From IMG/VR virus record IMGVR_UViG_3300044667_000075, positions 1-64,000 of that record: a DNA stretch of 64,000 bases, one strand, 5' to 3'. Every line of letters starts with the position of its first letter. The stretch's first letter is position 1. This stretch comes from a virus (taxonomy: Duplodnaviria; Caudoviricetes). The notes under the pieces were generated by a model. The model was given only the letters and a program-made list of their open reading frames with translations. It searched no databases and had not been told where the DNA came from. Position numbers and translations under genes: made by a program. This document shows positions 1 through 64,000 of the stretch, piece by piece.

Positions 1-1
1 C

Positions 2-1615
2 GGTGATGAACGCCCCGGACCCCGCCTGGTGGACCAGGTTCTTCCCGATGACCACGCCCGTGGCGCCGGAATCGATGAGGATGTCGTTCAACGCGAAATT
101 GTTGAACGAGCAGTCGTCGATGTGGAACGCGGTGCAGTTCGCGGTGACCTCGACGCCGTTCGCGGTCGTCGCGCCCGTCCCGGTGAGGTTGCAGCCGATA
201 ACCGAGACGCCGGCGTACCCGCTGGTCGCGTCGACGTAGAGCGCCGCGTACGTGGTCCCCGGCGAGCTCGTGCCGTTGTTCTCGAAGTCACATGCGGACA
301 CCAGGCCCGAGTAGACGTGGGGGAACTTCAGGCCGTGCTGCCCGTTTGTCTCGAAGTCACATGCGGCGAACTGGATCCCCGCGGCGCCGTCGACGGACGC
401 GCCGTTGCCCGCGTTGCCGAAATATTCGCAGTTGTCGAACTTCACCGCGTTGATGCTGGTCGCGGCGTGGAGGCCGTCGCCGCCGTTGTTGTAGAACCAG
501 ACATGCTCCCACGAGTTCACGTAGGAGTTCTGCAACAGGACCCCGTGGGAACTGTTCCCCGAGATGATCATCCGTTTGGCGTTGCAGGTGTCGATCCAGT
601 TGTTGAGGTTCAGGCCGACCCCGGCGCTGCCCCCGGCGATCGTCAGCGCGGGGGTCCCGGTTGCGGTAGCCGCAGCGGAGATCGTGTACCCCGTGCCGGG
701 GGTCACTGCGGTGATCGTCGCGCCGCCGGGGATCCCGGTCCCGCTGATGGCCTGGTTCAGGTCACTCGCCGCTGCGTGGGTGTCGCCGACCGTCGCGGAC
801 CCGTTGGTGGTAGACGTCCCGGTCGTGTCGACCCGGTATGGCCCGGCCAGGGAGAAGTCAGCCAGCTCGACACCGAGCATGGTCCCGGTGTTGAACTGGA
901 GGACATCCTGCCCGGCTGTCCACTGCTGGATCGTAGTCGCGTACTTGCCGGCGCCTGCGCACCGCGTGTGGGTACCGCCTGCCAGCGCCGAGGTGATCTT
1001 GTACGTGCCCGCCGGAAGGTACCCGAGGTAGCCGGCTTTCGACCCGCCTGTCGCTATGGCAGTGAAAAAAGCCTGCAAGGCGGTCGTGTCGTCGTGGGAG
1101 CCGTCGCCGACCGCACCGAAATCCGTGACCGCGTTGGCGACCTTGACAGTGGACACCTGAGACAGCGGCAAGTCATCGGCGGCGACGTACCAGACTCCGA
1201 GCGAGGCCTTGTACAGCAGCAGCAGCCCCTGATTGGGCAGGCTCAGCGTAAGGGACGTGCTGCCGCCCGTCTTGTTGAACACGTCGGAGCCGCCGCGGGC
1301 GACCGTGACCGTGTTCGACGCGCCCTGGGTGACCATCTTGACCGCGATGAGCGTCAGGTCCGCAGGCGCGGCCGGGAGGGTAACCGTGAACGACGCGGAA
1401 GTCGTGTCGCACGGCACGAAATCCCCGGCAGCTGCCGTGTAGCCGCTGGTCTTGACAGCGGTGGGGGTGAGGAGCCGCCCGGCCAGCAGGTTCGCGACGG
1501 TGATCTTCTTCGTCGTCCCGCTGCTGGCCATCGACGTGTCATGGACATCGACGATGACAGTCACATCATCGGACACCGCCGAGGTCAGCGCCGCGTAGTC
1601 GGTGATCTTGGACAT
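2..1615 (-). CDS. Tailspike / right-handed beta-helix (pectate lyase 3-like) protein, 3' truncated by window edge
   Basis: Not in ORF track (no stop in window). Manual translation MSKITDYAALTSAV...; contains VTDFGAVGDGSHDDTTALQAFF and YLPAGTYKITSAL motifs, then NxxxG beta-helix repeats. Confidence 0.85.
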   Translation of the reverse strand, partial: MSKITDYAALTSAVSDDVTVIVDVHDTSMASSGTTKKITVANLLAGRLLTPTAVKTSGYTAAAGDFVPCDTTSASFTVTLPAAPADLTLIAVKMVTQGASNTVTVARGGSDVFNKTGGSTSLTLSLPNQGLLLLYKASLGVWYVAADDLPLSQVSTVKVANAVTDFGAVGDGSHDDTTALQAFFTAIATGGSKAGYLGYLPAGTYKITSALAGGTHTRCAGAGKYATTIQQWTAGQDVLQFNTGTMLGVELADFSLAGPYRVDTTGTSTTNGSATVGDTHAAASDLNQAISGTGIPGGATITAVTPGTGYTISAAATATGTPALTIAGGSAGVGLNLNNWIDTCNAKRMIISGNSSHGVLLQNSYVNSWEHVWFYNNGGDGLHAATSINAVKFDNCEYFGNAGNGASVDGAAGIQFAACDFETNGQHGLKFPHVYSGLVSACDFENNGTSSPGTTYAALYVDATSGYAGVSVIGCNLTGTGATTANGVEVTANCTAFHIDDCSFNNFALNDILIDSGATGVVIGKNLVHQAGSGAFIT

Positions 1616-1616
1616 G

Positions 1617-2051
1617 TCAGGTCACCGCCACCGAGAGGATGTAGGACGCCGTGTATTCGAACCTGCGGTCAGACGGATCCAGCGGCAGGGCGGCCGGGGG
1701 AGAGCCGAGACGCTGGCAGTTCAGCACCCGCACCCCGTCGACTGTGACCGGGTAAGGGCCCTGGAGGATCGTCCAGTCCAGCAGCTGCGCCGCCGCCATG
1801 GCCGCGTCCGGGTCGTCGGAGGGGCCGCGGAGCCGCGCCTGAAACGACCAGCCGTCCGCGCCGCCTTCCTCCGTCAGGTACCCCGGCCCCCCGGTCGGCG
1901 TGACGAACACAGCCTTGTCCGGCTCAGTCAGGATCTCCGGGCCCGGATACACCGGGTAACCAGCCTCCTGGGCACCGTCCCACCCGGCGGCGGCGAGGAG
2001 GTTAATGATGACCTGCGTGCGGGGCGTCGAGATCGCGAGAGGCGTGGTCAT
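1617..2051 (-). CDS. Putative tail terminator / neck protein
   Basis: 144 aa, SFQARLRG motif, position after head-tail genes. Confidence 0.6.
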   Translation of the reverse strand: MTTPLAISTPRTQVIINLLAAAGWDGAQEAGYPVYPGPEILTEPDKAVFVTPTGGPGYLTEEGGADGWSFQARLRGPSDDPDAAMAAAQLLDWTILQGPYPVTVDGVRVLNCQRLGSPPAALPLDPSDRRFEYTASYILSVAVT

Positions 2052-2575
2052 TCGCGGCCCCGTAGGCCATGGGGCTCATTTTTGCCCGGTATCCGCATGA
2101 TCTTGCCGTGCTTGAAGAAGTACACGGTTAGCCCCTCGGCGAGCCGCATACGAAGGATTGCCTGGCTCTTGGCCGCGAGCTCGGCCTTGGTCAGCCTGGC
2201 AGCCTTCGGCGCCCGGTCGTACACGGTGCGCCCGCCGACCTCCACCTTCGGGTGACCGGATTTTCTCAGGTCACCCCACTCCCTGGGTGCGGTCAGTTCC
2301 ACCTGATCGGACAGATGTTCCATGCTGCGCTTCATCGCGGGCTGGCCACCGTCATGCAGGACCGTCTTGGCGTAGTCGTCCAGGTAGGACCGGTAGTGGT
2401 CAAACAGCGGACGCTCAAGGAACTTCGCCGAGCCCCCGCGAGGATGATGCCATTCGACATGCTCATGCTGGGCGTGGCTGTATCGCTGGTCCACGATGCA
2501 GACGCCTCGGATGGTCTCGCCGATGCTGGCCATGTGCCGAAGTTCGGCGATCCGCGCGCTGAAGGTCCCGGCCAC
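2048..2575 (-). CDS. Putative neck protein (HK97 gp10-like)
   Basis: GTG start MAGTFSAR; YSHAQHE...KFLERPL and APREWGDLRKSG motifs; coupled to neighbours. Confidence 0.55.
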   Translation of the reverse strand: MAGTFSARIAELRHMASIGETIRGVCIVDQRYSHAQHEHVEWHHPRGGSAKFLERPLFDHYRSYLDDYAKTVLHDGGQPAMKRSMEHLSDQVELTAPREWGDLRKSGHPKVEVGGRTVYDRAPKAARLTKAELAAKSQAILRMRLAEGLTVYFFKHGKIMRIPGKNEPHGLRGRE

Positions 2576-2577
2576 GG

Positions 2578-3141
2578 CTACCCCTGATAGACGGGACCCC
2601 AGAAGGGCCCGTCGTTCCAGTCGGTGCCGCGCGGAGTCCACCCGCCGATCGGGGTATCTGCTTCCAGGACGCCAGTCCTCGGAGAGACACGCGTGTTGGA
2701 GTCCTCGCCCGTGAAGATGGCCGGGATCCGGTTGATGATCGTCCCGACTTCATCCCCGATCCCAGGTGCCGGTGCCGGGTCGAGAAGGATTGCCCCCTTG
2801 CGCACCTCTTCCAGCATGTTCATCGCGTTCTGGTAGGCGATGTACGTTGGGTGGGTCGGCTCGATGGCCTTCCCCTTGGCGTAGGTCCGCCAGGCCCAGA
2901 ATGCGGCCAGGTCGAGGGTGAGGTCGTGCAGGATCGGAGGCGGGTTCGCCTGCGCGGTAGAGCCGTCGTAGACGTTCCCGGCATATACCGAGACCGTGTT
3001 GCTCGCCCGGTACAAGGCGAGGGTGAGTTGCGCGTCGGTCAGCTGCGCCGGCGTGCCGGTACCCGAGTCGGTGCCCGCGAGGATGTCCCGCAGGTCAGCG
3101 ACTGTGGCGTAGAGGGTGCCGGACGCGGCAGGGTTCGGCAT
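2578..3141 (-). CDS. Head-tail adaptor (Mu gp36-like)
   Basis: YATVADL N-terminus, PPILHDLTLDLAAF, YQNAMNMLEEV pattern. Confidence 0.7.
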   Translation of the reverse strand: MPNPAASGTLYATVADLRDILAGTDSGTGTPAQLTDAQLTLALYRASNTVSVYAGNVYDGSTAQANPPPILHDLTLDLAAFWAWRTYAKGKAIEPTHPTYIAYQNAMNMLEEVRKGAILLDPAPAPGIGDEVGTIINRIPAIFTGEDSNTRVSPRTGVLEADTPIGGWTPRGTDWNDGPFWGPVYQG

Positions 3142-3144
3142 GCG

Positions 3145-3345
3145 CTATGGCACCGCCCAGGCGAGCACCCACGCGGCGAACGCGCCGAACGCCCAGCCCC
3201 ACATCGGCGCGTCGAGGATCCGCGACCCGCACGCGGTCAGCGCCGCGAACAGGAAGCACACCGCGGCGATGATCAGCAGGACCCTTGACACGTACCACGG
3301 GGAACGCGGCGGGACCGGGGGCTGAGGCTGGCCGGGGGCTGCCAT
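3145..3345 (-). CDS. Small membrane protein
   Basis: Two hydrophobic segments, in operon. Confidence 0.65.
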   Translation of the reverse strand: MAAPGQPQPPVPPRSPWYVSRVLLIIAAVCFLFAALTACGSRILDAPMWGWAFGAFAAWVLAWAVP

Positions 3346-3347
3346 CG

Positions 3348-3593
3348 CTACACCTGACCCCAGTTCGACGGCTCGTTCCCGCCGCCGGTCAGGTTCTCCA
3401 GGAACGGGCCGAGCGACGACCCGCCGTTGCTGGACTTCTGCTGCGTGGTCAGCGCGGTGATGTTGCTGCCGAGCGCGGTCGCCAGTGCCGACCCGGCCGG
3501 GACATCGATCACCGTCCCGCGGGGGATCCGCTGCGACACCCCATCCCAGGTGATGGTGCAGTCGGCGTTGACGAGTTGCGGGTTGGATGCCAT
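3348..3593 (-). CDS. Small virion-associated protein (paralog family)
   Basis: MASNPQLV start; PAGSALATALGSNI motif shared with neighbours. Confidence 0.65.
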   Translation of the reverse strand: MASNPQLVNADCTITWDGVSQRIPRGTVIDVPAGSALATALGSNITALTTQQKSSNGGSSLGPFLENLTGGGNEPSNWGQV

Positions 3594-3820
3594 CAGTTGT
3601 CCACCTCCGAGAGATCCACCGTGTTCGCTTGGTCTCCGTCCGCGGAGATCACCGCGAGATTTCCCGAGTTGCCGCCGTAGGCTGCGTACAGGGCCGATCC
3701 GGGGGCGATGCTGACCGCAGCGCCATGCCGCACGAACCGGCGCATGGGCACGCCGTTGGCGTGCTGGCCCCACGACACCACCGTGTCGTTCAGGACGCGC
3801 ATGGGCTGCGGGGCGGTCAT
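3593..3820 (-). CDS. Small virion-associated protein (paralog family)
   Basis: MTAPQPMR start; APGSALYAAYGGNSGNL motif. Confidence 0.65.
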   Translation of the reverse strand: MTAPQPMRVLNDTVVSWGQHANGVPMRRFVRHGAAVSIAPGSALYAAYGGNSGNLAVISADGDQANTVDLSEVDN

Positions 3821-3822
3821 CG

Positions 3823-4389
3823 CTAGTTGCTCACCCCCGCCGCCAGGCCGGCGAGGCCACCCTCGGCGTGGACCGGGTACGGCAGCTGGGCCAGCGGCGA
3901 GTACGCGGTGTTCGTATTCGGCTGGGCGTAAACGACCCCGAGCGAATCCAGGCCCGCCATGTCCGGGTACGTGATCCACGCCCATACCGGGGCCGCCGAG
4001 TAGGTGACCGCGATCGACCCGCCGGGCGGCACCATCACCTGAGCGGGGGTGGTGGTCCCCCGGTCGGTGCCGTTCACCGCGATGTGGGTCGTGGTGCCCG
4101 CGGCGAGGATCACGGTGACGTCCTGGCCGGTCGTGTTCACCGCGGCAACCGTCGAGGCCGGGACAGCGGGGGTGATGGCGGACCAGTACCAGGCAGGCGC
4201 CGAACTGTACGTGACCGCGATCGTCGCGCCCGCGGGGACGGTGGCCGTGTAGTTCGTCGCCGTGGCCACGTCTGAGCCGTTCACGGCGATGTGGGTCACG
4301 GTCCCGCCGGTCACCGTCACGTAGGCGGTCCCGCCCGACGTGTTCGTGGCCGCGACCGTGCTGGCCGGCAAGGCGGGCTGCTGGATCAT
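3823..4389 (-). CDS. Ala/Thr/Val-rich beta-repeat virion protein (two internal repeats)
   Basis: Two copies of PASTVAAxNT.G..THIAVNG..IAVTYS.AP.W.W. Confidence 0.75.
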   Translation of the reverse strand: MIQQPALPASTVAATNTSGGTAYVTVTGGTVTHIAVNGSDVATATNYTATVPAGATIAVTYSSAPAWYWSAITPAVPASTVAAVNTTGQDVTVILAAGTTTHIAVNGTDRGTTTPAQVMVPPGGSIAVTYSAAPVWAWITYPDMAGLDSLGVVYAQPNTNTAYSPLAQLPYPVHAEGGLAGLAAGVSN

Positions 4390-4399
4390 GACGCGCTCC

Positions 4400-4708
4400 C
4401 TAGTTCGAGATCCCGAAGTGGCTGACCGTCCCGGCACCGTCCGTGATCTGCTGCAGGTTCCCGGAGCCGATCGCCGTGAAGAGCGCCCCGGCCGGGTCGG
4501 CCCAGATGATCTGCCCCCGGTACCAGGTGGTGGACCCCGCGACCGACCCCGCCCCGGAGCCGTAGTGGCTGGCGGACTGCGCATACGAACCGGTGCCGAA
4601 TCCGCCGCCCGCGCCGGCCTGGTCGATGATCACGTCCGACCCGCCGAGCGTGAACGCCCCGGACGGCAGCGTCACGGTCGCGGTGAGCACGTACTGGTTC
4701 AGCGCCAT
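4400..4708 (-). CDS. Small virion-associated protein (paralog family)
   Basis: YVLTATVT N-terminus, AIGSGNL motif as in 7537-7740. Confidence 0.7.
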   Translation of the reverse strand: MALNQYVLTATVTLPSGAFTLGGSDVIIDQAGAGGGFGTGSYAQSASHYGSGAGSVAGSTTWYRGQIIWADPAGALFTAIGSGNLQQITDGAGTVSHFGISN

Positions 4709-4718
4709 CCCGCCCCCC

Positions 4719-5423
4719 TCAGTAAGCCGTCGCCGGGACGGTCTCGAGTCCCGCCCCAGACAGGGCAGGGGACACCTGGGCTACGGTCACGGACTTCCCG
4801 GAGGTGTGCGCCGCGTTCAGCGCCGTCACCGGCACGTTGGTAGCCGTCGGGGTCCCGGTGACGGTCACCACGTCGCTCGTGCCGCTGGGGTCGATGATGA
4901 GGACCTGGCCCGCGGTGAACGCCACGTTGGTCCCGTCCGGCGCGAACGTCAGCGCCATCCCCCCAGCCGACACACCCGCCGAAGTTGTCGGCAGGGCCCA
5001 CGCCCACGTCGGTGCCACCGTGTACGTGACCGCGATCGACCCGCCGACGGGCAGCAGGTACACGCCCGCCGCGGTCCCCGCCGACGTGCCGTTCACCGTC
5101 ACCGCGGAGAGAGTCCCGCCGCTGATCGTGACCGCCACCACGGTCCCCGTCGTATTCGACGCGGCCACCGTCGACGCAGGCACCGACGGCGACGACACCG
5201 ACGCAGCCGCCAGGCTCATCGGCCACTCACACCGCGAGCACCGCGCCGTCAGCGCCGCGTACGGCGTGAACGGGCCCGTGAACCAGCAGCGCGGGCACCG
5301 CAACTGGGCCACCTCAACAGGCTGGATCACCGCTGGCACCCCACTGCCTCCCGTCTCGTCAAACAAGGCGACCGCCAGGCCGTCCAGCAGCGCTGTGCCG
5401 GCCTCGTCGGATACGGTCGCCAC
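4719..5423 (-). CDS. Zn-ribbon plus beta-repeat virion protein
   Basis: CPRC...CSRC, then a copy of the PASTVAA repeat of 3823-4389. Confidence 0.7.
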   Translation of the reverse strand: MATVSDEAGTALLDGLAVALFDETGGSGVPAVIQPVEVAQLRCPRCWFTGPFTPYAALTARCSRCEWPMSLAAASVSSPSVPASTVAASNTTGTVVAVTISGGTLSAVTVNGTSAGTAAGVYLLPVGGSIAVTYTVAPTWAWALPTTSAGVSAGGMALTFAPDGTNVAFTAGQVLIIDPSGTSDVVTVTGTPTATNVPVTALNAAHTSGKSVTVAQVSPALSGAGLETVPATAY

Positions 5424-5431
5424 GGCATGGC

Positions 5432-5995
5432 CTACTGGCCCCCGCGGGCCCGGCCGCCGCCGCGGCGGGGCGGCAGGTCAAGGGCATCCGCCGTAGCCCG
5501 CAGGTTGTCCGCCATCTCGCCCGGCTCCGGGCTCGCAGGCTCGACACCCTCCGGGGCGCGGCCCTCAGCCAGGTACTGGATCGCGGACGAGCCCTCCGGG
5601 TCAGGGCGGGGCGCGTCACTGCCAGGAGGCGGAGTCGTCGGCCGGAACAGGCGGCCCGACACGGCGCGCGGCGGGACCTTCGGCACCGGCTCGTGTGATC
5701 CGTCCGGGCCGGACAGCTTCCGGACGACCTCGATCTGCCGGCCGTCACGGGCGCCGTGCCGGTTGAACGCGCGGGCCTCTTCCTCGGTCAGGTAGATCGT
5801 CTCGCCGGCCATCACGAGGTCGGTGGCCCGGTCCTTGTCCCCGCGCCGGGGAACGGACAGGTTTACCAGCGCCACGTACGGCTCGCCGATCCGGGTCGAC
5901 GGCGAGCCCTTGTCCCTGGCCAGCAGCTTGGCCAGCGTGTCCCGCTCAGCGTCAGTGAGCGGACGGGCCTCAGTGGCAGTTGCGGCATCTGCCAT
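5432..5995 (-). CDS. Hypothetical protein downstream of capsid
   Basis: MADAATATE start with AGAGGT RBS, high GC3. Confidence 0.7.
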   Translation of the reverse strand: MADAATATEARPLTDAERDTLAKLLARDKGSPSTRIGEPYVALVNLSVPRRGDKDRATDLVMAGETIYLTEEEARAFNRHGARDGRQIEVVRKLSGPDGSHEPVPKVPPRAVSGRLFRPTTPPPGSDAPRPDPEGSSAIQYLAEGRAPEGVEPASPEPGEMADNLRATADALDLPPRRGGGRARGGQ

Positions 5996-6035
5996 TTCTT
6001 GGCACCTCTCTAATCGGTCGGGGGGGGGACCGGAA

Positions 6036-6947
6036 CTAAACCCCGCTGAGCAGGCAAACGGCGAGTGGTTGGTCAAGCCCAACTGCGCTGGACCTTTGGG
6101 TGTCTGACCTCCAGACCTTGCGGGGCTCGTCCCGATACAAGGGCCCAGCGACGAACGGCAGCTCGTCGGCATAGAACCCGGCCCGGTGGCGCTGCATGAT
6201 GATCGCGTTGCCCGCCGGGACCTGCCGGGAGACCAGCACGTCGAGGTTGAAGATCTTCTGCGGCAGCGTGCCCGTGTACAGCAGGTTCTCGCTCGCGATG
6301 TCGCCGATGTACGGCGCGGCGAACGTCGAGGACTGGAGCAGCGTGTTCTTCGTGCCGTGGTTGATGATCAGCGTGTCGGCCTCGAAGCCCAGCCACTGGG
6401 TCACGCCCGACGGGGAGACGATGTTGGCGTTCTCCACGAGGTAGACGGCCTGCGCGATGTCCGCGCGGATCGTCGCCGAGGCGGACGCCCACGGGTTGGC
6501 GACGGCCAGGGTCTGGATGCTCGCGTTGGCGACCACCGCGGAGTAGAACGCGGTGTTCCACGAGTAGACCATCGTGTTCTTGACCTGCAGCAGCTGCCGG
6601 GTCACCGGGTCGATGGCCTGCCGGCGGCGCATCTCGTCGCTGACCATGATGGCCATCGCGCGTTCGTGGGTGAACACCACCCGCGGCACGCCGATCGAGG
6701 TCGGGACGACCGGCACCTCGCCGAACTCGGGCCGGATCTCCGGGAAGTCGTCGGCGTACAGCGGCGTCGACTCGGAGTACCGGACCGCGCCCGAGGGGGC
6801 CGCGCCACCCATGCGGAGAACCGAGTCCATGATGAACTCGTTAGCGGTGATGTCCAGGATCAACGCCGGAATGACGAGCGGATCCTTGAGGAGCTCGTTG
6901 ACGGTTATCCGCGGTGCGTCGCTATAACCGCGTGCGCCGGTCGGCAT
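6036..6947 (-). CDS. Major capsid protein
   Basis: 303 aa after protease/decoration; EIRPEFGEVP, DTLIIN, C-terminal DQPLAVCLLSGV typical of actinophage HK97-fold capsids. Confidence 0.85.
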   Translation of the reverse strand: MPTGARGYSDAPRITVNELLKDPLVIPALILDITANEFIMDSVLRMGGAAPSGAVRYSESTPLYADDFPEIRPEFGEVPVVPTSIGVPRVVFTHERAMAIMVSDEMRRRQAIDPVTRQLLQVKNTMVYSWNTAFYSAVVANASIQTLAVANPWASASATIRADIAQAVYLVENANIVSPSGVTQWLGFEADTLIINHGTKNTLLQSSTFAAPYIGDIASENLLYTGTLPQKIFNLDVLVSRQVPAGNAIIMQRHRAGFYADELPFVAGPLYRDEPRKVWRSDTQRSSAVGLDQPLAVCLLSGV

Positions 6948-6966
6948 ATCTCAGTCCCTTCTAGCC

Positions 6967-7521
6967 TTAGAGGACCCGGGCCCGGCCCAGGAAGTAGACC
7001 GCGTTGCCCGTGCCGCCGATCTGCTGCGTGAGCATCCCGCTCGACACGCCGCCGGGGTGGGTGCAGCGGGCGACCACGTTGCCGTACGCCGCGGTGATCG
7101 TCGCGGACGCGTTCTTCGGGGTCTGGGAGACACCCATCACGCACCCGTTGCAGTTGGCGCCGACAGCTGCGCCGACGACGAGGAGTTCCCCGGCGTTGGC
7201 GGCGCCGCCGTACCAGACCCAGATGTCCCAGCCGCCCGCGTAGACCGGCACGTAGTCGCCGAGGACGGAGATGTCGATCAGCGGCTGGCCGTAGGCGTTC
7301 GCGGCGCCGGTCTGGGTGGAGATGACGTTGGCGTCGGCTCCGGCGACCCCGACGACGTTGACGTCACCCGCGCTGGTGGTGCCGCCCACGGACGGGGTGA
7401 CGGTGAGGTCCGTCGTGCCCGCGGTGACGGTGTGCGGCGTGACGAACTGCCCGCCGTAGATGAGGCCGGCGGCCTGGTAGTTGGCCGGACCCCTGGTGTA
7501 ATGCGGCAGTACCGCGCTCAT
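6967..7521 (-). CDS. Capsid decoration / cement protein
   Basis: Gly/Ala/Val-rich, VVGVA motif, directly upstream of capsid. Confidence 0.65.
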   Translation of the reverse strand: MSAVLPHYTRGPANYQAAGLIYGGQFVTPHTVTAGTTDLTVTPSVGGTTSAGDVNVVGVAGADANVISTQTGAANAYGQPLIDISVLGDYVPVYAGGWDIWVWYGGAANAGELLVVGAAVGANCNGCVMGVSQTPKNASATITAAYGNVVARCTHPGGVSSGMLTQQIGGTGNAVYFLGRARVL

Positions 7522-7536
7522 CGGCGGGTTACCTCC

Positions 7537-7740
7537 CTAGTCGCCATTGCTCACGGCGAAGGCTTCGCCGAGCTGGTCGTGGACAGTGCTGGACGAGACG
7601 GCGCGCAAGTTGCCCGAGCCGATGGCCGAGACCTCGGCCGTGGACAGTTCGAGGACCTGGCCCTTGTTCACCGTCCGGGCCGGCGAGGTGTACCCCGACC
7701 CGGCGACGGTGGTGGTCGCGGTGACCACGTAGCGGGCCAT
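7537..7740 (-). CDS. Small virion-associated protein (paralog family)
   Basis: MARYVVTATT..KGQVLEL..AIGSGNL. Confidence 0.7.
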   Translation of the reverse strand: MARYVVTATTTVAGSGYTSPARTVNKGQVLELSTAEVSAIGSGNLRAVSSSTVHDQLGEAFAVSNGD

Positions 7741-7742
7741 GG

Positions 7743-9080
7743 CTACTTCAGGCCCGTCATGGTCTTGAACCGGTTCACCACGTCGGAGCGGGACGCCTGG
7801 GCCTTCTCCGCGACCTCAGAGTCCTCCGGGGCGTCCATCGGGGAGCCGAGTTCCACGTCGAGGTCGAGGAGGCGGGCCTGGTTGGCGTACTCGGTGAGGA
7901 CCTTCCGCATGATCTGCCCGGCGTCCGCGGTCTTCCCGTTGGCGAGTTCGACGGTCCGGCCGGCGCCCTCGAGGAGCGGCCTCGCGAGCTCGGTGATGAA
8001 CGGGGGAACGCCCAGGTCGGCGAGGCGCCGCTTCTCCGCCTGGTAGTCCTGCTCGCGGAGCCGGGCGGAGATGACGGCCATCTCCCGCTGGGTTTCCTCG
8101 GCCCGCGCGTTGGCCAGGTCGATGGCGAACTGCGCCTCGGCGCTCAGTCCTGCGGCCACGGGCTCACGCTCCTGTTCCTGCTCGTACTCGGCGGTGGCCT
8201 GCTCGGCGGCGTACTCCGCCTCGAGGGCCGCGAACTCCTCGTCGGACATGGCGGCGATCTGCGCGGCGATGTCGTCCGGCTCCTCGCCGTCCTCGGTCTC
8301 GGTTCCGTCGGCGCTGCCCCAGTGGGTGTTGTCGTCCTCGGCGTCGATGTCGCCGGCGATCAGTGCCAGCTCCTCCGGGGTCAGGACCAGGCCCTCCGCC
8401 ATCGCGTCGATCTGCGACTCGGGCAGTTCGAGCAGCTTGGCGAGCTTGGCCTTCTGGTCGTCGGTCAGGTCCATGTCCAAGCCCCTTCCGGCTGGCTGAT
8501 CTGCTGACTGGCTGGAGACGGACGGGGCGGCCGGGGGCGGTGCCGGGGTGGCCTCGCCCGCGAAGTGGGAGGCGGACAGGTCGACCACCGTGTCCGGGAC
8601 GGGGGTGGCGGCCTCGATCGCCTGCCACGCGCCCAGTCCGGGGATGCGTGGGTCGAGGGTGCCGAGGACGTGCTGGACGGCCGCGGGGAAGTGGCGGCCG
8701 TCCGACCTCGCGTAGTCCTCCACGATCCGCGCCGACACGCCGAGCCGCGGGTTCGCCTCGAGGACCTTCTCCCCCTCAGGGGTGAGCTCGGCGGTCACGT
8801 ACAAGCCGTCGTCACCGAGCTCCATCGCGGTAATCTGCCCGCGGGTCCGCTCCGGGTCGTTGGTGTGCGTGTTCTGCGCGTCGGCCAGCTGGAACGGAAC
8901 CTGGTCATAAGCGCCGGACTGGAACGCCTGCACAAGCCGGCCCAGGTAGTCCCTGGTGAAGTGCAGCATCCGGCCCTTGTACTCGACGTCCCCGATGGGG
9001 AGGAGCTTCTTCCGCCACAGCCTGGAGCCCAGTTCGACGGCATCGCCGGCCGTGAACGGGGTGAGGACGAGGGCGGTCAC
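7743..9080 (-). CDS. Prohead protease / scaffold (Mu gpI-like)
   Basis: N-terminal protease-like domain (H in NTHT, GLY..ELT.EG, VSARI, HVLGTLDP), acidic helical C-terminal scaffold. Confidence 0.8.
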   Translation of the reverse strand: MTALVLTPFTAGDAVELGSRLWRKKLLPIGDVEYKGRMLHFTRDYLGRLVQAFQSGAYDQVPFQLADAQNTHTNDPERTRGQITAMELGDDGLYVTAELTPEGEKVLEANPRLGVSARIVEDYARSDGRHFPAAVQHVLGTLDPRIPGLGAWQAIEAATPVPDTVVDLSASHFAGEATPAPPPAAPSVSSQSADQPAGRGLDMDLTDDQKAKLAKLLELPESQIDAMAEGLVLTPEELALIAGDIDAEDDNTHWGSADGTETEDGEEPDDIAAQIAAMSDEEFAALEAEYAAEQATAEYEQEQEREPVAAGLSAEAQFAIDLANARAEETQREMAVISARLREQDYQAEKRRLADLGVPPFITELARPLLEGAGRTVELANGKTADAGQIMRKVLTEYANQARLLDLDVELGSPMDAPEDSEVAEKAQASRSDVVNRFKTMTGLK

Positions 9081-10159
9081 TAGCTGGCCGCCTGCCCGAA
9101 CGCGCCGGCCTTCGTGTTCTGCGCCCGCTTAGCGAACGCGAGAGCCCGCTCTTTGGTGAACCCCTTGGCGATCAGCTTCTTGTAGATCGCCTGCCCCTTG
9201 GCGTTCAGGCCCCCGGCGTAGTCCTTGTCGGTGTCCCCCGACGCGCTGGAGTCGTCGTCTCCGTCGTCATCGGGGTCGTACTTCCCGGATCCGCCCGCTG
9301 CGGTGACCCGGCCGCCGCCGCTCGAGCTCGTGGTGGGGGTGGCCAGCGCGCGGATCGCCGGGATCCCGTACTCGGCCATCAGCTCGGTCTGCTGCGGCGG
9401 GGGCTGCAACGGGCCGGGCGCGGGGCGGAGGGAGCCGGTGACCGCGGCGTTGTAGGAGCTGACCGCTTCCATGAGCGCGGTCCGCTGGTGGTCCCGGGGC
9501 GCGAGGTCCTTCCCGGCGACCGTGGCGACCCATTTCCCGGTGGCGTCCTTGCGGAGCTGGGCGATCTCGCCGCCGCCGTGCCGGTGCCGCAGGACCGCCG
9601 TACCGTCATCGCCGCGGGCCACGAGGACATCCATCGGGCCGGAGACCGGGCGGCGGGTCCGCGCGGTCAAGGTGCCCGACGTGAGGCCGATCGCGCCGGG
9701 GGTGACGTTCGACAGGGCGTGGGAGTCGCTGCCGCCGCGGACGGTCGTCGCGGCGCCGTCACGCACAGAACCCGTGCCCGGCGCTGGGGTGCGGAGCTCG
9801 CCGGGCTGCTTGTCCAGAGACGCGCCGTCCGCGCCGAACGAGGATGCGGGGCCGGAGTAGTTGCACTCGGGGCAGGTAAGGGTGAAGCCCTGGCTGTCTG
9901 TGGTGGTGACGGAGAGGTAGATGTCCGGGTCGCCGTACTGGCCTTGGATGTAGTCGGTGCCCCATGCGATCTGGGTGGCGGGGTTGGAGTGGGCGTGGGC
10001 GGACAGCTTGGCCATCTTGGCCGTGCCGTACTTCTTCCGGCCGATGAAAGCCGCGAGGGCATCGGGATCGTGGGCGCCGCGAGCGGCGAGGGCGGACGAC
10101 AGCTTCTTGAACCGCGCGCCGCTGCCGAGCTTCGGCGCAGCGAAGTCAAGGGACGCCAC
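9080..10159 (-). CDS. Head-associated hypothetical protein
   Basis: 359 aa ORF coupled to protease; Zn-ribbon half CPEC, acidic DPDDDGDDD tract. Confidence 0.75.
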   Translation of the reverse strand: MASLDFAAPKLGSGARFKKLSSALAARGAHDPDALAAFIGRKKYGTAKMAKLSAHAHSNPATQIAWGTDYIQGQYGDPDIYLSVTTTDSQGFTLTCPECNYSGPASSFGADGASLDKQPGELRTPAPGTGSVRDGAATTVRGGSDSHALSNVTPGAIGLTSGTLTARTRRPVSGPMDVLVARGDDGTAVLRHRHGGGEIAQLRKDATGKWVATVAGKDLAPRDHQRTALMEAVSSYNAAVTGSLRPAPGPLQPPPQQTELMAEYGIPAIRALATPTTSSSGGGRVTAAGGSGKYDPDDDGDDDSSASGDTDKDYAGGLNAKGQAIYKKLIAKGFTKERALAFAKRAQNTKAGAFGQAAS

Positions 10160-10300
10160 AGGAACGCCTTCCCGCCGCCACCCCTGACTGCTAAAAGCAG
10201 GCTAGCAGGCAAAACGCTCGGATGCACGTTCTGATGCACTTGCAGATGCACATTCGGCGCGTCGGGCATGGCCTGCGGGTCTCGCCCTTTATGCTCAGAG

Positions 10301-10349
10301 GCAGAACCGGGCACCAGCCGACACCCCTGTCACAAGTGCCCGGTTCTGC
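10301..10349. terminator. Stem-loop (14-bp stem)
   Basis: GCAGAACCGGGCAC...GTGCCCGGTTCTGC at 3' end of 10349-11209. Confidence 0.6.
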
Positions 10350-11209
10350 TATGCCTGAGCTACGACGCCCTCCGGAGTGATCGTGTTGGCGGGAACTAGC
10401 CCGTAGATCTCATTGAGTACGCCGACGATCTCGCCTTCTGTCAACCCGGGCACCCGGAACCACTCGCAGACCCGGTTGTGCTTCTGCTCGAATGCGGGGA
10501 GCCACTGGAAGGCGAGCGTCGCCTGCATCCACGCCTCGGTACGGGTGTCGCCGGGCTGCTTCCAGATGCACGAAGCACCCTCGGCTCCCCAGCCGCGCCG
10601 CCTAGCTCGTGTGCGCGCTACGCCTACGAAGATCGAGTTCTGCGTGTCGGTGGTGAAGCCGACCTTCAGAACCTGCGGACCGGGGAACCACACGGCATAG
10701 ACGGACGGGATGCCCTTCTGCGCCTGGCGGCGGTACCGGACCAGTTCGTTACGCTGCTCTTTGGTTGCGGGTACCCGCTGAACCTTCGGCCCGAGTTCCA
10801 CACCTCGGACCTCTCTCGCCAGCAAGCGGATGTATTCGATCTTGCACTTGCCGGGACGACCGCACACCGGGAACTTTGATGTAGTCGGCTGTCCGCACAG
10901 AGAGCACGGATGGACGGGAGGCCGCTCGCTGCGGCGGGGGCCTCTGATGGCCCCGAGGAACAGCCGCATGTACTCGGTCCGGCACTTGCCTGGGCGGCAG
11001 CATATCGGGAACTTCGAGTTGGTCGGCTGGCCGCATAGTGAGCAGGGATGGCGCAGCGGGGCTACCTTGCCGCCTCTCGCTGCTTTCGCCTGGCGCTTGT
11101 TCTCCGCCCGGCATTTGCCGGGGCGGTAGCAGACTAGAAACTTCGATGTGGTCGGCTGGCCGCAGATCGTGCAGGGGCGTGTTTCACCCTGCTTGTACCC
11201 TTGCTCCAA
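10349..11209 (-). CDS. Putative homing endonuclease: 3 Zn-finger repeats + T5orf172/GIY-YIG-like domain
   Basis: 3x PCxxCGQPTxSKFxxCxRPGKC; SVYAVWF...LKVGFT...E...EWF. Confidence 0.7.
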   Translation of the reverse strand: MEQGYKQGETRPCTICGQPTTSKFLVCYRPGKCRAENKRQAKAARGGKVAPLRHPCSLCGQPTNSKFPICCRPGKCRTEYMRLFLGAIRGPRRSERPPVHPCSLCGQPTTSKFPVCGRPGKCKIEYIRLLAREVRGVELGPKVQRVPATKEQRNELVRYRRQAQKGIPSVYAVWFPGPQVLKVGFTTDTQNSIFVGVARTRARRRGWGAEGASCIWKQPGDTRTEAWMQATLAFQWLPAFEQKHNRVCEWFRVPGLTEGEIVGVLNEIYGLVPANTITPEGVVAQA

Positions 11210-11247
11210 GGGACTTCCCTCCGTCTAGGTCGGAGCGGCGGTTTCTA

Positions 11248-11280
11248 GGCCCGGTTCGGTGGTGAGACACCGGCCGGGCC
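11248..11280. promoter_or_regulatory. Leader hairpin upstream of endonuclease gene
   Basis: GGCCCGGTTCGGTG-GTGAGA-CACCGGCCGGGCC, with AT-rich promoter-like sequence at 11285-11325. Confidence 0.5.
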
Positions 11281-11669
11281 GTCCTATCGAATAGTTTAGC
11301 GGATTAGCCGGTCATTTTCGCTGATCACACAGCCGAGCGGGCGTGTTCCCGGCAACAATGGCAAGCATGAGCGACAACTTCTGCCGTCGGTGCGGCAGGT
11401 TCATGGCGTCGGCGCTCGTATGCATGGGGTGCCTGTCGGCGGCCGACGCAGGCACAGTCTCTCACCATGTCCCGGCTATAGCCTCCGCCGTCGCCGAGCA
11501 TCCCGAGAGTCCGCATGTGCCCGAACGGGAGGGGGAGTTCATCCGGGCTACGGCGAATGCAGCAGTCGGGGGTGGCATGGTTATCGCCGCGCGGGGAGGG
11601 TTGGGGCTACCGCCGATGCGAATACCCGGCAGCGTCACGACCTCCACCGGCCCGGCTTAGAGTAGAAGC

Positions 11670-11882
11670 ATGCGCCTCGTGCAGACAGCAGCCGCGTGGC
11701 TGGCCACTCGCAACCGGACCCGGCTTGACCTGCTGGTCATGCTCGCGCTCGGCTACGTGATCGGCGCGCGGGCGTACGCCACGTGGTGGGGTATCGCGGT
11801 CAGCTTCGGTGCCGCGATGGGCCTGACTGACACGGCGACGACGTGGCTGCGGAAACGAGCGCCGCGTACTCCTCACGCGTAA
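11670..11882 (+). CDS. Small membrane protein
   Basis: Two hydrophobic stretches. Confidence 0.5.
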   Translation: MRLVQTAAAWLATRNRTRLDLLVMLALGYVIGARAYATWWGIAVSFGAAMGLTDTATTWLRKRAPRTPHA

Positions 11883-12062
11883 GCGGCCCCTCCTTGGGCC
11901 GTGCCCCGCACTGGCATCCCTCCGCGCAGCACCGGGGAACCTCGTCCTCATCGTCGTAGACGTCGTGGATGACGGCGGCATGATCGCACGGCGGATCGTT
12001 CGGGCACCGCCACCACTGCCGCTCCCTGGGGATCACGATCACGATTCTGCCGTATGCGGGCA

Positions 12063-12103
12063 TGACAGAACGGCCGGGTGGCATGTCCCCGGCCGTTCTG
12101 TCA
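12063..12103. terminator. Strong hairpin (16-bp stem)
   Basis: TGACAGAACGGCCGGG...CCCGGCCGTTCTGTCA right after stop of 12112-12318. Confidence 0.7.
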
Positions 12104-12111
12104 GTCTTAAC

Positions 12112-12318
12112 TCAGCGCTTGCGCGCCGTCACCCATGCCCTGATCTCGTCCAGGCGGTCGGGATGCCAGCCGGGAAGCGCGGGCTTGTCAAGGCCGAGAC
12201 CGATGAGGACGTCGGGGGCAGGGAAGTCTTGGTGCCGTCGCCGCCATACGTTGACCGTAGTGCGGTCCACGTCAAGCATCTTGGCGATGTCATGCTGGGA
12301 CAGGTAACGCTCAGGCAC
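12112..12318 (-). CDS. AlpA/excisionase-like HTH protein
   Basis: YLSQHDIAKMLDVDRTTVNVWRRR..DFPAP. Confidence 0.8.
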   Translation of the reverse strand: MPERYLSQHDIAKMLDVDRTTVNVWRRRHQDFPAPDVLIGLGLDKPALPGWHPDRLDEIRAWVTARKR

Positions 12319-12330
12319 GCCGATCTCCCT

Positions 12331-12792
12331 TCATGCTGCCTGCGCCGCGCGGCGCTTCGCCTCACGCTTCAGCGCGGACTCCAGAACGCCGGGGTCGGCT
12401 TGGGACAACTGCCACACCAGCGTGCTGCCGTAGTCGTGGTAGACCCGGCCGGTGTGCTCACCCTCGGGCGTGATGCCGAAGTCGTAGTGCCCGTCCGGGT
12501 CGAACGAGCCGTCCGACCCGGACAGCAGCATGACCGCGTTCTCCAGGTACTGCCGGTATTCGGCGGAGAACTCCCGTTCGGTGAAGACGTACCTGCTGCG
12601 GTAGTCCTTGACGAACGGCTGAACCACCTTGTCCACCTCGGTGGTCTGCGGCCCGTCGGTCCACCCGACGCTGACGGACGATCCGCCACTGTAGGACGTG
12701 GACCGGACGGAGAACTTCACGCCGGGGAACGCCTTCTTCAGCGCGGCCCGGACCTGTTTCGCGGTTTCCGCAACGCTCACGTACTCGCTCAT
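12331..12792 (-). CDS. LPD29-like domain protein
   Basis: ETAKQVRAALKKAFPGVKFSVRS..YSGGSSV.V.WTDGP. Confidence 0.75.
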   Translation of the reverse strand: MSEYVSVAETAKQVRAALKKAFPGVKFSVRSTSYSGGSSVSVGWTDGPQTTEVDKVVQPFVKDYRSRYVFTEREFSAEYRQYLENAVMLLSGSDGSFDPDGHYDFGITPEGEHTGRVYHDYGSTLVWQLSQADPGVLESALKREAKRRAAQAA

Positions 12793-13415
12793 CTCTGCCT
12801 CACTTCCACGCCCCAGCCGGGGCCGTACGGGTTCTCGGGTGCCTCGGGCGGCTCAGCGGCAGCCACGCGGATCCGGTCCGCGAGTCCGTTCCGCTCAGCG
12901 AGCGCAGCGGCCATCTCGCGCCGATGATCCCGCGCCCGCCATCGCGCTTCCTCGCGGGTTGCGCCTGCTGCCTTCCAGCCGCAGGCGCAGAGTGCGAACG
13001 AGCCTTGGTCGTACATGAGGCGTCCGCGCTTGTCGGTGCGGCGGCTACCGCCGGAGTCGTAGACGTAGCCGGTCGGTTGCGTCGTCCGGGTCTTGTGTGC
13101 CGGGTCTTCCGGCAGTCGCGCGACAACTTCGCGGGGCAGCGGCACCGGAGCGGGCGCGGGCTGGCCGCAGCGGTGCTCCATCTGCCGGAACCTGTCGAAC
13201 GGCAGGTCGGTGAAACAGCGGGTGCAGTACGGTCGTTCGTCCCGCGCGTCCTGCTGGGTGAACGACCGCCCGTGCATGTCTTCCAGCTGGCCTAGCGTCA
13301 TGTCTTCCAGGCGGACCGGCGCGGCGTCCTGGTAGCGCAGGAACGCTCCCCGTGCGTCCCACTCGGGCACGGTGATCACCTGGCCGGTCAGAGGCTCCCA
13401 GACCTGCGTGGCCAT
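12789..13415 (-). CDS. Hypothetical protein with Cys motifs
   Basis: MATQVWEP start with RBS; CTRC, CACGW. Confidence 0.65.
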   Translation of the reverse strand: MATQVWEPLTGQVITVPEWDARGAFLRYQDAAPVRLEDMTLGQLEDMHGRSFTQQDARDERPYCTRCFTDLPFDRFRQMEHRCGQPAPAPVPLPREVVARLPEDPAHKTRTTQPTGYVYDSGGSRRTDKRGRLMYDQGSFALCACGWKAAGATREEARWRARDHRREMAAALAERNGLADRIRVAAAEPPEAPENPYGPGWGVEVRQR

Positions 13416-13460
13416 CTCATTGCCCCCTTCCCTGGGAGGACCATCCCCCTCACATCTTTC

Positions 13461-13512
13461 ACTATAGCGCACTGCCATTAAAGTTGACAAGTCTTTTCGC
13501 AGGTCATATGCT
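13461..13512. promoter_or_regulatory. Overlapping divergent sigma70-type promoters
   Basis: Plus: TTGACA(13484)-17 nt-TATGCT(13507). Minus: TTGTCA-18 nt-TATAGT. Confidence 0.75.
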
Positions 13513-13551
13513 TTACATGTAGGCAGAGTTGACGAGAGGGAGGCGGGGGAA

Positions 13552-15435
13552 ATGGCGAGCAGCATGCCCCACCCGGCGGTAGTCACCAGCGGCCCGCAAC
13601 TGATGAAGGTGATCGGGGAACTGGAAGCGGGCACGTACCCGCAGCCCGAGTTCGCGGTGTGGCGGGAAGACCTGCCCCGCGACCTGGCTGTGCGGCTGGC
13701 CCTGGCCACCGGGGCGACGATGGAGCAGGTCGAGGAAGGGCCGAGCGAGTACGCCAACGCCGAGCCTGAGCCGGACCCTGAACCGACGCCGCAGCCGGCC
13801 GAAGACGAAGCGGACGTGATAATCCGGCACACCCACGAGGACGGCACGCTGGTCTACGGCACCAGCAAAGGCGACGGCACAGCGGAGATCCTGAAGGCGA
13901 ACCGGTTCCGCTGGTTCCCCTCCATCAAGCTGTGGGGCGTGGCGCAGTCCCGCGACCATCTGGCCAAGCGGTGGCAGATCAACGCGGCGGCCGAGGCGCT
14001 GCGGAAGGCCGGGTTCACGGTCCGGGTCGAGATCGACGACACGCCCCGCGACGTGGCCGACGTCAAAGCCGACCGCGCCGGGCGGCTGGATGCCCGTTAC
14101 GAGCGGCTGACCGCGAAGGCGGAACGGAGCAAGGCCGAGGGCGACGCGCGCCATGCCCGCGCTGAGCAGATCAGCGAGCGGTTCGCGTTCGGTCAGCCCA
14201 TCCTGGTCGGCCACCACTCGGAACGCCGTGCCCGCAGGGACCACGAGCGCATGGACCAGAACGACCGGGCAGCGCACGCCGCATGGAACAAGGCCGAGCG
14301 CGCCGCTGCCGCTGCCGCGGTGGTCGGCCGCGCGGACGCCTACCGGGAACTGCCCGCGGTGATCATCCGCCGCATCGACAAGACCGAGGCCGAGTTGCGG
14401 CAGACCATGCACTACATCAACGGGACCCGCCCGGCGAACGACTGGCGCGGCGCCTACGGCTACGACCGGGAGCCCGCGTCCGGCGCGTGGCTGGAGCAAC
14501 TGGAAGCCCGCAAGACGTTCCTGGAGCACCAGCTAGCCGCCGACCGCGAGGCGCTGGCCGAGCATGAGGCCAACGGGTACGTCCGGCTGACCCGCGAGAC
14601 CGTCCACAAGGGCGACAGGGTGTTCTGGGGGGCGACCTGGGGCGACGGCATCGGCGGCGCGATCGTGACCAGGACCAACCCGAAGACCGTCACCCTGGAC
14701 CGGCGATCCTACCCGCGCACGCTGCCGTACGAGCAGATCAAGACGGTGCAGTGCCCGCACGAGGGCACCGAGACCACCGTCCGCGCACCGAGGCGGCAGG
14801 CACGGCCGAAGCCCGCGCCGGTCACGGTCGAGCGTCCGCCCGAGCGTGAGGCACCGCTGGCGGTAGGCGCGGGAACCGAGTGCTTCGCCACCCCTCCGGC
14901 GGTGGCCGCCAAGATGATCGAGATGGCCGGCCTGGAACCGGGCATGACGGTGCTGGAGCCCTCGGCCGGGACCGGGGCCATAGCCCGGCCAGCGGCGGAG
15001 ACGGGCGCGGAGGTGACCTGCATCGAACTGGACTGGAAACTGTTCCAGCGGCTGGCCGCCGACGAGCGGAACGGTGCCCGTGTTGACGGCCTGTACCGCA
15101 GTGTGCAGCACGGTGACTTCTTGGAAGCTGACCCATCGGACGGGCCGCTGTATGACCGGGTGCTGATGAACCCGCCGTTCCGCGGACAGGCCGACGTGCG
15201 GCACGTCACCCACGCGCTGGGGTTCGTCAAGCCCGGCGGGATGGTCGTCGCGGTCATGTCAGCCGGCGTGGAGTTCCGGCAGGACAAGACCGCCGAGACG
15301 TTCCGCGAGATGGTCGCCGACCGCGGCGGCTGGATCGAGCGGCTGCCCGACGGGGCGTTCGAGGGTTCCGGGACCAGCGTCCGGATCGTGACGGCCGTCA
15401 TCCCGGTCAGCGCAGTCGCCGAAGCCGCCGCCTGA
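13552..15435 (+). CDS. DUF3560-like domain fused to N6-adenine methyltransferase
   Basis: GQPILVGHHSERRARRD; VLEPSAGTG and LMNPPF motifs. Confidence 0.85.
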   Translation: MASSMPHPAVVTSGPQLMKVIGELEAGTYPQPEFAVWREDLPRDLAVRLALATGATMEQVEEGPSEYANAEPEPDPEPTPQPAEDEADVIIRHTHEDGTLVYGTSKGDGTAEILKANRFRWFPSIKLWGVAQSRDHLAKRWQINAAAEALRKAGFTVRVEIDDTPRDVADVKADRAGRLDARYERLTAKAERSKAEGDARHARAEQISERFAFGQPILVGHHSERRARRDHERMDQNDRAAHAAWNKAERAAAAAAVVGRADAYRELPAVIIRRIDKTEAELRQTMHYINGTRPANDWRGAYGYDREPASGAWLEQLEARKTFLEHQLAADREALAEHEANGYVRLTRETVHKGDRVFWGATWGDGIGGAIVTRTNPKTVTLDRRSYPRTLPYEQIKTVQCPHEGTETTVRAPRRQARPKPAPVTVERPPEREAPLAVGAGTECFATPPAVAAKMIEMAGLEPGMTVLEPSAGTGAIARPAAETGAEVTCIELDWKLFQRLAADERNGARVDGLYRSVQHGDFLEADPSDGPLYDRVLMNPPFRGQADVRHVTHALGFVKPGGMVVAVMSAGVEFRQDKTAETFREMVADRGGWIERLPDGAFEGSGTSVRIVTAVIPVSAVAEAAA

Positions 15436-15444
15436 CCGCTAACC

Positions 15445-15471
15445 GAGGACCGGGCCGCACGCCCGGTCCTC
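15445..15471. terminator. Bidirectional terminator hairpin between convergent genes
   Basis: GAGGACCGGGC-CGCAC-GCCCGGTCCTC. Confidence 0.7.
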
Positions 15472-15474
15472 TTG

Positions 15475-15657
15475 CTATGCGTCGGACCAGTCCGAAGGCA
15501 CGTCAACGACATCCCCCGGAGGCACGTTCTCGACGTCCCGTTTCATCGACTCCCACACCTGCCGGTTACGCGGCGTATCCGGCACCCCGGCATCCTCGAA
15601 GTCCTTCCCCGCCATGATCGCCTTCAGGATCGCCGTAGCGACCGCGCCCCGGCTCAC
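15475..15657 (-). CDS. Small protein coupled to zeta-like gene (possible antitoxin)
   Basis: GTGA overlap with upstream stop; MSRGAVATAIL, 60 aa. Confidence 0.6.
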   Translation of the reverse strand: MSRGAVATAILKAIMAGKDFEDAGVPDTPRNRQVWESMKRDVENVPPGDVVDVPSDWSDA

Positions 15658-17651
15658 GCGCCCTCCCCGGCCTTGTCGAGGAACCTCTGCCACGCGGCCG
15701 GGTCATGGACGGTGAACTTCCCGCCCGGGTCTTTGTGTGCGACCAGCACAGGCGTCTTGCCGGAGGTGTCCCACAGCTCAGTCTTATCGAACAGGCCCAT
15801 CTTCGCGGCCTTCGCGTAGGCGTCGGACACCGCGGCGTGGGTTTCCCGGATGAACGTCTCCGGCACGTGCCGGCCGGTGGCCTCCGCGCGGGCCTGAGCG
15901 CGCCGCACCGCCTCATCCGTGTCCACGGTGACGTATTTTCCTTCGGTCATGTACCCGTGGCGTTTCGCGTCGTTGACTTTCCCGGCGAGCTTGTCGATGT
16001 GGGAATCCCCCGTGCCGTCCCAGGTTAGGTTGAGCCGCCGCCTCTGCGCTTCTTTCACCGCCTGCTTGGCGAGGTAGCTGGACTCCTCATGCACATACGC
16101 CGCCGCCTTCGGGTCCCCGGCGTCGAGCATCTGCTGATACTCGGGAAGCTGGGCCTTGATCTCGTCTGGGTCGACATGCACCGAGTCCTCATGGGTGGCT
16201 TTCAGCGCGGTCGACTTGCCCGCTGCGGGGCCGCCGCCGAAAAACGTGGCCACCGGATGCGCCTGCGGTGAATGCCCGGCGAGGATGCCGTCGATGATCT
16301 TCTTGTGGAGCGCGGCCCGTTCCGGGGTGAACGTCCCGTCGGGCCGCTGGTACTTCTTCAGGGTGTCCTTCGGTGCGGCCTGCGCGGCGACCGACGGCTT
16401 GGCGTACTTCGGGTTAGCGGCCACGCCGGTCTTGCGGTTCTGGATGCCCTGCTCTTTCGCGAACTGGCGGGCCTCAGCCATCAGCTTGTCGGCGGGCATG
16501 TCCGCGCGGATCACCGGCTCACCCGGCGCCGACCCGGTGCGTTTCCCTTCTGACTCGCCGAGGACGTGTGCGGCCCACTGGTGGTGCCCGTCGATCACCC
16601 GGTTATCGGACGATACGAGGACCGGCTTGGTGTCCTTCAGTTCCCTGGAGCCCAGCGAATCCGCGATGCCCCGCACCGCCCGCGCGTCCCCCGTAGTCTG
16701 CGTCGGTTTCAGCGACCGGGCCGGCACCCGCTCATGGGTGACCTTGACGCCCTTCGCTTTCAGCCGGTCCAGGAACTTCGGCATCATCTCCGAACTCGGC
16801 GCGTACCGCCCGTCGGCGAGGATGCCTGATACCTGCGGCATGTCAGCCCGGTCGATACCGAGGTGGCCGTGGTAGTGCATCACGTCGCCGTCCTGATGCC
16901 ACGGCGCCGCCTTCGCTGCGGCCCTGGAGCCCGGCGTGCGTGCCCACCGGCCATGAGCGTCGCGGGGTTCGTGCCGCCACCCGTCCCACCTGCCGAGGTC
17001 GATCAGCTGCCCGGTGATCGTCCCGGCCAGCGCCGCCTCGTCCTTGCCCGGCCCGGTCATCTGCTCGGTGATCGTCGCCAACCTGGCCAGCCACCTTCCC
17101 TCATCCGGGTAGTTGTCGTGCAGATGCACGGCGAGTTTGCGAACGTGCTCTGCCGCCCCGCCGAGGTGCTTCTCCGCGTGGTCGGCGTTGAACCCCCACA
17201 CGTCCGGGGCTGGTTCGCCGAGCATGGCCTGGGCGTGACGGGACGCATGCCCGGCGTCGTACATGACTGTCTGCAACAGGTGGGCTGTCGTCGCTGCCTT
17301 GGCGTCCTCGGACAGCGCCTTCGCCAGCCCGATCGTCTCCGTGGTCTTGTCGAGTTCGGCACCCTCAGCCGGGTAGTGGGCGCGGAGATTCGCGGCGAGC
17401 AGCCGCCCGGCGTCCAGGGCGCCGGCGAGGTGCCGGGCCACATGACCGGAGTGGTAGGCGCGGAGGTCGCCGGATGCTGCCCGTGCCGCCTGCATCCGCT
17501 CGGTGGCGTGGGCCAGCTGCTGGGCGATCTCATCGAGGCGGTGCGCAGTGAACATGGCCACGGCGGTCGGGTCGTCGCTGTCCGGGGCGGCGTCGATGGC
17601 CTGCGCGCCGATCAGGGCGGCGGGTCCGGCGAGCTGGCCGGTGATGGTCAC
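15654..17651 (-). CDS. Multidomain protein: His-rich helical repeats + ParB/Srx-like + zeta-toxin-like P-loop kinase
   Basis: PVLVSSDNRVIDGHHQWAA; GGGPAAGKST, VDPDEIK, VHEESS, WDGT, RAEATGRHVP. Confidence 0.8.
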   Translation of the reverse strand: MTITGQLAGPAALIGAQAIDAAPDSDDPTAVAMFTAHRLDEIAQQLAHATERMQAARAASGDLRAYHSGHVARHLAGALDAGRLLAANLRAHYPAEGAELDKTTETIGLAKALSEDAKAATTAHLLQTVMYDAGHASRHAQAMLGEPAPDVWGFNADHAEKHLGGAAEHVRKLAVHLHDNYPDEGRWLARLATITEQMTGPGKDEAALAGTITGQLIDLGRWDGWRHEPRDAHGRWARTPGSRAAAKAAPWHQDGDVMHYHGHLGIDRADMPQVSGILADGRYAPSSEMMPKFLDRLKAKGVKVTHERVPARSLKPTQTTGDARAVRGIADSLGSRELKDTKPVLVSSDNRVIDGHHQWAAHVLGESEGKRTGSAPGEPVIRADMPADKLMAEARQFAKEQGIQNRKTGVAANPKYAKPSVAAQAAPKDTLKKYQRPDGTFTPERAALHKKIIDGILAGHSPQAHPVATFFGGGPAAGKSTALKATHEDSVHVDPDEIKAQLPEYQQMLDAGDPKAAAYVHEESSYLAKQAVKEAQRRRLNLTWDGTGDSHIDKLAGKVNDAKRHGYMTEGKYVTVDTDEAVRRAQARAEATGRHVPETFIRETHAAVSDAYAKAAKMGLFDKTELWDTSGKTPVLVAHKDPGGKFTVHDPAAWQRFLDKAGEGA

Positions 17652-20600
17652 AGTTTGGCTGCCTGCGCGGACAGTTGCGCCGCCTGCGCGAGTAGTTGGT
17701 GGATCTGAGCTCGGAGCGCCCCGACCTGAGCCTTCATCTGGCTCACCGTCATGTGCTTCTTGGCTGTGGCCTTGGCGGTCTTGGATGCCGTGACCTTAGC
17801 CTTCGCCGCAGCCGACGCAGCCGGGGTGCCAGGCTTAGCCGCAGGAGCGCCCTTCTTCGCCGGGGCGTTCCCGTGGACGACGTTCGCGGACGCTTTCTTG
17901 ACCTTCCCCGTGCCTTTCTGCGCGGCCCGGATCTGCGCATTCAACGCCGCCATCTGCTTGATGAGCGCCGCTGCCCGCACCCGGTCAGCCCTCGCCTGCT
18001 TCAGCATGGCCGCCTTCTTCGCGGCCTTCTGCTGCTGCGGGGTGAGCGGCTTCCTGGCGGGGGCCTTCTTCTTGGCCGGGGGCTTCTTGCCCTTCTGGTT
18101 CTGCTGGGACTGCTGCCCGCTGCTGCCCGCAGTGAACTGGCCGCCGCCGACCTGGCCAGCCGGGACACGAGGCTGAGCCGGGTTACCCGCCGGGTTGAAC
18201 AGCTCGATGACCTTGCTAGGCGAGTTGGCCCATTCCTGCGGGATCAGGTCCGGGAAACCGGACTTCTCCGCGATCTCACGGGCCCGCGCGTAGTACTCCG
18301 GCTTCTGGAGCGCCTTGGTCTTCTGGATGTCCTTCACCAGCCGGGCGACCGCGGATCGCGGCTGGACGTCCGGGTCCTTCTTGGCCGCCTTCGGAGCCGG
18401 GGCAGGCGGCGTGTACTTCTGGGTTTTGGACAGGTGCGCGTCGAGGATGGCCCGCACCGCATGGTCGGACAAGGTGGCGACCTGCCGGGGCTGGTCCCTG
18501 AAGCTCTCCCGGCGCCAGTCGGACACCTCGCCCTGTGGTGATACCCGGATGTGGCCCAGGCTGGTGCTCACGTTCGTATCGCTGGCCTGCATCCCGACCG
18601 CTGTCGGGATGACGTAGTGCGTCTTGCCGGTACGGACGGCCCGGGTGAGCGCGTCCGCGATCGGCCGTTCGATGTCGCTGCTGCCGCCGGCGACGGCAAA
18701 CCCGCCGCCGATATCCATACGCTGCCGCTGGCCGCGCTTCAGCACGCCGGTCTTAGCGCGTTCCACGTTGGCCTGCCGGATGGCGGGGTCACCTCCGCCA
18801 GCGCCGACCTTGATCCACCCGTGCACATAACCCTTGGGGCCGACCAGCTCGACCACGGTGGCGAGTTCGACGACCGTGGCGAGCTCGATCTCAGCGCCGA
18901 TGTCATCCCATGACGTGGCGAACTGCGAGACGTCGACACCAAGCGCCTTGAGATGCTTGCCGATGACGGACTGCGCGCTCCCGAGTCCGCGGGCGATCAC
19001 GTCGCCGCTGGTCATGCTTAGCATGCTTGCCCTACGCAGGTTGCCGATGGCGCCCTGCTTATCGCCGCCTCGCAGCGCTTCCGCCGCCTGGCCCATCAGG
19101 TAGCTGACCTTCTGCGCGTTCACGCCTGAGCCTCGGGCGCTGAACTCCGTGGCATGCTCTCCGATCTGGTGAGCGATCCGGGCATGCTTGCCCGCGGTCG
19201 TGCCTAGCGCCTGAAGTCCTTCCTTCGTGACGGGGTTACCGCGGACCTTCGCCAGGGACACCTGCAACGGCTCGTCAGCGCCGTAGGTGCTGCGCTTGGT
19301 TCCCTGCCAGCTTTGGCTGACCTTCTGCCCGGTCACAGGGTTATACGCAGTCACCTGATAAATCTTGGTGGCACTGCCTGGGATCGGGCGGCCGGCTTCG
19401 TCGTGCTTCTCGTCGGCCATCTCGCCGGGATAGTACGAGACATTCCACCCGGCTTCGCTGGCCGCTGCGTGCAGGTCCCGGGCACCTTTCGGCGCCTTGG
19501 ACAGGTCAGGCTGCTCTCCCTCGGTCACGGTCATGTGCCGTTCGGTGGCTTGCTTTCGGAATGACTTCTCGGTCTCGGCGTCGTGGATCGTGTGATGCGA
19601 GACGCGTCCCGCGCTGTCGGTGAATTTCAGGTGCGCGGGACCTGTCCTCGGCTTCGCCGCCCGGTCGCCGCTCCCTCCTGACGGGTGCCACGATGACGGG
19701 ACTTTCCCCCGGAAATGAGACTGCGCCGCCGCATGGGTGAGCGGGACGTAATTGTGGCGCCAGTCGTACTCGGTTCCCGGCACATGATGGCCGTCCCGTG
19801 ACGCCAGTTCGACCACCGCCGCCACGTCCTCCCACGTAGCCGCATGCCCGTGCGCGCGTGCTCCTGCTGCCGCTTCCTCCCCCAGAGCCTTCCCCGCTGC
19901 CGCCCGGACCTCTGGGTGAACATGACCACCGCCACGCCGCCACTTCCGCAGCGCACCCCACGCAATCGCGTACGCCTTCGCGGGAGGCATCCCCCGCTTC
20001 TCGATCAAAGCCTTAACGACCTGCTCGAGGTAGTCGCTGTGCTTGTTCCCCGGAACCCGGTAGAGTCCCGGCCCGCCCGGCTTCCCCCTCGGCGCCGGAG
20101 TGCGCTCCAGCATCGCGGTGCGGGCCGACAGTTCAACGACGGCGGCCACGTCATCCCAGGAGACTGAGTGTTGCGAACCCCCCGCCGCCAGTTGTGCGGC
20201 AAGCCTACGCACCGTACGCGGCAGATCCTCGCCGGCAGGCGCAACAACCCTCGGATGCCGACCAAAGCCAGACCAGCCCTGACCGGGGTACGCCTCGCGC
20301 TCCACCGTGACCGTGGCCTTGCCGCCGGGACCGGCCTGCGGTATGAACCTGCCGCGCTGGTCGTAGAACCCGTTGCTGTCCTCCCGCAGGCTGATGCGGT
20401 GTTCGATACCCTGGTCGTCTACGGCGGTGATCGCGCCGCCGTAGCGGCCGGTTCGGACGAGGCCGGGCAGCCCCTCCGGGTCGGCCTTCCTCATTGCCTT
20501 CGCCTGCCTGACCGCCATCTCCCGGTTGATCCCGGCTGCTGCGGACGGCGCTGCGGCCAGTTCGTCATCCCGCTCCCTGGCAGGCGGCGGCCACGGCGTC

Positions 20601-22204
20601 AGGATCCGCTTGTCCTGGGCCGGGACATGGGTCGTGGTGACCTTGCCGTCCTTGTAGTCGTAGGAGTCCTGAGCCTTGGACCTCCACCGCCGCGAGATCG
20701 CGAACCCTCCGCCGGGCTTGGCCATCCACCACGGGTCCGAGAACGAGCCCCTGACGCTGTGCCCGTCGATTTCCTGGTGCGTCTCGTTCGGCAGGATGCC
20801 GGACGGTGCTTGGCCGATCGCCTGGTGGCCTTCCTGCATGTCTCCGGCCTTCATCTCGCCGGAGGTCCTGTCCTCGCCGCCCATGCGCTCGCTGAGCAAC
20901 TCCAGTTGCTTCTCGCTGCCAGCACGCTTGCCATTCTTCGGGGCGGGAGCCGCGCCCATGTCGCTGCGGCCGGTGTCCTTGAGATCCCCGGCTGGCATCA
21001 TGCCGTGCTGCCGGATACGGGCCTCCGCCGCGTCGCGGTGCGCGTCGAAACTGCGCACGTCCCCGGCGTTCAGGGAAGCGCGCATGCCCGCGACATGCTC
21101 GCCGAGCACCTCATCGCCGGCCATCTGCGGATGCTGGCCGACAGCACGGGCGAGCAGTTCCGTCTGGGTGCGCTTACCCTCCACGGAACTCGCCTTGCCG
21201 GGCGTGGCACCGCGTGCCGCCACCAGTGCTTTGTTCACCTGGTCGCGTTGCGCGCGGGTAGACGTGTACTGCGGCACCGCCGAGGGGACCCGCGCGAGCT
21301 GACCCGGCCCTGACCCGTGATGCTCGACGTGCTGGACGCTGCCGTCTGCCATGCGGACATGCACGTGAGTCTTGTCCGCGCCCTCAACTGTGCCCGTGGC
21401 GTGCCGACCCGACGCGAACGTGACCTTCTGGCCCGCGCCGGGGATGCCCACGAAGATCCATCCATGGATGTAGCCGTGCGGGCCTACAAGGTCGATGACC
21501 GTGGCCAGCTCGACCACGCGGGCCACCTCATCCCATGACCGGGCCGCCGCGATCTGCTTGGCTCCCGTGGTGACCTGCTGGGGCTTGGCTGCGGCCACGT
21601 CCGGACCTCCTGAGTTCGTGCGCGGGGGCGCGTTCAGCGCCCTGTTCCCGCCCGGCTGCCGTGCCACCGGCCTCTGCGCGAGCGCACCCGGCCCGTACCC
21701 CGCGTTCGGGTCCGCCTTCACTGGCTGCACGGGAACCTCCGGACTCTGCGTCGCATCCTCGCCCGCGAACCGGGCCAGCCGGGCCTGATTCCTCGCCTGC
21801 GCGTCCTGGACGTCCTTGACCAGGTTGTAATGCCGGAGGATCCCCTGAGACGCCTGGCGGGCCGCGATGTGCCCGGCGTCGTCGTGGATGCCGTGGCGGT
21901 GGAGCGCCTGCGGGGTGAGCGCATGCCACCCAGCCCGCAGATGCCGGAGGGCCCCCTCCTCGTTCCCGGCCTGGAGCTGGTTGGCGGCGTCCCGCAGGTG
22001 CAGGTGAGCCGCTGACTCGGGGTGCGCCGCGGCCATGTCGTCGGCGAGTCTCCGCATGGACTTGGCCGTGGCCACGCGCATGGGGGTCAGCGCGACCTGG
22101 CGGCGGCGAGGAGCAGGCGCGGCCGGAGGTGGCGTGGCGACCTTGAGCGCGCGAGGAGACGGCTGCGCCGCGCGCTGCTGATGGCGGGACGTAGTGGCGG
22201 TCAT
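17648..22204 (-). CDS. Large (1518 aa) modular head-associated / ejection-type protein
   Basis: Long ORF in head operon with repeated (S/T)W(D/E)(D/E)V...VELA linkers, two VGP.GY.HGWI motifs and a Lys/Ala-rich tail. Confidence 0.8.
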   Translation of the reverse strand: MTATTSRHQQRAAQPSPRALKVATPPPAAPAPRRRQVALTPMRVATAKSMRRLADDMAAAHPESAAHLHLRDAANQLQAGNEEGALRHLRAGWHALTPQALHRHGIHDDAGHIAARQASQGILRHYNLVKDVQDAQARNQARLARFAGEDATQSPEVPVQPVKADPNAGYGPGALAQRPVARQPGGNRALNAPPRTNSGGPDVAAAKPQQVTTGAKQIAAARSWDEVARVVELATVIDLVGPHGYIHGWIFVGIPGAGQKVTFASGRHATGTVEGADKTHVHVRMADGSVQHVEHHGSGPGQLARVPSAVPQYTSTRAQRDQVNKALVAARGATPGKASSVEGKRTQTELLARAVGQHPQMAGDEVLGEHVAGMRASLNAGDVRSFDAHRDAAEARIRQHGMMPAGDLKDTGRSDMGAAPAPKNGKRAGSEKQLELLSERMGGEDRTSGEMKAGDMQEGHQAIGQAPSGILPNETHQEIDGHSVRGSFSDPWWMAKPGGGFAISRRWRSKAQDSYDYKDGKVTTTHVPAQDKRILTPWPPPARERDDELAAAPSAAAGINREMAVRQAKAMRKADPEGLPGLVRTGRYGGAITAVDDQGIEHRISLREDSNGFYDQRGRFIPQAGPGGKATVTVEREAYPGQGWSGFGRHPRVVAPAGEDLPRTVRRLAAQLAAGGSQHSVSWDDVAAVVELSARTAMLERTPAPRGKPGGPGLYRVPGNKHSDYLEQVVKALIEKRGMPPAKAYAIAWGALRKWRRGGGHVHPEVRAAAGKALGEEAAAGARAHGHAATWEDVAAVVELASRDGHHVPGTEYDWRHNYVPLTHAAAQSHFRGKVPSSWHPSGGSGDRAAKPRTGPAHLKFTDSAGRVSHHTIHDAETEKSFRKQATERHMTVTEGEQPDLSKAPKGARDLHAAASEAGWNVSYYPGEMADEKHDEAGRPIPGSATKIYQVTAYNPVTGQKVSQSWQGTKRSTYGADEPLQVSLAKVRGNPVTKEGLQALGTTAGKHARIAHQIGEHATEFSARGSGVNAQKVSYLMGQAAEALRGGDKQGAIGNLRRASMLSMTSGDVIARGLGSAQSVIGKHLKALGVDVSQFATSWDDIGAEIELATVVELATVVELVGPKGYVHGWIKVGAGGGDPAIRQANVERAKTGVLKRGQRQRMDIGGGFAVAGGSSDIERPIADALTRAVRTGKTHYVIPTAVGMQASDTNVSTSLGHIRVSPQGEVSDWRRESFRDQPRQVATLSDHAVRAILDAHLSKTQKYTPPAPAPKAAKKDPDVQPRSAVARLVKDIQKTKALQKPEYYARAREIAEKSGFPDLIPQEWANSPSKVIELFNPAGNPAQPRVPAGQVGGGQFTAGSSGQQSQQNQKGKKPPAKKKAPARKPLTPQQQKAAKKAAMLKQARADRVRAAALIKQMAALNAQIRAAQKGTGKVKKASANVVHGNAPAKKGAPAAKPGTPAASAAAKAKVTASKTAKATAKKHMTVSQMKAQVGALRAQIHQLLAQAAQLSAQAAKL

Positions 22205-22509
22205 GCTGCCTCCTGATGGCCGCGCTCATGAAATCGCGTGAAGTAGTCCAAGAGCATCGCCCCCGTGCTCTTGCCATATTCGATGCCGACCGATGCACAC
22301 GCCTCCACCAAGAACGGCTGCCGGGCCAAATGCTCTAGGCAGCCGCCGCACTCGTTCGGGTCGAACTGCCTAGGCGGCTTACCTGACCCTGCGCACGGCT
22401 TCTCCGCACGATCGTTCCCGCTGTAGAGATAGTGCTCCTGAAGGGAACCATCCTTGCGGAGCCGCCAGCGGTAACGGCAGACAGAGCATTGGCCGCGCTT
22501 AACCGCCAT
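22201..22509 (-). CDS. Zn-finger hypothetical protein
   Basis: CSVC...H...CAGSG; CGGC. Confidence 0.6.
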   Translation of the reverse strand: MAVKRGQCSVCRYRWRLRKDGSLQEHYLYSGNDRAEKPCAGSGKPPRQFDPNECGGCLEHLARQPFLVEACASVGIEYGKSTGAMLLDYFTRFHERGHQEAA

Positions 22510-22828
22510 ATGCTTCCCCCTCGGCGCGTTCCAGCGCCGGGCGCAGGTCAAGGATGCCGACCACCCGCCCATCCGGCAGCGGTACTTTCGCGAGCGCCGG
22601 ATGCCCGTGATAAGTCAGGTTCGCCTGCAGCCACGCGTCGGCCGCCGCGGCGTCCCGGTAGATGCTCGCGTACACGTCGTCAGCGGTCGCCGCCGGGTCG
22701 ACGTGGACCTGCGCGGTCCTGGCCAGCGCCAGCGCGTCAGAGCCGCTGATGTGCACGGGCATGCCATGCTGCTCGATCAGCGCGGCCTGGCGGGCCTTGC
22801 GTTCGGCGGTGGCCTCCTCATCGGCCAT
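22499..22828 (-). CDS. Hypothetical protein
   Basis: MADEEATAER, overlapping neighbours. Confidence 0.6.
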   Translation of the reverse strand: MADEEATAERKARQAALIEQHGMPVHISGSDALALARTAQVHVDPAATADDVYASIYRDAAAADAWLQANLTYHGHPALAKVPLPDGRVVGILDLRPALERAEGEAYGG

Positions 22829-23535
22829 CAGGCGGCCCTCCTGCCTCTCGTGCCACTTCCTGCGAGTATTCTCCCACCAGGCCACGGGGCCCCGGCAGTA
22901 CAGCGGCACCCCACGTGAACGACACCTGGAAGGCCGATGGCCGGCGGGTCATTCACGTAGAAGTTGCAGCCATCGGCGGCGCGGCACTCGGGCGTTGTGC
23001 GGTTGTCGTTCCGCCTGGCATACCAGCCCAAAATGGGCCCGTGGACCGCAGCCTCCATGTCGATCCGGCCGGCCGCTGCTGCCCGGTCCCACATCGCCTG
23101 GAGATGCTGCTGGTAGTAGCGCCGTTCCGTGGCCAGCGCCGCATCCCGCGCCGCACTCACGCTCTCGCCGTGCGCGCGGGCTTCCTCCTCCGCCGCCTGG
23201 ACCCGACGCGCCGCCGCCGCCACGTACTGGGCCCGCCGCGCCGCGTTCATGCTCGCCACCTGACGGGACGTGTCCCCGATGACGCCCGTCACCGGGGGTG
23301 GCTGCTGCAGTACGTCCCCGAGGACGCCGCCCAGCGCCGACCACGCCGCGGCCGACAGGGCGAACCGGGCCTTCAGCGCGGCGATGACCGCGGCGGCCGT
23401 CACGGCGGTCAGGAGCAGCAGCGACAAGGCGAGGATCAGCGCCGGGTCGTCCAGGTCCGACGGCTGCGACTGCTGCGGAGGCGGGGGCTGGCCGGGAGGA
23501 ACCTGCTGCTGAGGCGGGGCCTGCGGAGTGGTCAC
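22828..23535 (-). CDS. MuF-like minor head protein
   Basis: GWYARRNDNRTTPECRAADG...PGVVHVGCRC, near portal. Confidence 0.8.
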   Translation of the reverse strand: MTTPQAPPQQQVPPGQPPPPQQSQPSDLDDPALILALSLLLLTAVTAAAVIAALKARFALSAAAWSALGGVLGDVLQQPPPVTGVIGDTSRQVASMNAARRAQYVAAAARRVQAAEEEARAHGESVSAARDAALATERRYYQQHLQAMWDRAAAAGRIDMEAAVHGPILGWYARRNDNRTTPECRAADGCNFYVNDPPAIGLPGVVHVGCRCTAGAPWPGGRILAGSGTRGRRAA

Positions 23536-23930
23536 TCCGCCCCCCAGTCAGGTGTCGCGTCGCCGCCCCCGGCGAAGGTCCGGCCCATGCCGAGCGGGTT
23601 GCGGACCTTCCCGCTGAACCGCTCGTTCGCCTCACAGGCCCGCTGGATCTGGAAATCGACCGGCAGGCCTGTCCGCTCACGGAGGTAAGAGCCGATCGCC
23701 AGGCACAGCAGCTCCCACCGCGCCCGTGTCGGGCAGACGGCGGCGAACTCCTCGTCGTCGAGCATGAGGCGCACGTCAACGTCGCGGTACCGCTCCGCGG
23801 CCCCGTCCGCCGCAGTTCCTACAAGGTACGGGGGGCCGCCGTCGAACGCCCGGCTGATGAGGCGGCATGCCACGTCAAGGTTGTACAGCTCAACCGTGGT
23901 CAGCAGGTCAGTGCGCGGCTTTGTTGTCAA
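23532..23930 (-). CDS. Minimal nucleotidyltransferase-like protein
   Basis: YLVGT...YRDVDVRLML...VDFQIQ (pol-beta G[ST]..DxD..D pattern). Confidence 0.65.
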   Translation of the reverse strand: MTTKPRTDLLTTVELYNLDVACRLISRAFDGGPPYLVGTAADGAAERYRDVDVRLMLDDEEFAAVCPTRARWELLCLAIGSYLRERTGLPVDFQIQRACEANERFSGKVRNPLGMGRTFAGGGDATPDWGAE

Positions 23931-24040
23931 GACGGCCAGTCCTTACGGCCCTTCACCCAGCCGAGTGCCGCGAACACGCCGACGGCGGCACCGGCCAGGA
24001 ATGAACCCCAGTGGGTGAGGTGCACGAGGTACGTGATCAT
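23927..24040 (-). CDS. 37-aa membrane peptide
   Basis: MITYLVHLTHWGSFLAGAAVGVFAALGWVKGRKDWPS; overlaps both neighbours by 4 nt. Confidence 0.5.
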   Translation of the reverse strand: MITYLVHLTHWGSFLAGAAVGVFAALGWVKGRKDWPS

Positions 24041-24219
24041 GCCGCCGCCGCTTTCAGCCCGAGGCCCCGTGCCACCTGCATCCACGCCGCAATGACGTAC
24101 CGCAGGTCCTCGACCGCCTCCTCCTTCGTGGCGCCCTCACCCCACGCGCCGCCGCACTCCGGCGCGGACGCATGCCAGCAGCCCGGCTCGACCTCGCACA
24201 GGGCGACGGTGATCCTCAC
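24037..24219 (-). CDS. HicB-like antitoxin domain
   Basis: WHASAPECGGAWGEGATKEEAVEDLRYVIAAW. Confidence 0.75.
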   Translation of the reverse strand: MRITVALCEVEPGCWHASAPECGGAWGEGATKEEAVEDLRYVIAAWMQVARGLGLKAAAA

Positions 24220-24391
24220 GGCCTAGCGACCTCCGAGCCTGCTGGGCCGCCGCATGCGGAAATGCCACGGGCACGCCCGCAGCAGCAATCCATGCACGCA
24301 CACCACATCCACCGCGCGGCACACCTCCACAAGGGCGCATGCCGGGCAGGGCCACCGCCGATCCTGCCCGGCCGGAACGGAGAAACCGGCC

Positions 24392-24925
24392 CTACTGAGC
24401 CGGCGGCTGGTCCTCCGGGGCACCCTCGGACACCACCAGGCTGGTCGCCGCGGACGACACCACGGTCACCGAACCGGAACCGGTCAGCGGCGGGTCCACC
24501 GTGCTGTCGCTGACGGTGTAGTTCGCGGTACCGTCCGACTGGCCGGCGATCACAGCCGAGTAGCCGTCCGCCGACGGGGTGATCGTCGCCACCGCCGGGT
24601 TGTCGATCGTCCACGACAGGTTGTCGCCAGTCACCGGCTGACCCTTTGTGTCCTGCTCCGCGACGGACACCGTGTACTGCTGCGTGTCGGTAATCTGCGC
24701 CATGCTGTTTCCTCTCATCACTGTCGGCACGCCCGGGCCTTCCGGGTCGGCCTGGTCGAAAGTCTCCGAGACGGACAGGAGCAGCGCGACCGGCCCCTCG
24801 ATCAGCTGGTAGAACTTCCTGGCCGCCAAGATCAGGTTGTCGGTGTCCTCGAACGACAGGCCGCCGTGAGGCGCGAACGCCTCAATGGCGTACTGCAGCG
24901 CGAGAGACGCGTTCTCAGTGCTCAA
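24392..24925 (-). CDS. Ig-like (Big_2-type) domain protein
   Basis: LSWTIDNPAVATIT...GTANYTVS. Confidence 0.65.
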   Translation of the reverse strand: MSTENASLALQYAIEAFAPHGGLSFEDTDNLILAARKFYQLIEGPVALLLSVSETFDQADPEGPGVPTVMRGNSMAQITDTQQYTVSVAEQDTKGQPVTGDNLSWTIDNPAVATITPSADGYSAVIAGQSDGTANYTVSDSTVDPPLTGSGSVTVVSSAATSLVVSEGAPEDQPPAQ

Positions 24926-25143
24926 CCTGACCCCTCCGCTCGTTTCGCAGCCTGCGGCTTGCCGCGCCGGTCCAGCAGCACGAGTTCCCCTTCCGGCTGC
25001 CATGGCGGCCCGTACGACCCGACCGGGACGATGGCCCCCCACACCCTGTCGCCGAGGTACTGGTAGACGTTGCCGTCCGGGGCCCGGACGACATCACCGT
25101 CCTCAGCGTCGGCCGCGGTGATCGTGACCGCCTTCTTGCTCAT
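24922..25143 (-). CDS. Hypothetical protein
   Basis: ATG with GGGAGGAG RBS after portal stop. Confidence 0.65.
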   Translation of the reverse strand: MSKKAVTITAADAEDGDVVRAPDGNVYQYLGDRVWGAIVPVGSYGPPWQPEGELVLLDRRGKPQAAKRAEGSG

Positions 25144-25159
25144 GTCCGGCTCCTCCCGC

Positions 25160-26765
25160 TCACTGCTGTCCCAGCCGCCCGTTGGCGCCGTGCGAGGACG
25201 GCACCGGAGGCGGCGACGGAGGTCCCGCGGGTGCCTGGCCCAGCTTCGGCGGGGGAGGCGGGCGCAACCCCTGGCCGCCGTTCTTCGCCGCGGCCTGCTG
25301 CGCGATGCTCATGCCCGCATGCGCCAGGCCCTGCAACTGCCCCAGGCCAGCCGCGGCCTCCGGGGGCATGCCCGGCGGAGGATTCGCCGCCAGCTGCTCC
25401 GCGCGCTGACTCGCCGTGGAGACGAGCGCGTCGTGAACCTTGTCCACGTCCAGCTGGAGGATCGACGCCATCCGCTCACAGATCAGGTCAAAGACGGCCA
25501 ATGGCACGTGAAGCACGGGGGCCGCGCTCATCTGTCCGAACAAGGTCAGCAACGCCTGCGCCTGCTCGTCCTGCAACGGGCCGAACTTGCACTGCGGGAA
25601 CGCCGCGTCAGCGCCGAAATTCAGCATCACCAGCGGGCGAACCACGTCGTAGCTCAGCGACTCGGCGATCTCCTTCGCCACCGCCTGACGGGACTTCAAG
25701 TAAAAGTCGCTCTGATCCTGCGACAGCGCGTAACTGCCCCGGCCGCCAGTCGCCGAGCCGGCGAGGCCGAGGAACCCCGCGAGGACGCTGTGGATCTGCC
25801 ACTGCTCCAGGAAACCCATGGCGTCGCGGAAGAACTGGCCGGCGTCCGCAGGCTGCGGGATGACCTCAAAAGCTTTCTGCCCGTCAAGCGGATGCACCAG
25901 GCCGACCACGCCCGAGCCCTTGAGCTGGGCGATGTCATCGGCCCTCGCTGTCGCCTCCGGCTGGTCGTTCCCGTAGGCGACAACCCGCTGCAACGCCAGG
26001 TTCTCGAGGAAGTGCCACCACAGGAACATGAGCTTGAGCTTCGTCGAGTAGCACCACCAGGAAATCTCCATCTCGCTGACGCCCGTCAGCGGCTCCCGGT
26101 GCTTCCCGTGCGTGTAGATGTAGCTGCGGACCTTCGGGATGTCGACGTAGCCGGGAACCTTCTGATGCTTCGTCAGCTGCAGGTTCCCGCCGAACAGCCA
26201 CACCTGCTGACGGAACCCGTTCGGCTCCCCCGACCGGTCGTTGTACCGGGCCTGGCACGTCGCAGGAGGACGGTAGGCGACTTTATCGTAGATAATCTTC
26301 CCGTCATCACGGACTTTGAACGTCTTCTCGACCAGGTAAGAAGAAGGCCCTCCGGAATATTTGCGCACTTGTCACTTGGCCGACCAACTCAGTCATGGGT
26401 GTTTTCATGCCGCCCGCCACGTCGGGGGTCAGCAGAACCGACCGCGCGAAGTCCGCCTCGCCCTTGTCGCCCTTGCCTGGCTCGATCGAGAAATCAGCCT
26501 CGCGGATCGGCAGGGTAAGTACCATCTCCAGCGCGCTGGCCATGCCGTCGCGACCGAACATCGTCTTCATGTCACGAGCCGACCACTCTCCGTAATCAAA
26601 GACATCGCCTTCGCCCTAAATAATAGGCAAACAAACGCTGACCCCAATCAAATTGGGTAAAGTGCCGATCTCTGGGCCCATGAGGGCGCGTTTCCCGCCA
26701 TTACCGCGGGAGCCCTTCGGGGGGAGATCGGGGAAGGCAATCACGTTAGCATTTCCGGATGCCAT
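25160..26765 (-). CDS. Portal protein (Mu gp29/DUF935-like), discontinuous ORF with three TTA-initiated coding gaps
   Basis: Between TerL and MuF. ATG at 26765 with AGGAGGT RBS; RGSYALS, SLSYDVVRPLVMLNFG...FP motifs. Removing 26656-26660, 26616-26619 and 26330-26339 gives a continuous 528-aa frame. Confidence 0.85.
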
Positions 26766-26937
26766 CTTCTTGCATCACCTCCTCTCCGCTGCTCGGGGCG
26801 CTCAGGGGCGCCGGTAGACCTGGACATCAAGGCGAACGTGCATCTGCACATGCACGCACGTCTCCAGGGCCACTCTACCGGGCTGCTGACCTGCGGGGAA
26901 TCACCCGGCTTGCGACACCTCACGCGTCGCGTCCGCC

Positions 26938-28617
26938 TCACCGCCACGCCCGCACGTTCCCCCGCCGCCCTCCAGGCCGTTCCTGCTCGTCGGCGCGCGG
27001 CTCAAACCCGTCCAGGCCCCAGTCACCGCCAAGCACGTCCAGGCCCTGGCTATGGATCTCCCGCATGCGCTTCTGTGCCCGTGTCTCGTCGGTGACCCCA
27101 AGGTTCCTCATGTCCTCCGAGCCGTCCCACGGGCGCGCGTTCGGCACGTGCTCGCCGAGGTGCGGCACGAACGCCTGGACTACGGCGTCACCGTCGTCGG
27201 TGGACCGGCCTAGGCGCTTCTTGATGTCGTCCTTGCTCTCCACCTGGATCCGCCCTCCTGACGTAACCGTCCACTGAGGCGCCGACAGGTCACCGAGAAG
27301 CATCTCGTCATCCGGCAGGCAGATGTCCGGCTCTCCGGACGGGTCCAGGTTCTGCCGCAGAGACCACCACGCTTCGCTGCGCCGGTTCGCGAACCCGAAC
27401 TCCCTGGTGGAATCCTTCGCCTTGGATGCGCGGGACGCGTTGAACGCCACGACCTTGGCGTGCTGCTCACGGAGCCGGTCCACGACGCCCGAGCCGATGC
27501 CGATCACGTCGACCACGGCGGTACGGGACGTGTCAGCGTCCAGGATGGCCTTGGTGCGGCCGGTGGTGGCCATGGTGTCTTCCTTAACGAACCGCCGCAG
27601 CTCCGTGATCACATGCCCGTTGCGGATCGCGAGGACGGTCCGGTCCTCACCTGTCCGTGCCACGTCCACGCCGACCGTGCGAGGCCTGCCCGTGTCGGGG
27701 CTGCCCGCAGCCTTCCACGCGTGCCAGCGTTCCACCGCCGCCTCGGCCCATGCCAGCGGGATCACCGCGTCCTCATCGCCCGCGTGGAACTCGCCGAGGA
27801 CGCGGTTGACGTAGATCGCCGAAGTCTCGCCCCACTGCCGGGCCCGCTGCTCGGCCCATTCCCGGGTGATCCGCCCGGCCGCTATCGCATCCTCGAGCGA
27901 AACGTGGACCGGGTGCCAGTCCTCGTACCCGGCGCGGCGGGACTGGATGTCGTAGAACCGGCCCTGCGGGGCGCCGGGAGTCGACAGGGCCAGCGCGAAC
28001 GCCTCGCCCGCGCCCTCGCCGGCACCGGAGAACGCGCCCTCGCAGGCGTCGAACGTACCCGCGGGGATCGCCTTGGCCTCGTCGTAAACGAACAGCAGCG
28101 AGTCGGCGTGCGCGCCCTCGATCAGGGCGGCGTTCGCGGACGCGCCGGCGAACGCGTGGCCGAAGCCGAGCCGCAGGTTCAGGTTCTGCAGTTCCGTCCG
28201 GGTAAACGGACGCCCGTCGCGGACGACATCCCAGCGGACCCGGCCGGCCCACTTGTGGATCTCCGGCCAGAGGTACTGCGTCAGCTGGTGCCACGACCCG
28301 GCGGTCGTCGCGACCTTCCAGTCAACCCCGGCAGCATCACGGGTCAGCGCGAACCACAGCACCGTCACCGCCGAGATGCAGCTTTTCCCGAGCCCGTGCG
28401 GCCCGCGGACGGCCTGCCGTTTCCGCTCCGGCAGCCCGCCGATGATGTCCTGCTGGTACCCGGTCAGGCCGTCGCCGCGGAAGTCGATGCAGTCATGCGC
28501 GAACGCGAGCGGGTCGTTGTAGTACCTGGCGACCCCGCGCTTGATCCGTGCGGCTTTGCGCTGGAGTTCCAGCAGGTAACGCAGGCGTTCAGGCGGGGCT
28601 TGTATCTGCAGGGTCAT
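26938..28617 (-). CDS. terL: Terminase large subunit
   Basis: Walker A GPHGLGKS, Walker B VYDEA, LSTP motif, nuclease GVDVA..GED and STDDGDA. Confidence 0.93.
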   Translation of the reverse strand: MTLQIQAPPERLRYLLELQRKAARIKRGVARYYNDPLAFAHDCIDFRGDGLTGYQQDIIGGLPERKRQAVRGPHGLGKSCISAVTVLWFALTRDAAGVDWKVATTAGSWHQLTQYLWPEIHKWAGRVRWDVVRDGRPFTRTELQNLNLRLGFGHAFAGASANAALIEGAHADSLLFVYDEAKAIPAGTFDACEGAFSGAGEGAGEAFALALSTPGAPQGRFYDIQSRRAGYEDWHPVHVSLEDAIAAGRITREWAEQRARQWGETSAIYVNRVLGEFHAGDEDAVIPLAWAEAAVERWHAWKAAGSPDTGRPRTVGVDVARTGEDRTVLAIRNGHVITELRRFVKEDTMATTGRTKAILDADTSRTAVVDVIGIGSGVVDRLREQHAKVVAFNASRASKAKDSTREFGFANRRSEAWWSLRQNLDPSGEPDICLPDDEMLLGDLSAPQWTVTSGGRIQVESKDDIKKRLGRSTDDGDAVVQAFVPHLGEHVPNARPWDGSEDMRNLGVTDETRAQKRMREIHSQGLDVLGGDWGLDGFEPRADEQERPGGRRGNVRAWR

Positions 28618-29179
28618 TGCGGGCCAGCTGAGACTCAAGTTCGGCGATCTGCGACTCGACCATGTCGGCGGTGATTACCTCAACGCGGGACTTGGAGGGC
28701 GCGTCATAGCCGAAGATCTTCGCGCGCCGCTCAAGCAGGGCGCGGATCTCGCGGATGGCCGCGAGGGCGGGCCCGTCGTCCAGGATGTCCTCATACAACC
28801 CGATGGGCTTGCCGTCGCCGCCGTAGAGGATTTCTCCGTTGTCGTCACGCTGCCAGCCGACCAGCTTGCCGACGACGCGGCCCTGGGAGACGGCGACGTG
28901 CTCCTTGAGCATGATCTCCCACGCCTTCTCGATGAGCCGGTCGATCCGCTCAAGATCCAGTCGCCGGGCTTGCTCGGTGGCCTCTGAGGGGATGTCGGCG
29001 AAGGCGCGCATGACGGCCTCGTGCGCCTTGCCTTTGTGGGTGAACCCGAGTTCGTCGGCTATCCGCTGATAGGACCAGCCCTGGCCGTGAAGCTCGGCGG
29101 CCCGGTGGTCGCGCCTGGCGCTGTCGGCGGTGCGGATCCATTTGCCGCTACCACCGCGAGGCGGGGTTCCCTTGGTCAT
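28589..29179 (-). CDS. HTH protein, terminase small subunit candidate
   Basis: GWSYQRIADELG; LERRAKIFGYDAP; overlaps TerL start. Confidence 0.7.
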   Translation of the reverse strand: MTKGTPPRGGSGKWIRTADSARRDHRAAELHGQGWSYQRIADELGFTHKGKAHEAVMRAFADIPSEATEQARRLDLERIDRLIEKAWEIMLKEHVAVSQGRVVGKLVGWQRDDNGEILYGGDGKPIGLYEDILDDGPALAAIREIRALLERRAKIFGYDAPSKSRVEVITADMVESQIAELESQLARNDPADTSPA

Positions 29180-29556
29180 GGGTTCCCCCCGTCCTGCTCC
29201 GGCTTGTCGGCGAGGTCTGGCCTGCCGAGGTGACGGCGGAAAGCCCCGTTGACGTGATCCTTAATGCGTTCCTCGGCGTCGGCGACGCTTCCGGCAGTCA
29301 GGCCCGACGTGAAGAACGAGAACGACGCGCCGAACAGCGGGACGACCAGGATGCACTCGACGGCTTGGAGCAGGTACCCGGCGGTGTTGACCGGGGCCAC
29401 GTCGCCGCCGACGGTCACGGCGTTCGCCAGGGCGCAATACCAGCCATGCCAGAGCGGCAGGCCTGGGGTGACCAGGGAGTAGAGCGCGCCGAGGAGGATG
29501 TCGAGGCCGAGGGCGGCGGCGATGACCTGGGCGGCTACCCGGTGGTGGCTAGCCAT
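29176..29556 (-). CDS. KcsA-like 2TM/pore ion-channel protein
   Basis: TM-WYCALANAVTVGGDVAPVNTAG-TM aligns by eye to KcsA WWSVETATTVGYGDLYPVTLWG. Confidence 0.65.
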   Translation of the reverse strand: MASHHRVAAQVIAAALGLDILLGALYSLVTPGLPLWHGWYCALANAVTVGGDVAPVNTAGYLLQAVECILVVPLFGASFSFFTSGLTAGSVADAEERIKDHVNGAFRRHLGRPDLADKPEQDGGNP

Positions 29557-29932
29557 GGCGGCCGTCCTCGCCGAGCAGGGCAAGCAGCGAGTCGAGGCGA
29601 CCCACCACGTCATCGAGGCTGGCGGCGGCCTTCTCGCGGGCGTGCCCGTGGTGCCTGTTGCACCAGGGCGTCCCGTCGACCTTATGCCTGCCCACACGCC
29701 AGCATCTGTCCTGATGGCAGTTCACGTGATGCCATGCGCCGACGAGCAAGCTGAGCAGGCTGAAGACGGTCAGCGCAGGCAGGAACCCCGAGTAAAGCTG
29801 GTACGTCCAAGGCGTCTGCGGACCGGGGTACGGGTGGACGCCGAGGCCGTACAGCCAGCCCCACGGGTGGGCGGCGATGGACCAGCCGATCACGGCCAGG
29901 ACGGCGGAGATCAGCAGCCAGCGGAACCTCAT
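29549..29932 (-). CDS. Membrane protein with Cys/His motif
   Basis: MRFRWLLISAV; CHQDRCWR...WCNRHH. Confidence 0.6.
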   Translation of the reverse strand: MRFRWLLISAVLAVIGWSIAAHPWGWLYGLGVHPYPGPQTPWTYQLYSGFLPALTVFSLLSLLVGAWHHVNCHQDRCWRVGRHKVDGTPWCNRHHGHAREKAAASLDDVVGRLDSLLALLGEDGRHG

Positions 29933-30483
29933 CCCGGCCCGGCCGGGGGCGGGTCGGTGACGGCGGCGGGCGTGTGGTCCGGGTCGTGTGGCTGCCCCCA
30001 CCACAGAGGCCGGCCCTTGCGGCGGGCCACCTCGCGGAGAAACGTCCCCACCGTCGGGTAGGACTGGTGGCCGTCTGCCCGCATGTGGAGCCTGATCCAC
30101 AGCGGGGTCCGGGCCGCCAGCACCCAGGAGATCCGCGCGAACAGCACCACGTCGATCCACCCCGCGACATGGGAGGTGGCCCGGTTGAAATGGAAGAACA
30201 GCGACAGGACCGAGATGAGCAGCACCCCGGCGAGGAGCCCGGCGAAGTCGACGACAGTCTTCCCGACCGGGTTCGCCCAGAATTTCGCCAGGTACCCGTA
30301 CACACCCACCCACAGGACCGTGGTGACCAGGCCGGAGATCAGGACGACTTTGAACGCGGCGACGATCACCCCGTCCGCGTCCCCGTCGGTCCACGTCATC
30401 GACGCGGCCCACACCCCGAGGGCGGACGCGGCCCACCCGGCGAGGGAGAACGCGACCCGGTGCCGGGTCCGCAGCCTGGTCAC
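29929..30483 (-). CDS. Multi-TM protein (holin-like)
   Basis: About four hydrophobic helices; WANPVG motif. Confidence 0.6.
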   Translation of the reverse strand: MTRLRTRHRVAFSLAGWAASALGVWAASMTWTDGDADGVIVAAFKVVLISGLVTTVLWVGVYGYLAKFWANPVGKTVVDFAGLLAGVLLISVLSLFFHFNRATSHVAGWIDVVLFARISWVLAARTPLWIRLHMRADGHQSYPTVGTFLREVARRKGRPLWWGQPHDPDHTPAAVTDPPPAGPG

Positions 30484-30704
30484 CTGGGGTCCCCGCGGAG
30501 GCTGTCGCGGACCATCTCCAGGATGTGGTTCTCCCCGGCGGCCTGGTTCAGCGGGTCGATGACCTGTTCTTTCACCGCGGAGTACAAGACGCGGGCCCGG
30601 CTGGCTTCGGGGCGGGCCCTGTCGGCGTCAGCGCGGGCCGCCGCGGCCCGCGCTTCCAGTTCGGCCATCCTCGCAGCCCTGCGGTGCGGCCACAATCTCA
30701 GCAT
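30480..30704 (-). CDS. Hypothetical protein
   Basis: MLRLWPHRR...ENHILEMV, coupled to neighbours. Confidence 0.55.
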   Translation of the reverse strand: MLRLWPHRRAARMAELEARAAAARADADRARPEASRARVLYSAVKEQVIDPLNQAAGENHILEMVRDSLRGDPR

Positions 30705-31027
30705 CAGCTCAGCCCCAGATCCTCCGCGGTCAGTTCCCCTGGCGGGCGGCGGCGCCTGTGGCTGGATTCCTGGGCGATCTGGGTGAACGCCTGGATCAGC
30801 TGCTGGGTGACCTGCCCTGTCTGCGCGGTCTCGTGGACGGCATGCCCGGTGACGGCCAGGGCGTCCAGCAGGGCCCGGTTCGCTGCCTGGGAGTTGTCGT
30901 AGGCCTGCTCGAGTTTCTCGTATTCGGCGTGGGAGTGGATCTTGCCGCGGATGAACAGCCACAGCCCCAAGGCCAGGACCACCAGGGCCCCCGAGCTCCC
31001 CGTGATCAGCGGCAGGAGCTGTTCCAA
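30704..31027 (-). CDS. Single-TM coiled-coil protein (holin-like)
   Basis: N-terminal TM then helical domain. Confidence 0.55.
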   Translation of the reverse strand: MEQLLPLITGSSGALVVLALGLWLFIRGKIHSHAEYEKLEQAYDNSQAANRALLDALAVTGHAVHETAQTGQVTQQLIQAFTQIAQESSHRRRRPPGELTAEDLGLS

Positions 31028-31054
31028 TGGCGTCTCCTCTGAGCGTTGTGTCCA

Positions 31055-31636
31055 CTAGGCGACGATCCGCAGGTTCTGCCGGAACGCTTCGCGGGCTTTC
31101 TGCTTGCCGTCGAGGCCGGTCCCGGATGCTTCGAGGGCGGCGTCGAGGGCTCGTTCGAGCATGTCGGCGGTCTGCTTGCGGACCCCGGCGAGGCGGTCTT
31201 CGATGTTGAGCTTGGCCATGGCGGCGAGGGTGGCGACGCACCGGTCAAGGGCGCGTTCCCACAGGGCGATCTCGGCGCGGAGCTGCTCGCCGGTCCCCGC
31301 GGCGGCCTCGTACCGGAGGGAGGTCAGCTCGTTGACCTTCTCGCCCATCGCGTTCTTCCAGGCGACGGCCTGGGCGGCTACCTTGGCGAGTTCGGTGAGG
31401 GGGTCGGTGACGGGGGGGACGTCGAGGCGGGCGAGTTCGCGGGCGGCCTGCTGATTGAGGGCGGCCTCGGCGATGACCGGTGCGGCTTTCGTGCCCAGGT
31501 GCATGCGGCAGCGGTCAGAGTCGGCGACGAGGCGGTGGCTGTGGCAGGGGGTGCCGTCTTTGCGGTTGCGGGTGCATTCCCGGCGCTGGTGTTCGTCGCA
31601 CCACCGGCCGCGCTTTCGCATGGGGGTGACCGTCAT
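31055..31636 (-). CDS. Zn-binding (C..C..RCRMHLG) protein, second terminase small subunit candidate
   Basis: CTRNRKDGTPC...RCRMHLG; DPLTEL; GEQLRAEIALWERALDR. Confidence 0.6.
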   Translation of the reverse strand: MTVTPMRKRGRWCDEHQRRECTRNRKDGTPCHSHRLVADSDRCRMHLGTKAAPVIAEAALNQQAARELARLDVPPVTDPLTELAKVAAQAVAWKNAMGEKVNELTSLRYEAAAGTGEQLRAEIALWERALDRCVATLAAMAKLNIEDRLAGVRKQTADMLERALDAALEASGTGLDGKQKAREAFRQNLRIVA

Positions 31637-31753
31637 GACGTGGATCGCATCGGGTCAGCGGCGGGGCACATAACACCAGTTAACCGCATCGCCGACCTAA
31701 ATGCACGTGCAGGGGAACGTGCATGTGGGCGTGTTGCCGCAGGTCAGCCGAGG

Positions 31754-32217
31754 TTACTGCTCGCCCTCGCCCCACATCGAGCGCGGGTCCAGGTCAAGGA
31801 TCATCCGCGCGCCCCGCGCGAATCCGGCCGCGTCCGGGACCTTCGGCGGCACCTCAGTGCGGTGCCGGTACATGAGCTCGTGGTCCCGCATGGCGTCCTG
31901 CTTGGCGGGTGATGCCGGGCAGTCGTCCCGGTGGGGGCCGAGCTGGGCGGTGTCGCAGCATTCGCGGGGGCCGTCGTCCTCCTCGCACCATTCGCGGGCG
32001 GTCATGTCTGCTCCTCGAATCCCGGCCCGTCTGGGACGCGGGCCTTCAGTGTCCTCGCATAGCCGATGGCACGCTGGATGTCCGCCCACGCCTCACCCAT
32101 CGCGGCCTGAAGGGAATCCCACTCGCGGGTCCGCGCCCCACGTTCCAGTGCGCTGGTGGCGCTCGTCAGCGCGCCCTCGATCGCATCGAAGTGGCCCATC
32201 GTGACGTTGCCGCTCAT
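31754..32217 (-). CDS. Two small hypothetical genes (31754-32005, 32002-32217)
   Basis: Translationally coupled ATGA overlaps. Confidence 0.45.
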
Positions 32218-32681
32218 GACCAGTCCAGGGCGTCAAGCGCGTCCGATGCCATCTCCAGTTCCTTGTCCGTCAGCTCGCTGGCCGGGATCTGCCCGCGTCC
32301 GTAGGCGCGGATCTTCTCGTCGTCGGGTTCCCGCAGGTGGGTGACGATCAGCGCATAGCCGTCCTGTCCGCCCGGCCGGCCGCCTTTGCCGACCTCAACG
32401 GACACCTGGGCAGGCCAAGCGTCGGCCGGGAACTCCCGGGCGACTAGCTCGCCGTCATCGACGCGGTTCGGGCGTGAAGGGGCGGCGGCGATACCCGCTC
32501 CTCCGCCGCCTCCGCTGGGGAAGAAGCTGAACGAGGTGCCGCCGCCTTCGTAGCCGTTGTCGGTGCCGTCCGCGTTGATCGTGCTGCCGCCGCCCTTGAG
32601 GACCACCGTCAAGCGGGCGGCGCCTGCTGGCTTCACCCAGGTCCCGTCTCGGCCGAAATACTGGATGTCAGGCTCGCTCAT
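32214..32681 (-). CDS. Glycine-rich domain protein (tail-fibre-type GGG motif)
   Basis: GTWVKPAGA..LTVVLKGGG...GGGGGAG...VEVGKGG..GG.DG. Confidence 0.55.
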   Translation of the reverse strand: MSEPDIQYFGRDGTWVKPAGAARLTVVLKGGGSTINADGTDNGYEGGGTSFSFFPSGGGGGAGIAAAPSRPNRVDDGELVAREFPADAWPAQVSVEVGKGGRPGGQDGYALIVTHLREPDDEKIRAYGRGQIPASELTDKELEMASDALDALDWS

Positions 32682-33121
32682 GGCCGCACAGCCTCCCACT
32701 GCCCTGCTAGGTGCGGGTCCGTCCACGCTGCCAGGTCATCCCTGGTCCACGTGCCGACCAGCAGCCATGTCTCCGGCTGGCCGCAGTCCTTGCAGCGGCC
32801 GAGGACCGCGGTGTGCGGGGCGGAGAACGGGAACTTCGGGGTGGAGTCCTGGGCCTTGAGGATGGCCCAGTCATGCTCGCAGGCGGGTGGCACCGGCTCG
32901 TCTTCCTCGGCCGTGTCCGGTTCGCTATCCCAGCCTGCGGCCTGGTAAGCGGCGTACACGATCGCGGTGATGTCAGACATGTCGATCGATCGGCCGCGAG
33001 CGGGCTGGTTGGCGATACCGAGATGGCCTGCTTGCTCCCATGCGGCCTTAACTGCGGCCTTGCCCTGCTCGCTGCTGGCCCACAGCACCTCTGCGGCCTC
33101 AGCGTCAGTGATGTCCGTCAC
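32678..33121 (-). CDS. Hypothetical protein
   Basis: CEHDW...RCKDCG. Confidence 0.5.
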   Translation of the reverse strand: MTDITDAEAAEVLWASSEQGKAAVKAAWEQAGHLGIANQPARGRSIDMSDITAIVYAAYQAAGWDSEPDTAEEDEPVPPACEHDWAILKAQDSTPKFPFSAPHTAVLGRCKDCGQPETWLLVGTWTRDDLAAWTDPHLAGQWEAVRP

Positions 33122-33606
33122 CGGGTGCCCCCTTCGTTGTTGTCGTAGACCTGCGCCATGATCCTCAGCAGCCGCTCCACCCGCTGGTCCCGGCCGCAAT
33201 CACAGGGCTGGCCTGCCCGGTCAGGGTCGGAGCAGCCTGAGCCGGGCTGGCCGCTGTAGAAGTTCTCGGCGATGTAGGTGTGCGGTTCGGCGAGGATCGC
33301 GGCCATCAGGTCACGCTTGGCCTTCACCTCGCGCTCCGTGCGGGCCGGGTCCTGGCGGGCGATGTGCTCAGCAAGCACCGTGTCGAGCGCGCCCTGGCCA
33401 GTGAACAGGCCGCCTCCGCGCCTGCCGCCCAGGTCGGCCCGCATGGTGCGGCCATCTTCCTGGAACTGGCCGTCATACCAGGGCTCGACGTACCACTCCC
33501 GCCATGCGGGGCGCGAAGTGGCCCGAGCTGCCGCGTCGTCGGCGTCGAGTCCGGCGTTTAGCTTGGCAACCAGGGCCTCGATCGCTGCTGCCCGGACCTC
33601 AGTCAT
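33118..33606 (-). CDS. DUF6221-like protein
   Basis: AEHIARQDPARTEREVKAKR...LLRIMAQVY. Confidence 0.65.
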   Translation of the reverse strand: MTEVRAAAIEALVAKLNAGLDADDAAARATSRPAWREWYVEPWYDGQFQEDGRTMRADLGGRRGGGLFTGQGALDTVLAEHIARQDPARTEREVKAKRDLMAAILAEPHTYIAENFYSGQPGSGCSDPDRAGQPCDCGRDQRVERLLRIMAQVYDNNEGGTR

Positions 33607-33987
33607 CGAGCTTGTCCGCGATAGTGAGGGTGACACCTTCCTTGCCCATGCGCTGCGCGGCGCTCTCGGCCACCCGCAGCATGGGCTCGGTCCTGACGAT
33701 CACCGTGTCCCCTGGGACTGCATCGCGTAGCGCATCGGCCAGCGCGCCCATCCAGCCGTCCGGCGGGATCCTGAACTCAGTCATTATTGCTCTCCTCTCG
33801 TGCGGCGACCGGAAACCGGGTCCGTCCCGCGCTGTGCCTCGATGGCGTCGCGGACAACACGGATCGGGACGCGGAACGCGCGGGCCACCTGCATGAGCGG
33901 GCTCGCTCCCTCCCCGTTGCGGTAGTCGTGGTTCTTGCGTACGGACTTCCACGTCAGGAACATGCGGCGTTCCGGGGTCTGGGTCAT
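33599..33987 (-). CDS. Two small hypothetical genes (33599-33784, 33784-33987)
   Basis: Coupled ORFs with RBS. Confidence 0.45.
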
Positions 33988-34298
33988 CGCTTGACCTCCT
34001 TCGTCACCCATTCCTGGCAGTCCGGGCAGACGCCCTTGGACATGCGCATGTTGCGGTGCTTGCAGTTGCGGGCCTGCTGGGGCGGGTCTTCCAGGGCAGC
34101 GACAGGAGGAGGAGGAGGAGGAGGAGGGTCGGCGAGGCCGTCGAGCCGGTCTAGCTCTAGCGTGATCCCCCGGACGCTGATGTCAGTGATTGTCTGCCCG
34201 TGCCGTTCGGCCCCGTCTTTGAGCCGGGTCAGCAGGTCTGGGGGGATCCGGACGTTGAGCTGGGCCTTGGCGTGGCGGTCTCCGGTACGAGAGGCCAT
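33984..34298 (-). CDS. Arc/ribbon-helix-helix protein with poly-Pro linker
   Basis: QLNVRIPPDLLTRLK; (GGA)n tract ~34104-34128. Confidence 0.65.
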   Translation of the reverse strand: MASRTGDRHAKAQLNVRIPPDLLTRLKDGAERHGQTITDISVRGITLELDRLDGLADPPPPPPPPVAALEDPPQQARNCKHRNMRMSKGVCPDCQEWVTKEVKR

Positions 34299-34522
34299 CA
34301 GGCCGTCCATGCGGCGGGGCAGGAGATCGTGGCGTTCAGCGCGTCGGCGGGGACGTCGGCGAAGGTGTGGCGGATCCACGGGCGGCCCATGCGCTCGAAG
34401 CGCTCAACCTCAGCCGCGGGGACCTGGACCAGCACGCGCCCGGCAGCGTCGGTAACGCCATGGTTGCGCGTGACCCATGCCGCGTCGTCGGTGCGGACCG
34501 CGAAGGTGGCTGTTTTGCTCAT
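34298..34522 (-). CDS. Hypothetical protein
   Basis: MSKTATF with GGGGAG RBS and upstream TTGACT/TACGAT promoter. Confidence 0.55.
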   Translation of the reverse strand: MSKTATFAVRTDDAAWVTRNHGVTDAAGRVLVQVPAAEVERFERMGRPWIRHTFADVPADALNATISCPAAWTA

Positions 34523-34576
34523 CTTGTCTCCCCTGCTCAGTGCGTATAGCCATCGTATAGCCACCAGCGCAGGAAG

Positions 34577-34930
34577 TCAAGCCGGAACGTATAGCCGCCA
34601 GAGCCGCCGGATGTGCTTTAACGCCGCCGCCTGCCCGCCTCCGTCAGCCCTCCACCGCAGCCCCAGGTAGCTGACCCCGCCCGGCCGGAACGCAAGCGCC
34701 GCCAGCACGCACGCCAAGGTCGTCAGCCCCTCGCTCGACTCATGCACCCGCAGCTGCACCCACGTCCCCGCGTCCAGCCGGAACCCCTCCGTCACCGCTG
34801 CCAGCCTGGCAGGGTCCGCGCCCCGGAGCTTGTCGATCTCCAGGGGGACGCACCACTCCAGGTTGGCCGCGGCGAGGGACCGGGCGGCGTTCATCGGCTG
34901 GTCGTTCCGGCCGATGATGAACCTCGCCAC
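34577..34930 (-). CDS. Hypothetical protein
   Basis: LAFRPGGVSYLGLRW motif. Confidence 0.5.
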   Translation of the reverse strand: MARFIIGRNDQPMNAARSLAAANLEWCVPLEIDKLRGADPARLAAVTEGFRLDAGTWVQLRVHESSEGLTTLACVLAALAFRPGGVSYLGLRWRADGGGQAAALKHIRRLWRLYVPA

Positions 34931-35025
34931 GGCATCTCTCCCGTTCCCGCTGGTCAGACAGGGCTGTTACGCGAGATGGTAACGGGACACGGTTGCACAT
35001 CTGGGGCATGACGCGCCGGGACGCG

Positions 35026-36872
35026 TCACTCGCCGGGGATCACCACCGTGATGGACTTCAGCCGGCCATTCATCCGGGACCGCGCCGACGGCTTCAGCGC
35101 CTCGGCAGCCTCAGCCTCGGCACCTGCAGCGCTGGCGGTGGCCTTGTCGAACTCGGCGAGGAACTGTCGGAGTTCGCCGATGGTCAGCTCGCCATCCGGG
35201 GCCCTGACGGTGATCGTGCGCTCGGTGCTCACCGCCGCCACCCCTGCGCGCAGACCAAGGCCAGCGCGGTGATGAATAGCCAGGACAGCAGGTGGATGTC
35301 CACGGTGATGATCGCGACGGTGATGAGGCTGACCTGCGCAGCCAGCGTTGGCCAGCGGAAGTACCCGCCGTGCCGTGCCGGGGCGTCCAGCCTGGGGGGC
35401 GGGACCAGAGTGCGCAACTCCTCGCAGTACGGGCACAAGCGCCGGCCCCTCGGGCCGGACAACGGCAGGTCAGACAGGCCGCACCCGGAGCAGGTCTCGT
35501 CGCGCCAGGCCGGGCCGCCGCAGAACAGGCACGGCTGCCACGGATGCCGGCAGGAACCCGTGATCCCCGGATACCGGCATTCGGTTCCACACCCCTCACA
35601 CCAGTGCGAATGCCCGACGGCGGGGCCGAGACTGTACGAGGCGGGCAGGAACATGCGCGCAACCGGGCCGAAGGTCTGCGGCTCCAGCGCACGCCGGCTC
35701 GCATCCTCGTACGCCTCCCGCTTCCAGCCGTGGACCAGGCCCGCGTACATCCCGCTGTCCGGGTATCCCTCCGGGCTGAGCGCCTGCCGCTTAGCCTCGG
35801 TGTATGACGGGAGGCGGATACAACGCGGGGACATGCACGGCAAGCCGCCGTTCACCACGTTGCAGATGCACCCCGGATCGTTCATCCGCTACCGCCTTCG
35901 ATCACGGCCGGCTCCCGGAGCACCTCACCGGCCATCACGGGCCGGTAGTCCTCGCCGCCAGCGTCATGGACCGGGCGGACGCTCACCTGGATCTCGGCAG
36001 CGGCAGCCTCCGCGGACTGCTGGTCGGCGAACGGGACGCGGATCTCACGGACGTTCGCCACGAACACACCCTGGCCGGTGAGGATGTCGAAGGGGCGGCC
36101 GAAGCGAATAACAACCTCACGCGCGGCCATGTCAGCATCCGGTCGGCGGCAGAAGGCCCGGCAGGGCGACCGGCGTGACCATCGGCCAGTCGAACGCCGG
36201 CAGGCAGCGCGGCGGATCTGCCGTGAACTCGAACTCGGGCAACTCGAACACTGGAGGGTTCAGCAGGATCACGTCCGAGGAACGCGCCAGGAAGCGGGTC
36301 GGCCGGATCTCTGTGACCCTCTCGCCGGCGCGGAATAGGGCCACCGTGGCGTCCGTCTCACGGTCGGGCGCGCACAAGGCCAGAGCCCAGCGGCCAGGCT
36401 TACGATTCTTGCTCACTGCACCTGCTCCCTCTCGCAGATCAGCCTCAGCTCCAGGGTGTCGGCATACGGCATCTGCGCCCGCATCCGGTCCAGCTCGATC
36501 AGGACCGCCTGCTGCCAGCCGATCACGGCGTTGTCGGCCATCGTGGCCAGGTCGATGCGGCGGCGCAACTCCGCGTGCGCGGTCTCGTCAGCCATCGATC
36601 CTCCCGCTCTTGAGTACCTGGCCGTGCTCAAGTAGTTCCCACCCGCCAGAGCCGAGCGCCGGATCGACCTCAACCGCCGCTGAGCCGTACGCGCCGACAG
36701 GGCTGGCGACGGGACCGCCTGGAGCAGCCCAGTCGAGCGGCTCGTTCGCGGCGGCCTTCCTGATCGCCGCGGCCACGTCCGGGTGGCAGCGGAACGTGTA
36801 CCGCCGCATCTCCCGTGGCAGGCCCTCCACTACCGTGAGTAGCCACTCGTCAAGGTCCGGGATCACGGGCAT
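35026..36872 (-). CDS. Cluster of small coupled hypothetical genes (35026-35232, 35229-35885 Cys-rich + TM, 35882-36130, 36132-36416, 36413-36595, 36588-36872)
   Basis: Consecutive overlapping start/stop codons. Confidence 0.45.
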
Positions 36873-36913
36873 GCCTGCACGCCTCTCACGTTGCCGCTGC
36901 TTATGCTGGGAAG

Positions 36914-37174
36914 ATGGGGTATGCCGTGGGCCCGTGGGTCCCTGTCCTTCTGGTCGCGCTGAAGCCGCTCGGCCAGCAGTCGTGGGCCGGGAAGCTCCCG
37001 GACATCGCCATCGGCGAGCCCTTCTGGGCCAGCAGCAGGGACGCGCCCTCGCTCATCGCCGCGGGACTCGCGGAGAACGCCCCGCCAGGGACCGTGGCGC
37101 CGCCCGTCGAGCCGCGCTATACGGCGAACGGCACAGCAGGGTTCGCGGCGGGGACGAGCAACAGTAGCCATTAG
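36914..37174 (+). CDS. Hypothetical protein
   Basis: High GC3, isolated plus-strand ORF. Confidence 0.5.
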   Translation: MGYAVGPWVPVLLVALKPLGQQSWAGKLPDIAIGEPFWASSRDAPSLIAAGLAENAPPGTVAPPVEPRYTANGTAGFAAGTSNSSH

Positions 37175-37398
37175 GCGGTCACGAGCCCTGACCTGCTGAC
37201 CGTGCCGAGCTGGGCCTTCCGGCAGGCCGTGCACACGCCGATCAGGCATGGGGCGGCCACCTGCTGCCCGCCGCCAGCAGGGAACTGCTGGACCACCGTG
37301 ACCAGGACCACCGCGTCAGGGGCCGACCCCTCCGGGTCCGGGTCACCATCGGTGATCGCCCGGTCAAAACATGGCGCGCACTTCCCAAGGGCGCCCAT
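37171..37398 (-). CDS. Small Cys-motif protein
   Basis: CAPC...CTAC. Confidence 0.5.
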   Translation of the reverse strand: MGALGKCAPCFDRAITDGDPDPEGSAPDAVVLVTVVQQFPAGGGQQVAAPCLIGVCTACRKAQLGTVSRSGLVTA

Positions 37399-37685
37399 CA
37401 GTAACGCTCCCCGTAACGCTTCACCACGTCCTCGACCTCCTGCAACCTCAGCTTCTCCGGCAAGGTCATCATTTCGTCATCGCCGAACGCGTTGACATAG
37501 AGCGTGGCGACGGCCAGCAGGACGTCCAGGTCATACCGGGGAATCGTGACGGACTCCTTGTCTAGCCTCGCCTGGACGGCCGCGACGGTGAACGCGCTCA
37601 TCGATGTGTCCGCGTCGAAGGCGGCCTTGCGCAGCTGGCGGTGCAGGTCCGGCGGAAAGCCTATGGGCACGCGCTGAAGACTCAT
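37398..37685 (-). CDS. Ribbon-helix-helix regulator
   Basis: RVPIGFPPDLHRQLRKAA...SMSAF. Confidence 0.65.
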   Translation of the reverse strand: MSLQRVPIGFPPDLHRQLRKAAFDADTSMSAFTVAAVQARLDKESVTIPRYDLDVLLAVATLYVNAFGDDEMMTLPEKLRLQEVEDVVKRYGERY

Positions 37686-37795
37686 GATGCCATGATATCG
37701 CCAACTAGGCCGTCAGGCTTGGGACGACACGCCGCACCGCACTGCCCGAAGTGTCGCGAACGTTCCGATGCACATGCACGGGTTACCCTGACATC

Positions 37796-38581
37796 ATGAG
37801 CACCCCCGAGAAACTCCAGGTAGACACCATCACAGGCCACATCACAGGCCCCGCGAACATCAAATACAACTCGCCCTTCCCCTGCGTCAACGGATCATGG
37901 GGCTCCGGCGCCATGTCCGGGGTCCTGATGCACACGATGGTCGGGGACCTTCCCGGCACCGTCCAGGTCTTCAACGACCCGTCGTTCCAGGCCAGCGCCC
38001 ACTTCGGGATCTCCCAGGACGGCGAGATATGGCAGTTCGGACCGATCGGCAAAGGATGGATCGCCTGGCACGCCGTCAGCGCCAACCGCCAGTGGTACGG
38101 CATCGAGCACGCCGACGCCGGCAACCCCGACAACCCGCTCACCCCGCAGCAGATCGCGGCCAGCGCCCAGCTCGTCGAGCTCCTGTCCCGGTTCGCAGGG
38201 TTCCCCCTCCAGGTCACGGACTCCCCGTCAGGGCGCGGGTACGGGACGCACAACATGGGCGGCCAGGCGTGGGGAGGGCACACCTGCCCGGACCTGCCGC
38301 CGAACCACGTCCGGTCGGCGCAACGGGCCGGGATCATCGCCCTGGCCGGGCAGATCCGCAACCCCGCCCCCGCCCCGCATGGCCCCTACCGTCACGTTGC
38401 CGACGGCACCCTCTCTTTGGCCCAGATCGCCCGGCAGCGCAATACCACCGTGCAGCACCTCGTGGAAGTCACCGCGGGGGCGCTCAAGCCCGCCGACCTC
38501 GCCGCCATCGCCGCCGTCCTGGACGGGGCGATGAACACGCCGCTGCCGAAGGGCTTCGTCTTCTACACCACGAACCCCTAA
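37796..38581 (+). CDS. Endolysin, N-acetylmuramoyl-L-alanine amidase with LysM-like C-terminus
   Basis: LMHTM, ASAHFGI, AWHA, GIEH, GHTCP; TLSLAQIARQRNTTV. Confidence 0.88.
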   Translation: MSTPEKLQVDTITGHITGPANIKYNSPFPCVNGSWGSGAMSGVLMHTMVGDLPGTVQVFNDPSFQASAHFGISQDGEIWQFGPIGKGWIAWHAVSANRQWYGIEHADAGNPDNPLTPQQIAASAQLVELLSRFAGFPLQVTDSPSGRGYGTHNMGGQAWGGHTCPDLPPNHVRSAQRAGIIALAGQIRNPAPAPHGPYRHVADGTLSLAQIARQRNTTVQHLVEVTAGALKPADLAAIAAVLDGAMNTPLPKGFVFYTTNP

Positions 38582-39288
38582 CATCAGCACCGTGCGACTA
38601 CCGAGGCGCGAAGACCCCGCCCGTGAGGCAACCGCCGCCCGCAGGCTCGAGCGGACCGCGGCCATGCTCCGCCAGTACGCCCGCAACGGCCTGACCATGG
38701 TCGCGATCGAGGATGTCCTGCAGCTCCTCGGGACCGGCGAACCCGCAGCGCCCTCTCCCCCCCTCAAGGAACCGCCCCGCGACCCGCTCGACGACCCGCT
38801 CACCGGAGCCCGGTGGGCCGGCCCTCCTGGGAGCATGCCGCCGGGACCGCCGCACTGAACACGGGGGCATCCGGGAACAGGCCGCCGAGACGCCACGCCG
38901 CATAGAACAGATCCGCCGTGTCCAGTCCCGGCCGGGGCTCATCCCGCAGCGGCACGGCAGCGGTCACGGCTTCGCACAGCCCGCACATCAAGCCACCAGC
39001 CCAACGTCTCGCCGACAGGATCTCCGCGGCGGCTCCTCGACCTGCTCACCGCTCCCCGGCTGCGGCTCGTCCTCGCTGCCCGACACGATCGCGTTGTCAG
39101 GTTCGTCGTCACCCGCGAACAGGCGCATGATCACGGCGATGACAAGGCCAGCGAAAGGGATAGCCCAGGGGAGCCACGAAGACATGGTGAAACGCACGCG
39201 CCGATCTAGTGAGGCTTGAGGGAGACGGGGCCGAGTGGCCACAGGTCCAAGCCTACCGGCCTGGAGTGTCAAGCCTGCGGAGGCGCGC

Positions 39289-39837
39289 TCAGAGCGCCGT
39301 TTCCATCGCCCCGCGATCGGGCCAGAGCACGGACCAGAAACCTGTTGCGGGCGGTGTCCAGCCACGGGCGTACGGCCGGACAGGAATCCCCGCCTGCCAG
39401 GCGAGAGTCGCGCAATCCGCCCCGCCGTGGGAGCCGTGGGGCTGCCGTCCGCGGCATCTGAACTCGTCGCAGGCGGCGAGGAAGGCTAGGCACTCATCGG
39501 CGCCGGGGGCCACAAGCTTGTCCCTGTTCCGGTAGTGGCCTGCGGCGGGACAGAACTCCCGGCCGTTGCGGCGCTTGCGGCGGTGGCCCGGCTGGCATTC
39601 TTCCCGGCACGGGGCATCCCAGTCGGCCGGGTGGCGTTCGCTGCGGACGCTAGCACCCTGCCGGAGCTGGCGTCTCACCCAGGCGTGGGCCATGACGTCG
39701 GCGCCCTCCGGGCAGGCCCCCTCAATCACGGTCAGGACCGGGTGGGCGGCGAGGATGCCGTCTAGCACGCCGCAGAGGAACGAGTAGTCGCGCCAAGACC
39801 TCGAGCCGGTCACGAGCACACGCCAAGCATCACCCAT
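39289..39837 (-). CDS. SLOG family (DUF2493/YspA-like) protein
   Basis: RVLVTGSRSW...EGACPEGAD...HPADW...AGHYRN...SHGGADC. Confidence 0.8.
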   Translation of the reverse strand: MGDAWRVLVTGSRSWRDYSFLCGVLDGILAAHPVLTVIEGACPEGADVMAHAWVRRQLRQGASVRSERHPADWDAPCREECQPGHRRKRRNGREFCPAAGHYRNRDKLVAPGADECLAFLAACDEFRCRGRQPHGSHGGADCATLAWQAGIPVRPYARGWTPPATGFWSVLWPDRGAMETAL

Positions 39838-40827
39838 CAGTCGCCCTCCGTTCGCCGGAGAGGTCGCCCAGGGCTTCGATGAGTGCGTCAGCCATCGACT
39901 CGGCCGAGACCTTCCCCGCGACCGGGTGCAGCTCAAGGCGGGCCAAAGCCTCGATCAGTCCGTCACGGGTGAAGGCGTGCAACTCGGGATCGCCGGACGG
40001 GACCCGCCCCCCGGTTAGCCTGTCAATCGTCGCGACCAGTACCGCCACGAGGAAGGGCGGCGGGTCCACGCTGTTGTCCAGCCTCTTCCGCACTAGGGTC
40101 AGCGCGCAACGCTCGGCCGGGAGCAACCCGCTCGGCAGCGGTTCCCGGTCGCTCGGCACGTAGGCATCAGCCACTGGAACCCTCCTCGCCGAGCGGAGGC
40201 TGCGGGGGCGGCCAGCCGAGAAGGCCGGTCTGGATGATCTCAAGCGCCTCCGAAAGTTTCCTCTCGGCCTCGCCTGCGGCTGCGTCGGCCCTGCGTACGA
40301 TCTCCCACTGCTCATCGGTGACCGTGACCTCCAGATCCGGCAGGGGCGCGGCCCACTGCATCAGGCTGGCACGTGCCGCCAGGATGCCCAGACGGGCCCG
40401 GTCATACAGCCGTTCGGCGTCTTCAGCGGTCGTCATCTGCCGTTCCCTCCATGCCGCTTGTGATGTTCGCCGCGACGCCGAGCCTGTCCTGCAACTGCAT
40501 CGCCAGCGCCGCCGCCTGATCGAGAGCCTGCCACGTGGCAGTGACAGCGGCGTCCACCCGGCCCTCGTACGCGATACCAGCCATCGCCACCCTGCCCGCC
40601 GCGTTCTCCACGGCAAGCCACTGGGACACCTGGCCGAGCAGCTGGGGGAACCGGGACGCCGTGGTCGCTAGGCAGCGGACCAGCCGGTCAACCTCGGACG
40701 GGTACCGGAACGCCTCATGACTCATGGTGGCGTGGTTGAGCACCCGGGCAGCCTCGGCCAGGGCGTCGGCCACCTCCTGGACGTACTCGGGGGTACGAGG
40801 GGCGTCAGTGTCGAGGTTGACGTTCAT
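39830..40827 (-). CDS. Three coupled hypothetical genes (39830-40174, 40167-40436, 40423-40827)
   Basis: Overlapping ORFs with high GC3; last has AEAARVLNHAT motif. Confidence 0.5.
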
Positions 40828-41537
40828 GGGTTCGTTCCTATCGCGGTGTGGACGTGGGCGGCCAGCCCGGACCCTCGCCAGAGGAAGTACCCGAGCACGG
40901 CCAGCAGGAGCAGCAGCCCCGGCGTGACGAGCCACCGCTCAGCAGCATGCCCAGTAGTGAACCGTAGCGGCCGGGGAAGCGCATGGAAGTCCCGCAGGGT
41001 CACGGGCCAGAGCAACGGGATCCCGCAGTCGGTCATGGCGTCGCCGGCAAGGTGCGTCGCCGCGCCCAAGGCGGCGGCGAGCGGGACCAGGGCCAGCCCG
41101 TAGCCGGTCACCATCATGGCCGCAGCCGCGCCGATGCCGAGCACGGACTCGAACGTGGCCGGGCCGGGACGCAGAGCGTCCGCCGCAGCGGCTATGCCCG
41201 CGGCGAGGAACACGGCCAGGGCGATCCGACCGGGCCAGGTGCCCCGGAACGCGCAGGCAAGCCACGCCGCACCTGTGAACGCGGCGACACCAGCGAGTGA
41301 GTGGGTTCCGTGACGATGACCGCCGCTGACCGCGCGGACCACCCAGGCGAGAACGTAGGTCACGAAGCCGTACGACCGGGCCTCAGTCGAACCACAGGAG
41401 TCCAAATCGGGTGCCAGGGCGTAGGCGGCAGTCAGGCCAGCCAGCACCGCCAGTTGGCCCGCAGGCTCATGCATGACCAGGGAACCGGCAGCGAGTCCTG
41501 TGACGACGCCGCTAAGGCAATGCGATCTTCCTAGCAT
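40824..41537 (-). CDS. YdjM-like membrane metal-dependent hydrolase
   Basis: SH..SG, PDLD, HRHGTHSL, HLAGDAMT..GIPLLWP. Confidence 0.85.
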   Translation of the reverse strand: MLGRSHCLSGVVTGLAAGSLVMHEPAGQLAVLAGLTAAYALAPDLDSCGSTEARSYGFVTYVLAWVVRAVSGGHRHGTHSLAGVAAFTGAAWLACAFRGTWPGRIALAVFLAAGIAAAADALRPGPATFESVLGIGAAAAMMVTGYGLALVPLAAALGAATHLAGDAMTDCGIPLLWPVTLRDFHALPRPLRFTTGHAAERWLVTPGLLLLLAVLGYFLWRGSGLAAHVHTAIGTNP

Positions 41538-42106
41538 CAGGACTCACCGCCAGCAGCGGCGAGGGCCGGACGCTTGCAGCCCAGATCGCCATAGTGCAGG
41601 TTGAGCCAGCAGGCAAACCGGTAAATCCACGGCGTGCACATGATCAGGGTGAGGGCTGCCATCGGAAGCAGCGTGCTCAGCATAGGAACCAGAGCTACGC
41701 GGGCGATCACTAGAACATAGGCGGCGGCCACCGAATGCGCAGGCAGCGCCGTCCAGAGGGCGGCGGCCACTAGGCCCGGCAATGCGCCCGCGATGATCCA
41801 GGCCGCGCAGATGCTGATCACCTTCTCGGAGTCGGGCAGGCCCTCCGGCTCAGGTGGCCGGACTGCGCCCGCGACATTGAACCGTGGACTCTCGCCACGG
41901 ATCGCACGGGTCTCAGCGGCCCGCGCCGCTCGCTCGCTGTCATACCAAGTGACGGCCTGATGCTGGACCTGCGGGTACCACGGCGCGTTCAGTACGTGCT
42001 CGCGCCATCTGCGCCACGGGTCGTTACTGATCCCGACGTAGAGCAGATCTTCGTGGTCATCGTAGAAGCGGTACAGCGCGTATCTGGTCTCAGTGGCGCA
42101 GATCAT
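41537..42106 (-). CDS. GIY-YIG domain fused to TM segments
   Basis: ALYRFYD..LLYVGIS..R..EH...AETRAI..E.PRFN. Confidence 0.75.
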   Translation of the reverse strand: MICATETRYALYRFYDDHEDLLYVGISNDPWRRWREHVLNAPWYPQVQHQAVTWYDSERAARAAETRAIRGESPRFNVAGAVRPPEPEGLPDSEKVISICAAWIIAGALPGLVAAALWTALPAHSVAAAYVLVIARVALVPMLSTLLPMAALTLIMCTPWIYRFACWLNLHYGDLGCKRPALAAAGGES

Positions 42107-42975
42107 CGTGCCGGCTCCTGGCTATCGACGGCATCCGCCGGGGCAGGTTTCCGTAGCCGGGCGATCTGCCGCCCACGGCTGTCGGTGAGCCCCGCGCGGA
42201 TGCCAGCCTTCGAAGCGCTCAGGCCCTTGTCGAGATACCAGAGCACCTTAGCCTCGCTGTCAAGATCGGCCGGAGCGTCCTCATCGGGGGTATCTGCGGG
42301 GGCGGTAATGGTGCCCGGCTCCGGGGCGGTAGCGGACCCGGTAACGGGGTCCGGTTTCCGGCCGGTAGCGCGAGGGGATTTCCGGCCGGTAGCGGCACGC
42401 CGTTTCTGGGTGGTAGTGGCCTCCAGTTTCCGGGCCAGCGTTTCCGCCTTCGCTACCGCCTCATCCCGTTCCCCGCTCACGGCAGTGAGTCCGGAAACGG
42501 CCTCGGCGAGATCGGCCCTGAGCGCGTCCATCTCGGCTTGCACGGCGGTCCGCTCACCGGTCGCTGCGGCGGCTTCCCGGTCAAGCCGCCGCAGGTGTAT
42601 CAGGACCGCGATAAGCGCCAGCACGACCACCGGGAGATCCTTGACGAACACTGACAGCCATAGCGGAGGCTTGGCTGTCGCCGCGAGAATGGACGCCCCC
42701 TGGCCGACCAGGCTGAGGGTGAGCGTGGCGATTGCCGACCACATGGCACACCGCCGGGACCGGAGGCCGGGGGCGTCGAACCAGGCGAACAGGAAGTACC
42801 CGGCCGCAGCCTCCACGATGACGGTGAGAGTCCATCCGGTGCCGGTATGGCCGACTGCGAACCCCGACTTGTCACCGACCTGGGCCCACGCTCCCCACAC
42901 ATCAAACAGGGCGAAGGCTGCGATGACGAACAGCACCCATAGGTGATCTCTGCGCTTGGGTGTCATGGCGTTCAT
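42103..42975 (-). CDS. Spd-like (plasmid spread) membrane protein with C-terminal HTH
   Basis: 4 TM + coiled coil + repetitive linker + HTH, downstream of TraB-like gene. Confidence 0.65.
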   Translation of the reverse strand: MNAMTPKRRDHLWVLFVIAAFALFDVWGAWAQVGDKSGFAVGHTGTGWTLTVIVEAAAGYFLFAWFDAPGLRSRRCAMWSAIATLTLSLVGQGASILAATAKPPLWLSVFVKDLPVVVLALIAVLIHLRRLDREAAAATGERTAVQAEMDALRADLAEAVSGLTAVSGERDEAVAKAETLARKLEATTTQKRRAATGRKSPRATGRKPDPVTGSATAPEPGTITAPADTPDEDAPADLDSEAKVLWYLDKGLSASKAGIRAGLTDSRGRQIARLRKPAPADAVDSQEPAR

Positions 42976-43011
42976 GGTCGTCCTGTCTGGGTCGTCGGGC
43001 AGGTAGGCGTG

Positions 43012-43167
43012 CTAGATGCTGCTGGCGAACGTGCCGAGGGCGTTGGCGGCGTGGCTGGCCAGCGTGCCGAGGTTGTGGACCGCCCCGGCTGCGGCGTGGG
43101 GCTGCTCGATGACCCACCACAGGGCGAAGGCGATGGCGACCCACCAGCCGATCCGCTTGAGGTTCAC
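43012..43167 (-). CDS. Small membrane peptide
   Basis: MNLKRIGWWVAIAFALWWVIEQPHAAAGAV..., GGGAGG RBS. Confidence 0.65.
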   Translation of the reverse strand: MNLKRIGWWVAIAFALWWVIEQPHAAAGAVHNLGTLASHAANALGTFASSI

Positions 43168-43185
43168 GGCCGGTCCTCCCTTGCT

Positions 43186-43379
43186 TGTCAGACAGCTCGT
43201 GTCTTGTTTGTCATGGTTTGCGGGTGGCTGTCAGACAGCGACCCGAGCCGGTCGGCGTCCTGTTTGCACCGATTTGTCCGGGCCGTCTGACGGTGTATCC
43301 TCGCGCGCGCGCGCGTACGCGGGATCGCACGTAGGGCGGGTCATTCTCTGGACCGCGCCGTCTCTCCCGCTGTCAGACA
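43186..43379. repeat. TGTCAGACA repeats (3 copies + 1 variant)
   Basis: At 43186, 43229, 43371; CGTCTGACG at 43284. Confidence 0.65.
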
Positions 43380-43614
43380 CCGCCACACGGCCACGCCCCT
43401 GCGCGAGCCCGGCCGCCCGCTCGTCCAGCCGCTCAGCCGCGCCCGCGATCTGACGCGCCACCGCGTCCGTCACCGCATCCGACGGATGCGCCGCGCGCAG
43501 CCAGTCGTAAGCCGCGGACAGCCGCGCCGCGGGTGTCGCCGCGGCCTCGTACCGCGCCCGCATGTCCTCCATCCGGCGCTCGGCCCGTGCTCGCGCCCTG
43601 GCCGACCCACTCAT
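43231..43614 (-). CDS. Hypothetical protein coupled to TraB-like gene
   Basis: ATGA overlap; RLSAAYDWLRAA. Confidence 0.5.
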   Translation of the reverse strand: MSGSARARARAERRMEDMRARYEAAATPAARLSAAYDWLRAAHPSDAVTDAVARQIAGAAERLDERAAGLAQGRGRVAVSDSGRDGAVQRMTRPTCDPAYARAREDTPSDGPDKSVQTGRRPARVAV

Positions 43615-46055
43615 GCCGCCACCCGCTCGGTCACCGTGTAGATGCCTTCCAGGCGGTCGTTCTCAACCAGGCCCTCGATCGCAAGGGTGGTGGACAGCTC
43701 GCCGCGGATCCACGCCGGGGACTTGCCGGTCGCCGCGCACGCCCGCTCATAAATGTCCCGCGGCCGGAACTCCCGGCCAGGACCAAGCTCGGCGAGCAGG
43801 TGCCGCAGCGCGGCCAGCGCATCGTCCCGGCTGACCTGCGGCCTGGCCGGGCGGGAGAAGTCCAGGGCGTCCACGTCCGGGTCACCGGGCGGGATGGGCT
43901 TGCGGGGGTCGATGTCGTCATCCTCGCCGAGCCCGGCCATCAGGTCCGCGTCATCGATGTCCAGTTCGTCAAAGGTCACGGGAGGGTCCTCTCCGTCGTC
44001 TACGAGCTCGGCCACGAAAATCTCGTCCTCGTCTTTCATCCGCTCGGGGCCGCGGCGGGGGAGGTCCCGCACCTCGGCAAGCGGCTCGTCATCTTCGGGC
44101 TCCACGTCCACAGCCGGGGCAGCCTTGGGGGTGCTGCGGGCGGCCTTGCGCCGGTCGGCGGCGGCCATCTTCTCCAGCACCGCCGCGCCGGTCGTCCGGT
44201 TCGCGTACACCCCGTTCGCGTCGAGCCGGGACAGCATCTCCGCCCAGTCGGGGCAGTTCTCCGCGATCCACGCGTCCCGCGCGGGGGCATACTCGGCGAC
44301 CGTCTCGGAGCAGAATTCCCTGTCGACCTGGAACGAGCGGGGAGCCATCAACTGCCGCTGGAAGTCAATTCCAGCCGCTGACCGGTAGTGCATGCCAGGC
44401 TGGCGGTCCTGCCACATCGACGGGTCGGCGCCAGCGTGCAGCAGTTCGTCCGGCAGGACGAACACGTCGCCCATGTCTTTCACGCCGAACGACAGGGACT
44501 CACCGAACGCCGCGCGGACGTTCGGGTCGACAACCTGGTGCTGGGCCCGCTGGAACGACGCGCGGATCTTCACGCCCGCCGACCGTGCCGAGTTCAGCAC
44601 CTTGTCCAGGTCATCGAGCTCGTTGGCGATGATGCCGCCTTCCTCGATCGTGACCCGCAGGAACGGCAGCCCGCACCCCGGCTCCCAGTTGTCGTAGCCG
44701 TGCATGCCGAGGTAATTGGCCCGCTCGGGGATGACGTAGCGGGCAAGGAAGCGGACCATCGCCTTGGATTCAGCGACGTCGGGCGCGAACCAGTCCAGCG
44801 CGCCGGCGACGCAGCCGAGGGTCTGGAACTTCTTCACCGGGTCCGCGGCCCAGTCCACCACGTCGAGGCGGGTGGCCCCGTCAGCGATGACGATGCGGAC
44901 CACCGTGGACTTCCCGGATCCGGTCATGCCCTCCGAGATGATATGGCTCAGGTTCCGCTCGGGTATGCCGAGACGGCGCGACATGTCCTCGGTGACCGCG
45001 GTCTCCCACGACTCCTCGTACATCCGGTCCTCATAGATCCCGATCCGGACGGGGGCGTCCGCAATCGACTTCCCGACCGCTTGCGGGCCGGGCCAGTGCC
45101 GGACGGTCTCCAGAACGTTCTCCAGGACGAAATCCAGGAACACGCGGGAATGGTTCAGCGGGTCCGGGCGGATGATCACCGATGACGCCGGGAGGGCCAT
45201 CTGGGAAGCCATGTGCTCCCGGTAGTCGGTCAGGTGCTTGGGGATCTGCACGCCGCGGATCAGGTTGACCTGGGTGCGGATCCGCCATGGCTTCACGTCG
45301 AGGAGCTTGATCCGGGCGCCGTTCAGGTCGGTGACCTTCCGGGCGGTGAAGTCCCTGAAGTTCTTCAGGATCGCCTGCGCCGCCTGGTCGGCCCGCACTG
45401 CGGCGGCAGCGTCCACGTGGTCGGCGGACGGCCCGGCCGTGATCGCCTTCGGCGAGCCCGCGGCCTCGAGCGGTTCCGGTGCCGGCTCCCGCCACGGCGA
45501 CGCCAGCGCCGGGACGACCTTGCCGCCCTTCTCGGCGAGCATGCGGATGTGCGGGACGCGCCCGGCGAGGACCCGGATCACGTAGTCCACGTCGACCCGC
45601 TTGCCGCGCAGCTGCCGGTGCTGGCCGATGACGTCTTCCACGCCGTCGCTGTGCTGGGAGTACCGCAGGTTCCACGTCAGGGTCATGACCAGGCCGACGA
45701 TGAACCACAGGACCAGCAGCAGGCCATGGCCGGCGGTCCAGCCGAGCCCGGTCACCGCAGCGACCCAGCCGACCCCGAGCAGGGAATTCAGGGCGTGATG
45801 CACCCGGCCGAACCCGCGGGAATGGGTGAGCCGCCACGTCAGGTGCGCCAGCAGCAGCGACGAGCACGCCAGCAGCCACGCGACCAGCGTCCCGTACCCG
45901 GTGCCCTTCGCCAGCCCCGACGCCGCGGCGGCGGCGACCGGCTCCCCGATCAGCCACACGATCCACGGGGTCAGGCCGCGGGCGAACTTCGCCCACTGCT
46001 CCTCAGCCGCGCTGGACAGGTTGACGTTCAGCGCGGCGCTCCTGCGAGCGGCCAT
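43611..46055 (-). CDS. traB: FtsK/SpoIIIE-family conjugative DNA translocase (Streptomyces TraB-like)
   Basis: N-terminal TMs, GMTGSGKS, VTIEEG, ARSAGV, SFQRA, C-terminal winged helix. Confidence 0.82.
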   Translation of the reverse strand: MAARRSAALNVNLSSAAEEQWAKFARGLTPWIVWLIGEPVAAAAASGLAKGTGYGTLVAWLLACSSLLLAHLTWRLTHSRGFGRVHHALNSLLGVGWVAAVTGLGWTAGHGLLLVLWFIVGLVMTLTWNLRYSQHSDGVEDVIGQHRQLRGKRVDVDYVIRVLAGRVPHIRMLAEKGGKVVPALASPWREPAPEPLEAAGSPKAITAGPSADHVDAAAAVRADQAAQAILKNFRDFTARKVTDLNGARIKLLDVKPWRIRTQVNLIRGVQIPKHLTDYREHMASQMALPASSVIIRPDPLNHSRVFLDFVLENVLETVRHWPGPQAVGKSIADAPVRIGIYEDRMYEESWETAVTEDMSRRLGIPERNLSHIISEGMTGSGKSTVVRIVIADGATRLDVVDWAADPVKKFQTLGCVAGALDWFAPDVAESKAMVRFLARYVIPERANYLGMHGYDNWEPGCGLPFLRVTIEEGGIIANELDDLDKVLNSARSAGVKIRASFQRAQHQVVDPNVRAAFGESLSFGVKDMGDVFVLPDELLHAGADPSMWQDRQPGMHYRSAAGIDFQRQLMAPRSFQVDREFCSETVAEYAPARDAWIAENCPDWAEMLSRLDANGVYANRTTGAAVLEKMAAADRRKAARSTPKAAPAVDVEPEDDEPLAEVRDLPRRGPERMKDEDEIFVAELVDDGEDPPVTFDELDIDDADLMAGLGEDDDIDPRKPIPPGDPDVDALDFSRPARPQVSRDDALAALRHLLAELGPGREFRPRDIYERACAATGKSPAWIRGELSTTLAIEGLVENDRLEGIYTVTERVAA

Positions 46056-46061
46056 GACGGG

Positions 46062-46424
46062 TCAGTCCTTCCAGGAGAACGAGCGCTTGGCGTGGCCGCC
46101 GGCGGACTTGGCGCGGGACAGTTCCTCGGCGAACGCCTTAAGGAACAGCCGGTACACCATGACGCACCGTTTAGCGGCCATCAGGTCCAGGGACACGGCG
46201 TGCTTCAGGGGCCGGGTCACCTGCTTGGCGCGGCGGCGGGAACCCATGTCCAGGTGCCGCAGCGCCTCGGACACTTCGAACTCGGCGTACCCGGTGACCT
46301 CGGCGACCTGGATGTGCAGGACGCGGAGCAGCTCGGACAGGTAGCGGAGGTCGGCGGGGCTCGTGACGGTGAGCGACCCGATCTCCTTGGCGACCTGCCC
46401 GATGTCGGAGGGGATGTCAGGCAT
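46062..46424 (-). CDS. Transfer-associated protein upstream of TraB
   Basis: RAKQVTRPLKHA motif and position. Confidence 0.55.
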   Translation of the reverse strand: MPDIPSDIGQVAKEIGSLTVTSPADLRYLSELLRVLHIQVAEVTGYAEFEVSEALRHLDMGSRRRAKQVTRPLKHAVSLDLMAAKRCVMVYRLFLKAFAEELSRAKSAGGHAKRSFSWKD

Positions 46425-46713
46425 GGCAGGGCTCCTTTGCATAAGCGGGGATGGTCCCGGCCGCGGCACGGTCGGACATGTCAGAAACGAACCGGGCGGC
46501 AGCGGCTAGGAGGACCCCGGCGCCGCCCGCTGCGCACGCCGCGCAGGCTGCGAGGGTCACCGCCAGGCCAGCGGCGGCCTCGGCAGGTCCGGCGGCATAC
46601 CGGACGCGGGACCAGGCCACGGTGACGGCAAGGTTCAGGTCAGGGACCGACAGCCCGGCAGCAAGGCACGCCAGGACGGCCAGCAGCGTGACCACGACGG
46701 CGAGGGCGTCCAT
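46417..46713 (-). CDS. Membrane protein
   Basis: Hydrophobic Ala/Leu-rich. Confidence 0.5.
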   Translation of the reverse strand: MDALAVVVTLLAVLACLAAGLSVPDLNLAVTVAWSRVRYAAGPAEAAAGLAVTLAACAACAAGGAGVLLAAAARFVSDMSDRAAAGTIPAYAKEPCHA

Positions 46714-47366
46714 CAGGCACCATCCCTGAGGACGACCTCGGCCACCCGCACGCGCTTCGACGCCAGCATGACGCGGCGGTAAGCCCTCACGAGCGGCCCG
46801 GCGACGTTCCCCGACTCCCGGCCACGCCGCAGGTCCTCGTACGCGCCGTCAATGAGGACGGCCTCATGCGACAAGGCCGACGACAGGCCTGTGAGCATCC
46901 GCTGAAGCGCGGCAGCGATCCGGGCATGTGACTCCGCCGCCATTCCCGGGCCGTGACGGAACCCCGGGATAGCCTCCAGGGCCTCCGCCGCGGCGCGGGC
47001 GGCGGTCGCGGCGGCGGGTTCACGGCGGGACGCCTGACCGCGCGTGTCCCGCACCGTCTCCGCGAGGGCATGCTGCGCGGCGGTTACCTCGCCGGCTGCC
47101 GCGCCCGCGTCGTGGGACGCGTCGCACAGGACCGCGAACAGGTCACTTCCCGCGGTGCTGCGCATGTCCCGTACGGCGACCGCCGCGCATTCCAGGGCGT
47201 CCCGTACGCCCTGGGCGCAGCGTTCCAGGCCGAGGACGACCGGTTCGTGGCCGGCGAGGCTCAGCGCGCGGTTCCGCGCGGACGGCTGCGCCTTCCGGGC
47301 GAGATCCGCCAGGGCTTCCGCCGCAGCGTCGTACATGCCGGTCACGTTGACGGCCGTGCTGGTCAT
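46713..47366 (-). CDS. Ala-rich helical hypothetical protein
   Basis: MTSTAVNV with GAGGAG RBS. Confidence 0.55.
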   Translation of the reverse strand: MTSTAVNVTGMYDAAAEALADLARKAQPSARNRALSLAGHEPVVLGLERCAQGVRDALECAAVAVRDMRSTAGSDLFAVLCDASHDAGAAAGEVTAAQHALAETVRDTRGQASRREPAAATAARAAAEALEAIPGFRHGPGMAAESHARIAAALQRMLTGLSSALSHEAVLIDGAYEDLRRGRESGNVAGPLVRAYRRVMLASKRVRVAEVVLRDGA

Positions 47367-47605
47367 CGCGTGCTCCTCACGGTTGTCCGGGCGGGGATCC
47401 TCCATGCCGGCGCCTTCCGCCTGCGGGGCTTGCGGGCGTGGCGCAGCACCACGATCAGCGCCCGGTCTGTTGCCACTCCCGCCAGGAACAGCCCGGCCGC
47501 GTGGCCCGCCACGCGGGGCAGCAGCAAGTACGCCGCTATCCCCGCCAGGGCGATGATCGCCGCCTCGAGGACGAGGAACTGCCAGGGCAGGCGACGACGG
47601 GACAT
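47363..47605 (-). CDS. Small membrane protein
   Basis: MSRRRLPWQFL, 2 TM. Confidence 0.55.
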   Translation of the reverse strand: MSRRRLPWQFLVLEAAIIALAGIAAYLLLPRVAGHAAGLFLAGVATDRALIVVLRHARKPRRRKAPAWRIPARTTVRSTR

Positions 47606-48164
47606 CAGGGTTCTCCTCGGGTCGTTCAAGCGCGGCCGTCAGGGTCGGCCACAGCAGGTCATTACGGCCCGGCTCCAGGTCCTCGACATAGACCCACCAG
47701 GCATCAGCGAGTACGAGAGAAGCCCACTCCCCGCGCGCCCCCTTGCCAGGGCACTGCCAGGGGGAGGGATACGGGAACCGGGGGAACCGGCTGCCGCACT
47801 CGTGGACCCGGCCCCGGCACGCGGACAGCTTCAGCGGAGTCCCCGCAACCGCAGCACGCATCCGGGCCACGGCGCCATCAGAGGCGAAACCCGCCACCCA
47901 CGTGTTCCACGACTCGCCATCCACGGTCTCCGCGAGCTGGGAGTTCTCCGTGACGAACCCGTTCCGGTTCAAGGTCGTGAGGGCATCCTTCAGCGGGCCC
48001 GTTTCCGGGTCGGCCGGGGCCGGGTGGCTTGGCGTCCCGCCGACCTCGCCGCGCATCCACGCGATGACAAGCTCGCCGAGATCGGCCATGGACTGCGCGC
48101 CCTTCCACCGGGCGGCGTCCTGCCTGCGCTTGCGGAAGGCGGCAAGGAGATCGCGGGCGCTCAT
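47605..48164 (-). CDS. DUF6919-like protein (stop probably lost to an indel near 47608)
   Basis: W..AQSMADLGEL..AW...PADPET..L..LNRNGFVTENSQ. Confidence 0.55.
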
Positions 48165-48544
48165 GCTGCTTGCTCCTCTTGCTGGCAGGCGGCCTGGTTG
48201 CGGGCCTGCTTGGCTGCGTCTTTCCGTGCCTGCGCCTCGAGCAGGGCTTCCCGCCGGGCGTAGTACGCCGCGTCGTCCGCGGCGATGATGTCTTCGAGGG
48301 TCTCGCCAGCCTTGAGCCGCTTGGGCATGGCGCGGCGGGGGAATTCGGCGAACCCGCCCCAGATCCCGACGTCGATCGCGTGGTCCAGGGCGTAGGCGAG
48401 GCACGTGACCCGGGATGGGCAGCGGCGGCACACTGACGTGGCCCGGGTCACGTTCTCTCCCGGGCCGGGGAAGAACAGCTCGGGGTCGGTGAACTCGCAG
48501 GGAAGGCCGGTCTGCAGGGCGGCCAGGCTCACGTCGGCGGTCAT
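48161..48544 (-). CDS. whiB: WhiB-family transcription factor
   Basis: C..TDPELFF...VCRRCP....CL.YA....GIWGG. Confidence 0.9.
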   Translation of the reverse strand: MTADVSLAALQTGLPCEFTDPELFFPGPGENVTRATSVCRRCPSRVTCLAYALDHAIDVGIWGGFAEFPRRAMPKRLKAGETLEDIIAADDAAYYARREALLEAQARKDAAKQARNQAACQQEEQAA

Positions 48545-49234
48545 TTCTTGCCTCCGCCCTTCTTGCGCAGAGGTGTCAGCGACGCGGACGTCTCGGCCAG
48601 TTTCCCCCGCAGCTTGCCCGCCGCGCGGCGGGCGGAGTCCCGGTCTTCACGGCGGGCTTCCGCTGCGGCGGCCCCGGCGATCCGGCCGAGGCCTCGCCGG
48701 GCCTGGTCGCGGGTGACCAGGCCGCGGTCGATGAACACCTGGAGGGCTGCCCCAAGGTCGGTGGTATCGGCCATCACGCGGCCCTCCTCTGGGCGGGGAC
48801 CGCGGGCGTCACCGAGAACCTGACTATGACCTTGACCGCCGCGGCGAACTCCTCCTCGGTGATCAGGCCAAGGCGGGACGCCTCGATGATCCGGTCCACG
48901 TGCGGGACGTCCGGGGCATCGGACAGGACGCACGCCCGCTGAGGACGGACCCCGCACAGGCCGCAACGGGCGCCGAGGGCCTTGGTGAAGATCTCGCGGA
49001 GGTCCATCACGGCACCGACGCGGCCCTGATCGCGGCCAGGGACCGGTCCAGATGAGCGGCCAGACCAGGACAGGCCAGTTCCGCGGCGGCCAGGTCCGGC
49101 AGGCCGAACTCCTCCAGCAGCGTCTCCGGGTGACCGGAGGACGACAGCAGGACGGACAGTCCCGCAGCGGTCGTCTCCTCGCTGGCCGGGCGTGGCGTCC
49201 GCCGGTAGTCGGCCAGGCGTGTTATGGTGCCCAT
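48541..49234 (-). CDS. Three small coupled genes (48541-48774, 48774-49007 Zn-finger, 49007-49234)
   Basis: TGATG overlaps. Confidence 0.5.
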
Positions 49235-49732
49235 GAGTCAGCCTTTCTGTAGGGCTACGGTCGGCATGGCTTCCAGCGGCGCGAGTGTTTCCGGCACCCG
49301 CGCCGCTCTCGTTTGCAGTGACTACCCGTGCACCGGGCAGGGCAGCGGCTTCCCGCACAGCCAGCCCTTCGCGATCTCCGCCGGGCAGTACCCTCCGCAC
49401 TGGACGGGCGGCGGGACCGGGACCTGGGCAGGCAGCGTGGTCAGGGTCATACGGGAGTACATGGCAATCCCCTTCCTGTGGGTGCCCGCGGAAAAGGCGA
49501 GCTGACGAGGCTCGGGGAAGCTTCGTCATCAGCCCGGCTCTTACGAAGGCACCCGCCAGCAGGGAGGACGCTACTTGCCCTTGCTGTTCGGGCACGGGGG
49601 CAGCTTGTCCCCGTGCTTGATGCCGCTGGTGCCGTACTTGCTGTCGCACGACGGGCAGGGCTTCATTCCCATGGTCATTTCCTCTCGGGGGGATCGTGTA
49701 CGGGGTGCGGGACATCACGGCCACCGCCTGCA

Positions 49733-50264
49733 TTACGGGCTCTGCGATCTCGCGGACCACGGCACCGGGCAGGACCCGGCCGGGCTCCAGCAGCGCGGCG
49801 ACCTGGCCTATCACCGGCCACATCCGCCGGACCAGCGCGCGTGCGCTCTTGCGGGCCGACGCCATCGTCATGTAACCCGAGCACTTCAGGTCCTCGGCGG
49901 CGGCGCGGATATCATCGAGACCGCCCGTCGCATCCGCTTCGGCGCGGGCCGCAGCCAGCGTCATCCCGGACACCTCATGCAGGCGGCGGGCCTCAGCCTC
50001 AGGGCCGGCCAGGCCGGCGACCGCGTGCCACTCCAGTTGGGAGTCCTGGAGCCACGCTCCGCGGCGGCTCGCGGTCATCCGGGTCAGGCCGGACACCTTC
50101 CACTGCCTGCCGCCACGCCACCGGGACTCGATCGTGACGCTGACGGAGTGCAGCGGCAGGCCCGCGACCACGTAGGCAACAGCGTGACCGGCCTCATGCC
50201 AGCACGTCAGGTCCACCTCCGGCGCGAGGTGCTCAGCCACGTGAAGCGGAACGATGGGGGACAT
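49733..50264 (-). CDS. Zincin metallopeptidase (FtsH/M41-like HEAGH), 3' end uncertain
   Basis: WHEAGHAVA...LAGPEAE...DD. Confidence 0.65.
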
Positions 50265-50266
50265 CC

Positions 50267-50488
50267 TCACCGGCCCCGCTCGCGGTTCGCGGCGATGATC
50301 TGGGCCTTGCGGGCGTCGCGGGCGATCCGCCCGGCCCGCGTGCGGGTGTCGCCGCCGTTCCGCTCCCGGTCCTCGGTGCACACGACACGGTGGCCGCGCT
50401 CGATCAGGTCACCGGGGAGGCTGCCGTAACCCTCATGCATGTCGCCCTGATCCCAGCGGTCGTCACGGGTCTGGGGGGTGCGGGACAT
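50267..50488 (-). CDS. Hypothetical protein
   Basis: ORF in operon. Confidence 0.5.
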   Translation of the reverse strand: MSRTPQTRDDRWDQGDMHEGYGSLPGDLIERGHRVVCTEDRERNGGDTRTRAGRIARDARKAQIIAANRERGR

Positions 50489-50489
50489 C

Positions 50490-50741
50490 TCAGGCCGCCC
50501 TCTCTTCTAGCTCGGCCGCGACGCCCGTGAGCCGCGACGCCAGTTCATCGGCTGGGGGAAGCGCCTCATCCAGCAGGCCGGTCAGCACGTGGCTCAGCGC
50601 CTCGCCCTTGACAAGGGCCAGCATGCGCAGGCGCCGGTCAACCGCGGCGGTGATCCGCGTCGCCAGCCGAACGTCGTATGCCATGGAGCGAGGCCCCTCC
50701 TCGGACGGTGACAGCGTTCCTGTTCGCTGCCTTGCTTGCAT
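50490..50741 (-). CDS. Ribbon-helix-helix protein
   Basis: RLATRITAAVDRRLRMLA...LSHVL. Confidence 0.6.
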   Translation of the reverse strand: MQARQRTGTLSPSEEGPRSMAYDVRLATRITAAVDRRLRMLALVKGEALSHVLTGLLDEALPPADELASRLTGVAAELEERAA

Positions 50742-50853
50742 GTCGCCATGGTGGCACAATGGCGGCATGGAGTCAACCCCCACGCCAGAAGGGAATGCTG
50801 TACCGTGGCGACTATGTGCACAGTGATGCACAGAGTCACGGAAAGGCCCCTAT

Positions 50854-51246
50854 GTGAGCGGACCGAAATACCAGCAGGTCGCGGATGCGGTCCTGGCGAT
50901 GATCGCGTCAGGCGAGATCGGCGACGGGATCACCCTCGGCCGGATCCGGGAACTGACCGGCGCGACGGACGCCACATCCCGCAAGGCCGCGAACGAGCTC
51001 GTGAGCGCAGGGATCCTGGAGAACCACCCCGGAGCCCCCTACACGGTGCGGGTCACCGCCGAAGAGGCCGCTGCGGCGCGGCTGGACAACCGGCCGCTCA
51101 AAGACCAGATAGCCGAGATGCGGCACGAACTGGGCGACCTGCGCCGACGTCTCGGTCACATGGAGGCCGAGCTCGCCACCATGACCGGGAAACCACGCGG
51201 AGGCACCCGTGAGCAGGCAAAGACGGCCAGCGGCGGTCACCGGTAG
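50854..51246 (+). CDS. GntR-family (KorA/TraR-like) regulator
   Basis: PKYQQVADAV...IASGE...T.RKA..ELVSAG; divergent from transfer operon. Confidence 0.75.
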   Translation: MSGPKYQQVADAVLAMIASGEIGDGITLGRIRELTGATDATSRKAANELVSAGILENHPGAPYTVRVTAEEAAAARLDNRPLKDQIAEMRHELGDLRRRLGHMEAELATMTGKPRGGTREQAKTASGGHR

Positions 51247-52012
51247 CGCCGAGGTCGTCAGTATCGGGGCGGGCGGAACGCACCGGCCCAACTACTTCCG
51301 CCTCGCCTGCGGTCAGGTCGCCGCGGCCCGCCGGAACCTCGGCCTAAGCCGCGAGGGCTTCGCCCGGCACATCTACGAGGAGACCGGCTGGGATGTCCTG
51401 CCGGAAACCATCACCGCGTGGGAAGACGACGTGCGGCCACCTGGTGACGTAGTGCTCGCCTGCATGGCCGCAGCGCAAGGGCTGGCGGCGACCGACACGC
51501 CCCTGCTGGATGACGTGCCGCCCGCCTTCCCCGTCGAGGCCCTGGCCGGGCCGTGGGTTAGCACCTACCGGTTCAGCCACGCTGGCCGCCCCCAGCACCA
51601 CGCCGACATCGCCCACGTCACCGCGCTGCCAGGCAACCGGGTGCGGATCGTGAACCACCCGCCGGAGCCTCGAAGCGAAGGGCGGCGCCGGTCGTTCCGC
51701 AACGAGATCCACGCGGCGCTGTACGGCCGGCACCTCATCGGGCAGTGGCGGAACGTCAGCGACACCCGCTACTACGGCACCGTGCAGCTGGCCGTCCTCC
51801 CCGGCGAGATCGTCATGGAAGGGTGCTACGCGGGGGTAGCCAGCGACATTGAGGTGTCGTCCGGCGACTGGAAGTGGGTCCGGCTCGACCCCGGTGACGC
51901 CGAACTCGCCGCGGTCACCTTGCGGGGGCCGGCGCAGCTGTACGAGATCGTGATGGAGCACACCCAGTTCGACGCGCCGCTGACGCTGGCCGAGATCAGA
52001 GAGGACACCTAG
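51209..52012 (+). CDS. XRE-HTH protein with C-terminal beta-rich domain
   Basis: ARRNLGLSREGFA...ITAWE...PPGDV. Confidence 0.7.
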   Translation: MSRQRRPAAVTGSAEVVSIGAGGTHRPNYFRLACGQVAAARRNLGLSREGFARHIYEETGWDVLPETITAWEDDVRPPGDVVLACMAAAQGLAATDTPLLDDVPPAFPVEALAGPWVSTYRFSHAGRPQHHADIAHVTALPGNRVRIVNHPPEPRSEGRRRSFRNEIHAALYGRHLIGQWRNVSDTRYYGTVQLAVLPGEIVMEGCYAGVASDIEVSSGDWKWVRLDPGDAELAAVTLRGPAQLYEIVMEHTQFDAPLTLAEIREDT

Positions 52013-52432
52013 ATGGGGCTGACCAAGGACGACGTGCGCGGAGTCATCGACGTGTACATCAAGGCGTGGGAGGAGCAAGATCCGGACCTCATCGTTACGA
52101 TCTTCACCCCCAGTGCGACTTACCACGAGCGAGTGCTCCGCGATCCGATACCTGGCCGGAACGCGATCCACGACTACTGGGTGTCGAAGGTGGTCGGGGC
52201 GCAGGCGAACATCACCTGCCGGCTGCTGAGCCTGTACCTGGACGGCGACACCGCGATAGCCGAATGGCTGGCCGAGTTCGACGACATAGTGGAGGGCGTG
52301 CGGAAGCGGATGAAGGAGATCGCGGTCCTCGAGTTCGACGGCCACCTGATCTCCGGCCTCCGCGAGTACTGGGCGAGTGAGGAGATCGGCCCGGTGGCCA
52401 GCCTGCGGGAGGAAGGTAATCATGGACTTTGA
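52013..52432 (+). CDS. SnoaL/NTF2-like protein
   Basis: YIKAWEEQD...F...ATY...GRNAI.DYW...LREYW. Confidence 0.85.
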   Translation: MGLTKDDVRGVIDVYIKAWEEQDPDLIVTIFTPSATYHERVLRDPIPGRNAIHDYWVSKVVGAQANITCRLLSLYLDGDTAIAEWLAEFDDIVEGVRKRMKEIAVLEFDGHLISGLREYWASEEIGPVASLREEGNHGL

Positions 52433-52677
52433 CTGTGAGGCTTACGGGGCGGGTGCCCGCGAGGCCGGGGCACTGTGCTTCTTCGCGGGTGCCCTAAACG
52501 CTCGGGTGTGTGACTCGCCGGACGAGTGCCGCCAGAGGATGACCGCCGAGCGGCAGCGCGTGTTCGGCCTGATCCACGAAAAGGCCGCCGCGGGTGACCC
52601 GGACATGGCCTACCTTTGCAAGCGAGTTCACCAACCCGGACCAGATCCTCGGCGGGGGCGAGACTTCTGATGCCTGA
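52422..52677 (+). CDS. Hypothetical protein (probable +1 indel near 52616)
   Basis: MDFDCEAY...; high-GC3 frame continues ASEFTNPDQILGGGETSDA after CTTT. Confidence 0.5.
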
Positions 52678-52690
52678 GGTTCAGGGGTGC

Positions 52691-53035
52691 CTAACGCCAC
52701 TCCCCCCGGCTCCTGGCGGCCTGCCGGATGCTCACGTTCCTGGCGTGCTCGTTCCGGATGTGGCCCTTGCCGAGGTGGCGGGCACCCCACCGGATGATCC
52801 GGCCCCCGTCGCAGTGAGGGGACTGGCAGCGGTGACGGGTCCAGGTGAACACCGCCCCGGGGTACCAGCCCCTCCCCTTGCATCTCCAGTGTGTCATCCT
52901 CGGGTTGAGCCGCAGCGAGATGAAGTACGACACGAACAGGCCGAGGGCGGCGAGGACCAGGCCCAGGCCGTGGCCGAGGATCCAGCCGAACAGCAGGATC
53001 CCGCAGAGGATCCAGGGAAAATGCGACTTCTGCAT
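52691..53035 (-). CDS. Membrane protein with DnaJ-type Zn-finger
   Basis: 2 TM then CKGRG...CDGGR. Confidence 0.6.
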   Translation of the reverse strand: MQKSHFPWILCGILLFGWILGHGLGLVLAALGLFVSYFISLRLNPRMTHWRCKGRGWYPGAVFTWTRHRCQSPHCDGGRIIRWGARHLGKGHIRNEHARNVSIRQAARSRGEWR

Positions 53036-53133
53036 GCCGGATCGTACGTCGGCCCGTGGCCGCTGGGAACTTACCTGAGGGTTAGGGGCGTGTGGCCCCG
53101 TGTCACCAGCACCAGAGGCGGGAGAATGGTCTT

Positions 53134-53871
53134 GTGACTGAACCGTACTACCGGGACGACCTGGTAGCGCTGTACCACGGGGATTGCCGGGAACTGCTCC
53201 CGTTGCTGCCCGCTGCGGACGTCTTTATCACCGACCCGCCGTACGCCTCGGCCGCAGCAACGGTGACCACAGGACGCGGAAAGCAGACATGGGGCGGTAA
53301 CTGGGGTGACATGAGCCTCGTCACCCTCATGGCCGAAGCCACGCTAGGCGCGGCCATGCTGCGGACCGAGCATGAGGTCTACTGGTTCGCCGACCACCTG
53401 AGCTACGCCGCGCTGATGCCGCTGTTCTTCCGCCGGTACCCAGTTGCGCAGTCAATCGTATGGGACAAGGACGCGATTGGCATGGGCGCGTACTACCGGA
53501 AGCAGACCGAGTTCATCGTGTATTGCCGGACCCGGAACGCACCGGAGTTCGCCAGCAAGAACGCGCGGGACCTGATCCGGATCAAGCCTGACTACTCCGA
53601 ACGCGAACACCCCGCGCAGAAGCCGCTGAGGCTCATGCTCGGACTATTGTCCAACAGCGCCACAGGCATCGTACTCGACCCGTACGCGGGCGCCGGGACG
53701 ACTCTCGTCGCTGCCCGGATGCTTGGCCGCTCAGCGATCGGCGTTGAGATCGAGGAGCGGCATTGCGAGACCATCGCGCGGAGGCTGTCTCAAGCCGTCC
53801 TGCTCCCGGTGCCCGAACCGGCCGAGGTCGCGCCCGAGGATCCAGGCCTGTTCGACCTGGAGGCATCGTGA
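53134..53871 (+). CDS. Beta-class N4C/N6A DNA methyltransferase
   Basis: LYHGDC, TDPPY, HPAQKP, VLDPYAGAGTT, IGVEI. Confidence 0.9.
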   Translation: MTEPYYRDDLVALYHGDCRELLPLLPAADVFITDPPYASAAATVTTGRGKQTWGGNWGDMSLVTLMAEATLGAAMLRTEHEVYWFADHLSYAALMPLFFRRYPVAQSIVWDKDAIGMGAYYRKQTEFIVYCRTRNAPEFASKNARDLIRIKPDYSEREHPAQKPLRLMLGLLSNSATGIVLDPYAGAGTTLVAARMLGRSAIGVEIEERHCETIARRLSQAVLLPVPEPAEVAPEDPGLFDLEAS

Positions 53872-54834
53872 ACGCGCGACACGCCGGCTTGCCCGGTAAC
53901 TGTGCGGATACGGTCAGGATGCGGAATGATGGGACGGCAGACGATCCGTCTACGGAGGGTCACCCAATGACATAAAAACCAGCCCCCCGGCTCTCTTGGC
54001 CGAGGGGCGCACGTTCTAACTGAATCCCGAGCTACCGGCCGAGGGGCGGCAACCTAACCGCCGGTTCGCTCTCATCTCGCAGTACCCCGCTAAGCGGGGC
54101 CTCTGCTGTACCCGAAGGTGAGTCCAAGATAGCACCGACCACCGTCGCTGGTGAAGCACGCCCGAAAAACGGCGTGTCGCTGGCGATCCCCGCTCGCGCA
54201 CCACCGCGCATCCTCCTAGCACGGCCAGGCATCCCCGCCTGGTGCCAGTTAGGAGGCCCTGTGCGCATCCTCCTGCTGGCGAGCCTCGGCTGATCCCCGT
54301 GGCGCGTCGCCCGTCAGAGGGGCAGGTCCCGTCATCCCTGATGTCTCTGGGGTGGAGCGCTCGCCCGCTCGTCAACACGCTGGGCCTGGCGAGGGTTCGC
54401 GGGAAGGCCGGGACGATCCGAGGTCCGGTGAGTCTGGTCCCCGCCGAGACGAGCGCACTTGGCGCCCATCCGTGCAGTAGCTCGCACGGCTGTCGCAGAC
54501 GGGACCCATACCGTGGCTCCGGCCGGGGAGGTTGCCTCCTCCCTCCTGCTGACTGGTCTATCTCCGGGGTAGGCCAGTCACTCCCCACCCGTCCACGCAA
54601 CCGGGGAGGGGGGTAAGACCTCAACCCCGGACCCGCAAACCCAAGGACCTGACAGAACCGAAGTACGGACCCTGAAGGAGCTGCCGGGGAAGTTGCGGTG
54701 GCGTTCGGGCGGCTGGACGCCAGGCTCTGTTCCGGGCGCACCCCGCTTCCTTCGAGCTGACAGCTCGCACACCGTCACCTTATCGGCGAGCGCGCCGCAC
54801 CTCGTTTGCAACCTGGGGATGGCAGGCTGATCCC

Positions 54835-56019
54835 ATGAGTGGCGTACTGTGCTCGGCACACCAGCGGGAACTCTACGAAGACGTGCACGACGGCGAGCCG
54901 ATGGGACGGTTCCTGTGCCCGGAACCCGGATGCACGTCGGTCCTTTCTGTGGACCATCTGGCGGCAGTGCGGGATCAGGCGTGGGCAGAGGATCACGGTA
55001 TCCTCGCGCCGGGCTGGCAGACGCTGGGCGGCTGACGAGATGGCCGCCGCTCCGAAGCCTTCCCCGTTCGACCTGTGGCAGCAAGCCGGAGGCGACGGGG
55101 AACACTACCGGGACCTGCTCCGCGAGCATGGCCTGGTGCTGCGTCCGGGTGATGAGGGCTACGACGAGGCCGCGCGTAACCTGCCGTGCGGGTGGCCGGG
55201 GAACCGGGAGGGACTGACGCCATGACCGAGACCACTACTGAGCCGTGCATCTGCGGGACGCCGCTGGACACCTGCCCCCGGTGCGGTGAGCTGATCTGCC
55301 TGGAGTGCGACGACTGGCGTGTGCATCACAGCCTTCGCGGCTGGTTCGGGCGGAACTGGCGGCGGTACGTCAGCAAGTGGTTCGTGCCATGACTAAGACC
55401 GCTAAGGTGATCCCGCTCCAGCCCGGCCGCCCGGCCCCGCTCACCTGCGGCGGCTGCGGCGGCGTGGTAGACGACTGGGTGTGGCTTGACGACGAGTTCG
55501 CCTGGGAGAACGACTTCGAGTGGTGGCGTCACCCTGCGTCGGGCCATGACTTCCTGTGCTCCCGTGGCTGCTGGGTGAAGGTCCACCAGGCGCACTGCGG
55601 CAGCGGAGTCCCGTGCCGTGGCTGATCCCGACGCCGCTTTCCGTGAGCTGGTCGAGCTCACTGAGGAGATGGGCCTGTACGACCCTCCCCCGCGTCCCTG
55701 CTGCCCTGAGTGCGGGTACCGGGTGACGTACGACCTGGACTGCCACACCTGGCCCCGGCGGGACGGCAACGGCGCTGAGCGGTGGATGGCCTGCATGTCA
55801 TGCGACTCGGCCATCAGGTACATCTGCATGCGGGACCTGGACGACGCCGGGGAATGCGGGTGGCGGTACACGCACGGGCTCAACCCTCGCAACCCGCGGG
55901 CGGCGGCGAACGAGGAACGCCGCCCGCCGTGGATACCGGCGGGCCAGGAACTCGGCCCGGCCCTGTCTGCCTGGGTCTGCCCAGGGGTGCCGATGCTCGG
56001 CAGCGACGACGGCCTGTGA
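54835..56019 (+). CDS. Cluster of small Cys-rich genes (54835-55035, 55040-55225, 55222-55392, 55389-55625, 55618-56019)
   Basis: Coupled ORFs with CxxC motifs. Confidence 0.5.
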
Positions 56020-56290
56020 CCGCGGGACGCTGGCTGTGGGTCAGTGAACGTCGCCTCATGGTTCTGCGGCTCGCGTTGTCCCAGCTCGCCATGACCACCG
56101 ACACCGGGCAGGAACGGGCGGACATCGCGGAGATCCCGGCCGACCTCGCGGAGATCCCGGCCACCGGACCCGGGCCGGTCAGCCCAGGCTAGGGCCATCC
56201 CGCACGCGCGTACCCGCGTACGTGCGCGCGTGAATATACGCCACAGGGCATCCCAGCACAAGCACCGAGATGCCCATACGTGCGAGGACG

Positions 56291-56686
56291 TTACTCCGGG
56301 GGTTCCGGGATGGGCAGGTCCGCGTCGGAGGCCGCGGCGACGATCAGGCGACGGGGTACGCCTGCGGCGGCTGCGTCCGTGCACAGCCGCTCCCAGTCCT
56401 GCTCGGATTCGCTAGCCCGCCGCTTCGCCGCCGCTGCCTTCCGCGCGCTGGCTCCCAGCTGCCAGCGCCACCGGCCAAGCTCAGCGCCGCTGAGTTCCGG
56501 GGCAGCCTCAGGTGCGGGGCCGGGCGGTTGAGGCCGTGTACGGCGTCCTGACGGCTTCCTGGGCCGTGCTGGCGCGGCGTCGGCCTCCGCCGGGGGAGCG
56601 GCCTCCCCGGCCCCGTCATCGTCTTCTGCGGCGATCTGCTGCTTGAGGAGGTCTCCCATGCCCCGCCGCTGCCGGGCCGCGTTCAC
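56291..56686 (-). CDS. ParA partner / centromere-binding candidate
   Basis: GTGA overlap with ParA; flexible N-terminus, C-terminal HTH-like AAAAGVPRRLIV. Confidence 0.55.
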   Translation of the reverse strand: MNAARQRRGMGDLLKQQIAAEDDDGAGEAAPPAEADAAPARPRKPSGRRTRPQPPGPAPEAAPELSGAELGRWRWQLGASARKAAAAKRRASESEQDWERLCTDAAAAGVPRRLIVAAASDADLPIPEPPE

Positions 56687-57411
56687 GACGCACCACCGAG
56701 GTTGCGACGGCCGAGGTCAATCAGGAGCTCGGTATGCAGGGCGGCGATGTCCTCCCGGAGTTTCGGCGCGTACCGTTCGTTCCACCGGGTGATCGGCACC
56801 CCCGCCTGGAGGCTGTTGGGCCACGCCCGGTACAAGCGGATCACGGTGCGGAAGTGGCGGATGCCCTGCCGGTCGAGCAGGTCCCACGCGTCCTGGACGA
56901 ACCCGGCGCCATCGGGCCCGATGAGGCGGGGGTCCACCTTGGTCAGCACGACCGCGTACGGCACCCCTGCGGCGGCGACCCGCTTGGCGGTGCGGACGGT
57001 CGGCATGACCGACTCCGGCACGTGGTCGTAGGGGATCAGCACGAACGTGGCCCGCTCGAGCACCTCGTCGAGGACACCCCCGGCATGGTCGAGGGTGCCG
57101 GGGGTGTCGACGTAGATCGAGTCGTAGTCGCGGACTTGGCTGATCCGGGTCAGCTGCTTCGGGTCGAGCTCGTGGATCACGTCGTAGCCGGGGTCGCTCA
57201 TGGCCTGGGTGAGGTCGTAGGCGTTGGCCTGGGGGTCGGTGTCCGCGACGAGGGCCCGGCCGTGGGCGGCGGACGTGTGGGCGGCCAGCTGCATGATGGT
57301 GGCGGTCTTGCCTGAGCCGCCTTTGCCGTTGAGGGCCGCGATGACATAACTGTCCGTTTGCCGGGCATTCCCGGGGAGTGCGCCGCTCTGGGCGGTGGCA
57401 TGGGTTGTCAT
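56683..57411 (-). CDS. parA: ParA/Soj partition ATPase
   Basis: KGGSGKT, DTDPQAN, VDTPG, VVLTKVD. Confidence 0.9.
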   Translation of the reverse strand: MTTHATAQSGALPGNARQTDSYVIAALNGKGGSGKTATIMQLAAHTSAAHGRALVADTDPQANAYDLTQAMSDPGYDVIHELDPKQLTRISQVRDYDSIYVDTPGTLDHAGGVLDEVLERATFVLIPYDHVPESVMPTVRTAKRVAAAGVPYAVVLTKVDPRLIGPDGAGFVQDAWDLLDRQGIRHFRTVIRLYRAWPNSLQAGVPITRWNERYAPKLREDIAALHTELLIDLGRRNLGGAS

Positions 57412-57957
57412 GGGCGGCATCGTCGCATAGCGCGGCGGCCAGGTGAAGGCGTGCGGTAAGGTTTCGGGCTGGATACCGGGACCCTTGGCGGCCCTCTGTC
57501 TCGTTCCTGCGGAGGGCCGCCGCGGGGGTCTGAACCGTGGGGGGTTCGATGGGCGAGGATGAGCGGTCAGCCGAGACACCGGAAGAGACGCACGTGGCCG
57601 GCCTGCTGTCGGGATTAATCCGAGGCGACAGCGACAGTGAAGTCACCCTTTCGGGCCGCTGCGGGCAGTGCGGGTACCAGAGGGGATCGCGGTCGTGCGT
57701 GGTGGTGTGCGGCGAGGAACCGCAGCCTTAGCCTTCCTGCTCCCTGGCGGCACGCTCTGCGTTGATCCGCTGCTGCGCCTCGGCCTGGACGCGGCGCATG
57801 GCCTCGGGCTGGGCTGGCGGGGAGTTGCGGCAGGCGCGGTGTTCGAGCCAGAGGACGGCCAGGCCGGTGAGAATGAGGCCGGTGAACACCCCGGCAAGCT
57901 GCCATAGTGACATTGCGTACCCCCTCAATCACTTAGCGTACCGGCCCGGCGTGCCCG

Positions 57958-58314
57958 GTGCCTGACAGAGGGGGGCGTTACCGTGCGGGCATGATTGACG
58001 CAGCCCCGGCCACGAGGGGGCGGCACCGGGCCCCAGAACAGCGGCAGGACGCCGTGATCCGCGTTGCCCTGCCGCTGCCGCCCGGTGATCCCAGCAACTT
58101 CGACGTGCTCGCGCTGAAGATGGCGATTGAGGAGATCTCCGCGGCGCTGTACTGCGCGGACCTGGAGGACGCGGTGAGCGCCGCGGGGCTTGTCGTGGAG
58201 TTCACGGTCCCTGAGGCGGAGTGCGAGCGGGTGCTGTGGGTGCTGGCGGAGGCGGTGCGGGGTGCGGCAGGGGTGTGCCCCGAGATGGGCGGGGCGACTG
58301 TAACCGGAGGGTGA
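57958..58314 (+). CDS. Hypothetical protein
   Basis: High-GC3 ORF. Confidence 0.45.
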   Translation: MPDRGGRYRAGMIDAAPATRGRHRAPEQRQDAVIRVALPLPPGDPSNFDVLALKMAIEEISAALYCADLEDAVSAAGLVVEFTVPEAECERVLWVLAEAVRGAAGVCPEMGGATVTGG

Positions 58315-58331
58315 GAGTTCCGTCACCTGCA

Positions 58332-58360
58332 TTGAAACGGCCCCGTGGTAATGCTACGAT
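58332..58360 (+). promoter_or_regulatory. Promoter, probably leaderless transcript
   Basis: TTGAAA-17 nt-TACGAT, 6 nt before ATG 58367. Confidence 0.6.
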
Positions 58361-58366
58361 GGCCCC

Positions 58367-58693
58367 ATGAAGCAGATCAACCTACGGCTAGACGACGAAC
58401 AGCACGCCCACCTCGTCGCTGCGGCCAAGCGGGACCGGCGCTCGCTCAATGCCGAAATCGAATGGTGCATCGACAGAGCGCTCAGCGACAGGCCCGCTGG
58501 CCTGGAACTCTCCGACATCAAGGCAGGGATGCGCCTCCGGTCATACAACGAGGAGACCGGGGAGCCTGTCGAGGGTGTCGTTGAGGACATCCACCGGGGC
58601 TATCCCATCTGCCGTACCGACATCGGATCGTTTTTCATGGCAGATCTGCGCAGAAGCGAAATCGTCGACACCACCCCAGAGGGGGAGCAATGA
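58367..58693 (+). CDS. Arc-like ribbon-helix-helix protein
   Basis: MKQINLRLDDE.H..L..AA...RRSLNAEI. Confidence 0.8.
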   Translation: MKQINLRLDDEQHAHLVAAAKRDRRSLNAEIEWCIDRALSDRPAGLELSDIKAGMRLRSYNEETGEPVEGVVEDIHRGYPICRTDIGSFFMADLRRSEIVDTTPEGEQ

Positions 58694-58829
58694 ACGGGAC
58701 CGGAAGCCTCGCGCTGTACGCCGTGGACTGCTCCGAGTGCGGACGGCCGACTGTCACGTCTGAGATCTGCACCCGGCCGGACCTGTGCCACCCGTGCTTT
58801 GCTGCGACTCTCGCCACGAGGAGCCCGTC

Positions 58830-59960
58830 ATGACCAGCACTACGGCGAATTCCGCCTGGAGGCGAGACCAGCGCCGGGAATCGGCACTGACAAACGTCGA
58901 GCAGATCAAGGCGTACGCCGACCTCGTGTTCTCCCGGCTCGCCACAGGCCAGCCCATCGGCCCGGTGCAGGTCCAGTCGATCCTGCGGAACGCCGAGGAA
59001 CTCCTGGCCGCTGTCGCGGTCATCGAGGAACTTGACGCCATCGCCGAGGCCGCCGTGAGCGACCTCGGTACGAACAGAGACCTGACCGAGCATCGCGGGA
59101 TGGGTATCTGTAACAAGAGTCGCAAGCATCCCGGCCCTTGCGACTACGGAAGTGGGGTGTAGGAGCGGTGAGCGGGTTCTTCCGGCGCGTCATCGCCGCA
59201 TCCCGCCCACGTCCGTGGCTGACCGTTGACGCGTCGTCTCCGCTCGGCCGCCTGATCCTCGCGCTGCGCCGCGACAATACCTACGACCGCACCACCACCC
59301 CAGGGGGCAAGAAATGATCGTCTCCAGCAGCACGCCCACGAGAACGACTTACGCCGAGTGCCTGTCCCGGAATCTCATCGTCTCCGACGCATCCGCCCGG
59401 CAGGTCCCGGACCGCGACCCCGCCAGGATCGCCCGTGAAGCCGGGCCCGGCGTGTACGCCTTCCGGTTCTACGACATCATCACGACGACCGCCGGGGGCA
59501 CCTCCTGCCGGAGCAACCCTGTGGACGTGTCCCCGTGGTACTTCATCGACGCCCGGCGCCTTACCGCCGAGGACGTCGAGGCGCTCCCCGGAGACCACTC
59601 GGTCCTGCTGGCCAACATGCGGGGCAACGGGTGGGCGTTCGTGGCCGGGTGCCGGACAGGCGGCTACCAGCCGATGGGCCCCCAGGACAAGATCATCGAC
59701 AGCGAGACGGGACGGCTGTCATGACCGCCGCCAACCACGAGGAAGCAGTAATGGCCAGCTACGACAACCTGACCGCAGAACAGGAAGCCTGGTTCGACGA
59801 CTTGATGACCATGCCGACGAGCCAGTGGCCGCCGGAACTGATCGCCCACGTCCGCAGCCAGCCAGGCCCGTTCTGCGGTGACGCCCTCGCAGATGCGGTC
59901 GCGGGCTGGGTCCGCACCACCTCAACCGAAACCACCACCACGACCCAAGGGGGGAACTGA
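58830..59960 (+). CDS. Small hypothetical genes (58830-59162, 59314-59724, 59721-59960)
   Basis: RBS-led ORFs. Confidence 0.5.
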
Positions 59961-59962
59961 CC

Positions 59963-60377
59963 ATGACCGCCACCAAGACCTTCCACCTCGGCGACATCCT
60001 GTCCATCACCACGGGATGCCTCGTCTCACCCCGCCACATCGACGGCGTGTACGACATCCTCAACCACATGACCGGCGACAGCCTGTCCACCCACCAGCTC
60101 CCGCGCGCCTCCCGCGAATGCGAGGGCCCGCTGCTCGCCCAGCACCCCGACCTGGCGGGGATTGAGGTTCCCGACTTCAGCGTCTACGCCAGGGACGACG
60201 TTGAGCGCGCCGTCGCAGACTGGCTGGCGGCGCAGGTGGCGGTTTACGGAGAGACCCGTGAAGTCGCCCCGCTCGGCGAGCATGACCACACCAGGATCGA
60301 CCCGATCGACGAGATGCACATGAGCAGGCCCCGATTCTGAAGTCATCGTGATCGAGATGCCGACGGATGAGTCATGA
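59963..60377 (+). CDS. Phage hypothetical protein (probable +1 indel near 60330)
   Basis: FHLGDILSITTG..VYDILNHMTGD.L.THQLPR; likely true end PDSEVIVIEMPTDES overlaps next ATG. Confidence 0.6.
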
Positions 60378-61148
60378 CCACCGAGACCAGCCTGCCCCCT
60401 GACGCCCAGTTGCGGGCAGACCTCACGGACTGGGCGATCGCCAACGGCGGCATCCAAGTCCTCGCCAGCAAGGCGGATGTACCCGTGGAGGACATCCGCA
60501 GGTTCCTCGCCGGGGAGAGGCTCTACTGGACCGCCCTGGCGAAGCTGGCCGCGGCTGTGCGGGACGGGGGATCATCGTGAGGTTCCCGTGGGCACGCGAC
60601 GGCGAACAGGACCGGTACGCGCGAGCCGCCTGGGACATCTGGCAGAAGGCAGTCGTCGTCAAGGCGACAGGCCGGGAGGGCATCGCGGAGATGTACGACC
60701 AGGGGAACGACCGGGCGCTGGTCAGGTTCAGCGACGGCAGCAGCGAGGTCGTGCATATCGACGGCTTGCAGGTCAGGGAGCGGCCGTGATCCCTGTCGTC
60801 CTCAGCGTCATCCTGGGCGTCTTGTTCGCCTCGCTTACCGCGGCCCGTGTCCGGTACGGGGGACTTCGGGTGTCCGAGTTCCCCGTGCTGCTGTGGTGCG
60901 TGCTCGCCGGCCGGGAGCACAGGCGGCAGTTGAAGGGCATCCTGGAACGGCGGGAGCAGCGGCCGTCCATGCTGGTCAAGGCCGCATTCCCGGGACAGGT
61001 GGAGCTTTCAAGCAGGTTTCGAGTACCGCCTGGGGCGGCCCTGCACGGCGGCGTGATCATCCTGTCGTCGGCCGTGACGCTCGTCCCGGTCGAGGCCGGG
61101 GACGACGACCACGAGTTCCCTCGCTGCGGCCGTGGCTGGGATGGCTGA
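60374..61148 (+). CDS. Three small genes (60374-60580 HTH-like, 60577-60789, 60786-61148)
   Basis: Coupled ORFs. Confidence 0.5.
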
Positions 61149-62493
61149 TAGCCCCCGGTCAGGATGTCACCACGGGGTTAGATTATTATCACTATGTGAG
61201 AGTCCGCAGGCAGCGGACGTGCGGACGAATCATGCGCTCTTGCTGGGATTCCGCCGCGCATGTCCGCCCGGCGCGATTGCACCCCGCCGAGGTTAACGGC
61301 GGGTAACTGTAGCATGACTGACTGGCCTGCGGTTACGCTCCCGTCTGTCGGCGTGTCCCGCACGGTGCGGGACGCACAGATCGCCTGGCGGGTTCGGAAG
61401 GCAGCCCGCCGAGGGGGGACGGCAGCGATGCCCTGCTATAGGCATCCCCAGCCCGCGGCCATGCCGTCGCGGCATCACGCCCGCACCATCTCCTGGACCC
61501 GGCAGCGCCGGACAGGGGGGTGGGCTCGATGACCTGCAACAGGCATCCGAGGCACGCGGAAAGCCCGCTGAAACACCTGGCCCGGAACCCGTTCGGGGCC
61601 CTCCCGCCGGACGTCGGGGAACGGCTGCGGCAGTGGCGCGAGAGCCCCGCAGTCGACGGCCCGTTCCGCGGCAGCAGCGGGGAATGGCGGGCGTGGATCC
61701 CCGCCGACGGGGATCCGGTCAGCGGCGAGCAGCTCACCGAGTTCGACGCCGAAGACCCCGGAGTCGCCGCGGTGCGGCTGATGGACACGCTCGAGGACCG
61801 GCTGGGACCGCCCGGCTGACACCAGGCTTGCGCGGCCGGGAGAAACGCAGCCAGCACCGCCCCCGAGGAGCAGCTGCGGGGCCGCGCGAGAGCCCGTGCC
61901 GGGCCGGCCGTCGCCCTGCTCCCCAGGAAGCCGCAGGGCTGACCCTCCTTGCGGCTGGCTGCCGGTCCCGGCACGGGCACCACGAACGTCGCGCCGGGAG
62001 GCCGGCGGGGATAACAGGCCGGGTCCCTCTGATCCAGGGGAACCATCTACCCCGGTTTGAGTCCCTGCACCTCCTGGCGCGGCCCAGCGTTCCTGTCCCC
62101 CACGTGTTACGGCGCGGCACCCCGGCGGAGAAAACCGGCGTTTCCGGTCAGCAGGAACGCAGGTGCCGGCCGGCCGGCTGAGGTGCCGTGACACCCCGCG
62201 CCGCACTGATGCCGACGCTCAGGACCGTCTCCTCGAGGCTGGCGATGCGGCGTTCAAGCGCGGTGAGGATCTCGCCGGCCAGCCCGGCGGCGGCGGCTTC
62301 GGCGAGCGCGCCGCTCACCGTGGCCAGCATCCTGAGCAGTTCCGCGAGCAGGAGAGCTAGTGACTCCTTCGCCTGGTCGGCCATCGTGCCTCGTCCCTGG
62401 AGCCCGTAACGGGCTCACCGTGCTTTGCTGTGGTCCCTCCCGCACATCTTGGCGCAAAGATAACCCTGAGTACCACATGCGCCACGATGGGAT

Positions 62494-63135
62494 TCACGGC
62501 GTGGCGCGCGGTAAGCCTGCCGCGCTGCACCCGCCGGGACGCCCCCCGATCAGGTGGGCCCGCACCTCGGGAGACATCGTGTCGACGGCGCGGTGGAACG
62601 CCAGGGTCGCGGCGGCCTGCCACAGGCTCCACCCGGCCGTCATGAGGAAATCCCACCGCGCCTGGGTGTCGGGGCCGAAACCGGGCACGCCGGCGAGGTC
62701 CGGGGGGAACACCTGGTTCGCGGTGAGGGCCGCGGACGGGTCGGTGAGGTCTGCGCCGTGCTCGCGTGCCGCTTTCTCCACGAGGGCGCGGAGCTGGCCG
62801 AAGTACAGCGTCGCCTCAGGGTTGATCGTCTCGATGAGCTGCTGGGGGAACGGGGCGCCGCGTCGTTCCAGCCGCTGCGGTTCCGGCCGGAGCGGGGCCG
62901 ACAGCGGCTCCTCCCCGGTGAGGATGCGGGCAGCGGTGCCGCGTTCCCAGCGCAGGCCCTTGTCGATCGCCGCGAGGGTGCGGGGTGTCAGTTCCTGCTC
63001 CCCGGTGCGGGCCCTGACGAGAGCCCGCAGCGAGACGCCGCCAGCCGTGGCCACGTCCTGCCACCGGAGCCCGAGCTCGATGAGCCGGTCTTCCATCGCT
63101 TCGGCGAGCCGTCTCCGTGCTTGTGTCTGTGCCAA
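62494..63135 (-). CDS. CI-like XRE repressor
   Basis: RLIELGLRWQDVATAGGVS...TLAAIDKGLRWERG; start uncertain. Confidence 0.75.
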   Translation of the reverse strand: MAQTQARRRLAEAMEDRLIELGLRWQDVATAGGVSLRALVRARTGEQELTPRTLAAIDKGLRWERGTAARILTGEEPLSAPLRPEPQRLERRGAPFPQQLIETINPEATLYFGQLRALVEKAAREHGADLTDPSAALTANQVFPPDLAGVPGFGPDTQARWDFLMTAGWSLWQAAATLAFHRAVDTMSPEVRAHLIGGRPGGCSAAGLPRATP

Positions 63136-63285
63136 CGATCCTCCGCGTGCGTTCCGGCGCTCCCCGGCACGAAGGTACACGCGTTTGCGCGCATCGGGGA
63201 GGCCTAAAACCCTTACGGCATAGGCGTTTCGTGACGCGCGGGGCGCGTGGGGCGCAAGTTCAGCAGCGAGAAGGCGCGTCATGTC

Positions 63286-63314
63286 TTGCGCTGTCGCGTC
63301 TCGGCGCGTATTCT
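63286..63314 (+). promoter_or_regulatory. Promoter of Cro-like gene (leaderless)
   Basis: TTGCGC-17 nt-TATTCT, 6 nt before ATG 63321. Confidence 0.55.
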
Positions 63315-63320
63315 TAAGTC

Positions 63321-63545
63321 ATGAATTCCGGCACGATCTGCCCAGGCCGCAAGTTGCGGGTCGCACGCGTCATCGCAGACCTGAGCCAGGACGAGCTGGG
63401 GACGCAGGTCGGATACCACCAGACCTACATCTCGATGCTGGAACGCGGCAAGTGGGCCACCAGCATGGACGTCATCGAGAAGCTGGCCAGGGCCTGCGGC
63501 TGCAAGGTCGCCGACCTCCTGCCGGACGAGCAGGCAGCGGCCTAG
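63321..63545 (+). CDS. Cro-like XRE HTH protein
   Basis: LRVAR..ADLSQDELG..VG...TYISMLERG. Confidence 0.85.
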   Translation: MNSGTICPGRKLRVARVIADLSQDELGTQVGYHQTYISMLERGKWATSMDVIEKLARACGCKVADLLPDEQAAA

Positions 63546-63628
63546 ACAACGAAAAAATGCGGTCCTCGCCGGGCGAACGGCAGAGGACCGCAGAGAAGCA
63601 AGCAAGTCCATTATAGAGGAGCAAGCAA

Positions 63629-64000
63629 ATGGACTACCCAAGTGCCTGCGAGCACAGCGGCTGGTTCCGCGACGTGCGCGCGATCATCGACCTCAGCGAG
63701 GTCGTCCACGGCCTCCCGCTGCCGACCATCAGCCCCGACCGGGCCACGTTCCGGTTCACGGGCATCACCCATGCCGAGGACGCCCGGTCAGCGCTGGACT
63801 GCGCGAAGACCATCCTGGAGGCCGGGCTGGGGGTCGTGTTCCCCGAGGACCCGGTGCCTTTCGAGGCGGGTTCGGCGAAGCGCAGCGTGTACACCGCACT
63901 GATGCCGTCCGGGCTGGAGATCTGCCTCGTGGCGTGGACGAAGCACCTCGACGGCGGAGAAGCCCCCCAGGATGTGCGCCCCCTGGTGAAGGCCGCGTAA
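63629..64000 (+). CDS. Hypothetical protein
   Basis: GAGGAG RBS, complete ORF. Confidence 0.6.
   Translation: MDYPSACEHSGWFRDVRAIIDLSEVVHGLPLPTISPDRATFRFTGITHAEDARSALDCAKTILEAGLGVVFPEDPVPFEAGSAKRSVYTALMPSGLEICLVAWTKHLDGGEAPQDVRPLVKAA

Follow-up and report, generated by a model that had tools for sequence, protein, structure and literature searches.

Three TTA-led gaps in the portal gene of a soil actinophage are probably crossed by ribosome hopping

Introduction

How can a phage make an essential portal protein from a gene whose reading frame breaks three times? The question is raised by a high-GC phage genome of 125 kb from soil, of which a stretch of 64,000 nucleotides (the window) was analysed here. 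A reading of the sequence alone had proposed that ribosomes skip three serial gaps in the portal gene, each led by the codon TTA, and that this would limit portal production to times when the cognate tRNA is scarce.

UUA-mediated bypassing has been reported for the terminase genes of phiHau3 (g6/g7/g8), StrepC.1 and S. catenulae prophages (Smith et al. 2013 via Antonov et al. 2023, PMC10732093). That article gives four sites in 3 of 100 terminase genes, with gaps of 7 and 10 nt, and for phiHau3 it describes full-length protein made in Streptomyces and, with UAA in place of UUA, a junction peptide detected in E. coli (PMC10732093). For terminase genes the decoding principle is already in print (Smith 2013 as cited in PMC10732093; Antonov 2023); for portal genes, no published case of UUA-led bypass was found in the literature searched. 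We read the phiHau3 terminase gene directly. It holds two 10-nt gaps, GGC[TTACTCCGGT]AAG and TCT[TTAACGGTCC]ACG, with GGC landing on GGT and TCT on TCC, which corrects the sequence-only reading, where a single bypass of about 10 nt had been given for this gene.

Results

The Mu-type portal gene runs from 26765 to 25160 on the minus strand and is spread over three frames (Table 1). Deleting TTACC, TTAG and TTACCTGGTC (5+4+10 nt) joins segments of 35 + 12 + 92 + 389 codons into a continuous portal of 528 amino acids. The three gaps reported earlier were recovered base for base, counting on the minus strand from the ATG at 26765, and the codon counts of the segments agree with the length claimed for the restored protein. 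An SD-like GGAGAGGAGG lies 14 nt upstream of the first segment, the N-terminus MASGNANVIAFPDL is also conserved in L002 and L012, and the motif encoded by the second segment is invariant among intact homologs. The third segment corresponds approximately to positions 5-78 of the Portal_Mu profile (PF06074 / DUF935). The fourth, 64-85% identical to its relatives, matches positions 79-320 (69.1 bits against a cut-off of 23.9; E 5e-19). Intact relatives match PF06074 over positions 5-321, starting at position 5-6. The ORF after gap 3 starts at profile position 79, so the Portal_Mu domain itself is cut by this gap.

Table 1 Features of the portal region and a nuclease-like gene in the window.
Feature	Coordinates	Strand	Remarks
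Large terminase gene	26938..28638	-	Directly upstream of portal; one frame, no gap
Portal segment 1	26661..26765	-	ATG + 34 codons; last is take-off codon ACT (Thr35)
Coding gap 1, TTACC, 5 nt	26656..26660	-	Absent from intact homologs; site context GGC ACT [TTACC] CAA TTT GAT TGG
Portal segment 2 (QFDWGQRLFAYY), 12 codons	26620..26655	-	Take-off codon TAT at end
Coding gap 2, TTAG, 4 nt	26616..26619	-	Site context TAT TAT [TTAG] GGC GAA
Portal segment 3 (GEGDVFDYGEW...RRAFF), 92 codons	26340..26615	-	Take-off codon TTC at end
Coding gap 3, TTACCTGGTC, 10 nt	26330..26339	-	Site context TTC TTC TTACCTGGTC GAG AAG
Portal segment 4 (EKTFKV...GQQ*), 389 codons + stop	25160..26329	-	Most of Portal_Mu domain
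T5orf172-like (GIY-YIG clan, weak match) zinc-ribbon protein	10349..11224	-	15 kb from portal

All three gaps are built alike. TTA falls in the A site after the take-off codon (ACT at gap 1, TAT at gap 2, TTC at gap 3), a landing triplet closes the gap (ACC, TAG and GTC), and the conserved frame resumes at CAA, GGC and GAG. The pairing noted before is accurate: ACC is read by the same tRNA-Thr as ACT and is fully cognate, and TAG and GTC each match their take-off codon in 2 of 3 positions. Reading UUA as Leu does run into an early stop, at codon 15, 8 and 11 after sites 1, 2 and 3. At gap 2 the target frame is closed by the landing TAG itself, directly before the resume codon.

TTA is very rare in this phage. 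Among the 74 confident ORFs of the whole 125-kb genome it accounts for 7 of 19,830 codons. At this rate about 0.05 TTA would be expected in 140 codons; three are seen, each precisely at a frame break. The genes for TerL, the 1518-aa protein and the 814-aa FtsK-like protein have no in-frame TTA, as had been noted at the outset for TerL and the 1518-aa ORF among others. TTA is also scarce in the C-terminal part of the portal, with one in 31,087 codons over all related loci together. The phage genome carries no tRNA-Leu gene. As in the phiHau3 type, TTA is otherwise avoided in the genome and is hence expected to be decoded slowly.

With three frame breaks in 440 nt, this essential gene has the look of a pseudogene, and all sequences compared are metagenomic assemblies. 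The whole stretch was found in one run only, probably its own source; other runs contain short related pieces, and no RNA run containing the stretch was found. The portal might be decaying in a defective element, or be the product of an assembly or sequencing error, an explanation to which we attach almost no credence. The inserts are 4-10 nt long and non-homopolymer, and a separately assembled contig from the probable source run (4,983 nt, depth 17) is identical over 26200-26900, across the broken region. In an alignment with eight intact relatives, the homologs are without exactly the gap bases (GT-QFD, YY-GEG and FF-EK) and have no extra residues, the outcome that the bypass proposal had called for; 38+ intact loci in the larger set likewise are without the gap blocks. 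The same codons hold different alleles in dozens of contigs from other samples. Over the N-terminal 108 codons, which span the broken region, dN/dS in the restored frame is 0.07-0.24 (window versus relatives), pointing to purifying selection on the restored frame. The genome is rated 100% complete, and its terminase and other head genes are intact. Judged from these comparisons, the gapped portal is evidently neither an error nor a pseudogene.

We aligned 95 related metagenomic portal loci with a frameshift-aware method. About 50 of the 95 portals are gapped, with 67 distinct gap contexts at about nine hot spots in the first 140 codons, and TTA gaps were found both at the sites used in the window and at others, which had been one of the checks suggested for the bypass proposal. 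The first gap codon is TTA in 56 contexts, TGA in 5 and TAG in 4; the remaining 2 begin otherwise. Relatives follow the same trigger-plus-landing grammar between conserved flanks: all 61 gaps of at least 4 nt have a landing triplet that matches the take-off codon in at least two of three positions, including wobble partners (24 perfectly), against 22.8% expected for random triplets, in a count of related sequences that are not phylogenetically independent.

The closest relatives, L002 (85%) and L012 (83%), come from other metagenomes and have different gap blocks at the same or neighbouring codons: 8 versus 5 nt, 7 versus 4 nt, and 8 or 10 versus 10 nt in the window. Other alleles at the site-1 hot spot are TTAGACC, TTAGGACC, TTAAGGAACC, TTATAAACC (with an in-frame TAA) and TTAGGCC. 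Site 2 holds TTAT, TTAC, TGATTAA, TAGTTAC, TGAC, TGAAGAC and TGAAGTGC, and site 3 holds TTACCGTC (8 nt, with a different frame shift), TTACCCGGTC, TTAACTGGTC and TTAGCCGGTC. The window has no gap at the commonest hot spot (-86/-83).

These alleles bear on how the gaps are read. Programmed +1 or -1 (or +2) frameshifting at or beside the TTA would also rejoin the frames, adding one to three residues per site. Hungry codons stimulate +1 shifting, and at window sites 1 and 3 the target frames stay open over some codons ahead of the resume codon. For phiHau3, +1 shifting could at first not be excluded by Antonov et al. (PMC10732093). However, the intact homologs show no extra residues at the three invariant motifs, site 2 has its TAG in the target frame immediately before the resume codon, and no slippery heptamer (X XXY YYZ) was found at the window sites. 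The relatives speak against shifting more directly. Gaps of 3n length (TTATAAACC, TTAGAACGCTAATTC and TTAACGTAGCTATTT) contain in-frame stops and so should be readable by a hop only. In the L002 sequence TAT[TGATTAA]GGC one stop closes the old frame and another the new one, so that a +1 or -1 shift could not read it. Orthologous site-3 gaps of 8 and 10 nt would demand opposite frame shifts, yet one type of hop would serve for both. The universal match of take-off and landing codons would also be unexpected under simple shifting, and we regard frameshifting as very unlikely.

Cutting the gaps from the mRNA before translation, by some unknown editing or micro-splicing, would restore the frame equally well, with nothing direct in its favour. 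We know of no mechanism that removes 2-15 nt blocks so varied in sequence, which counts against it. Removal would also leave unexplained why the blocks start with a slow codon and end in a match to the take-off codon, and the phiHau3 product arose in E. coli from an unedited construct (PMC10732093). We give removal at the mRNA level hardly any weight.

The probable explanation is that the full-length portal of 528 amino acids is made only if the ribosome hops each of three short untranslatable gaps in the mRNA. While the very rare UUA awaits its slow decoding in the A site, the peptidyl-tRNA on the P-site codon (tRNA-Thr on ACU, tRNA-Tyr on UAU, tRNA-Phe on UUC) would detach. The mRNA would slide by 5, 4 or 10 nt, the same tRNA would re-pair with the cognate or near-cognate triplet that closes the gap (ACC, UAG or GUC), and decoding would restart at CAA, GGC or GAG. 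We infer the hop itself and its efficiency from comparative evidence, namely the recurrent gaps, the match of take-off and landing codons, the 3n gaps with stops and the purifying selection, and this evidence strongly supports the original proposal that the portal gene has three TTA-led bypass sites in series. A weak point is the landing at sites 2 and 3, where the triplets are only near-cognate (UAG for tRNA-Tyr and GUC for tRNA-Phe). Three serial hops could also keep the portal yield low.

We searched the sites for signals that might assist a hop. Predicted RNA folds at the sites of the window, L002 and L012 were no stabler than those of shuffled sequences (z +0.35, -0.9). An SD-like GGAGG precedes site 3 in the window and in L015 and is absent in L002, L012 and L094. 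Overall 14 of 63 contexts have such a motif, and it was rejected as a conserved signal.

Further TTA gaps were sought in the whole 125-kb genome with three heuristics, which are insensitive to clustered gaps, and none was convincing. Minus-strand TTAs at 62514 and 34621 lie near gene ends, where recoding is unnecessary, and plus-strand signals at 36400 and 36901 are shadows of minus-strand genes.

The slot between the terminase and portal genes differs between the window and its relatives. In the window it is short, from the terL end at 26938 to the portal start at 26765, and contains no ORF and no nuclease gene; relatives hold nuclease or other inserted genes there. In all 26 loci with a nuclease-like ORF right before the portal gene, of HNH type or with weak likeness to T5orf172, the portal is gapped. 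Among loci with at least 900 nt of upstream sequence, 20 are gapped with a nuclease and 16 gapped without one, and none of the 38 intact loci has a nuclease. The slot holds two HNH types and one T5orf172-like type; PHROGs identified the two types as HNH, and Pfam recognised none of the inserted ORFs of the relatives as such. Phylogenetically independent pairs of nuclease and gap gave 3 in the same direction, 0 opposite and 5 ties (p 0.25, not significant).

One pair of relatives is informative. L043 has HNH and gaps, and L045 has neither HNH nor TTA gaps; their downstream sequences are identical, and within the first ~170 nt of the portal gene they differ by the gaps and by a cluster of silent changes. 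The drop in GC3 over the N-terminal part of the portal is 0.10 for gapped genes and 0.01 for intact ones. Both the silent changes and the GC3 drop indirectly support a putative role of the gaps in protection from nuclease cleavage.

HNH (PF01844) and the two HNH proteins of the relatives are absent from the genome that contains the window. It does encode a zinc-ribbon protein far from the portal (Table 1), whose match to T5orf172 (PF10544; E 0.18) is below the Pfam cut-off. This protein resembles an ORF of L014 (E 2.5e-47, 58% identity over 125 aa), and its homologs are inserted between terL and a gapped portal in L014, L016, L017, L061, L078 and L094. A link of this gene to the portal gaps is only possible.

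Discussion

The bypassing of three gaps in the portal gene, with the gaps as protein-silent marks linked to homing-type nucleases, is the probable explanation as a whole. The gaps most likely arose as marks that accompany homing-type nucleases or are selected by them, such nucleases being inserted between terL and the portal gene in relatives, although the reason for the gaps is less certain. Two features of the window speak against this origin: it has no nuclease gene beside the portal, and its portal gene has no gap at the commonest hot spot. Because ribosomes are proposed to hop over them, the gaps would break nuclease sites without a change in the protein. A broader view, which we hold only tentatively, is that high-GC actinophages in general use micro-gaps led by TTA or a stop codon, mobile in evolution, to break the sites of homing nucleases protein-silently within highly conserved coding sequence. 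The gaps in the window would then record repeated nuclease pressure on the 5' part of the portal gene and outlast the loss of the nuclease, and the tie between portal synthesis and the speed of UUA decoding would be a by-product.

The gaps could instead chiefly serve to couple virion production to the UUA-decoding tRNA (bldA-type), with portal made only when this tRNA is scarce and the three sites sharpening the response. The hop mechanism is common to this and to the explanation preferred here, and only the selected function differs. For the phiHau3 terminase, UUA-led bypass was proposed to sense the growth stage of the host (PMC10732093). TTA leads most of the gap contexts (56/67) and is almost absent outside gaps in a phage without a tRNA-Leu gene; portal and terminase are needed in few copies, and throttled synthesis of them would presumably be tolerable. 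Yet nine natural contexts at a hot spot shared with the window are led by TGA or TAG, and gaps of this kind cannot sense a tRNA-Leu. The presence of gaps tracks nuclease genes, and sister phages with intact portals evidently manage without such a switch. Control of the bldA type is, to our knowledge, documented in Streptomyces only, and the MAG bin labels of relatives, the sole hints at the host, range from Streptosporangiaceae to Mycobacterium and Kineosporiaceae; a search of MAG contigs with one protein found nothing, and a search with the alignment found 5 MAG contigs. A selected role in sensing the tRNA is on balance unlikely. Dependence on the scarcity of tRNA-Leu(UAA) would follow automatically from the hops and need not be the selected function.

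The window shares with the phiHau3 type a TTA right after the last conserved codon, a short block missing from intact homologs that ends in a codon matching the take-off tRNA, and a stop in the old frame soon after. In both, serial sites lie in a late, low-copy packaging gene of a high-GC actinophage. The window differs in that the gene is the portal, with three sites where one or two were published, in hops of 4 and 5 nt that are shorter than the published 7 and 10 nt, and in two landing triplets that are only near-cognate. The portal family also has about 60 alleles at about nine hot spots, including stop-led and 3n gaps, and a nuclease link of which the accessible part of PMC10732093 makes no mention. 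The gene upstream of the phiHau3 terminase, gp5, was considered as a nuclease and rejected, as it is the small terminase subunit.

The nuclease link recalls T4 gene 60, whose bypass cassette sits in a MobA homing-endonuclease element (Manning & Atkins, 10.1101/2022.08.31.505936); the protection result for MobA is credited there to earlier cited work. Both T4 gene 60 and the portal family involve a hop between matched take-off and landing codons at a stop or hungry A-site codon, and one slot used by different nuclease families. In T4 the gap disrupts the nuclease site with the conserved protein unchanged; the portal gaps may do likewise. A nuclease adjoins the gapped gene in 26 relatives but not in the window, and among relatives gaps are found wherever the nuclease is and are kept in lineages without it (26/26 with it, 16 without it, and a nuclease at 0/38 intact loci). 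Unlike the 50-nt gap of T4, portal-family gaps span 2-15 nt and several occur per gene, and the portal gene is not split into two ORFs by a nuclease. Signals of the T4 gene 60 type (take-off stem-loop, conserved internal SD, nascent-peptide signal) were not detected at the portal gaps.

In E. coli reporters, Weiss et al. in 1987 and Gallant et al. in 2003 reportedly observed ribosomes hopping a few bases at hungry or stop codons. As proposed for the portal, a slow A-site codon lets the peptidyl-tRNA detach and re-pair a few nucleotides downstream, and minimal pairing can suffice. Those hops were low-level events in artificial constructs, whereas the portal hop appears to be conserved and obligatory for an essential gene. 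The byps of Magnusiomyces capitatus mitochondria are said, after Lang et al. in 2014, to be elements of 27-55 nt with hairpins. They resemble the portal gaps in being many per genome or gene, evolutionarily mobile and flanked by matched take-off and landing codons; the portal gaps differ as TTA-led micro-gaps in phages rather than yeast mitochondria. In the primase of mycobacteriophage Bxb1 (50/51), two ORFs of a single protein overlap, their junction has a rare UUA, and frameshift or bypass is suggested (PMC12646305). This is a different gene with a single site, and no comparative series was reported (PMC12646305).

Few natural cases of obligatory bypass exist. Besides T4 gene 60 with its homologs, they comprise the byps of yeast mitochondria and four sites proposed for three terminase genes of Streptomyces phages or prophages. 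The portal family adds about 60 natural alleles of bypass gaps and spells out their rules: a slow A-site codon (TTA, TGA or TAG), a gap of 2-15 nt and a landing match of at least 2/3. Annotation breaks gapped portals into two or three pieces or labels them pseudogenes, and many soil actinophages therefore probably have mis-annotated essential genes. Their occurrence alongside HNH-type and T5orf172-like genes links gaps of the UUA type to the selfish-element logic of T4 gene 60, and suggests a testable answer to the question of why such costly decoding evolves.

The portal gene and its three gaps

The virus record that holds the window spans 125,263 bp, is rated 100% complete and has 69% G+C. 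On its minus strand, a gene with its start ATG at 26765 matches the Mu-type portal family PF06074 and is spread over three reading frames. The sequence-only reading had described three gaps in this gene, and its gap sequences proved exact, base for base (table). Omission of the 19 gap bases joins segments of 35, 12, 92 and 389 codons into the 528-aa portal that it had proposed. It had also placed a stop within 15 codons of every site if UUA is read as leucine, and translation through TTA at sites 1, 2 and 3 indeed ends after 15, 8 and 11 codons.

Features of the window's virus genome and of related portal loci (L numbers, from metagenome, genome and viral contigs). Gap bases are bracketed; the preceding codon is the take-off codon, the last gap triplet the landing triplet and the following codon the resume codon.
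Feature	Location	Strand	Description
Gap 1	26660-26656	minus	GGC ACT [TTACC] CAA
Gap 2	26619-26616	minus	TAT TAT [TTAG] GGC
Gap 3	26339-26330	minus	TTC TTC [TTACCTGGTC] GAG
Large terminase gene (terL)	26938-28638		directly upstream of portal; single frame
GTGCA(T/C)NTGCA-type repeats	26815-26860	minus	just upstream of portal leader
GTGCA(T/C)NTGCA-type repeats	10215-10260	minus	upstream of gene at 10159
GTGCA(T/C)NTGCA-type repeats	L015:975-1030; L046:975-1040		relatives
Zinc-ribbon ORF	10349-11224	minus	291 codons; three tandem zinc-ribbon repeats (PC..CGQPT.SKF..C.RPGKC), C-terminal domain weakly T5orf172-like
TTA-bearing ORFs	62494-63282, 56683-57579, 5432-6172, 69834-70601, 90546-91937	minus	whole-genome coordinates
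TTA-bearing ORF	115028-115432	plus	whole-genome coordinates
Gaps in L002			85% identical; ACT[TTAGGACC]CAA; TAT[TGATTAA]GGC; GAT[TTAATTGAA]TAC; TTC[TTACCGTC]GAG
Gaps in L012			83% identical; TTC[TTAACGGTGTC]GAT, two codons after window site 1; TTC[TTACCCGGTC]GAG
Extra gene, first type	L006		HNH endonuclease (PHROGs, E 2.5e-12)
Extra gene, second type	L015		HNH endonuclease (PHROGs, E 1e-13)
Extra gene, third type	L014, L016, L017, L061, L078, L094		zinc ribbons, sometimes a recombinase-type DNA-binding domain
ORF in L012 slot	L012:2858-3148	minus	weakly Phd/YefM antitoxin-like, sub-cut-off
ORF in L012 slot	L012:3142-3606	plus	155 codons, no known family

TTA is rare in this genome, where 74 confident ORFs contain 7 among 19,830 codons, and in the C-terminal portal part of all loci it accounts for 1 in 31,087 codons. 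ARAGORN detected no tRNA-Leu gene in the phage genome; its sole tRNA call in the 125 kb was tRNA-Ser(GCT) at 95,996-96,070. The seven ordinary in-frame TTA codons are confined to a few ORFs, with two in 62494-63282, and these might be TTA-dependent genes of another expression class. The GTGCA(T/C)NTGCA-type repeats, which relatives share, precede a conserved GGAGAGGGGGTGAT ribosome-binding stretch and could be a late promoter or operator.

Sequencing error and gene decay

A contig assembled separately from reads of the probable source run (4,983 nt, depth 17) matches the window at every base over 26200-26900 but does not count as an independent sample. Relatives provide the independent support for the gaps. 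Among viral contigs, a scan recovered 11 portal loci. In their DNA alignment, the distant relatives (64-75% identical) have a single-frame portal that lacks exactly the three window blocks, leaving GT-QFD, YY-GEG and FF-EK contiguous, as anticipated for intact homologs. The two closest relatives, L002 and L012, come from other metagenomes and are interrupted too, by different blocks; TTA gaps at the same or other sites, which the sequence-only reading had suggested looking for, also recur in the larger locus set. Separate assemblies thus carry different inserts of several bases at the same codons, which excludes sequencing error as their cause.

Over the 108 codons from EIGT to AFF in the restored frame, dN/dS was 0.07-0.24 for the window against seven relatives; the pair of gapped L008 and intact L009 gave 0.03. 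The Portal_Mu profile begins at position 5-6 in intact relatives, inside the part matching the window segment between gaps 2 and 3, whereas the window ORF after gap 3 enters it only at position 79; gap 3 thus splits the domain itself. The low dN/dS, this split, the rarity of TTA and the lack of a phage tRNA-Leu speak strongly against a pseudogene.

A series of gaps in related portal genes

When metagenome and genome contigs were scanned with a portal alignment, 85 further loci emerged. The first 140 codons of each locus were aligned to intact references by a purpose-written frameshift-aware dynamic programme, and each gap was taken to begin where TTA or a stop codon first appears in the upstream frame, a placement independent of the gap's 3' end. 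About 50 of 95 loci are gapped, in 67 distinct contexts at about nine hot spots, every one within the most conserved motifs (GT/QF/D, YY/G, VF/D/Y/G/E, RD/MK and FF/EK). Of these contexts, 56 open with TTA, 5 with TGA, 4 with TAG and 2 with none of the three codons, and gap lengths range from 2 to 15 nt. In all 61 gaps of at least 4 nt, the landing triplet matches the take-off codon or its wobble partner at two or three positions (24 perfectly), compared with 22.8% of random triplets from the same sequences; the nominal binomial P of 7e-40 overstates independence because the contexts are related by descent. Four distinct multiple-of-three gaps (TTATAAACC, TTAACGTAGCTATTT and TTAGAACGCTAATTC, the last in three flanking contexts) are not simply translatable, since they contain in-frame stops.

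At a loose end at window position 26585, the probable source run contains a related portal with another allele of the -86 hot spot, TTC[TTAATAGGTC]GAC, so differently gapped relatives coexist in one soil sample. Two 2-nt "gaps" inside T runs (ATG TTT [TT] AGG in L008, 1640-1660, and CAG TTT TT GAC in L087) fit the 4-15 nt pattern poorly; they may represent +2 hops, -1 slips or misassembly.

Proposed decoding mechanism

The gaps show the classical signature of translational bypassing: a slow codon occupies the A site, the gap is short, and the P-site tRNA can pair with the landing triplet. Triple bypassing is the best-supported reading of the window portal, and we consider it likely. Stalling at the slow codon would let the peptidyl-tRNA re-pair at the landing triplet. 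From the sequence, we infer three hops in the window: at site 1 from ACU to the cognate ACC (+5), with decoding predicted to resume at CAA; at site 2 from UAU to UAG (+4, two of three positions matching), resuming at GGC; and at site 3 from UUC to GUC (+10, again two of three), resuming at GAG. No supporting RNA structure was found at the gap sites, and the five alleles of site 3 do not all share the GGAGG that precedes it in the window.

Ribosomal frameshifting by +1 or -1 would replace the hop by a simple change of frame. However, the TGATTAA gap of L002 is closed in the old frame by TGA and in the new frame by TAA, and neither shift connects them. Orthologous gaps at site 3 are 8 nt in L002 and 10 nt in the window, L012, L015 and L094; these lengths demand opposite shifts, but one hop model covers both. 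The sequence-only reading had further proposed that the hops form a steep switch sensing tRNA-Leu(UAA). This is unproven, and alleles led by TGA or TAG are incapable of sensing a tRNA.

Comparison with known bypassing systems

The decoding principle is already known and partly tested for three terminase genes. Read directly, the phiHau3 terminase junctions are GGC[TTACTCCGGT]AAG and TCT[TTAACGGTCC]ACG, with landing triplets GGT and TCC; they follow the same grammar as the window portal gaps and are the sole published UUA cases. Antonov et al. 2023 (PMC10732093) report such blocks in only 3 of 100 terminase genes and formation of the full-length product in Streptomyces. In E. coli, UAA in place of UUA permits recoding, the junction peptide indicates bypassing and not frameshifting, and slow codons are partly interchangeable (same source). 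The natural TGA- and TAG-led portal alleles fit this interchangeability. For the Bxb1 primase genes, too, bypass or frameshift linked to UUA has been proposed (PMC12646305). In the g7 segment, the Streptomyces phages BroPlease and GreenWeasel (ON526970.1, ON526974.1) share 98-100% identity with phiHau3; their terminase is annotated as separate genes 6 and 7, and they are probably further cultured carriers of phiHau3-type gaps.

A full-text literature search found no published report of UUA-led bypass in a portal gene. Compared with the published cases, the gene is a portal, three sites lie in series, two of the hops span just 4 and 5 nt, two sites have near-cognate landing triplets, the family series includes stop-led and multiple-of-three alleles, and the gaps are associated with nuclease genes. 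These features are highly relevant to recoding specialists and to phage annotation.

Nuclease genes between terminase and portal

We tested the portal family for association with homing nucleases. In intact loci the terminase ORF usually ends about 20-170 nt from the portal start; many gapped loci carry an extra gene there. The third type of extra gene has a weak, full-length, sub-threshold match (E 0.03-0.18) to T5orf172, a member of Pfam's GIY-YIG clan. All 26 loci with a nuclease-like ORF upstream of the portal (tblastn) are gapped. When the count is limited to loci with 900 nt or more of upstream sequence, a nuclease accompanies 20 gapped loci and is missing from 16 gapped and all 38 intact ones. 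The portal tree requires at least 6 changes of gap state and at least 13 of nuclease state. Of the phylogenetically independent pairs, three point in the same direction, none in the opposite one and five are ties, too few for significance (p 0.25).

L043, which has an HNH gene and two gaps, and L045, which has neither an HNH gene nor TTA gaps, do not differ at all downstream of about portal codon 60. Their differences in the first ~170 nt comprise the gaps plus a cluster of silent changes, a pattern resembling the co-conversion tract left by homing. A 4-nt deletion in L045 (1330-1345) falls exactly where identity to L043 reaches 100%; it may reflect a chimeric assembly of two strains, or else a genuine frameshift where recombination ended. 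GC3 in the N-terminal 108 codons versus the C-terminal part was 0.75 versus 0.85 in gapped genes, 0.915 versus 0.924 in intact genes and 0.72 versus 0.88 in the window portal. The L012 slot contains no recognisable nuclease, and that of L055 is occupied by a lipoprotein-like ORF. The slot is a general insertion hot spot.

The portal pattern mirrors that of T4 gene 60/MobA, where the gap is found in every nuclease-bearing phage and in some that lost the nuclease, the slot holds differing nuclease families, and the insert blocks self-cleavage while leaving the conserved protein unaltered (Manning and Atkins, 10.1101/2022.08.31.505936).

In the window, no gene separates terL from the portal leader, no gap is present at the commonest hot spot (-86/-83), and the genome encodes neither a PF01844 HNH domain nor relatives of the two HNH proteins. 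It does encode a homolog of the T5orf172-like slot ORFs (10349-11224; 58% identity over 125 residues to the L014 ORF). This ORF lies 15 kb from the portal and its N-terminal zinc-ribbon array differs from those of slot ORFs, so it probably has another target; a terminator-like hairpin and GTGCA repeats separate it from the next gene (9080-10159). Gap sites 1 and 3 also occur in L094, whose slot carries a T5orf172-like gene, and in L015, whose slot carries an HNH gene. A homing-nuclease origin of the gaps is plausible, with its support in relatives and not in the window itself, and the window's gaps may be inherited from a lineage that was exposed to such nucleases in the past or is still exposed to them in co-infection.
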